Source of the DNA: a virus
Lineage: Duplodnaviria > Caudoviricetes
Virus record (IMG/VR): IMGVR_UViG_3300016265_000371
Location: 1 to 37,319 of that record
Direction: 5' to 3' (one strand)
DNA length: 37,319 nucleotides
A program made the position numbers and the translations under genes. The notes beneath the pieces are model-generated. The model did no database searches. It was not told the origin of the DNA and saw only the letters and a program-made list of their open reading frames with translations. Of the stretch, positions 1-37,319 are shown one piece after another (the first letter of the stretch is position 1; every line of letters begins with the position of its first letter).

Positions 1-36
1 CGCCGCCCGGACTGGCACCCGTCCTACGGGACCCCA

Positions 37-258
37 ATGCCGCGCACCCTTGCGGAACGGACCGAAGCAATGCGGGACCGGCAAGGCATACCACACCCGC
101 GCCGCCTGTACGGCTGGGGTATCGCGTTCGGGTTCCTACTGATGTTCGCCGGGGTTCCCCTGGCAGACAACTATTTCGGGCTGGCTCTCATAGTGCAGGC
201 AGTCGGGGCGGCGTTCGTGGTCCCGAACGTGAAAGCTCTCGAACGGCGGCACAAATGA
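37..258 (+). CDS. Small membrane protein (2 TM)
   Basis: ORF with two hydrophobic stretches; ATGA overlap with next gene. Confidence 0.65.
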   Translation: MPRTLAERTEAMRDRQGIPHPRRLYGWGIAFGFLLMFAGVPLADNYFGLALIVQAVGAAFVVPNVKALERRHK

Positions 259-470
259 TCCGCAGGCAACGCCCACACACCCGCTACGTAATTGCGAAAG
301 TGGTGGGCGGGCGGGCCGTCGCATGGTTCCGTTACTCCCGCACCGAAGTGTGGGCATGGCGGAAAGAGAAGAAGCTAGGCACCCGGTTTCACAGTCGGGA
401 CGCTGCCACCCTGGCAGCCGAGAACAGCACAATGACCTACGCGCATGAGTGGAGGATCGACACCTACTGA
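255..470 (+). CDS. Hypothetical protein
   Basis: ATGA-coupled to upstream ORF, ends before a hairpin. Confidence 0.6.
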   Translation: MIRRQRPHTRYVIAKVVGGRAVAWFRYSRTEVWAWRKEKKLGTRFHSRDAATLAAENSTMTYAHEWRIDTY

Positions 471-491
471 CCATGTGATACTCTCCCCTGT

Positions 492-533
492 GAGGCCCCG
501 CCCCGGTTCCCCCTTCCCGGTGGCGGGGTTCTC
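492..533. terminator. GC-rich hairpin between convergent genes (probable terminator)
   Basis: GAGGCCCCGCC-CCGG...CCGG-T-GGCGGGGTTCTC inverted repeat between the + early genes and whiB (-). Confidence 0.55.
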
Positions 534-549
534 GCATGTATGGGGGCGG

Positions 550-819
550 TTACCGTAGGCGCAACGTCAACGGTTGGGCGGTGTGCGCGTCACGTTCTTT
601 CGGGGTCATACCGGCCCACATACCGTTCCGGCGGCCCGCCTCAGCCTCGAACGGCAGCACGAACGCGAGACAGTCAGCTTTGACGGTGCAACCCTCACAG
701 TAGGTGCGGGCCTGCCGCCAATGCCACGTTGAGGAATCCCCCTGTGGAATCTCCGGGAAGAACACCGAGATGTTCACCCCCCGGCAGGCTGCCCGATCAC
801 GCCACGCTTGGCTACTCAT
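550..819 (-). CDS. whiB: WhiB-family transcription factor
   Basis: W-x4-AAC, VFFP, C-x2-C-x5-C and GMWAGMTPKER motifs. Confidence 0.93.
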   Translation of the reverse strand: MSSQAWRDRAACRGVNISVFFPEIPQGDSSTWHWRQARTYCEGCTVKADCLAFVLPFEAEAGRRNGMWAGMTPKERDAHTAQPLTLRLR

Positions 820-1502
820 TTGGGGTTAGCATCGGAACGGCGTTCCGTTTCGAGCTGATCAAGGTACATGTCCATGAATGAGCGTGGCTCAGCATCGGGG
901 TGAGAATCGTAAGGTTGGAACACGCCAGGAACGAAAGCACCCGTCACTGTTGGGGACGGATCACCAGTACGTCCGATTCCGAGTCCTTGACGATTCATCG
1001 CATCCAGTTTTTCGGGGTCACGTAATGCGTTGCGGGTGTCAATGGGGGTGGCATCGGACGGCGGAGCTGGGGGTAGATTCCAGTTTGTTGATGTAGGGGT
1101 GCCTGTCGTTATTTGCATGATGGCTTCACCGATCCATTGTGCGACCGGACTGGCAACACCGTTGCCGCACATTTTGTAGCGGTTCGTGTCCGAGATGGGG
1201 CCGTTGGTTCCGATAGCAGTGTGATCATCGGGCCATCCCATGAGGCGTTCACATTCGATGGGTGTGAGGCGGCGGACCTGCATTGTTGGTTCCATGATGC
1301 AATCTCCTGAGTCAATACCGATACGCAACGCCCGGTACACATCTTCTGTTACGGACTGGTTATAGCCATCAAACGCTATGACGACTGTCGCCCTGGTTTC
1401 ATGAGCATTATCAAACACATTCAATGTTGGTGACACCCCCCCCACAATCCAAGTTTCATAGTCTTGGTCATTCTGTGCGCGGCGAGATTTCGTGAACCAC
1501 AA
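816..1502 (-). CDS. C5 DNA cytosine methyltransferase, C-terminal part (motifs IX-X)
   Basis: RRLTPIECERLMGWPDDHT and RYKMCGNGVA; same frame as the N-terminal part, separated by TGA at 1517-1515; start uncertain. Confidence 0.85.
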   Translation of the reverse strand: MWFTKSRRAQNDQDYETWIVGGVSPTLNVFDNAHETRATVVIAFDGYNQSVTEDVYRALRIGIDSGDCIMEPTMQVRRLTPIECERLMGWPDDHTAIGTNGPISDTNRYKMCGNGVASPVAQWIGEAIMQITTGTPTSTNWNLPPAPPSDATPIDTRNALRDPEKLDAMNRQGLGIGRTGDPSPTVTGAFVPGVFQPYDSHPDAEPRSFMDMYLDQLETERRSDANPK

Positions 1503-1514
1503 GTTTGTTCTCCA

Positions 1515-2531
1515 TCACGTACTGGTTCCCGACACCTTTATAGTCACGGGCTTGGAGTGGACCAACAATGTTTCTGACCCCCCCCCGAGGTCGCCACCGG
1601 ACGCTCGAAGTGTGCCAACACCATCCACGTACCCACCGATGCTCCCAGGGGTGAACGGTACGGCTATTGCCATCCCGTTGCCTTCTCGCCGCGTGGTTGG
1701 GGTGTGTATCTCGGATGGTTGTGCATCAATTCCTTGGGTGTGACTGAACACGATCGGAGACTGTTCAACAACCAAGTTGTATGCCTCGTCACCTGCTGGT
1801 CCACCGGCACCTTTGTGCCATTTCGATGTCACTGTTCCTCGGAGGACTCCATTGTCGTCGGTGTAACCGTGTTGGCTACCTGTTCCAGAGCTGTCTGCAA
1901 CCTCGGCGGCAAAGTCTTCCCGCGCCTGTTTGCCCTTCGCAGAATCCCCTCCGCCGCTTTCGCCGACAACAAGTATTTTGTCGGGACATCCTGCGGCGGT
2001 TGCAGAATCAAAGCAAGAGACGACGAACACACGTCTACGCCTCTGGGGGACTCCGAAGTATTGTGCATCCAGCACGGCCCACTCCGAGAAACACGCCCCT
2101 GCTTCATCCATTTCGTAGAGGACTTCCCCGAAGTCGGCACCTCCGTTGGACGATAAGGCTCCGACAACATTCTCCCAAACAGACCAGGTTGGATACCGTC
2201 CATTGCTCAACTCCCTTAGTTCTTTGATGATTCGAATACCTTCATGGAACAAACCGGATTGTTCACCGGACAGTCCTGCTCGTTTCCCTGCGAGCGACAG
2301 GTCCTGGCAGGGTGAACCCCACGCCACAAGGTCAACACCATCGGTGTGGTCCAAGATGTGCCGCCCGGTGAGGGTTGTGACATCATCCCATTTCGGGATG
2401 TCAGGCCAGTGATGATCAAGGACGGTGCGGGCGTGGCGGTCTATTTCGCATTGGAACACGGTGGTCATGCCCGCCGCTTCGAGTCCCATGTCAAACCCGC
2501 CCACCCCTGAGAACAGGCTGAGAACACGCAT
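1515..2531 (-). CDS. C5 DNA cytosine methyltransferase, N-terminal part (motifs I-VIII plus variable region)
   Basis: LSLFSGVGG, GSPCQDLS, WENV, VPQRRRRVF; ATG at 2531 overlaps the ssb stop (TGATG). Confidence 0.92.
   Translation of the reverse strand: MRVLSLFSGVGGFDMGLEAAGMTTVFQCEIDRHARTVLDHHWPDIPKWDDVTTLTGRHILDHTDGVDLVAWGSPCQDLSLAGKRAGLSGEQSGLFHEGIRIIKELRELSNGRYPTWSVWENVVGALSSNGGADFGEVLYEMDEAGACFSEWAVLDAQYFGVPQRRRRVFVVSCFDSATAAGCPDKILVVGESGGGDSAKGKQAREDFAAEVADSSGTGSQHGYTDDNGVLRGTVTSKWHKGAGGPAGDEAYNLVVEQSPIVFSHTQGIDAQPSEIHTPTTRREGNGMAIAVPFTPGSIGGYVDGVGTLRASGGDLGGGSETLLVHSKPVTIKVSGTST
1829..2203 (-). CDS. Alternative-frame methyltransferase beta-polypeptide (M.EcoHK31I beta-like)
   Basis: +1 frame ORF nested in the MTase gene with NTSESP...SLALIL...KYLLSAKAAEGILRRANRRGKTLP. 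Confidence 0.7.
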   Translation of the reverse strand: MDGIQPGLFGRMLSEPYRPTEVPTSGKSSTKWMKQGRVSRSGPCWMHNTSESPRGVDVCSSSLALILQPPQDVPTKYLLSAKAAEGILRRANRRGKTLPPRLQTALEQVANTVTPTTMESSEEQ

Positions 2532-2944
2532 CAGAACGGTTCTTCGTCCTCGAACGGGGATGCTGCCGGGATAGGTCTGCCGATGTTGCCGACCTGTGCC
2601 ATCACCTTCTCTGACTGGTCCTTCAGGTACACATCCCACCGCAGAGACGGGCCGCACTCATCCACGATGATTTTCGTGGTTTTTCCGGTGGTGCCGTCCT
2701 TCTTGGTGTACTCATCCTGTTCGTAACGGCCCGACACGATAGCGGTCGAACCTTTGCGGAGTGTCGCACAGATGTTTTCTGCGAGCTGACCGAACGCGAC
2801 ACAGTTGTGCCAGGTGGTTTTCTTCTTGTCGTCCTTGCCGTAGGTGTCCGCAATGGAGAACTCTGCGACGGCTTTCCCTGACTGTGTGAACCGGAGTTCG
2901 GGTTCCTTTCCGAGTTTGCCGGTGACGGTGATGTTATTGCTCAT
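2531..2944 (-). CDS. ssb: Single-stranded DNA-binding protein
   Basis: ITVTGKLGKEPELRFTQSG OB-fold start, GPSLRW, acidic EEPF tail. Confidence 0.95.
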   Translation of the reverse strand: MSNNITVTGKLGKEPELRFTQSGKAVAEFSIADTYGKDDKKKTTWHNCVAFGQLAENICATLRKGSTAIVSGRYEQDEYTKKDGTTGKTTKIIVDECGPSLRWDVYLKDQSEKVMAQVGNIGRPIPAASPFEDEEPF

Positions 2945-3092
2945 GGGTTTCCCCTTTTGTTGGTGCCGTTTCGGTCAACGGCAGGATTTGGTTTGATTTC
3001 TTAGCACAGCGGTGTGTCGGTGTGTGGGAGGGTGTGATGTAGAGCGTTACTGTGGTGTTGCATCGGTGGCAGGTCCAGATTTGTTTCGCCAT
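2934..3092 (-). CDS. Small putative Zn-binding protein (52 aa)
   Basis: MAKQIWTCHRC...PTHRC; purine-rich RBS upstream. Confidence 0.55.
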   Translation of the reverse strand: MAKQIWTCHRCNTTVTLYITPSHTPTHRCAKKSNQILPLTETAPTKGETHEQ

Positions 3093-3490
3093 TTTCTTTC
3101 CCTTCTGCATGTGCGACATTCTCGTGATCCGTTCGGGCGAGTATAGGTGTTGGGTGTGTCGTAGATGTGGCCTGCGGGGCAGCTGGTTTTGTTGAGGTTC
3201 CAGTGCCGTCCGCGTTGTATCACGTCTCGCATGTTGTCGGTTTGGGTTCCGCCTTCGAGATGGTTCGGGTTGACGCAGGTGCGGTTGTCGCATTTGTGGC
3301 GGACTACCGGGGGCCAGTCAAGGTGGGTGAGGTAGTGGGCTACGCGGTGTGCTGCACGGTGTTTGCCGAGGATGTAGAGCTGACCGTAGGAGTCGCCTCG
3401 GCGTGAGCCTTGCCATTCCCAGCATTGGTCGGGTGGGCCGATGTTGACGCGGGACCAGAACCGTTGGCTGGTGGTGTAGGTGATGTGCAT
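3047..3490 (-). CDS. HNH endonuclease
   Basis: CWEWQG, AHRVA, VRHKCDNRTCVNPNHL, DN, then CPAGH...CRTC. Confidence 0.9.
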   Translation of the reverse strand: MHITYTTSQRFWSRVNIGPPDQCWEWQGSRRGDSYGQLYILGKHRAAHRVAHYLTHLDWPPVVRHKCDNRTCVNPNHLEGGTQTDNMRDVIQRGRHWNLNKTSCPAGHIYDTPNTYTRPNGSRECRTCRRERKWRNKSGPATDATPQ

Positions 3491-3526
3491 GGTTGCCCCC
3501 AGGTTTTTCCCCCGCCTGTGGGAAAC

Positions 3527-4000
3527 TTAGCATCCGCGTTTCCAGCGTTGCACTTTGGGGTGGTTTGATCGGCAGATGTATGCCTGAAGGTGGGGGGATT
3601 TGCGGAGGCACCCCCAGCCCCACGGGCCGACTCTCCACACGTGTTCACCGGTGCGGGTGGTGTACCCGGAGAACGCGATTGCGTCTGCGACCCGGACCTG
3701 TTGGCGGGGGGTTAGCCCTTTGGCTGACTTGTATTTTGACCAGCGACGGAAGGTTTGGCGGTGGATGCCGAGGCCGCCTGTGTAGGAACGGGTGGAGTGG
3801 TTCCAGTTGCCGCCGGTTTCGCACTGCGCCAACGAATCGTAATACTTATCGGGGAGGATGGCACCGTATTTGCGCCTCGACAGGTCAAGGGTGGTGACCG
3901 TACCCTCGGACGGTTTGCTCGCCTCTACGGGGCTTACAGGCCCCAATGAGAGGATTGTGGTGGACAAGGACAAGGTGAGAACAGCAGCGGTTTTACGCAT
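3527..4000 (-). CDS. Secreted Rpf-like transglycosylase
   Basis: Signal-like N-terminus; YDSLAQCETGGNW...YTGGLGI...QQVRVA...WGC; RBS AAGGA before ATG 4000. Confidence 0.82.
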   Translation of the reverse strand: MRKTAAVLTLSLSTTILSLGPVSPVEASKPSEGTVTTLDLSRRKYGAILPDKYYDSLAQCETGGNWNHSTRSYTGGLGIHRQTFRRWSKYKSAKGLTPRQQVRVADAIAFSGYTTRTGEHVWRVGPWGWGCLRKSPHLQAYICRSNHPKVQRWKRGC

Positions 4001-4074
4001 GGGGTTCCTTTCGACGGGGGACAGGGCAAGATTCAGGCCATACAACTCCTAACTGTGAAACGAATCAGGAGAGT

Positions 4075-4578
4075 TTAGCCCCTCGCACGAACCGTGTCCG
4101 ACCACACCACCGGATCAGGCCACTCATCAAAACCAAACAACGCCTCCTGCGGCACCCACCACGTATCCGCAGACTTCATCACACCCAACAACGACCCATG
4201 CTCCTTATGGCACCAGCCAGCCAACAACACATGGCGTTCAACAACGATTGCAAGAATGTACGGCGCAGACTTGTCATCCGGGTGAATAAACAAATGCCCA
4301 TCCCGATGCTCCGTCGACCGAACCTGATAATGGGCCACATCACCAGGCAAATCCGCCAGACGCTGATTCGTCGCAGGCTGCCAATGCCTATCAAACGCTT
4401 TCGCTACCGCATACTCCGCAATCATCCCGATGATGTCAATCTGCCAATAGTTTTTCCGGTCACCAGCCCCGTACACCTGCGGACGGTTCCTCTTGATGGA
4501 CGCAATACGACGCTGACAACCAGCCATCGCCGCGTGAGCCAGTTCATACTCGTCCAGTTCAACCACAATCTGCATCAC
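4075..4578 (-). CDS. Hypothetical phage protein (possible nuclease fold)
   Basis: Coupled ORF; G-x2-AEYAVAK, D-x5-VRST pattern. Confidence 0.7.
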   Translation of the reverse strand: MMQIVVELDEYELAHAAMAGCQRRIASIKRNRPQVYGAGDRKNYWQIDIIGMIAEYAVAKAFDRHWQPATNQRLADLPGDVAHYQVRSTEHRDGHLFIHPDDKSAPYILAIVVERHVLLAGWCHKEHGSLLGVMKSADTWWVPQEALFGFDEWPDPVVWSDTVRARG

Positions 4579-4904
4579 GCCGTCATCCCTATCTCGAACC
4601 AGCTGTCACCGAACACTTCCCACGGGTGAACACCACGCTTACAGCAATGCCGATCCGCCACAAAAACATCAACACCTTTCTCACGCCACCTAGCGAACGT
4701 CTGTTGGGTGGACGCAGGCACCGGGGCCTCCATCTTCTCAATGAACCGAATCAACGGCTCCGCATTGATCAGGAACGATTCCTCAGGGTTCTTCCTCAGC
4801 TTCGTCCGATACTCGGCGTATGCGGCGCAACACTCATCGCATCTGCATTTGTGTTGACGGTAACGGTTGACCCCGTGCCGCCAGTTGTCAGGATTCCTCG
4901 GCAT
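4575..4904 (-). CDS. Hypothetical protein with HG...CRC-x2-C motif
   Basis: HGVNRYRQHKCRCDEC; coupled to neighbours. Confidence 0.7.
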   Translation of the reverse strand: MPRNPDNWRHGVNRYRQHKCRCDECCAAYAEYRTKLRKNPEESFLINAEPLIRFIEKMEAPVPASTQQTFARWREKGVDVFVADRHCCKRGVHPWEVFGDSWFEIGMTA

Positions 4905-5034
4905 CCTCGTTTTCCCCTTCTATACCGGGACACTCATGGTCCCATTGCCAGTCGCAGTAATCGCAGCGTTCGTCGTATCGGGCCGAACATCGGCACCGCG
5001 CCAACCCTGGATATTCACATTCACAGGTGTCCAT
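4888..5034 (-). CDS. Small Cys-rich protein (48 aa)
   Basis: ATG overlaps resolvase stop (TGATG); MDTCECEY...CDYC. Confidence 0.55.
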   Translation of the reverse strand: MDTCECEYPGLARCRCSARYDERCDYCDWQWDHECPGIEGENEDAEES

Positions 5035-5369
5035 CAGTACCCTGCCTCCTTCAACAGTTTGACCATCCACTCGAACGGCAGCACCGCATACCAGTCGGCA
5101 GGATCGGTGGTGCCACGTTTCTTGGCGACAACACAACCAGTGTCAGCTTTTGCGTTCACAGTTTCAGTTGCTAGTTCTTTCAGCCAGCCAGCCAAATCCA
5201 TCTTCGCATGGTTCTTCACCTCGAACACAACAGGCCCGCAACCGGTGATGTCACCTTTGTCGACTGTCCCGTGCAACGCTCTGCGTTCCGCATACGGGAA
5301 CCCGTTGTCTTGCAGGAACTTCACCACCGCAGTCTCAGCGGCAGTCCCCTTCTGTTTCGCCTTACTCAT
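5034..5369 (-). CDS. Holliday junction resolvase (PD-(D/E)XK)
   Basis: KQKGTAAE, ERRALHG, DKGDI, FEVKN motifs. Confidence 0.85.
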   Translation of the reverse strand: MSKAKQKGTAAETAVVKFLQDNGFPYAERRALHGTVDKGDITGCGPVVFEVKNHAKMDLAGWLKELATETVNAKADTGCVVAKKRGTTDPADWYAVLPFEWMVKLLKEAGY

Positions 5370-5517
5370 TTCTTTTGCCTTTTCGTCGCTCCCATTCTTC
5401 TGCCCGCTGATTACGAAAAACCTCATCAATCGCTGAATCCAAATAATTTTTTCGTTTGCGGAAATGTCTTTCAGTGCCGCGAATATTGGAAGGCGAACGG
5501 TGTTTCCTCTTACTCAT
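5362..5517 (-). CDS. Small basic AT-rich protein (51 aa, MSKRKHRSPS...)
   Basis: Read manually; ATGAGTAA start/stop overlaps at both ends. Confidence 0.6.
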   Translation of the reverse strand: MSKRKHRSPSNIRGTERHFRKRKNYLDSAIDEVFRNQRAEEWERRKGKRNE

Positions 5518-5707
5518 ACTTGCGGGCCAGTTCGTTCGCCAACCGGGTCACCTCAGCGGACAGTTCCCTGATTCGTTCCTCCAGCAACGCCACCTTCTCA
5601 GCCCACGTCGCAATGTCACGGGTCATACCCCACGTCAACTCGGTGGTGAACTGACGGTGCAACGCCTCGTTCAGTTTCTTCGCTTCGTCTTCCATCGCAC
5701 CCATCAA
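5510..5707 (-). CDS. Small coiled-coil protein
   Basis: Heptad-like LEERIRELSAEVTRL; coupled. Confidence 0.65.
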   Translation of the reverse strand: MMGAMEDEAKKLNEALHRQFTTELTWGMTRDIATWAEKVALLEERIRELSAEVTRLANELARKYE

Positions 5708-5895
5708 AAAGCCTCCGGCATGAACGCCTCGTTGTAGGCGTGGCGAATCAAATCACGAATCAACACAGACCGCTTGATTCCCAGCTTCACGCACAGTTCC
5801 TCAACCTGCCGAATCTGGGTGTCCGTCATACGGATACCCACAATCCTTGACGAAGCCTCAGAAGCGGTCGGGTCAACAGTTCTCTTGTTAGCCAT
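5704..5895 (-). CDS. Ribbon-helix-helix DNA-binding protein
   Basis: IVGIRMT beta strand, helix, GIKRSVLIRDLI. Confidence 0.7.
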   Translation of the reverse strand: MANKRTVDPTASEASSRIVGIRMTDTQIRQVEELCVKLGIKRSVLIRDLIRHAYNEAFMPEAF

Positions 5896-5896
5896 G

Positions 5897-6538
5897 TCAG
5901 CCCACCAGTTCCTTGAACGTGGCCCTCAACGCGGACAGATGCGCCTGCACCCACACCGCACCCGGCTCGATACCTGCCGCCTCTGCCACGCTGTCAGCGT
6001 CCAGCCCCTTTGCTTCACATGCCGCACGGAACTGTGCGACCTGCTCATCGGACAGTGGTGCTGTCGGCTTCGGGGTCTGCGACGGTGCCGCAGGCTTCGC
6101 TGCTGTCCCCGTCTGGCGCGGGGCAGGCTTCGCCGGGGTGTGATGATCCAGATCGTTCCATTCCTGCTTCGTCCACAACGACAAGCCGATACCGAAACGC
6201 ATCGCCCCGTTACGGAGAGCGTCACCGTACAGCACCTTGTCCAAATCCATGCTGTTCGCCTTCGCGGTGCCGATAGCAAGACGGGCCTGCCCGAGCAGGG
6301 TCATCTCGAACCACATCGTTGCCATGTCGTTCACGATGTTGACTGCCGGACGACCGTTCTCCCATGCGATAGGGACGAGCCGCCAGTGCGGGTCAATCTC
6401 GATCAGGATGCGGGTGATGTCGGCATGACCCACGAAATCGAGGGTTGCCCCACCTTTCGGCAGTTTCCCCACAATCTTCGGGTCCGGGACCGCATAGTCG
6501 TTCAGCACCTTTCGGAGCTGGCTGGTGTTCTCTGTCAT
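5897..6538 (-). CDS. Single-strand annealing protein (Rad52/Sak-like)
   Basis: LDFVGHADITRILIEIDPHW, DALRNGAMRFGIGLSLW; next to exonuclease. Confidence 0.8.
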   Translation of the reverse strand: MTENTSQLRKVLNDYAVPDPKIVGKLPKGGATLDFVGHADITRILIEIDPHWRLVPIAWENGRPAVNIVNDMATMWFEMTLLGQARLAIGTAKANSMDLDKVLYGDALRNGAMRFGIGLSLWTKQEWNDLDHHTPAKPAPRQTGTAAKPAAPSQTPKPTAPLSDEQVAQFRAACEAKGLDADSVAEAAGIEPGAVWVQAHLSALRATFKELVG

Positions 6539-7494
6539 TACTTGTCCCCTTTCAGAAGGAATGTACGTGTTGTTGTTTGTTTCGTGAACTGAAGTGCCAG
6601 TTCCGGGTGTGCTTCACGGAACGCTTTGCTGTCAAACGTTTCACGCACCTGGGTTTTCCATGTGGCAACCGTGTACCCGTTCATCACAGCCGTGTCGGAC
6701 TGGCCCATCAGTTCACAAATCTGTGCTTTCAAATCGTCCTCCAACTTCTTGTAGGAATCCAGTTCGCTGCGGACATGACGCAACTGGTCAAACAAATCCT
6801 TGTGGACAGGATCAATGTTACTCGTTGAGTTCAACGATTCCTTGTAGCGGGTCTGGACCGTCTCATACGACCAGCGCACCCCGGTCGGGGTGATACCCAA
6901 CTCGATGCTGTTCAACCAGTTCTCAACGGCGGCGACATGCTCATCCATCTCTGCCTCGGTGACGTGCTGGACATGGATGTGAAGAATCATGGACGGGTCG
7001 AACACGGCCCACAGGATTTGGTTCACATCGGCGCAGATGGCTTGCTGGATGCCTTGGATACGCCAATAGTCCGGCAGGCGGCCTTCCCATTTGCGGGTGG
7101 TGGTTTTGATTTCCAGCACCTTGCGGTTCCCGTCCTGTTCCCACAGACCGTCCAGGGTGGCGACCATACGCGCCCCGTTCGCAGAATCAGCGGCGAACAT
7201 TTCTTCGGGTGTGTCAAACACCAACCCGAGCTTGTCGGAAGCCCAGTCCAGAACAAACGGTTCGAGACGGTTGCCTCGTTCCATTGCTGGGTTCGGCGGG
7301 ATTGGGGACGGTGCGACATCCCCGAGCAGTTCGGCGGCGTACTTGTCCATCGGCACGAACGGATGCAGACCGTAGATAGCGGCGACAGCTGACGCGGAAA
7401 CCCGCTTGTTGCCGTGTTCGTCACGGAACCTGATGTTCAGCCATTCCTGCCCGCCGTGTTCCGGTTTCGGGATGCGGTAACGATTGAGTGTCAT
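6538..7494 (-). CDS. YqaJ/RecE-like exonuclease
   Basis: EWL-x2-R, SASAVAAI, MERGNRLEP, ATLDG, LEIKT, Q-x2-QQ. Confidence 0.9.
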   Translation of the reverse strand: MTLNRYRIPKPEHGGQEWLNIRFRDEHGNKRVSASAVAAIYGLHPFVPMDKYAAELLGDVAPSPIPPNPAMERGNRLEPFVLDWASDKLGLVFDTPEEMFAADSANGARMVATLDGLWEQDGNRKVLEIKTTTRKWEGRLPDYWRIQGIQQAICADVNQILWAVFDPSMILHIHVQHVTEAEMDEHVAAVENWLNSIELGITPTGVRWSYETVQTRYKESLNSTSNIDPVHKDLFDQLRHVRSELDSYKKLEDDLKAQICELMGQSDTAVMNGYTVATWKTQVRETFDSKAFREAHPELALQFTKQTTTRTFLLKGDK

Positions 7495-7519
7495 AACCCC
7501 TTCTTTCTTGTTGAACGGT

Positions 7520-7549
7520 AAGGTACAGGCTACGCAGAGGGTGTGTCAA
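7520..7549 (-). promoter_or_regulatory. SigA-type promoter for the recombination/DNA module
   Basis: TTGACA (7549-7544), 18 nt spacer, TACCTT (7525-7520) upstream of the exonuclease RBS. Confidence 0.6.
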
Positions 7550-7826
7550 GGTCTGACACGATTTTTTCTGTGGGAATCACCGTCATGTTCCGGACCATCC
7601 CGACCGGGACATGGAACCCGTGGATGCCCTCACCGTCGGTGATGGTTTGCCACACCGACACATGATCCTTTTTGCCGCCCGGTGCGTCAGCTGGCACCAG
7701 ATAGCCGATGGTGGTGACGATGCACTCGCCGTCATCTTCATAGTCTTCGAGGGTGAGCCACCCGCCAGACGAGGCGTGAGCGTCAGCCCATTTCAGGATG
7801 ACAACAGGGAAGTCACTCGCTTCCAT
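7530..7826 (-). CDS. Hypothetical phage protein
   Basis: VILKWADAH...W...TIGYL pattern; ATG 7826 with RBS. Confidence 0.7.
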   Translation of the reverse strand: MEASDFPVVILKWADAHASSGGWLTLEDYEDDGECIVTTIGYLVPADAPGGKKDHVSVWQTITDGEGIHGFHVPVGMVRNMTVIPTEKIVSDLDTPSA

Positions 7827-7923
7827 CGGGGTCCCCTTTCGTTCCGCACACGGCACAGTACCGTGACTCTTTTTCGGGCCATGAGTTACCGCAGTCGGGG
7901 CAGGTCAACCAGTTGTGATCCAT
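7813..7923 (-). CDS. Micro zinc-ribbon protein (36 aa)
   Basis: Read manually: MDHNWLTCPDCGNSWPEKESRYCAVCG; preceded by TGCTAGGGT. Confidence 0.6.
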   Translation of the reverse strand: MDHNWLTCPDCGNSWPEKESRYCAVCGTKGDPDGSE

Positions 7924-7947
7924 GCAGGGAACCCTAGCAACAGGGTG

Positions 7948-8082
7948 TCACGCCCTTTGTTTTCCCTTATTCAGCAAGGCTGCGAGGCGTTCCACCGCCC
8001 GAATGAACTGGTCCTGGTCGTTCGGCAGAACCGGGGTTTTCATCAGGTATTTCAGAAGCAGTTCAACATCTTGACGGGTCAT
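7948..8082 (-). CDS. Small hypothetical protein
   Basis: MTRQDVELLLKYL amphipathic helices; start uncertain. Confidence 0.55.
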   Translation of the reverse strand: MTRQDVELLLKYLMKTPVLPNDQDQFIRAVERLAALLNKGKQRA

Positions 8083-8098
8083 AGGACTCGTCAGATTA

Positions 8099-8359
8099 CT
8101 ACTTGGTTTTCGGTGCAGCCTTCTTGCGAACCGTAGAACTTTGCGGAATCTTTTCCACAGCCGCGAGACGTGCCTCGATGCGGTCGATTGCGTCACGCAA
8201 CGATGCGCCACCGTTGTTCGTCATGTTCGCCTCAACAAACGACACGGCCTTCTCGATGCGCTTACCCCATCTCACGACAGGATACACAACACCGCGCCAA
8301 ATGATTCCGAGGGCGGCTACCACACCGCCAGCTGTGATGATCCACTGGGCAACAGTCAT
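8099..8359 (-). CDS. Membrane protein, holin-like
   Basis: N-terminal TM, NGGASLRDAIDRIE coiled coil; in lysis region. Confidence 0.65.
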   Translation of the reverse strand: MTVAQWIITAGGVVAALGIIWRGVVYPVVRWGKRIEKAVSFVEANMTNNGGASLRDAIDRIEARLAAVEKIPQSSTVRKKAAPKTK

Positions 8360-8457
8360 GGTCTGTCCTTCACTTCAAGATATACGAGAGAAAAAAACAG
8401 GCATACAGAAAAGCAGATGCCAAAAAGAAAACTGCTTGCCAGGGCCGCATACCTCAT
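8356..8457 (-). CDS. 33-aa single-TM peptide
   Basis: Read manually: MRYAALASSFLFGICFSVCLFFSLVYLEVKDRP; ATGA overlaps on both sides. Confidence 0.55.
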   Translation of the reverse strand: MRYAALASSFLFGICFSVCLFFSLVYLEVKDRP

Positions 8458-8969
8458 GCCTGTCCGTGAATCTTTTTCCAGACAGCAGTGACCTTGCCCG
8501 GATCGTCAGCCATCGCTGGTGCCAGTTCGAAATGTAGCCAGCGTCCGCCCTGCGAACCGGCGTTGTCCTTCTCGTCGTAAATCTTCACGCCCGCATCGCC
8601 TTCGCCACGCGAGCAGCGATAGCCGCGACCCCAACCCTTTTCCTTGTCGGTCTTGTCCTCATCGAAGGCGTAGTCGTGGGCTTCCTCCAGCTGGAACAGA
8701 CGGGAGTTTTCCAGCATGATGTGCCACAGTTCCATCGCCTTCTTGCGGTCCTTGTACCCAAGATCGCAGGCCCTGCCCGTAGCGTGAACAGACAGCCATT
8801 TTGGGTCGCCCTTCTTCGCCTTCGGGTTGTTCATCGAACGGTTCACGAAACCACCCAGGTTCGTCAGGCCGTACTCCTTGATGGCAAGGTCCATGAACTT
8901 CTTCGTGCCGGGGCGCAGCCCGGTCCTGCTCAGACCGTCGCTGTTCCCTGTGTACTTACGTCCCGGCAT
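8454..8969 (-). CDS. Endolysin, peptidase M15-like
   Basis: SVHATGRACD (SxHxxGxAxD) and WLHFE Zn ligands; GGAGG RBS before ATG 8969. Confidence 0.8.
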   Translation of the reverse strand: MPGRKYTGNSDGLSRTGLRPGTKKFMDLAIKEYGLTNLGGFVNRSMNNPKAKKGDPKWLSVHATGRACDLGYKDRKKAMELWHIMLENSRLFQLEEAHDYAFDEDKTDKEKGWGRGYRCSRGEGDAGVKIYDEKDNAGSQGGRWLHFELAPAMADDPGKVTAVWKKIHGQA

Positions 8970-9330
8970 CGTCTTCCTCCTGTTGGCATTTGTCGCATAT
9001 CCACCCCGTAGGGTTCCCGTCATCATAGTCAAACGGTTCGCGGTCATCGCCGCCAAAGTCGTAGTCATCTGGGATTTCTTCCCAAGAACCGTATGTCTCC
9101 AATGCTTCTTCCAGACTGTTCAACACTACGCTGAGATACCCGGTGTTAGCGACCACCATCCCAATGTCCACCCCATCCCAAAACTCTAGAGTTTCAGCCT
9201 TGTACTGGATGTCGTCATGTTCGGGTCGGGCCTCGTCGTTCCAGTGGTGAACAATGTCCGCAAACTTGTCGTAGTCCTCCATCGCACGGCGATACGCCTC
9301 ACGTTGCGGGTCGGACATCCAATCAAACAC
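8956..9330 (-). CDS. Acidic hypothetical protein
   Basis: Coupled ORF with C-terminal CDKC. Confidence 0.65.
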   Translation of the reverse strand: MFDWMSDPQREAYRRAMEDYDKFADIVHHWNDEARPEHDDIQYKAETLEFWDGVDIGMVVANTGYLSVVLNSLEEALETYGSWEEIPDDYDFGGDDREPFDYDDGNPTGWICDKCQQEEDDAGT

Positions 9331-9332
9331 GG

Positions 9333-9503
9333 CTAGTCATCCATTCCGATCCCGAGAGCGATAGCTGCCAGCATGATCGCAAGGGTCACCCCGGACAGCA
9401 TCAACGCTTTCTGGAGGGTTTCCCCGGACAAGGTGATGAGAATGAACCCGGTGCCTGATGCCCACATCAGCAGTGCGTATATCGCTCCGAGATACTTCCT
9501 CAT
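9333..9503 (-). CDS. Small 2-TM membrane protein
   Basis: MRKYLGAIYALLMW...; two hydrophobic helices. Confidence 0.65.
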   Translation of the reverse strand: MRKYLGAIYALLMWASGTGFILITLSGETLQKALMLSGVTLAIMLAAIALGIGMDD

Positions 9504-9513
9504 AGGTGGCACA

Positions 9514-10581
9514 TTACCATCTGCGGGTCGCGCCGATAGCGGCGATGGTGGTGATGGTGGTGACAACAATCAGGGTGCGGCGTGTCCCCACGGGAATCGT
9601 TGAACCTAACGGGACGTAGGTGTCTGTCGCCCCGGAGAAGATGTCCACCTCGTTCTCGAACGCTTCACGCACCTCGGCAGGTGCGTCCTGCACGGCGGCA
9701 ACCAGCTCGATGATCTGGTCAGGGGTCAGGTCATCCACTTCGAGGGCGGCGAACACCGCTTCGGCCTCTGTGGCGGTCAGGGTGGCGACCTGTTCGGGGT
9801 TGGTGGCGATAGCAGCAGCTTGGGCTGGGGTGGGTTCTGGTGTGACCTCAACAGTCGTAGACGTTTGTTGTACGGTTGTTGTCGTTGTTGTAACCGGAAC
9901 CGTTGTGGAGGTCGAAGATGTGGTGGTGGAAGTTGAGGATGTCGTGGTGGTGGGAACGGCAACCGTTGTGGGTACGGGCGTGGTTGGTACGGTTTCCCGT
10001 ACCACGGTGGAAGGCACGGTCGTTGACTGTTGAACAGTTGTGGTCGTTGGTGGCAGTGTTGTCGTTGGCGGCAGGATTGTTGTTGTTGTTGTGGTAGTCG
10101 TTGACGTGCTGGTAGTGGAGGTCGTGGATGTCGAAGTGGTGGTGGTTGGAAGCACCGACGTTGTGGTTGGGGGCAGCGTGGTGCTTGTTGATATGGCTTC
10201 TGTGGAGGTAGACGGCAGGGCCGCACTGGTTTCCAGGTCATACTGAACACCCTGCCACCAGTAGTTCGGGTCCCCGCAACACACCCCAGCCCGCAGGCGG
10301 TACACACCCGGCTCCAGTTGAGCCTGAATGAACGACTGCAACCCGAACCAGTCATCGTTCGCGGTAATCAAATCGTTGTTCGCGTTGTACAACCACAGGT
10401 GCGGGTCCGAACCGATACCCTCAACATAATGGGTGCGGGCCGAAAACAAGGTTGGTTCCTCAAACGTGAACCAATAGTCCGTGTTGGCGGTAACCCTGAC
10501 GGTGTCAGCCGAAACCGATGATGACAGCAGGAACCCCAGCCCTGCCAGCAGTATGAGAACCCTAAAGAACCGGGTCTTCAA
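9514..10581 (-). CDS. Exported Thr-rich (mucin-like) membrane-anchored protein with PPC-like domain
   Basis: Signal peptide, DPHLWLYN...NDD...LEPGVYRL, long Thr/Ser/Pro stalk, C-terminal hydrophobic anchor. Confidence 0.8.
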   Translation of the reverse strand: MKTRFFRVLILLAGLGFLLSSSVSADTVRVTANTDYWFTFEEPTLFSARTHYVEGIGSDPHLWLYNANNDLITANDDWFGLQSFIQAQLEPGVYRLRAGVCCGDPNYWWQGVQYDLETSAALPSTSTEAISTSTTLPPTTTSVLPTTTTSTSTTSTTSTSTTTTTTTTILPPTTTLPPTTTTVQQSTTVPSTVVRETVPTTPVPTTVAVPTTTTSSTSTTTSSTSTTVPVTTTTTTVQQTSTTVEVTPEPTPAQAAAIATNPEQVATLTATEAEAVFAALEVDDLTPDQIIELVAAVQDAPAEVREAFENEVDIFSGATDTYVPLGSTIPVGTRRTLIVVTTITTIAAIGATRRW

Positions 10582-10882
10582 CTACAGGCTCGGCTGCGCC
10601 CTTCGCTTCGTTCACCGCCGCACGGGTTTCCTCCTTGACCCCGAAGATCGCGTCAACCTCGTGGGCTTCGACCTTGCCGTCAAGGGCGGCCTGTGCGAGC
10701 TTGCCGACAATGTTGACGACAGCCATGATGCCCGCCATAGATGCGGCGTACCAGAGGGGAACCTGGACGGTGGACTGGAGTTCGTTCATCGCAGCGGACG
10801 AGGTGACAGCACCGACAGCAGAAACGAGGAACAGTGCAACGATGCGCCCTGCGACATCCTTCATTACCTTCAGTGACATCAT
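10562..10882 (-). CDS. Holin-like membrane protein
   Basis: Two TM segments then DGKVEAHEVDAIF. Confidence 0.65.
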   Translation of the reverse strand: MMSLKVMKDVAGRIVALFLVSAVGAVTSSAAMNELQSTVQVPLWYAASMAGIMAVVNIVGKLAQAALDGKVEAHEVDAIFGVKEETRAAVNEAKGAAEPVVEDPVL

Positions 10883-10905
10883 GGGGGTTCCTCTGTTCTC
10901 CCCTG

Positions 10906-12021
10906 TCAGTCGTGCTTGATGATGTAATTTACCACAAGGTACGGCTGGTAATAGGCGGTGCCTGACCCCGAACCGTTGCCCGAGTTGCCGGTGAAGTTCG
11001 GCAAGTCAACGGTGTGGGTGTGGGACACGTCATGGTTGCCGACCGTGACGGTGCTTGTTCCGACACTTGTTCCCCCCACAGGGCTTGTTGCCAAAGTTCC
11101 GCTAGAGAGTTCATGGTCGTGGCTGCCGACATAACCGTAGGTGGTGACTGTGCTGGCGGAGTGCGTCAGCGTGGCGTTTGCGGACATGCCACCAGATGTG
11201 ACAGAACCGTGGTCATGGTCAATGGTGTGGGTGTGCGACGGAAGGTTCGCCTCTGCGATCGTTGCCGAACCGCCCGTACCGAGCAGGGTCAGGGAGGCGT
11301 TGTCGCCAATCGGGAAACGGCCCCGCAGGTCGGGGGTTGTGGACCCGACAATCGCAGCAAGGGCTGCGTAACCAGTCGTGGATGTACCGTCACACAGAAG
11401 CCAGCCGGTTGGGGCGGACGCACCACCGTACATGGCGATAGTGCCGACAGGAACCAGCGCGTTCGCAACAGCAGAAGCCAACTTCGCCAACGTGATAGTC
11501 GAGTCAGCAATGTCGCCAGCAACAATCGTGCCGTCAGCAATCTTCGCGGACGTGACAGCCGAATCAGCAATACCAGCCGTCGCCACCTGCCCCCACTCCG
11601 GGGCGGTCGCACCAGAGTTCACCTTCAACACCTGACCAGCCGTACCGATAGCCAACTGTGCGAACGTCGAAGCCCCCTGATACACGATGCCACCCTGGTT
11701 CGCATACGTCGAAGTCAGCTCGTTCGCCTCGTCCGCATCCACCGCAGTGAACACCGGGTAGATACTGCACCCCGCCGCATGGGTTTGATCAGTGGTGTCA
11801 TCCACACCTCGCGTCAAAGACGAAATGGTCGTACCCGAAATTGAGCCGACCAGAATCTTTTCCTCAGATGACAGACCGGGGTCAACAACCACATAGAACG
11901 GACCCGAGGTGGGCCACCCTGTTGCCGACCCGATGACACACGACGATGCGCCAGCCGCCAACCCTGCGGGGATGGTGGTGGCTGTGGCGTTGCCCTTGTA
12001 CTTTCTGCGTGTCTTCGGCAT
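10906..12021 (-). CDS. Tail fibre protein with tail-collar domain
   Basis: PVGTIAMYGG...PTGWLLCDG...PDLRGRF, HTH repeats, QPYLVVNYIIK. Confidence 0.88.
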   Translation of the reverse strand: MPKTRRKYKGNATATTIPAGLAAGASSCVIGSATGWPTSGPFYVVVDPGLSSEEKILVGSISGTTISSLTRGVDDTTDQTHAAGCSIYPVFTAVDADEANELTSTYANQGGIVYQGASTFAQLAIGTAGQVLKVNSGATAPEWGQVATAGIADSAVTSAKIADGTIVAGDIADSTITLAKLASAVANALVPVGTIAMYGGASAPTGWLLCDGTSTTGYAALAAIVGSTTPDLRGRFPIGDNASLTLLGTGGSATIAEANLPSHTHTIDHDHGSVTSGGMSANATLTHSASTVTTYGYVGSHDHELSSGTLATSPVGGTSVGTSTVTVGNHDVSHTHTVDLPNFTGNSGNGSGSGTAYYQPYLVVNYIIKHD

Positions 12022-12029
12022 GATGTCTC

Positions 12030-13871
12030 CTATTCAGTGACCGTTCGCATGATAACAGTCGCGGTCCCTTCCCAAAGCCAGTCATCGGTGGAGGTGTCCA
12101 AAGCCTGCCATTCAATGTCTTCCACGATTACCGAGTAGGTGTCGCCTTTTTCTTGGTACGAAACGATGCGAGGGTTGGTGACCAGGTTGTCGAGCAGGTC
12201 CCGTTCTGCTTCGACATCCATGAAATAATCCTTGTTGCCTGCCCGCAGAACCGAATGAAGGAGGACGGGGACGGAAATGAGGCGGGACCGGGCGGGGGCT
12301 GCGTAGGCGCGGGACATCCAACGGGTGAACGTGGGGCCTGTGGTGGCTGTAGCACGGGTCAAGGTGAGACGGTAGCCAGCGTCTATGAACTTGTTTTCGG
12401 GGGCGAGGAAGGTGTGTTCGGTGTCGCCCGCATCGCTGTGGGTGCCGATGGAGGTGTATGCACCGTTGTCTGTGGACACCTCAGCCGAGATGGACCCGAC
12501 GAGTGGTTCCACACGGATATCAAACCGGGGGGCAAACTTGCGGTCTGGGATGCCCCACTGGTAGCGACCCGTTTCCACAGTCCCGGACGAGACAAGGTTT
12601 GCGGAATCTTCTGCGATCACGCCGACACCTGACACCACGAAACAATGCTTGTCGTCAAACGTGACAACATTCAGCACGTCAGCAGTTGAACTGTACATGA
12701 GGTCTGTTGAGAAAGCCGGTGTGTTCGCAGCTGTGAAGTTGGAGAAATCAAGTCGGCCCAACCCGCCAGAAACACCGTCATAGTTCGACCAAGTGAACCA
12801 AGAGAACCTGTCCAGTGAACTGAACTTCTTGACCTCACCAGAAGTCGGGATGATTGCTCCCGCCACAAGGTTGTTGCTGGAATCCGTTGAACAGTAACGG
12901 ACACCTTTGTTGCTGCCCAACAGAATCGCCCCAAGATACCCAGAGATGGCTGACACAATCTCGGTGGTCGGCAACTCCAACGCGACAACACCCTTGTCCA
13001 AAGTACCGTCAGCCTTTATGGTCACCTTGTACACCAACGACTTCTTGTTGGAATACCCCGCCGCATACACCGCGTTCTGACCGGTGGCAACCCCAACCCA
13101 TTTGAACGTGGTGTCGAACGGGGTGACAATCAGCGACTTGCTTCCCGATGCGTCAATCAGATGCAGTTCATGGTCATGCGCCCCGAACATGAAACCCTTA
13201 GCAAACCCGAGCATGTAGAAATTGTCGGTCGTGTTGATGAACTTCGTGCCGCTGATAGCAGAAACCGATGTCGCAGGATCAAGGACACGGATACCGTCGT
13301 TCGCGAACCCGAAAAAAATCTTGTTCCCGTTCGTCGCCATCGCATTGCAGGTGCCACCCGGTTCCCCCGTGCAGTCAGACCAGGTGGGGCTGGACGCATA
13401 CGGGTCGGTGGTGTACTTCACATCCCCGTTCAACGACACATACACCCTGCCATCCTGAACAACCATGTTCGAGGTTGTAGCCGCTGACGCAAGCGACACC
13501 TTCGTTGCGTTCATCAACGTGAGCTGGCCCTTCGTCCACGGGTTTATCCCCTTGGACTTGTAAAACCTGTAATCCTGCGACCCTGCCACATCAGCGTATT
13601 TCTGTCCCGCCCCGAAATGCCAAGAGTTCTGACCCCTGCGCCACAACCCCTGCGGACTGATAGCAGCCTCCCCCGGTGCGGTAGACGTGTCCTGAGAATC
13701 ACGGACACGCGCATCAAACTGGCGGGTGAAACGCCCCGAACGCGAATCAACAAGATACGGGCGACCGTTGATTGCCACAGGAAAAACATCAGGGACAAGC
13801 GCAGTCGTGCCAGTCCCCGTATAAAACGATGGGCCACCCGTGAACGCGGTGCTGAAATCAATCAGTCCCAC
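12030..13871 (-). CDS. Tail nozzle/tubular protein (beta-rich)
   Basis: 613 aa beta-rich protein downstream of the adaptor-like gene; positional inference. Confidence 0.6.
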   Translation of the reverse strand: MGLIDFSTAFTGGPSFYTGTGTTALVPDVFPVAINGRPYLVDSRSGRFTRQFDARVRDSQDTSTAPGEAAISPQGLWRRGQNSWHFGAGQKYADVAGSQDYRFYKSKGINPWTKGQLTLMNATKVSLASAATTSNMVVQDGRVYVSLNGDVKYTTDPYASSPTWSDCTGEPGGTCNAMATNGNKIFFGFANDGIRVLDPATSVSAISGTKFINTTDNFYMLGFAKGFMFGAHDHELHLIDASGSKSLIVTPFDTTFKWVGVATGQNAVYAAGYSNKKSLVYKVTIKADGTLDKGVVALELPTTEIVSAISGYLGAILLGSNKGVRYCSTDSSNNLVAGAIIPTSGEVKKFSSLDRFSWFTWSNYDGVSGGLGRLDFSNFTAANTPAFSTDLMYSSTADVLNVVTFDDKHCFVVSGVGVIAEDSANLVSSGTVETGRYQWGIPDRKFAPRFDIRVEPLVGSISAEVSTDNGAYTSIGTHSDAGDTEHTFLAPENKFIDAGYRLTLTRATATTGPTFTRWMSRAYAAPARSRLISVPVLLHSVLRAGNKDYFMDVEAERDLLDNLVTNPRIVSYQEKGDTYSVIVEDIEWQALDTSTDDWLWEGTATVIMRTVTE

Positions 13872-13875
13872 CGGG

Positions 13876-14763
13876 TTAGTTCCTCGTCAGGAAAGTGGGG
13901 TACTGCCGTGCGAGCCGTGCCGCCTCCGCAGTAATCCTGTCCCTTCGAAGCCTTATCAGGTTTTGGACGCTGCCAGCCACCGAACCAGACGCAACTTCCT
14001 CAGCTCGGCGGGTGTCACCCTGCGATTCGGTGAAGTTCCTTTTCAGTTCACGGGGCGACATGACCCGTATCTGGACACCCAAATTGATGATGTCCTCACA
14101 GGATGTCGGCAGACCGGCATATGAAAACAGGTTCTGGCCTTCGCTTGTCAGCTGTGCGAACGGAGCTTTGTAGACGATACGGAGCCTGCCCTGCTCACAG
14201 TCCTGCTCGAAACGGATGGCGTACCCACTGGAAAAATCGTCGGTGGGCATGTCCCGAACCAGTTTGATACGGCGAATCTGACGGTACTCGTCGCTTTTGA
14301 TGCGGACATGGACAGACACCACATCAATGATGTCGCTGATGGACGGCAGGTTGATGAACTCGTCTGACCCGTTGTAATCCTGGTCAAACGATTTCACTTG
14401 GAACAGGCCGTGCATCGGGGATGACAGGTCGGCAAGTTCGTCGTTGACAGCTTCAAGAATCTGGGCGCGGGGGAACCTCGGGTTGACAGTGATGAGAGCG
14501 TTTGCAGAGTGGGCGGCGGCTGTGGTGCCGTTGAATCCGCGTTCCACTGTCAACGTCTTTGATCCTGCGGCAGACGACCAGACATAGAACATTTCGCTGT
14601 CTATCTCGAACACCGAACCGGGGCGTAGACCGTCAAGGTCGTACAGGGCTACAACGCTTGTGGTGGTGGCGTTGATGCTTGCCGACAACTTGTTCTTCTG
14701 TTCAACGGTTCCTGAGAGCAGTTGTCTCAGGGTCCTGTTGATGACGGTCGTACCAGTGGACAT
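13876..14763 (-). CDS. Head-tail adaptor-like protein
   Basis: IDSE...TLTVERGFNGTTAAAH motif; position. Confidence 0.6.
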   Translation of the reverse strand: MSTGTTVINRTLRQLLSGTVEQKNKLSASINATTTSVVALYDLDGLRPGSVFEIDSEMFYVWSSAAGSKTLTVERGFNGTTAAAHSANALITVNPRFPRAQILEAVNDELADLSSPMHGLFQVKSFDQDYNGSDEFINLPSISDIIDVVSVHVRIKSDEYRQIRRIKLVRDMPTDDFSSGYAIRFEQDCEQGRLRIVYKAPFAQLTSEGQNLFSYAGLPTSCEDIINLGVQIRVMSPRELKRNFTESQGDTRRAEEVASGSVAGSVQNLIRLRRDRITAEAARLARQYPTFLTRN

Positions 14764-14925
14764 TTACTTCTTCTTGGCCTTCTTCTTCTTTGCCATACCA
14801 GCCTCAGACATGGCGATAGCGACAGCCTGCTTACGGGACTTCACAACGGGGCCACCCTTGCCGGAGTGGAGGGTGCCGCCCTTGTATTCGCGCATCACCT
14901 TCGCGACCTTCTTGGAGCCTTTCAC
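14764..14925 (-). CDS. Small basic protein, DUF6496-like (53 aa)
   Basis: Read manually: KVAKVMREYKGGTLHSGKGGPVVKSRKQAVAIAMSEAG. Confidence 0.8.
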   Translation of the reverse strand: MKGSKKVAKVMREYKGGTLHSGKGGPVVKSRKQAVAIAMSEAGMAKKKKAKKK

Positions 14926-15053
14926 TTCTTCTTCGCCTTCTTCGAGCCAGCCTTCTTCTTGCCGTACTCCATCATGCGTTCCTTGCCGCCCTCCATCTTT
15001 TCGTGCTTCATCTTCGCACCCTTGGACTTGTACTTCTCACCCTTAGCAGACAT
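14922..15053 (-). CDS. Small Lys-rich protein (43 aa)
   Basis: Read manually: MSAKGEKYKSKGAKMKHEK...; AAGGAGG RBS, TATAGT upstream. Confidence 0.75.
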   Translation of the reverse strand: MSAKGEKYKSKGAKMKHEKMEGGKERMMEYGKKKAGSKKAKKK

Positions 15054-15082
15054 GGTTCCTCCTTTGGACGGGGTTACCCTGA

Positions 15083-16117
15083 CTATACCCCATACCACAC
15101 CAGGTTCGCCTTCAGGCGGTCATCGGTGGGGTTCAGCAGGGCTGCCTGCTCACCATGTATTCGGGCCTCATGGAGATGCCCCATATGCCAGCAGGCAACA
15201 GCCATCAGATCATACGGGAGCCACCCCCAGCTGTCTGCCTCGCACAGATAGTCCAACGGTTTGTCGATGATGCAGAGGGCGGCGTTTGCGTACTGGTAGC
15301 AAGCCTGCCAGTTGTGTTCATCGTGGTAATGCTTCGCTAACGCGACGAGGGTTTCCCTCCGGCATGGGTCTACCTGCAACGCCCGGTACAGGTTCGTCAC
15401 GTTGCGGTTCATGTTGTACAACATTCTGTACGCGGCAGCTATCTCTGGGGGCCATTTCGATAGGAGGGTTGCCATCACCAGATGACGGGTCGCGTCCGTG
15501 TGGTCGCCGTGATAGAAGTATTCCCTGCCGAGATAGAACTGGTTGCGATCATCGTAGGGTTCTTCTTTGACTGCCAGTTTCAGCAGGTCAAAGTATTGCC
15601 CTCGCGATTTGGTGGGGTCTGGGTGGTGGTGGATTTCTAGGCCAGTAACCCAGTGTTGCTGTTCCAGTATGTCCACGGGTTGAAGAATCTCATGTACGGC
15701 GTGTTTCCATCGGTAGCCGTGGCGGGCGTGGATTTTGTCGCCTCCGTACACCAACCCTTCTGTGCCGTCGTTATTCCATGACCAAACGTATTTGTAGCGG
15801 GGGCGGGTGGTGTTGGCGGGGATGGTTTCGAGGGCTTGCCGCCAGCCGGGGGTCAGTATTTCGTCCATGTCTAGGGCGATACAAAGGTCTATGTCGTCGG
15901 GCAGTAGTGACAGGGCGTGGTTGCGGGCTACGTCAAACCGCCACGGATCAAACACTTGTGTCGCATGTGTCACTCCGTAGATACCAGCCGTTGTTGTGGT
16001 GTGATCGGTTGAGCCGGTATCTAGGATCAGCCGGTAGTCAGCTTCTTGGGTGCTGTCAGCCCAGCGTCGGATGTGGTGCGCCTCGTTCTTGGCGATTGTG
16101 TAGACCGCAATTTTCAT
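15083..16117 (-). CDS. Glycosyltransferase family 2 with TPR-like C-terminus
   Basis: IAKNE, LDTGSTD, FDVARN, LDMDE, VHE; helical repeats. Confidence 0.9.
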   Translation of the reverse strand: MKIAVYTIAKNEAHHIRRWADSTQEADYRLILDTGSTDHTTTTAGIYGVTHATQVFDPWRFDVARNHALSLLPDDIDLCIALDMDEILTPGWRQALETIPANTTRPRYKYVWSWNNDGTEGLVYGGDKIHARHGYRWKHAVHEILQPVDILEQQHWVTGLEIHHHPDPTKSRGQYFDLLKLAVKEEPYDDRNQFYLGREYFYHGDHTDATRHLVMATLLSKWPPEIAAAYRMLYNMNRNVTNLYRALQVDPCRRETLVALAKHYHDEHNWQACYQYANAALCIIDKPLDYLCEADSWGWLPYDLMAVACWHMGHLHEARIHGEQAALLNPTDDRLKANLVWYGV

Positions 16118-16135
16118 GTCCCCTCCTACGGGTTA

Positions 16136-18384
<2,249 letters not shown>

Positions 18385-18388
18385 AGCC

Positions 18389-18637
18389 CTACCACTTTAC
18401 CTTATTTGCCCAGTACGCCGCCGACATCTTGCCCTTAGCGATGTTCTTCGCGTGGCGAGCCTTGAACGCCTTGTTGCGGGCCGTCCCCTCCGGCGACCCC
18501 TGAACCCCCTGTTGACCGAAACGAATCAGCTTCACCTTGTCGCCTTCTTTGGCGAGAACAGCGTGGGACTTTGCGGCGTTGGGGGTTCTTTTCGGTTTGT
18601 TGTAGCCAGCGAACTTTTCGCCCCGATACTCGATCAT
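18389..18637 (-). CDS. Small basic phage protein
   Basis: KVKLIRFGQQG...FKARHAKN...AAYWANKVKW; ATGA overlap. Confidence 0.8.
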   Translation of the reverse strand: MIEYRGEKFAGYNKPKRTPNAAKSHAVLAKEGDKVKLIRFGQQGVQGSPEGTARNKAFKARHAKNIAKGKMSAAYWANKVKW

Positions 18638-18792
18638 TGCTTCGCCGCCCACGCATTGTCAACAAGGTTCGGGTAGGTGCGACCAGCCTTCTTGGCGCGG
18701 GCCTGAGCCATCCGCTTCTGTTCCGCCGTCAACGGGCTGGACTTCTTCTTCGGGTTTTTCGTGTCCCAAAACGGTGTCTGCTTCTTCTTCAC
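18634..18792 (-). CDS. Small basic protein (52 aa)
   Basis: Read manually: MKKKQTPFWDTKNP...AKKAGRTYPNLVDNAWAAKQ; overlaps on both sides. Confidence 0.75.
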   Translation of the reverse strand: MKKKQTPFWDTKNPKKKSSPLTAEQKRMAQARAKKAGRTYPNLVDNAWAAKQ

Positions 18793-19880
18793 TGATCCTC
18801 CAAGGCATCCGCATCTGATAGTACCTGAAACACGCCCTCAGGGACACGATACGTTGTGCCTGGGACAAGCCGATAGTTGTGTTTCCCGATGTCGGCGTTG
18901 ACACGGCGTTTCACCCTGATGTCCACCTCCACGTTCGGGGTGACCCACTCAGGGTCGTCCAGCAGGTTCCCGGTCGGGACAGCCTGCAACAACTGTTTCA
19001 CGGCTTTGCTCCATGTCCAGTTCGAGGTGTATGCCGCCTGTTTGCGGGCCACCACATTGTTGCGTTCCCGGTTGCGGTATGCGTCCAGCATCGCATCCAT
19101 AACTTCCCCCAAATCAGGTTCGTCCCACATCCCCACCGTGTCAGCTCGGGATTTGGCGCAGGAGATTTGGTAGGTCGCCAACCCTGCGAACTGGGTTTGC
19201 CCAGTCGTCAACGACACAATGTTAGGTACACCTAACGCAATGGCTTGGAGGGGCATCAACCCAAACCCCTCACCCCGGCTGACCGCCACATAACAATCCG
19301 CCTCGTTGAACCACTCCACCTGTTGATCCAACGTCATCCACTGTCGATGCAGGAAAATGTTCTTCCCCAACGGTTTCGTCGGGGTGTCACGCGCATGAGG
19401 GGCCGCTTTGATGTGCAGCTCCGCGTTATGTAACTTCAAACGGTTGAACGCTTCAACAACAATGTCCAGCCCTTTGCGTCGCCACAACGACCCGCCAGCC
19501 GCAAACCTGAACACCTCACCACTGGGCCGTTCCCGAGGAAACCACACCTTCCGGTCAACCCCCAACGGCACCACCCGCACATCCCCACAAACCCGACCAA
19601 ACAACTCGGCATTATGGTCACATGGGACAAGCACCTGATCATACTGACCCAACCAGTTACGAAAATCCGCAGGCAACACATCGGTTTCCCACATCGAAAA
19701 CAACACCCGATGCTGCCCCTCAAACCAACCCTTGTACACGTTCGGCACCGACATATGAACATTGACCGAACCCTTAGGGTCCAGCGTCACAGTCTTCGGT
19801 AACGCCCCACGAAACCCGTGGCTCATTGAACCGTACCCGAACCTGGGGTCGTCAAACCCCGTCCACGACTGGAAGTTCAC
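18789..19880 (-). CDS. Glycosyltransferase family 4 (GT-B)
   Basis: MWET, VPLGVD, RKGLD, SRGEGFGLMPLQA. Confidence 0.9.
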   Translation of the reverse strand: MNFQSWTGFDDPRFGYGSMSHGFRGALPKTVTLDPKGSVNVHMSVPNVYKGWFEGQHRVLFSMWETDVLPADFRNWLGQYDQVLVPCDHNAELFGRVCGDVRVVPLGVDRKVWFPRERPSGEVFRFAAGGSLWRRKGLDIVVEAFNRLKLHNAELHIKAAPHARDTPTKPLGKNIFLHRQWMTLDQQVEWFNEADCYVAVSRGEGFGLMPLQAIALGVPNIVSLTTGQTQFAGLATYQISCAKSRADTVGMWDEPDLGEVMDAMLDAYRNRERNNVVARKQAAYTSNWTWSKAVKQLLQAVPTGNLLDDPEWVTPNVEVDIRVKRRVNADIGKHNYRLVPGTTYRVPEGVFQVLSDADALEDQ

Positions 19881-20176
19881 TCCGCAACACCACGCGCAAC
19901 CAAACGCTCAACATCCGGTCGCCCCTCCACCTGTGCCACAGTCTCGGCCCTCGCCTCCAGTGCTGCCGCCCCGTCAATCCCGCGAGGCTGCAAACCGTTC
20001 TGACGCAACCGCTTATAAGCAGGCATGTCCTTATCCCAATTCTTTGCTGTCCGGTTCGTCGCCGCAACCTGCGCCCCACGGGTCGTCGTCGAATTAGCCC
20101 CGAAAGAAATCCCGGCAACCCGACACCCGAAGCACCCTTCCACATCCAGCGACGGATGCGTCTCTGCGTGTTTCAC
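19877..20176 (-). CDS. Hypothetical protein
   Basis: H...H...CFGC; WDKDMPAYKRLR; coupled. Confidence 0.75.
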   Translation of the reverse strand: MKHAETHPSLDVEGCFGCRVAGISFGANSTTTRGAQVAATNRTAKNWDKDMPAYKRLRQNGLQPRGIDGAAALEARAETVAQVEGRPDVERLVARGVAE

Positions 20177-20424
20177 GTTATGTAATCCTCGTATCCAGCT
20201 TCAATAAGGTCCGCTTCCTCAGCGGCAGTCAACTCATGGATATGGCCCCCATGATAAATCTTCTCAACCGCGGACATGTCCCCCGGCTGGTTCTCTGTGA
20301 ACGATCCATCTGTCAACTTGTACACGTTCCTGCCCCTCGGGAAGTTCTTCAAATACCTGAAGATTCCTTCCGTGCCGTCATCCCACGACACATACAAATC
20401 TGTCGGAGGACGAAACGTAGCCAT
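20173..20424 (-). CDS. Hypothetical (probable virion) protein
   Basis: YHGGHIH...EEADLIEAGY; apparently leaderless. Confidence 0.75.
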   Translation of the reverse strand: MATFRPPTDLYVSWDDGTEGIFRYLKNFPRGRNVYKLTDGSFTENQPGDMSAVEKIYHGGHIHELTAAEEADLIEAGYEDYIT

Positions 20425-20438
20425 GCACGGAGAATAGC

Positions 20439-20463
20439 AAAACCCCCCGCTTGCGCGGGGGGC
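20439..20463 (-). terminator. Intrinsic terminator
   Basis: CCCCCCGC-GCAA-GCGGGGGG followed by TTTT on the minus strand. Confidence 0.7.
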
Positions 20464-20497
20464 CTGCTCATCTTCCCGAACTGGGCGGAGGGAAGGA

Positions 20498-20881
20498 CTA
20501 CTTCTTCTTTAGTGGACTGGTGCGGCCCCCCATTGTAGGCATTGCGTAGAGGGTTGTTTTTCTCTTGTCGGGCCGGAAACGACGCTTTTCCTTTTCTTCG
20601 AAAACGCGAACTATTCTGCCCTGACCAATTTCCACATCGGTAGCGATAGCCAGTTCATTGGGGGATTTGCCAAATGTGTTGAAGTATCCTTTTTCAACCG
20701 TTGTCTTACCAATCGGCCTTCCAATTTTTGATGCTCTGCTTCGGGCCTGCTCCCCGGCCTTTCTGTCATCCCCTGCAACATCCTTGTTTCGCGGCATCGC
20801 CTTCTTGGCGACGGCCTTCTTCGCGGGTGCCGCCTTCTTCGCGGGTGCCGCCTTCTTAGCGGGCATCTTCTTCGCTGCCAT
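20498..20881 (-). CDS. Histone-like basic protein (PAKKA repeats)
   Basis: MAAKKMPAKKAAPAKKAAPAKKA. Confidence 0.8.
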   Translation of the reverse strand: MAAKKMPAKKAAPAKKAAPAKKAVAKKAMPRNKDVAGDDRKAGEQARSRASKIGRPIGKTTVEKGYFNTFGKSPNELAIATDVEIGQGRIVRVFEEKEKRRFRPDKRKTTLYAMPTMGGRTSPLKKK

Positions 20882-20928
20882 AACTGTGTCCTTTACTAGA
20901 TGGCTGATGTTGAAAACTTAGCAGAGTT

Positions 20929-20949
20929 CCCCCCCGCTTGCGCGGGGGG
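20929..20949 (-). terminator. Hairpin after the capsid gene (same stem-loop as at 20443)
   Basis: CCCCCCGC-GCAA-GCGGGGGG, weak U tract. Confidence 0.6.
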
Positions 20950-20985
20950 ACCCTACCCATCTTCCCCAAACCGGGGGAAGGATTA

Positions 20986-21966
20986 TCAGGCGTTCGTGCC
21001 GATGCTCGACGCGGACTCGATGCGGCGCAGAGCCTCCTGACGGAACACCCCGTACCCGACGAAGTGCTTCCAGCCCACCGGGCGGAAACGCTTCAGGATG
21101 TCGGTCACCGTGCCGTACACGATGGTCGGCTGCGAACCGTACTCACCGCCGAGGCTGATGCCCTTAGCGAGAGCCTGACGGCCCATGATGAGGGTGCCGT
21201 ACACGTCGATGGTGCCAGCCGAACCCGAGTTGTCCGACGCATTGGCGAACAGCGGTGCGCGGGGGGACTCCATGAAGCGGACACCCTCGAACATGCCGAT
21301 TTCACCGTTGTAGATGCCCTCGGGGTTGACGTAGTTCGCGGGGGTACGCCACGCGGCGGCATCCGTCGCGGAACGGAAGTCGTACGACACGTCCGGGTGG
21401 ATGAAACCGACGTAGGAACCGCCGATGGTCGGCACGTTCGCACCACGGAGCTGGGCGACGACCTTGCGGACATCGTTCGCTGCGAGGGTGTCATCCGTGT
21501 TGATGGTCGTGCGGCTTGACGGGTCGGTGGCACCACCGGTCGCGTAGATCACGTTGTTGCCAGCCTGGAGGACCGAACGGCAAATCGTGTCAATGGACAG
21601 ACCGGCGTTGTAGCCGACCGCGTTCGCAGCAACCGGGTCAACCGGGAGGAACGAGGTGGCCCGCAGCTTGGCGGTCGTGACGGTCGCGTTGCCGTACTCA
21701 GCCAGGGTGACGGACACCTGGCTGTCGCTCATCGCAACAGGGGTGACATCCTCTGCCTCACCGAGAGCCGTGGTGGCGGCGGCGAGGTCTGCGAACACGG
21801 TGAACGTGATGGTCGCACCGGGGTTGGTGGCGTTGGTTGCCTGGACATCTGCGAACTGGTCGTAGTACATCTCCGGGCGGAGGGCGAAGTACGCAAGCTT
21901 CTCGAACGCGGTCTGGTCGACCGAGAGGTTTGCTGTACCGGTTTCGGCGGCGTAGTAGTCAGCCAT
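20986..21966 (-). CDS. Major capsid protein (HK97 fold, N4-gp56-like)
   Basis: 326 aa; L.EAEDVTP, V.LAEYG, FIHPDV.YD, GEIGMFEGVRF; strong codon bias. Confidence 0.92.
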   Translation of the reverse strand: MADYYAAETGTANLSVDQTAFEKLAYFALRPEMYYDQFADVQATNATNPGATITFTVFADLAAATTALGEAEDVTPVAMSDSQVSVTLAEYGNATVTTAKLRATSFLPVDPVAANAVGYNAGLSIDTICRSVLQAGNNVIYATGGATDPSSRTTINTDDTLAANDVRKVVAQLRGANVPTIGGSYVGFIHPDVSYDFRSATDAAAWRTPANYVNPEGIYNGEIGMFEGVRFMESPRAPLFANASDNSGSAGTIDVYGTLIMGRQALAKGISLGGEYGSQPTIVYGTVTDILKRFRPVGWKHFVGYGVFRQEALRRIESASSIGTNA

Positions 21967-21997
21967 TTTGGTTTTTCCTTTTCAGGGTTGAGGTTTG

Positions 21998-22459
21998 TCA
22001 GTTGCCACCCAGGTCAATGCCCTGGGCTTGTGCCTCTGCAAAAATCGCCATGAGTTCGGATTCGGACTGGGCATCATTGATTCGCTTCATCCATGACGGG
22101 CCTTCGGAGGATGTCTCTGCGCCTGCCGCAACCCGGTTGGATTGCTGCCACGCCTGACGGTCCTCGGCTGCCGGTGACGGTGAGGGTGTAATCAGTTGTG
22201 CTTCTTCAGCTGCCTGCCGGATTGCTTCTGCTGTGTACTCACCGTCGTAGCCTTTGACGAAATATTTGAACTTCGGGTCGCTGGCGTTGATGCCTGCTTC
22301 CATGAAGGTCAGTTTCTTTTGGGCTTCGTTGGCCTGCTCAATTTGCTTGAGTAGTTCAGCGTTCTGCTTTTCCAGCTGCTTGAGTCGCGCTCGAACTGGG
22401 TTCTTCTGCGTCTCTTGCTGGTCGTCGTCCTCGTAGAACTCGTCTGCGAAATCTGACAT
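21998..22459 (-). CDS. Capsid scaffolding protein
   Basis: Acidic, coiled-coil, directly upstream of the capsid gene. Confidence 0.75.
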   Translation of the reverse strand: MSDFADEFYEDDDQQETQKNPVRARLKQLEKQNAELLKQIEQANEAQKKLTFMEAGINASDPKFKYFVKGYDGEYTAEAIRQAAEEAQLITPSPSPAAEDRQAWQQSNRVAAGAETSSEGPSWMKRINDAQSESELMAIFAEAQAQGIDLGGN

Positions 22460-22610
22460 TGGCACACTCCTTGTGTCCACACCAGGATCGGAGGAAACCT
22501 GGTGGCTACGTTGTTACACCCCGTATGTTCGCCTCGGACTCGGGGGGCGGTCTGAGGGTCCAGCACTCGGCTTCACACGAAATAATTACATAACTGTGGT
22601 TTGGTTTCCA

Positions 22611-22718
22611 CTATGAGCCGCAGGTTCCTTCGCAGCAGTGGTGTTTCAGTCCGCAGTTGGGGCATCGCCATCGGCATGCGATGGGATCAAAGTCGGTGTC
22701 GCAGTTTTGGCAGGTCAT
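22611..22718 (-). CDS. Micro zinc-finger protein (35 aa)
   Basis: Read manually: MTCQNC...CRWRCPNCGLKHHCCEG; ATGA overlap. Confidence 0.65.
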   Translation of the reverse strand: MTCQNCDTDFDPIACRWRCPNCGLKHHCCEGTCGS

Positions 22719-23575
22719 TGACCGATGGTGGTCAGACCGGTTGCGGATGCTTGGCCTTGTCCTGCGAATCCTCCGCCCGCCTCGAATTGGGCTGTGCGTC
22801 GGCGGCGGCGTTCTGCGATGGCTTTGCGGGCTGCGGCGTTGGTGCCGAATGTGGCTCCGATTTGTTCTTCACGGCTGACTGCTTGTTCGCCTTGCATCTG
22901 CCCTGCGAACAGTCCTTGACTTTCCGCGATGTCGGTGAACCCAGCCTGTGCCTGCTCAGGGGTAACCCCAGCCCTAGCGAGAGCCTCAGCTTCCTGGGTC
23001 TGCAACTGGATTTGGGCCTGCTGCTGGGCCTGCGCGGAAATAGCGGCGGATCGTGCCTGCCGTTCAGCTTCGTACCGGTCGAACGTGGGGCGGGCGCGGG
23101 TGGGGTCTATGAAGTAGGCGGCAAGGTCGCCTTCGGAGACACCGTACAGGCGTTGGAACTCTGCGACGACGTTGGCGGGGGCGTTGCGGACAGCTTGGTA
23201 GCCCTGGTCGATTCGTGCGCCCAGTTCGTCGGGGGACACGTCTTGGGCGATGAAGTTTTGAAAGTCGCTTGGCTGGTCGTAAAAACCGGGGGGCATCCCT
23301 CGCTGCTGGAGGGTCCGCTTGTAGTCGGCTTCTAAGGTGAGATACTGCCTGACCGTGAACTGCTGTTTGCCTTGGTCAGCAAGAATCTTGTTGGCGGGAA
23401 ACCTGTCCTGAAAAACCTTGTTGTCCCTCAGGCGGACACCGATTTCGTCAATGTCCGGCGGGACCTGTTCTGCCTGCCACAACTTCGCAATTTCGTCTTC
23501 AAGTGTCTTGTCGTTGACACCCAAGAATCTGAGTTCGCGCAGGATGATTTGTAGTGCGGAATCTTCGTCAGCCAT
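22715..23575 (-). CDS. Probable internal virion protein
   Basis: Helical Ala/Gln-rich; FQDRFPAN, Y..LE..Y; TGATG coupling. Confidence 0.65.
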   Translation of the reverse strand: MADEDSALQIILRELRFLGVNDKTLEDEIAKLWQAEQVPPDIDEIGVRLRDNKVFQDRFPANKILADQGKQQFTVRQYLTLEADYKRTLQQRGMPPGFYDQPSDFQNFIAQDVSPDELGARIDQGYQAVRNAPANVVAEFQRLYGVSEGDLAAYFIDPTRARPTFDRYEAERQARSAAISAQAQQQAQIQLQTQEAEALARAGVTPEQAQAGFTDIAESQGLFAGQMQGEQAVSREEQIGATFGTNAAARKAIAERRRRRTAQFEAGGGFAGQGQASATGLTTIGQ

Positions 23576-25050
23576 CAGATGATCCTCCCGAATGTTTGCC
23601 TCAATGCTGATGCCCATTCGCGGGCCTCACGCTTGGCGTTCTCAGTCTTATCCCAACCATACCGTGCATCAGTACGCAGAAGTTTCTGCCACTCCCCATT
23701 TGTCATCACACGCTTCTTGCCTTCCTCCCCAAAATTGAGAGCAACCTCATACTGGGCGTTCGACATGTCAATCGTGTTCGGATCAACCTCCAACAGTTGT
23801 GCCGCCGCAGTCTTGAACGAACCACTGATTTCATCCAACGTCAAACCCTGATCAATCAACGGAGAAAGATGCCCGTACCGGGCTTTCGCCACCTCACGCT
23901 GCTGGCGTTGCACATCCTCTGTCGTCATCTCACCAGTCAAGGTCCGCTGGATGGTGTCATCCGAAACCTGGTTGAAGTACGCCTTGCCGATGTTGGCGAT
24001 ACCCAAATAGTCGTTGGACTTTTTGATGCGGGTCACAGCGGTCGGGTTGACGAACTGGCCTGTGTCGTCCTTGCGGAACGCTTCTTTGTATGCCTCGAAC
24101 TTGAGGGTGTCGCCTTCCCAGCTGAGGTTCATTGCCTTCGTCACGAAAGCGTTGAACGGAACAGAGTCAAAGCCTGCATCACCAATCAGTTGCTTGATTT
24201 GGCGAACCTTCCCCGTGGTCGCCAACTCCTTGTAGAACGACGTGTTTTGGTATTCAGCACCAAACCGTTCAGCAGTCATTTCGCTTTGCGGGTCAACAGC
24301 TCTACGAAGCAACGCCTCGACATCGGGGTATTTGGTTCGGTCAATGTCAAGAATCCATGCCTGCGTGGGGAACAACTCGCGGAACTTTGCTGAGACACGA
24401 TCCCAGTTCATCTTCGGTGCGGACGGCAACTTGCCGCCCCCACGGCCTACACCGCCACCAGGCGTAATCTGCTCCTTGGGTTCCACCTTCGGTTGAGCAG
24501 GGGCAGTCTTACCGAACCCGCCAGCAACCTGACCACGACGACGCAAACCCTCTTGCTGAGCAGCAGTCATACCTTCAACTGGCGGCGCGGGAGTTGCGGC
24601 AACAGAAGTAACAACAGCCTGACCTACATCATCAAAAACAGGTGTGATAACCGGGGCCGACAACACCGCATCAATCTTTGCAATCTCCGCATTGGCGGCA
24701 TCAATCCTGGTTTGGGCCTCTTCAGGGTTGGGTGAAAAACCTTTCTCAATCTGGTTCGACAAAGCCGCAACCGTCTGGAGATAACCCTTGCGCTGATCTT
24801 CAAGTTGCGAAACGTACCTGTCGCGTCGCTTGGATTCCCTCTTGGCAAGAGTCGTTGCTTGAGCAAGATTCTTTTTGGCTGTGGATTCCTTACTTTTAGC
24901 GTCATCCATCAACGCCTTGAACTCGGCAGCAGAAATCTTCTTTCCGTTGACCGTAATCGTCCCATCCGCATTGCGCGGCGAACTATCCAGTTTCTCCCTA
25001 GCCGCCTTCAGCTTCTCATACTGTGCCTGGAGTTCCTGCTCGGTTGCCAT
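23575..25050 (-). CDS. Probable internal virion protein
   Basis: 491 aa helical, coupled in the structural operon. Confidence 0.65.
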   Translation of the reverse strand: MATEQELQAQYEKLKAAREKLDSSPRNADGTITVNGKKISAAEFKALMDDAKSKESTAKKNLAQATTLAKRESKRRDRYVSQLEDQRKGYLQTVAALSNQIEKGFSPNPEEAQTRIDAANAEIAKIDAVLSAPVITPVFDDVGQAVVTSVAATPAPPVEGMTAAQQEGLRRRGQVAGGFGKTAPAQPKVEPKEQITPGGGVGRGGGKLPSAPKMNWDRVSAKFRELFPTQAWILDIDRTKYPDVEALLRRAVDPQSEMTAERFGAEYQNTSFYKELATTGKVRQIKQLIGDAGFDSVPFNAFVTKAMNLSWEGDTLKFEAYKEAFRKDDTGQFVNPTAVTRIKKSNDYLGIANIGKAYFNQVSDDTIQRTLTGEMTTEDVQRQQREVAKARYGHLSPLIDQGLTLDEISGSFKTAAAQLLEVDPNTIDMSNAQYEVALNFGEEGKKRVMTNGEWQKLLRTDARYGWDKTENAKREAREWASALRQTFGRII

Positions 25051-25805
25051 CAGCCAAGACCTTTCATCAACTGGTCAATAACATCCGCATAACCCAACAT
25101 TTTCATCGCCCCAGCTTCCTCCGGGTTAGAAGCCTCCACAGCCTCCAACGCCGCTGTCTGAGCAGTCGGCACAGCCGCCCCACCCATAGCCTCAGACACC
25201 TCCATAGCGTTATACGAACGAACAAACTTTTCGACCTCAGCATCAGACAACTGGCGACCCAACACCGAACCAGCAGCCTGCTTGAACACCTGACGCAAAT
25301 CCTGTTTAGCGGTTGTGCGAACCCTTGCACCTCCAGCAACCTTTGCCTTGATGTTGGGATCGGCAGCCATCAAATCAATAGCGCGGTCAAGTGTTACACC
25401 CTCAGCGTTGGCGTACAGCATCGCGTTCTTCACAGCAGAAATGTCGCGGGCCATCGTGCCAGTAGAAGACGGGCGAGAGTTTCCGTACAGGCCGAGAGCA
25501 GCCAAACGGTTCAACTTAGCCAACCTTTCGGCGGGTGTCCCGAACCGGGCTATCTCGCTGAATGCCTCATCTTCGCTGTACTGGCCCCGAACCAGCACCC
25601 CGTCCTTGTCAACAAGACCCTGACCGATATAACCCTGAGGGGGTTGTTCCTCCACAGTCGGGGGCGTTACGCCCTCGCCAACCTTGACAACCTTGCGGGG
25701 ACGCAAACGAACACTCGGAAGAAGCACATTGCTGTTACCCGACGGGGTCAACTCCGGTGCGGTGTCGCTCACCTCATTCGTGGTTGTGTTCGTCTGCTCA
25801 GCCAT
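25050..25805 (-). CDS. Probable internal virion protein
   Basis: Coupled ORF in the structural operon. Confidence 0.6.
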   Translation of the reverse strand: MAEQTNTTTNEVSDTAPELTPSGNSNVLLPSVRLRPRKVVKVGEGVTPPTVEEQPPQGYIGQGLVDKDGVLVRGQYSEDEAFSEIARFGTPAERLAKLNRLAALGLYGNSRPSSTGTMARDISAVKNAMLYANAEGVTLDRAIDLMAADPNIKAKVAGGARVRTTAKQDLRQVFKQAAGSVLGRQLSDAEVEKFVRSYNAMEVSEAMGGAAVPTAQTAALEAVEASNPEEAGAMKMLGYADVIDQLMKGLG

Positions 25806-25807
25806 TC

Positions 25808-28800
25808 TCAATCCTCGATTTCCGCAGCCAACAGTCTGTCATAAATACGGGCAAACTCGGGTGTCTCCGCCACAATCGCCTGCGCGTGACCAATCAGCCA
25901 GTCCCGCAACGGGGCCGCCGCATTAGAAGCCAAACTGGAATACCCAGCAGATGCCGCCGACTGCAACGCCTGATCACGCTTCCGCAAATACAGGGCAGTC
26001 GCCTGAGCCACATCATTGTCAGCAAGGGAACCCTCCTGAACCATGCGTGTCAGTTCCTCAATCTTGGCTGGGAACTCACCAGGGTTGAACTCTGCAACAA
26101 CCGGGAAACCAGGATATTCCTTGTTCAGTTTTTGCCGCCACCTGCGGAGCCATGCTTTCTGTTCAGCGGACGGAGACGGAGGAAGCTTGTCGCGCATAGC
26201 CCGATACTGGGATGCCGCCGCCCTGTATTGGGCTGCTTCCACAATTTCACGGTCCGTGAGACGGCGACGTTTCCCGTTGGTCACCTGCCGTGACCACACC
26301 TCAAACGAGAAGTTGTCGCCACCGGGGGCCATGAACCCGGCAACATTCGGGTACTTCTTCAGCAGGTCACCGTTGCGGCGTTCCCAGTCTCCGAACTGTT
26401 CGGTGGCTTCCAGCCCGCCCGCAACAGATTCGGTTTTGTTCGACAAATACAGCAGGGCATCGTTGCCGTAGATGCGGAGAAACTCGGACACGGCGGTGTC
26501 GTAGTTGTCTGCCTGCAACTTTTGGAACTCTTTGATGAGCTGGGTGGCGTACATGTCGCCGTCTTTGGTGGTGATACGGAACTCAGGGCTGGGGGCGGTA
26601 GGACCGAAGAACTGGCCCAATGCCCGCATACCGGTGATGATGCGGGCTTTCCATCGTGCATCGGCGTACAGTTGTTCCTGATCGTTGAAATCCGCAAGGT
26701 CGTACTCGCCGGAGGTGGACAACGCCCGAAGGGTTTCAATATAGGTGTTTCCGTACACGGTGCCAAGGTTCATCGTGTTGCCTTCGAGGGCTTCGTTCAG
26801 GCGGGACACCCATTTGGGGACGAAACCCAACGTGGTTTTCTCCCCGTATGGGAGCAGGATTCCCCTGATGAAATCAGTTGAAGGTGTGTCCGGCAACAGT
26901 TTTGATGCGGCAATTTGCCCGACTGGACCGACAGACGGGATGACACCAAGACCGATAGAGACACGCTTTACGGGTGCCTGCAACGGGGTGTCCAACCCCG
27001 TCAGCAGCTGGGAGAACCAGCCTGAAAGCGGGAAGTTGAACGAGTATTCCCCAGTGGTGGCATCCTTATAGAAGAATCCTTCGCCGTCACCGTCAGGATC
27101 AAACTTTCGTGCGCCGTCAAAGATGAGTTGTGCGCGGCGGATACGGGTAGGGTCTTCAATGGCTGCGCGGGCGTAGGTGCCGAGAACTTCGCGCCATGCA
27201 CCGCCGAACGGGATTACGACACGGAGGATGTCTTCCAGGTTGGAACGCTCTGTTGCGTTGTACAGAAGGTTTTTAGTTTCGCGGAGGGCCACCGCTTTTG
27301 CGTAAGCATCAAGTTCGTCCACGGTTCCGGTCGCATCAGACACAGAATCAGCAACAGTCCTCAGTTTTTCAAGGACATCTTTGCCGCCGACATAACGGGC
27401 CGCAGGAATACCTTCCTGCTCGGCAGAAGCCAGCACCCTTGACAGAATCATCTGTGCCTGATCAGGTGCCAGCTCGTCGGCAGTAGCAAGAATCTCACGG
27501 AAATAGTATTGGCGGAACACCGGCGACTTCTCAAGAATCTGTGTACCACGCCCATAGAGGTTCACAAAAAACTTGTCAACAAAATAGTCGGCTGCGGCCC
27601 CCGCTTTACCGAACCTGCGTGAAGCAACCTGTCCCGCGCCTCGTTCAGCTCGCTTCACGAACTGGGCCAGTTGACCTTGATTGCCTTTGATGGTGAGAAG
27701 TTCACGCAGTTCAGCAGAACCATAGGATTCGCCAAGCACCTCAGGGGCGAACTGTGCGACAGGAATGTCAATAGCGACATCATTGAAAACAGGCTGAATA
27801 TCCAGCACAACATCAGTCATTACTTCACCCGTGAACGGATCAATCTGATTGCCTGCCCGGTCAAACCGGTTGATGATGACCCCCTGCTTGTCGTTGCCCA
27901 AATCAACAATCGTCCCGGGGCGAGTGTCCGTAATGTTGGCAAGGTCGTCTGCGTTGATGCGTTCCACCGGGGCAATAACACGGACACCATTCTCTGTCGT
28001 GATAAGCGGAACACGGTTGTAGGCGGCAACAACCTGCAAATCCTTGTCGCCACGGGTGATCGTGCTGGTCTTCATGCGGGACAACTTGCTGACCCAGCCA
28101 GCAACAAAATCCTCCAAAGCATTGTCGCCCAACTGGATGACAGCACCAACATTGCCGTTTTCGGGGTCGCCAACCTTCAAACCCAGTTTGGCGTAACGGT
28201 TCAACGACTCAAGAATCTTGGCCTGTTCCGGCTGGTTCAACCACTGAATGATGAGTTCGGTTTGGCGTTCCTCGGTCAAACCCATCAGGTCAAACCGAGA
28301 AATCTGACCATTCACCGCGTCGGTGTGAATCTGAGCAAGGTTGTCGACATAACCGATGCGGTGCGCGTTCGGATCAACACCCTGATTTACTTCAGTCCAG
28401 TTGCCGTTCCGGAACTGGTTTGTCTTTGCGTCAACAGGTCGATCAAGATTCTTGTATGTGTCAAAAGTGAGAGCATCAACCATCTCCCGCTGGTTTTCGC
28501 CCCACTCCTCCACGTTCGTGCGGAGAACATCCTCAAACTCGACACCCTTGATGTCCTCAAAACCCTTCTTGTTCATCACCCACAGAATGAAATCCTGCGG
28601 ATGACGGAACAAACCCGACATACCATTCATCGCAATACGGGTCTGAGCATCAATCATGTTACGCATGATGTACCCACCAGTAGCCAACGCCAACGGCTTC
28701 CACAGTTCGTTCTGCGCCGACTCAATCAGCGCATTCACCTTCTCAACAGGTTGCTTCGTGCTGACCCTCGATAAGATGCCAGCAAACTTGCGTACCTCCC

Positions 28801-30460
28801 TGAAATCAGGAAGAACGGCAACCTCATCAGCCAGTTCGTTCAACGCCCCCGGCCCCGTCAAAACAAGACGATCAAGTGCATCCTGCGGCAAATCATCAAT
28901 AACTTCCTGCGGGAAATACCTCAGAAGGCTTTGAACTAAACCACCATCATCGGCCCAACCAATTTCGTCCACCGTGAACACTCTGGACTTGGCAAGTTCA
29001 GCGTTCTTTGCGGCAACCATCCGTTTCCACACATCATCAACACCCGCACCAGTGCGCCCAGCGGCTTTGGTGGCAATGACACGCAAAGCATTGTCAAACG
29101 CTTCTTGGACAGCAGGACGGGACGCACCAGGATCAGACAACGAATACGCCCGAACAACCTGATCCATCACATTCTTGTATTCGTCACTGTCAGGCCCGAA
29201 CCCGATACCCTTCATATAGTTCGAGTAGTTCTTGATTGCCTGCGCCTTGTCAATGCCTGACCCGTTGATGACAACCTGATTCTTCGGCACCTGACTGAAA
29301 AACCGGTTGTTGCGGACATTACGAAACAACGGGACACGCTCAGCTTTTTCGTCAAGCCAAGCCGAGGTAGCGGTAGCACCGCGAATCTCACGGACATCCT
29401 TCGGGAGCAGAATCTCGTCCGGTGTCCCCTGCAACCTGCTGGAAGCCTCCCCGAGCAAACCCTGAACCTTCAGACCGTCATCAGCTTTGGCGAACTCTGA
29501 CGCAATCTGCGGGGAAATGTTGTAATCAAACTTTTCTAGCAACGACAAAACTTTTTGTTCGTCAGACAGGTCAGCGTTCTTGGCAATGTCAACAATCTGC
29601 CCCGTCAAACGGACAGCTCTCTTGTCGGAAGTGACCCACTTGCCGAACTGTGTCGCCTTGAAAGCAATCTGTTCAGCAGACCCCAACCCTGCCTCGCCTC
29701 TAGCTAAAGCGCGGGCCGCCGTCAGAGCATCAGCACCAACCAAACCCGGAATCGTTGCCCTCGCTGTTCTTGCGGCTGCCAAAGGTTTTCCCACCAAAAA
29801 GGTGGGGTCTGCACCAATTTGGACTGCCGCATCAACAAACCCCGACAGCACGTTGTACGGCTTCGAACCGGGAGTGAAAGCCAACTGTGCCGCACCACGC
29901 CCGATAGTCCACGCATGATTGTTGATCGTTCCACGAAACTTGCGGGCGCGTTCAGCTTGCTTCTCAGCTGCCTCACCACCGATAAAAAAACCTTCGCCAG
30001 CCTGAGACGAGTTCGAGATGAGGGTGCCAAGGTTCGTGGACTTGAACCAGCCGTCCATACCAGCAGGATCATTCGGAGAGAAGATTTCTGCGCCGACGTT
30101 CTGCGCCAAATCAGGAAGCAACTGCAAACCAGCAAAAGTCCAACGGGTTGCCGCCTTGAAATTGCCGTACACATTCCTGGAGAACCAGTTGCCGTCATCA
30201 CGCTGCGGGTCGTTGTCCCGCACATACTTCAACGCGGCAGCCTTCTTAGATGCCTCAACAGTCTGGTCAGACACCCCAGCCTTCGCCATCGACAAAATCA
30301 CCGCAGGCGGAATATACGGCGCAGACCGGTAAATCTCTGCGATACGAGAAGCCACCTCAGGGCGGGCAGACTTCTTCAGTCGTTCAATCTCCGCAACAAC
30401 ATTGACAGCCTGCGCGTTTGATGATTCCTCGTTGACAGGATCAAACGCCGAAAAAGGCAT
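25808..30460 (-). CDS. Large internal virion/DNA ejection protein (1550 aa)
   Basis: Size, helical content and position typical of podoviral ejection proteins. Confidence 0.7.
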   Translation of the reverse strand: MPFSAFDPVNEESSNAQAVNVVAEIERLKKSARPEVASRIAEIYRSAPYIPPAVILSMAKAGVSDQTVEASKKAAALKYVRDNDPQRDDGNWFSRNVYGNFKAATRWTFAGLQLLPDLAQNVGAEIFSPNDPAGMDGWFKSTNLGTLISNSSQAGEGFFIGGEAAEKQAERARKFRGTINNHAWTIGRGAAQLAFTPGSKPYNVLSGFVDAAVQIGADPTFLVGKPLAAARTARATIPGLVGADALTAARALARGEAGLGSAEQIAFKATQFGKWVTSDKRAVRLTGQIVDIAKNADLSDEQKVLSLLEKFDYNISPQIASEFAKADDGLKVQGLLGEASSRLQGTPDEILLPKDVREIRGATATSAWLDEKAERVPLFRNVRNNRFFSQVPKNQVVINGSGIDKAQAIKNYSNYMKGIGFGPDSDEYKNVMDQVVRAYSLSDPGASRPAVQEAFDNALRVIATKAAGRTGAGVDDVWKRMVAAKNAELAKSRVFTVDEIGWADDGGLVQSLLRYFPQEVIDDLPQDALDRLVLTGPGALNELADEVAVLPDFREVRKFAGILSRVSTKQPVEKVNALIESAQNELWKPLALATGGYIMRNMIDAQTRIAMNGMSGLFRHPQDFILWVMNKKGFEDIKGVEFEDVLRTNVEEWGENQREMVDALTFDTYKNLDRPVDAKTNQFRNGNWTEVNQGVDPNAHRIGYVDNLAQIHTDAVNGQISRFDLMGLTEERQTELIIQWLNQPEQAKILESLNRYAKLGLKVGDPENGNVGAVIQLGDNALEDFVAGWVSKLSRMKTSTITRGDKDLQVVAAYNRVPLITTENGVRVIAPVERINADDLANITDTRPGTIVDLGNDKQGVIINRFDRAGNQIDPFTGEVMTDVVLDIQPVFNDVAIDIPVAQFAPEVLGESYGSAELRELLTIKGNQGQLAQFVKRAERGAGQVASRRFGKAGAAADYFVDKFFVNLYGRGTQILEKSPVFRQYYFREILATADELAPDQAQMILSRVLASAEQEGIPAARYVGGKDVLEKLRTVADSVSDATGTVDELDAYAKAVALRETKNLLYNATERSNLEDILRVVIPFGGAWREVLGTYARAAIEDPTRIRRAQLIFDGARKFDPDGDGEGFFYKDATTGEYSFNFPLSGWFSQLLTGLDTPLQAPVKRVSIGLGVIPSVGPVGQIAASKLLPDTPSTDFIRGILLPYGEKTTLGFVPKWVSRLNEALEGNTMNLGTVYGNTYIETLRALSTSGEYDLADFNDQEQLYADARWKARIITGMRALGQFFGPTAPSPEFRITTKDGDMYATQLIKEFQKLQADNYDTAVSEFLRIYGNDALLYLSNKTESVAGGLEATEQFGDWERRNGDLLKKYPNVAGFMAPGGDNFSFEVWSRQVTNGKRRRLTDREIVEAAQYRAAASQYRAMRDKLPPSPSAEQKAWLRRWRQKLNKEYPGFPVVAEFNPGEFPAKIEELTRMVQEGSLADNDVAQATALYLRKRDQALQSAASAGYSSLASNAAAPLRDWLIGHAQAIVAETPEFARIYDRLLAAEIED

Positions 30461-30852
30461 CAGTACCCCTCACGAATGTACGAATCAATCATGTCAGCCA
30501 AATCATCATTCGGGTACGCCTCATACAACGCCCGCAACTCGTTCAACACAGGGTCATTGTCAACAGGGACCGCAAACCGTGTAGACGGCGTAGGCCCAGG
30601 ACCAAACGATGCGCCAGCCGTGACAGGTTCCATCGGGCGTTCAGTCGGACGGTTGAACGCACCCAACTGACCCGGCCCCACAGACGGTGCAACCTGAACA
30701 GCATCAGTCGGTGCAGGAGCCATCGGCACGGCCCGCTGGGATTCCATCTGCTTCCCAGCCTCACCATACGTCTGCCCCTTAGCCGCCGCAACAGCGACCT
30801 TCTTTGCAGGGTTAGACAAATCAGACCTGTTTGAATACTTCTTTGCTACCAT
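30460..30852 (-). CDS. Hypothetical protein downstream of portal
   Basis: GQTYGE...PTERPMEPVTAGASFGPG. Confidence 0.75.
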   Translation of the reverse strand: MVAKKYSNRSDLSNPAKKVAVAAAKGQTYGEAGKQMESQRAVPMAPAPTDAVQVAPSVGPGQLGAFNRPTERPMEPVTAGASFGPGPTPSTRFAVPVDNDPVLNELRALYEAYPNDDLADMIDSYIREGY

Positions 30853-30854
30853 GA

Positions 30855-32672
30855 TCAACCCAACCTGTTAGCAAGACTCAACACACCACCCGGCGAAGTC
30901 GGCTGTTGTGCTGATGCGGCACCACCACCACCGAGCTGTGCGAGCAGACCTTCCATCCCAGCCGGAGGTGCCGCAACGGGTTGTTCTGCACCCATTCCCG
31001 GCATCGCCAAACCAGGCATCGTCTCGGGTGCGCCCGTCGGTGCAGGGGTGGCCTGCCGTTCCTGGGCGCGTTTCTGTGCAGCCATGATTGCCTCAGGCAA
31101 AGACATCTTGTTTGACTGGACTTGTTCCGCAATGAAAGCCAAATCATCAGGCTGGTACGGGCCGTTCGGATCGGCGGCTTGCGCCTGAATCGACGACAAC
31201 AGTGCCGCCTCGATACCTTCCGCAACGATACGGTCCTTTTCAAGTTCGGGGTCCGCAATCAGCGGGTCTGCCTCGCGGGCCGACTCCTTCGACATCAAAC
31301 CGGTGCCGAGACGCTGACCCAACCCGACAATCAGGCTGTTCACATCGGAACCCGACGCAGAGTACGACACATAATGGAAATCGGTTTCCCACAGTTTGTT
31401 CGGCGTGTAATCCTTCACGCCTCCCTTCATGCCAGGAATGAAAAAAGACTTGGGTTCGTTACCCCAATACGTCTTTTCCATGTGGATAGCGATCTTGTCT
31501 TCCTCGACACGGGCGGCAGCCATGATGTCCTGCGCCTCTTGGATACGGAAATCCACTGTTGCAGACAGAATGGACTCGCCACGGCGACCGGTACGGATAT
31601 TCGTACCGCTTTCACCACCGAACTCGGCGGGGATGGCACCCTCCAAACGCTCCTGCCGTTCCAACCTGTCCAACGCAGTGTCCGTTTTGTAACCCGGTTG
31701 GGACTGCAACTGCTGAATGTCGCCACCCTTGACGACACCAAGCTGACCTGTCTTGCCGTCAGCAATCTGAATGATTTCAGGGTTCTCACCGGGACGCGCA
31801 ACAAGGTACTCGTCAGGGAAAATACCGCGCTCGATAGCGATTTCGGTGAGTGCCTGAAGCCTTGCACGGGTGTAATACATGCCGAGCAGCCCGTCGAACT
31901 GGCCTTTCGGCTTGTCAAGCGTGATACGGGACGGGATGACGACCAACGGCATACCGCAACGGTTCGGGACACGCGACAACTCCACCGCAGGGCGACCCAT
32001 ATACATCGAACCGGACAGCGGATCACGGTCACGTTCATAACCAAGAACAACCAGCACCACTTCCATGTCGTCGACATACTCCAAAACAGTGAACATGTCG
32101 TCCGGGGCGGGGTCACCAACCCGCAACACACCGTTTAGGAACCCATAGTTACGCATCAACCACTGGTAGCTGCGGCTGTAAGTAAAAATCACGTTGTCGG
32201 GGACAGGGTTTGATTCGTCAACGATTGGTGCGGCGAACGTGTCAAGCGGGTTCCGCAGATGCCATTCGACCAGTCGCTTGTCAAAGTTCGGCTTCAGGAA
32301 CACCGGGGCGGATGAGTACGCAAAAAAGTTGCGGGCGCGGCGACGGTCCTTCTGTCCCATCCGGTTCTGATCCCAAATTGACAGCATGGCCCGTTTCCTG
32401 TCGCGGGCGAACTGCATTGAACGGTCCTGTCCTTCACGCAACGCAGGGAAATACGGTGACGGCTGTGTCGAGGTGACGCGCATCGCCATCTGGTCAAGTC
32501 CCTGGACGAACAGGTTCGCCACGGAGGATCGTGCGGTGCGGTCAAGTTCGGACAGTGGTACGACCACTTCACCGTTTGCAAGGCGACGTACTTCGCGCAT
32601 CTGCTGGAGAACAGGGCCGAGGGTCGTGTGCCGGTCACGGTACAGGGCAACGATTTCCTCAACTGTTTTCAT
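30855..32672 (-). CDS. Portal protein
   Basis: 605 aa after terminase, helical core with Pro/Ala/Gln-rich tail. Confidence 0.8.
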   Translation of the reverse strand: MKTVEEIVALYRDRHTTLGPVLQQMREVRRLANGEVVVPLSELDRTARSSVANLFVQGLDQMAMRVTSTQPSPYFPALREGQDRSMQFARDRKRAMLSIWDQNRMGQKDRRRARNFFAYSSAPVFLKPNFDKRLVEWHLRNPLDTFAAPIVDESNPVPDNVIFTYSRSYQWLMRNYGFLNGVLRVGDPAPDDMFTVLEYVDDMEVVLVVLGYERDRDPLSGSMYMGRPAVELSRVPNRCGMPLVVIPSRITLDKPKGQFDGLLGMYYTRARLQALTEIAIERGIFPDEYLVARPGENPEIIQIADGKTGQLGVVKGGDIQQLQSQPGYKTDTALDRLERQERLEGAIPAEFGGESGTNIRTGRRGESILSATVDFRIQEAQDIMAAARVEEDKIAIHMEKTYWGNEPKSFFIPGMKGGVKDYTPNKLWETDFHYVSYSASGSDVNSLIVGLGQRLGTGLMSKESAREADPLIADPELEKDRIVAEGIEAALLSSIQAQAADPNGPYQPDDLAFIAEQVQSNKMSLPEAIMAAQKRAQERQATPAPTGAPETMPGLAMPGMGAEQPVAAPPAGMEGLLAQLGGGGAASAQQPTSPGGVLSLANRLG

Positions 32673-32722
32673 GCAGCCTCTTTTGTCGGTCGGACCCCCA
32701 AAGATAACACAGTTGCGTGTTG

Positions 32723-33040
32723 TTACTTCTTCTTGATAGACGATGCAGGCTTCTTGGCTGCTGTCTTTTTGGCGACACTAGAACCATAAACAGGCTGATA
32801 AGTAATCTTCACGCCACCGGAACCTGCGGCACCCTTAGCTGTTCCTTTGCTGCGAAGACCCACAATGTTGCCAGTTGCCTTCGGGAAAAGCGACTTCACA
32901 TCTGATTCCTTGACGCGCTCACCCTGTCGAGGACCACTGATGATGGGGATGCGGCGTTCGGACGCACCCATCCCACTGCGACCAGCGGTATCGGTTCGCT
33001 TCGGCGGGGTCTTGCCGCCAGTCATCTTCTTCGCTGCCAT
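32723..33040 (-). CDS. Small basic protein (MAAKKM...)
   Basis: Lys-rich ends; GGAAGGA RBS and TGCTATGTT upstream. Confidence 0.7.
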   Translation of the reverse strand: MAAKKMTGGKTPPKRTDTAGRSGMGASERRIPIISGPRQGERVKESDVKSLFPKATGNIVGLRSKGTAKGAAGSGGVKITYQPVYGSSVAKKTAAKKPASSIKKK

Positions 33041-33080
33041 TTTCATCCTTCCGGTCGGAACACCCGAAACATAGCACACA

Positions 33081-35060
33081 TCACCCAGTCAACATCCACG
33101 AAGGTCGCCACTGGCGCGGGGGGCGTTTCGCCTGAGTCAAATTAGGGATGTTCAAAACCGCCATCCACAAAGCCATCACGATGTCCGTCCCGTTCTTCTT
33201 GTCGCGGGACCATTTGGTGAGTTCGTCGAGGGCGGCGAGGGTTTTCCAGTTGCCCCGCATCGACGGAAACCGCATAGCCCCCGACCTGATCACAGGCGGC
33301 AACAAAGCCTCCACCCCCAGGTTCTCATCCACCTTGTTACGGGTCGTGGTATGCGGAACCACATTCACACGATTCGCGGCCTGCCACTTACGCACAAAAT
33401 CATGTTGCAACAAAAACCGTTGCGCGGCGTTGATTTCCACCACCCAATGACTAATCGGATACCCCATATCGTATGACCGTTCCTGCCATTCGTTCATCAA
33501 CCCCGAATACTCACCGGTCATCGTGTCGTACCCCAACACTTCCTCAGCGGACAGTTTGACCCGTTCCACATCAACCACATGGTAAAGCTTCAAATCAGGC
33601 TGATAGATGATCCACACGAAAGCCCAAAACATTGTGGGGCTGGGGTCAACCGCAACGATAGAAATCCACGGGTGCGCCAACCCCTCAGGGATGTACCCTG
33701 GTTGGCGATCATTGTCGATACAGCCCGGATAGTGAACCCCATCCATACCGGTGCCACCAGTCATCCAGGTGCGGTCAATGAGGCGAGAATCCAAATCAAG
33801 GTCTTCCTGCTGGTACACCACATTGAACACATCAGGTTTTGAGTAGCGAATAAACGACAGGTCTTTCCACGGGAGCCGTTTCGGGTCCAGCAGCGGGCCG
33901 TCAGGATACGGCAAAGCGTTGAACGCCCGCGAAGCTTTCCCCGTATCCAACTCTTCGTAATACGCTTTGTAGATGATGTGGCGATACTTCTTCTGACGGA
34001 CCGGCTGCCCCTCCTGGACATCCTCAGGGGTTTCGACATCCGAGCCGTCATAGTTGATGTCGTCCTCAATGTCATACGTTTCTTTGGCGAGGCAATGCGC
34101 GTACAGGTCACCTGACCCCAACCGCTGCCCCACCACCGCCAACAAACCACCGGGATCGCAACGGGCCTCAGCCACATTGTCCCAACGCTCCAACAACTTG
34201 TCCCTAGCAACAGACTCACGAGCATTATCTGGGGAAGCCACATCGTCAAACAGGCACAGGTCGGCGCGGTGACCAATGAACTCTGCTTCGATACCGTAAG
34301 CCCTCACGGTGGGTTCCTTGTTGTCCAACCCATTGCCATCCAACTGTTCAACAACAAACTCGTCGGCTCGCCACAACGCACCCTTATCCGTCGGGCGGAA
34401 CCTGCCGTAATCCAACGCCAAACACCCCTCCGCGTTCACCGCAATCCCCTTAGCCACCATCATCGGATCAGGCTGAATCGGCTGCACACGCTCAAGTGTT
34501 TCACGAATACGACGGGAATACAACTTCGCCATATTCTGCGACACCGACCCAATCATCACACGAATACGGCGGTTACGGACAATCGCCCACACCGCAACAT
34601 CATGGAACAAGGTCGACTTACCCGCACCCGGAGGCACGTTCAACACAACAAACTCTTTTTCCTCTGACTCCAACAACTCAATCAGCTGATACGCGGCCTC
34701 AACCTGCCACGGAGACGGCACCCTCCCCAAATAGTGTCGCCTGAAGAAGTCGAAATCGTCCAACCCCCTGCGGGCCTCATCACACAACTGATCAACCGGC
34801 ACCACAGACGGCAAATCCGCAGCATCCAACGCCAACTGAAAATCATGCTGCTGACGACCCCCACTCCCTTTACCGCGATTTGCTCGATGCTCCGCCTCCT
34901 CCCGCTGGGCAGCCAACAACTTCGCTTTCTTCACCCAATTCGAACCCGTATTGTAATGAACCCCCGCCTGCCTGGAAGCATCCCTGATCGTATGCCCAGC
35001 CGTCACCAACGCAAAAAACTTTGCTTTGTCAGCAACAGAAACAGCTCGCTTAGTACCCAT
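33081..35060 (-). CDS. terL: Terminase large subunit with N-terminal HTH
   Basis: Walker A VPPGAGKST, Walker B LCLFDD, YQQ, nuclease VAVDPS and D-x2-MALW. Confidence 0.9.
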   Translation of the reverse strand: MGTKRAVSVADKAKFFALVTAGHTIRDASRQAGVHYNTGSNWVKKAKLLAAQREEAEHRANRGKGSGGRQQHDFQLALDAADLPSVVPVDQLCDEARRGLDDFDFFRRHYLGRVPSPWQVEAAYQLIELLESEEKEFVVLNVPPGAGKSTLFHDVAVWAIVRNRRIRVMIGSVSQNMAKLYSRRIRETLERVQPIQPDPMMVAKGIAVNAEGCLALDYGRFRPTDKGALWRADEFVVEQLDGNGLDNKEPTVRAYGIEAEFIGHRADLCLFDDVASPDNARESVARDKLLERWDNVAEARCDPGGLLAVVGQRLGSGDLYAHCLAKETYDIEDDINYDGSDVETPEDVQEGQPVRQKKYRHIIYKAYYEELDTGKASRAFNALPYPDGPLLDPKRLPWKDLSFIRYSKPDVFNVVYQQEDLDLDSRLIDRTWMTGGTGMDGVHYPGCIDNDRQPGYIPEGLAHPWISIVAVDPSPTMFWAFVWIIYQPDLKLYHVVDVERVKLSAEEVLGYDTMTGEYSGLMNEWQERSYDMGYPISHWVVEINAAQRFLLQHDFVRKWQAANRVNVVPHTTTRNKVDENLGVEALLPPVIRSGAMRFPSMRGNWKTLAALDELTKWSRDKKNGTDIVMALWMAVLNIPNLTQAKRPPRQWRPSWMLTG

Positions 35061-35882
35061 CTACACCCAACAGTAGCCCTCATCACAACCACCGTCATTG
35101 AACACCCCATCCAAAGTGTTGAACAAAGTTGGGCCAGCTTCACCAACCGCCTCCCTCAACGGGACACCCTTACGAGTCAAAAACACACGTTGCATCCCAC
35201 GATTATCACGCCTCTCATGCAACTTGTCCTCCAACTGGGCTGCCTTCTCAAACAACTCTGGATCATCACGCCGCAACTCAGACCACACCTGCGAAGAATG
35301 AAACGGACAAAAAAAACACGACGACTTAGGAGGAACAGGCAAACCAGCCTCCCGAATCACCTCAACACAATCATTCCGGTTCAAACCCAAATCAAGCAAC
35401 GGATAAACCCGTTCCTCCCATGCCTGCCCCTTACCTTTCCCTGCCCGTTCAATCTCATCAACCGAAATACCAATACACATCTGAATAGGCCACTCAGACT
35501 TCGGAACAACAGACTTCACATACTTCCCCAAAACCTTGATTTTATGGTCCACAGTACAAGCCCTCGACATCGGCGCACCCGACCAGCCATACACAGGGAT
35601 CGGCTCACGAAGCTTGTCCCCCTCATAATCCATCATGCGCTGCCACAAAGTCTGCGAAGACCCATCCTTCAACGTCCTCTGCAACTCCAACACCTCAAAC
35701 CCGCGTTCAGCAGCCCACGGAACCATCACCTCACGCACAAACCGATTCGTAGCAGGATGCTCCGAATCATCCCCCACATTCGAAAACAACGCGGCCTGCA
35801 CACCAGGAATCTTCCCCTGCGTCGCCAACACAATCATCGCAGTGGACTGAACACCACCACCATACGAAATGAACTTAGCCAC
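35061..35882 (-). CDS. PAPS-reductase-like (PP-loop) protein
   Basis: ISYGGGVQST, C-x4-KI, IGISVDE, YPL, KSSCFFCPF; start GTG at 35882 inferred. Confidence 0.82.
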   Translation of the reverse strand: MAKFISYGGGVQSTAMIVLATQGKIPGVQAALFSNVGDDSEHPATNRFVREVMVPWAAERGFEVLELQRTLKDGSSQTLWQRMMDYEGDKLREPIPVYGWSGAPMSRACTVDHKIKVLGKYVKSVVPKSEWPIQMCIGISVDEIERAGKGKGQAWEERVYPLLDLGLNRNDCVEVIREAGLPVPPKSSCFFCPFHSSQVWSELRRDDPELFEKAAQLEDKLHERRDNRGMQRVFLTRKGVPLREAVGEAGPTLFNTLDGVFNDGGCDEGYCWV

Positions 35883-35948
35883 GAAAACCCCTCTCAAAGT
35901 TTTACGGTTGAAACCTGACACGCACCTTACACCACCATGTACACTCAC

Positions 35949-36250
35949 CACCGCAACTTACAAAGACCGTCTCGCCGGGAGGCAGACACGGCAAGCAAGG
36001 CTGTACACCAGTTGCACGGTGCGGGGCATTTCACACTAGGAAACTAGGGTAGATGTTCCCTGCAACCAACCAGTATCCACGACCGACCCTGGCCCTGTTG
36101 CATAAGAGGAACAAGCAGCGTTCGAGTCAACGACCAAAGACTCAACCATCAAGGTGTCGGCTAAAAGCAACTAGCAACGGCCACCTCAAAGCATCAGGCT
36201 TTGGAAGCGTGGGGGAAGCGAACCCAGGATCGTCGACAAACCGGATCAAC
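35949..36250 (+). ncRNA. Candidate structured non-coding RNA
   Basis: Dense nested stems with GNRA loops on the + strand; no credible ORF. Confidence 0.5.
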
Positions 36251-36468
36251 AACCCCCATCCTCCAAGCGAGCAACTCCCGCGCCTCCGGCTTGCGCTACC
36301 GCCCCTCACTACGTTCGGGTTGGTCTGAGCTGTCCACAGCAGGCCACAACACAACCCCCAGCTGATCACACCCCAAAAGAGTGACACCGTAACTGGACAG
36401 ATATACATATTCCCGGGGGTGGGTGCCTCGGCATACCCCCCGTTGTGGCCTCGCGGGAGCGTGTGCGT

Positions 36469-36496
36469 TTCGGACATAACCGACGTTATGGGCGCA
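36469..36496 (-). other. dif-like XerC/XerD site
   Basis: TGCGCCCATAA-CGTCGG-TTATGTCCGAA, 11-6-11 layout. Confidence 0.6.
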
Positions 36497-36699
36497 TCAG
36501 TCTGACCACGGAGAGTGACCGCCGGCCACCCTGTGTGGTCGATCCTTGCGCGTGAGACACGGGGGCGGGCAGTGTCTCACTTGCGAGACGTGGGGCCGCG
36601 ATAGGTCCGCCTAACTTGTATTGTGCTTGTGTTTCCGGTTGCGGGTGTGTGTGTTGGTGCTTGCTGTGGTTGTGTGTCGGGTGTCACTTTGGTGAGTGC

Positions 36700-36728
36700 T
36701 TGACAACCGTGTCACGGTTCCGTATAGT
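36700..36728 (+). promoter_or_regulatory. Strong SigA-type early promoter with palindromic operator
   Basis: TTGACA-17 nt-TATAGT; AACCGTG-T-CACGGTT at 36705-36719. Confidence 0.85.
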
Positions 36729-36772
36729 GTGGTTATCCCGCAAGACAGCGGGCCTAACAGATAGGGGAAACA

Positions 36773-36940
36773 ATGAATCAGGCAGAGTATGAAAGGCTCT
36801 ACCGCGAGAAGTGGGGCCACCCGTCATGGGAAGAGTTCTCCCGTGACGCTTTCGCCCGCGGGGTGAGTCACCGTGACGCTCTCGCACAGTACGCACGGCT
36901 CTCCCGTGAGTCTCTCACGGCGCAAGGGTTGGTTGACTGA
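36773..36940 (+). CDS. Small early protein (55 aa)
   Basis: Read manually: MNQAEYERLYREKWGHP...; RBS AGGGGAAACA. Confidence 0.65.
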   Translation: MNQAEYERLYREKWGHPSWEEFSRDAFARGVSHRDALAQYARLSRESLTAQGLVD

Positions 36941-37034
36941 CCTACTGGTCACGGGTTGGGGCAAGGCCCGTGGCGGGAGCGACACCCGCCCAACCCACTA
37001 CCGCACTGGCGGTACAACCTAGAAAGGGGAAACA

Positions 37035-37289
37035 GTGAGAGAGACAACTACGGCGGCGGACATGGCCCCGCCGCACGGCATACCGCGCCCGCAATGGGCG
37101 GTGCGGTTCTTCGATGAGGACGGCACCAAGTACGCGGGGTTTCGGTTCCCCGATCTTGGGGCAGCGCAAGAGTGCGCCACGTTCTATTTGGGGACTGAGA
37201 CACGGCGGGGAACGGTTCTCTGTCTGGCGCGGTTTTTCGTGGCGGACGGGGACGGTTGGGTAGCTACCGGGGAGGAAATGGAATACTGA
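37035..37289 (+). CDS. Small early protein
   Basis: Same RBS AGGGGAAACA before GTG. Confidence 0.65.
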   Translation: MRETTTAADMAPPHGIPRPQWAVRFFDEDGTKYAGFRFPDLGAAQECATFYLGTETRRGTVLCLARFFVADGDGWVATGEEMEY

Positions 37290-37319
37290 CACGGCAGCGC
37301 GGCGGGACAGGCCCGCTAG

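What the first reader, a model, noticed from the sequence alone, without database searches (positions are those of the whole stretch)
35949..36250. Candidate novel large structured RNA divergent from the late operon
Seen (+ strand): CACCGCAACT 35949-58 pairs with AGTTGC-AC-GGTG 36010-21, enclosing a GCC-GGGA-GGC hairpin (35967-91). CTAG-GAAA-CTAG lies at 36036-47. Nested stems are TGTTCC/GGAACA (36054/36108), TGCAAC/GTTGCA (36061/36097) and CCAG/CTGG. CGTT/AACG crosses GAGTC/GACTC (36119-36143, pseudoknot-like). Further stems are GGTG..GCTA/TAGC..CACC (36153-85) and CAAAGC/GCTTTG (36187-203), then a G-run. GNRA loops read correctly on the + strand, and TACACT at 35940-45 could be its -10. It matches no RNA class I recognise. 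Inference: a phage ncRNA. Because it points toward the skew switch in a genome lacking replication enzymes, a ColE1-RNAII-like primer is one hypothesis; a packaging RNA or ribozyme are others.
Basis: partly seen in the sequence, partly recalled or inferred. Interest (0 to 1): 0.78.

Follow-up and report, generated by a model that had tools for sequence, protein, structure and literature searches.

The report
New phage RNA, probable replication primer
Lake phages that carry none of the usual enzymes for starting DNA copying share a previously uncatalogued, intricately folded 170-270 base RNA gene beside a probable genome-end signal, and the RNA likely serves as the primer that starts copying of their DNA.

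Summary
The RNA is real and not in Rfam; its job is inferred. 35952-36216 (+) is conserved in 231 distinct viral and metagenome loci. It shows strong base-pair covariation: 15 helix pairs pass a tree-aware null. It has two pseudoknots, a covarying single long-range pair, 52 near-invariant bases, an invariant 3' G-run, a conserved extended -10 promoter (112 of 130 loci) and no conserved ORF. The RNA occurs in two phage lineages with unrelated terminase and capsid proteins, which argues against a motor-specific pRNA. In both it points away from the late operon and ends about 280 nt before a conserved end/pac-like block. None of 35 genomes searched from these two lineages encodes a RecA-type helicase or Toprim primase. 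Best reading (0.45): a cis-acting, ColE1-RNA-II-like primer extended by host enzymes. Against this: the pas-like hairpin is usually on the wrong strand or absent, one helicase-positive sister phage keeps a related fragment, and strand, 3' end and R-loop are unshown. Sister clades hold other unlisted structured RNAs in the same slot.

The parts
35937..35945 (+). extended -10 promoter of the RNA; start site inferred at about 35952-35955
   Evidence: TG(n)TAnnnT-type motif in 112 of 130 homolog loci vs 22 of 137 control windows; RNA-library contigs begin at 35955, 35962, 35964 (weak)
35952..36220 (+). structured noncoding RNA, conserved body (long-arm form A); true 3' end not mapped
35967..35991 (+). 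P0, optional 5' hairpin (35967-70/35988-91 and 35974-76/35981-83)
   Evidence: covaries, 76-90% paired; absent in some homologs
35996..35999 (+). P1 5' strand, pairs with 36208-36211 and closes the core
   Evidence: 103, 104 and 102 of 104 paired at three positions, 59 of 104 at the fourth; little covariation, so inferred
36000..36027 (+). P2 hairpin with internal loop; its terminal loop 36012-15 forms pseudoknot PK1
   Evidence: pairs 36001/26, 36007/20, 36008/19 significant
36033..36050 (+). P3, fixed-length GNRA-capped hairpin
   Evidence: 36037/46 and 36038/45 are the top covarying pairs
36054..36113 (+). P4 arm (long in form A, short in form B)
36115..36143 (+). PK1 partner 36115-18, PK2 (36119-21/36130-32) and P5 (36124-28/36139-43)
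   Evidence: PK1 104 of 104 paired with 12 U-A to C-G swaps; P5 covaries
36153..36185 (+). P6, near-invariant helix with a 2-nt bulge and one bulged base (36182)
36187..36207 (+). P7 hairpin and G36207, which pairs with C36182
   Evidence: this single pair is kept in 225 of 231 loci as G-C, C-G, U-A or U-G
36211..36215 (+). invariant G-run (5-8 G), followed by A in 94%; no conserved C-run partner inside the RNA
36305..36317 (-). DNA mini-hairpin of the tandem-GA type, same class as the motif 150 nt past the ColE1 G-run; accessory
   Evidence: 87 minus-strand vs 2 plus-strand hits in the first 100 nt after the G-run; ColE1 record
36375..36444 (.). conserved DNA block, inferred pac or terminal-repeat boundary
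   Evidence: layout of Streptomyces phage FlowerPower
36620..36690 (.). GT-rich tract beyond the block, mirror of a CA-rich tract before it; resembles the tract inside the 253-bp terminal repeat of FlowerPower
36700..36728 (+). sigma-70-type promoter of the early genes (context)
   Evidence: 11 of 12 consensus match
33081..35060 (-). terminase large subunit with N-terminal HTH (context; divergent late operon)
   Evidence: phrog_38, E 9e-66

Best explanation
This is a new class of pseudoknotted phage noncoding RNA that likely acts in cis as the primer for phage DNA replication, in the manner of ColE1 RNA II. Shown: the fold, the promoter motif, the fixed position and orientation, presence in two unrelated virion lineages, and the absence of detectable primase, helicase, polymerase or initiator genes. 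Inferred steps: host RNA polymerase transcribes it towards the genome-end block; the compact core holds the 3' G-run so that it stays hybridised to the C-run of the template; RNase H or termination gives a 3'-OH; host Pol I extends it; host restart proteins load the host helicase; the phage SSB, exonuclease, annealing protein and RusA then support recombination-dependent replication.
For: (1) No DnaB in 15 of 15 RNA-bearing relatives. No AAA_25, HTH_36, Toprim_2, DNA_pol_A or Prim-Pol in 16 of 16, window included. PHROG/Pfam scans of selected early ORFs from 8 fetched genomes (4 circularly complete) found SSB, exonucleases, RusA, WhiB, methylases, HNH, but no initiator. (2) The same RNA sits in a second lineage with a different terminase, portal and capsid family: 25 of 38 loci scanned. 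Its 19 genomes also lack DnaB, AAA_25 and Toprim. Eight loci of this lineage that have no complete match to the 3'-domain model hold diverged forms at the same place. (3) Spacing from G-run to end block is similar in both lineages: median 282 nt (106 of 122 loci) and 246-312 nt (17 of 17), while spacing to the terminase varies from 189 to 2217 nt. This fits action in cis. (4) The G-run is invariant and has no conserved partner in the RNA. ColE1 has a G6 run at the end of its primer region and the same mini-hairpin 150 nt later. In five diverged lineage-2 loci the hairpin lies on the RNA-sense strand, as in ColE1. (5) Two sister phages with an AAA_25 helicase (L461, L462) have a short slot with no room for a large RNA. 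BF Streptomyces phages, which have primase and DnaB, have no match.
Against: In the window's lineage the mini-hairpin is on the template strand, opposite to ColE1 (87 vs 2), is found in only 68 of 213 loci, and is absent in 15 of 17 lineage-2 loci with the canonical RNA. L457 encodes DnaB and primase yet keeps a fragment like the sister RNAs (E 0.009). L445 has no helicase hit and a short slot (86% complete). 25 of 27 sister genomes lack DnaB, and many were not shown to have any RNA. A small unrecognised initiator protein cannot be excluded. No match in 72,556 plasmids. The DNA after the G-run is C/A-rich on the RNA strand, unfavourable for a long hybrid. RNA-library contigs concentrate on this region, which would suit a stable abundant RNA more than a transient primer, though contigs cannot rank levels. 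The lineages are few, so the correlation rests on few independent events.
Confidence: 0.45

Rival explanations
1. The transcript, or an R-loop it forms, licenses genome-end processing: it would prime duplication of the terminal repeat or mark the concatemer junction for terminase, as transcription does in T7 (recalled, not from a call).
For: It always points at a conserved end/pac-like block about 280 nt away. The nearest cultured relatives have a 253-bp terminal repeat 370 nt upstream of the terminase with a similar GT/CA tract. The window's terminase has T7-like relatives.
Against: The RNA is kept with two unrelated terminases and two different end blocks. BF phages have terminal repeats but no match to the RNA. 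This reading does not explain the missing primase and helicase. Physical ends of these uncultured phages are not mapped; the repeats of the complete contigs are 55-127 bp overlaps elsewhere in the genome.
Confidence: 0.2
2. A ribozyme or other trans-acting RNA (host takeover, anti-defence, protein scaffold) that lies near the genome end only because this is the main noncoding stretch.
For: 52 of 218 columns are at least 97% conserved, with two pseudoknots, a fixed-length GNRA hairpin and a bulged invariant helix, as in catalytic or protein-binding cores. Forms A/B and C reach the same contacts with different topology. RNA-library contigs from four studies cover it.
Against: No Rfam ribozyme matches in the window or in 20 homolog loci. 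Fixed orientation and spacing to the end block in two lineages are not needed for a trans-acting RNA. Inserted genes fall between RNA and terminase, rarely between RNA and block.
Confidence: 0.22
3. A phi29-pRNA-like component of the packaging motor.
For: Adjacent to and divergent from the terminase operon near a genome end; the window's lineage has no separate small terminase gene.
Against: Same RNA with an unrelated terminase, portal and capsid family and with a separate gene in the small-terminase position. RNA forms swap across the terminase tree (14 changes for three forms). No Rfam match.
Confidence: 0.07
4. The structure works as single-stranded DNA (an origin or ssi element), not as RNA.
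For: DNA-type mini-hairpins lie next to it. PMC5737381 notes that covariation cannot easily separate ssDNA from RNA.
Against: Conserved promoter, GNRA loops and many G-U pairs on the + strand, RNA-library contigs starting at the predicted 5' end.
Confidence: 0.04

Closest known systems
ColE1 RNA II primer (NC_001371)
   Same: Origin-proximal RNA in a replicon without an initiator protein; G-run at the end of the RNA region; identical 13-nt mini-hairpin downstream. PMC3167613 (passages seen) describes RNase H processing, Pol I extension and PriA loading at ssiA.
   Different: No similarity of the RNA bodies; less than half the length; pseudoknotted invariant core; hairpin mostly on the other strand; no antisense RNA I seen; in a phage of Actinobacteria.
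MRB plasmid RNA II of Vibrionaceae (PMC3035462, passages seen)
   Same: Protein-free origin built on RNAs, proposed to be convergent with ColE1.
   Different: Plasmid with antisense control; no match in the plasmid collection.
ARRPOF, GEBRO and PAGEV motifs (PMC5737381, passages seen)
   Same: Structured motifs of 223-349 nt tied to replication regions; ARRPOF lies in a region that supports Rep-independent replication.
   Different: Plasmid-borne; no Rfam family matched the window or 20 homolog loci.
raiA, ROOL, GOLLD (large ornate RNAs)
   Same: Similar complexity; raiA has two pseudoknots and optional stems (PMC12968392, part 2 of 6 read); ROOL and GOLLD occur in prophages (PMC5737381).
   Different: No Rfam match. 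raiA P1 joins the two ends and its pseudoknots come from one linker; here they come from a hairpin loop and a junction. Not found in bacterial chromosomes: 1 hit in 185,579 GTDB genomes, an 11-kb contig with the phage terminase.
phi29 pRNA (recalled)
   Same: Phage ncRNA gene near a genome end.
   Different: No Rfam match; occurs with two unrelated terminase-type motors.
Beephvirinae (Streptomyces phage FlowerPower)
   Same: Nearest cultured relatives: capsid 41%, terminase 25% identical, same layout.
   Different: They encode primase and DnaB and have no match to the RNA model.

Membership tests
Any Rfam 15 family | cmscan match at gathering score | tested here: not met
   0 hits in the window, 3 chance hits at E 1-8, 0 in 20 homolog loci at E<=5
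Structured ncRNA | covarying base pairs beyond phylogenetic null | tested here: met
   15 of 19 column pairs with E<0.05 are proposed pairs, the other 4 are neighbours; 94.6% paired vs 33-40% in slid controls
Structured ncRNA | no conserved protein ORF | tested here: met
   no frame open in more than 18 of 118 loci; 0 full-length homologs of either window ORF
Structured ncRNA | transcribed as a discrete + strand RNA | tested here: inconclusive
   RNA-library contigs from four studies cover it, three starting at 35955-64; contigs give no strand, end or level
ColE1-type RNA II primer | sequence or structure homology to RNA II | tested here: not met
ColE1-type RNA II primer | replicon without initiator, primase, helicase or polymerase | tested here: met
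   limited to the families searched
ColE1-type RNA II primer | G-run at the primer 3' region | tested here: met
   5-8 G in all 235 pattern matches, but the pattern required it; also in the 41 blast-found rows except L046-type variation in length
ColE1-type RNA II primer | primosome assembly hairpin on the displaced (RNA-sense) strand downstream | tested here: not met
   template strand in the window's lineage; absent in 15 of 17 lineage-2 loci; RNA-sense in 5 of 8 diverged loci
ColE1-type RNA II primer | persistent hybrid, RNase H cleavage, Pol I dependence | not testable with these tools
   needs bench work
ColE1-type RNA II primer | antisense RNA I control | not tested
   no consensus promoter or terminator on the - strand in the window scan; not searched in homologs
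phi29-type pRNA | tied to one motor and capsid family | tested here: not met
phi29-type pRNA | binds proheads as a ring | not testable with these tools
   needs virions
raiA motif | Rfam match and chromosomal location | tested here: not met
Known ribozymes (group I/II, RNase P, self-cleaving) | Rfam match to catalytic core | tested here: not met
Fremin 2023 candidate viral RNAs | listed among 8,495 IMG/VR candidates (29-151 nt) | tested here: inconclusive
   six motifs not found in the readable files; the files with alignments could not be searched

The most novel reading that the evidence does not exclude
Several lineages of tailed phages have replaced all replication-initiation proteins with compact, ribozyme-like RNAs. 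This family (forms A-D) and the sister families S1 and S2 would be the first phage replicons started by a structured RNA alone, possibly one that cuts itself or nicks DNA to make its own 3'-OH.
Probability: 0.3. Interest if true: 0.95.

Novelty: categorically new. Interest (0 to 1): 0.84.

Why it matters
New RNA classes with several pseudoknots and an invariant core are rare, and earlier ones turned out to be ribozymes or RNA machines. This one is common: about 490 matching stretches are estimated in IMG/VR. It comes with a sharp question: how do complete 38-43 kb phages with no detectable primase, helicase, polymerase or initiator start replication? PMC3035462 (2010, passages) states that RNA-mediated initiation was known only for ColE1-type plasmids before the MRB family. 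A 170-nt minimal natural form exists, so folding, cleavage, R-loop and mini-replicon tests are easy.

Tried and rejected
Rfam scans were empty. blastn against cultured phages and plasmids: no match. Single-sequence folding was not significant and its minimum-energy fold contains the rejected stem. A loop 36012-16 pairing with 36061-65: only 59-65 of 104 paired, replaced by PK1. Protein-coding explanation: rejected. No intrinsic terminator in the window; T-runs within 250 nt in 66 of 149 homologs, so the 3' end stays open. Contig ends did not cluster at one site, so genome termini could not be mapped. Resemblances to group II intron domains I and V, group I P7, RNase P and SRP were considered from memory and dropped: geometry differs and Rfam gives nothing. 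A suspected upstream tRNA in L130/L168 was not confirmed. A possible helicase-loader-like ORF in 3 of 9 genomes scored 0.87 to a cluster with G39P_N in 11% of members: a lead only. One locus search found nothing. Earlier scan findings: none. Sequencing runs with small shares are not used as habitat evidence. Four of 235 pattern matches were dropped as chance (L211, L279, L301, L317). My A/B classifier mislabels at least L020 and L053, and the tree is the quick one. Ten paper searches showed no description of this RNA in their listings; subscription journals are not covered. PMC13236587 passages were not informative.

Full report
Setting. The window is a nearly complete (95%) 37.3-kb tailed phage with WhiB and an Rpf-like transglycosylase, so an actinobacterial host is inferred. 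The late operon runs leftwards from a PAPS-reductase-like gene and the terminase (33081-35060). The finding lies in the noncoding stretch to its right. Nearest cultured relatives are Streptomyces BF podoviruses.

Observation. All quoted strings are present. Folding the one sequence is weak evidence (z -1.46). Eighty terminase relatives were fetched. DNA conservation peaks at 35950-36230 (55 of 80 loci at 36000-36020) while the upstream gene varies. 59 of 80 hold the complete 3' domain; 7 more have partial hits at a contig edge and the other 14 have under 1.9 kb upstream. Pattern scans gave 119 viral and 120 metagenome loci, with about 490 and 470 estimated in all, and one hit in GTDB genomes, an 11-kb contig that also carries the terminase. 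After removing duplicates and four chance matches, 231 loci remain.

Structure. On a structure-blind alignment of 39 long-arm sequences my model is 94.6% paired and 37 of 65 pairs show two-sided changes; slid controls give 33-40%. With 104 sequences (effective number 52) and a parsimony-based tree null of my own, 19 column pairs reach E<0.05: 15 are proposed pairs and 4 are neighbours of them. New contacts are PK1 (36012-15 with 36115-18, paired in 104 of 104, 12 compensatory swaps; its covarying pair alone has E 0.8) and the single pair 36182-36207 (225 of 231). 52 of 218 columns are at least 97% conserved, including helix P6 and the G-run. Forms: A (long P4 arm, the window), B (short arm, about 170 nt) and C (different middle; its loop-to-junction pseudoknot takes many different complementary sequences). 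No ORF is conserved. An extended -10 motif precedes the RNA in 112 of 130 loci against 22 of 137 controls. RNA-library contigs of three studies start at 35955, 35962 and 35964, while a probable DNA run extends to 35923. A fourth RNA study covers 35991-36186 and also 36412-36562. One RNA run also held pieces of neighbouring genes. This is a weak hint only: runs were found with this stretch, and contigs show no strand, end or level.

Context. Of 69 pattern-found loci with up to 2.5 kb of flank, 60 have the window-type terminase upstream on the opposite strand, 189-2217 nt away across all loci. Five of the other nine belong to a second lineage with no match to the window's terminase and with different terminase, portal and capsid families. 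In it 25 of 38 loci match the 3'-domain model, all divergent from the late operon. Eight loci without a complete match carry diverged forms: two with form-B 5' halves and a G-run, six with form-C-like 5' halves and another 3' domain (read by eye and by profile hits of E 3e-7 to 1e-3 for four of them). In both lineages a conserved block follows at about 280 nt, though the blocks differ in sequence. A CA-rich tract precedes and a GT-rich tract follows the block in the window's lineage. FlowerPower has its terminase 624 nt from the left end and a 253-bp terminal repeat with a similar tract. So the skew switch most likely marks the genome end (inference).

Replication genes. None of DnaB (0 of 15), AAA_25, HTH_36, Toprim_2, DNA_pol_A or Prim-Pol (0 of 16 each) is found in RNA-bearing genomes of the first lineage, and none of DnaB, AAA_25 or Toprim_2 in 19 genomes of the second, 11 of them at least 90% complete. 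I scanned 130 selected early ORFs with PHROGs and 30 with Pfam, not every ORF. Among 40 more distant genomes the 3'-domain model found no real hit while 3 of 3 controls hit. 11 of 13 BF-like genomes have DnaB, but only 2 of 27 other sisters do. Two sister groups without these enzymes hold other conserved noncoding blocks in the same slot, with their own promoter motifs: S1 (12 contigs, several covarying helices) and S2 (5 contigs, few informative changes). Neither is in Rfam. Counter-examples are L457 and L445.

The mini-hairpin. A tandem-GA hairpin with DNA-type loops (their stability in DNA is recalled) follows the G-run. The ColE1 record has the same 13-mer 150 nt after its G6 run, on the primer-sense strand; that this is the core of ssiA is recalled, and PMC3167613 gives the role of ssiA but I saw no sequence there. 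In the phage it is on the template strand in the first lineage (87 vs 2; present in 68 of 213), mostly absent in the second (2 of 17) and on the sense strand in 5 of 8 diverged loci. It is therefore accessory and cuts both ways.

Mechanism. Fixed orientation and spacing point to action in cis. Portability across packaging modules and free exchange of forms on the terminase tree speak against a motor part. The missing initiation proteins give a need. I commit to a host-enzyme-extended primer (0.45), with genome-end processing (0.2), a ribozyme or trans-acting RNA (0.22), pRNA (0.07) and ssDNA (0.04) as rivals. The first two could both hold if synthesis starts into the terminal repeat. No step of priming is shown.

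Membership and novelty. It is not a member of any Rfam family, nor a homolog of ColE1 RNA II; it may work like one. Papers: PMC10690425 (passages; three supplement files searched, the alignment files not), PMC5737381 (passages; supplement unreadable), PMC12968392 (part 2 of 6), PMC3167613, PMC3035462 and PMC13236587 (passages); others as search listings only. Ten searches showed no description of this RNA. Fragments could be among the 8,495 unnamed candidates of PMC10690425, which are at most 151 nt long. T7 and phi29 mechanisms are recalled.

Verdict. A real, widespread, apparently undescribed class of phage RNA with a testable link to protein-free replication initiation. Interest 0.84.

Noticed in passing
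L508-L519 (e.g. L439, L442, upstream of the terminase, opposite strand): Sister RNA family S1, about 330-390 nt, with its own promoter motif, covarying hairpins and apparent pseudoknots; no Rfam hit; in four loci followed by the same end block as the window.
   Followed up: partly
L503-L507 (L447, L456, L460, L467): Sister RNA family S2, about 300 nt, followed by the same template-strand mini-hairpin and end block; no Rfam hit.
   Followed up: partly
L574, L584, L587, L588, L596, L599 (1.0-1.9 kb upstream of the terminase): Form D: form-C-like 5' half joined to a different 3' domain with an apparent covarying helix and a G-rich end.
   Followed up: partly
L081, L086, L092, L113, L127 and L523-L602: Second phage lineage: SSB and WhiB genes lie in the same operon as a different terminase, portal and capsid, with the RNA at its head.
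   Followed up: yes
L428:5240-5320 (- strand): After a strong promoter, a short structured leader containing a GAGGAAAGTCC stretch (recalled as an RNase P motif) before an SSB gene; no Rfam hit.
   Followed up: partly
L328:15544-15960 (+): Small ORF in 3 of 9 genomes with a weak likeness to G39P-type helicase loaders and no initiator beside it.
   Followed up: partly
window 35061-35882 and homologs: The slot between terminase and RNA takes many inserted genes (PAPS-reductase-like, methylases, unknowns). In many relatives the first late gene appears to be leaderless, with a TAnnnT motif about 7 nt before the ATG.
   Followed up: no
window 36504-36587: Two inverted repeats (18 and 16 nt arms) between the end block and the GT-rich tract.
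   Followed up: no
L340:254-623 and L341-L418: BF phages have conserved hairpins, a TATATATA run and repeated TGTGA-type palindromes between the terminal repeat and the terminase.
   Followed up: no
L200: The only GTDB hit is an 11-kb contig with this phage terminase inside a Bacteroidota bin, probably a misbinned phage piece.
   Followed up: no
window 816-2657: C5 DNA methyltransferase domains in two overlapping ORFs, with further unannotated ORFs (1781-2227 region) conserved in 3 of 9 genomes.
   Followed up: no
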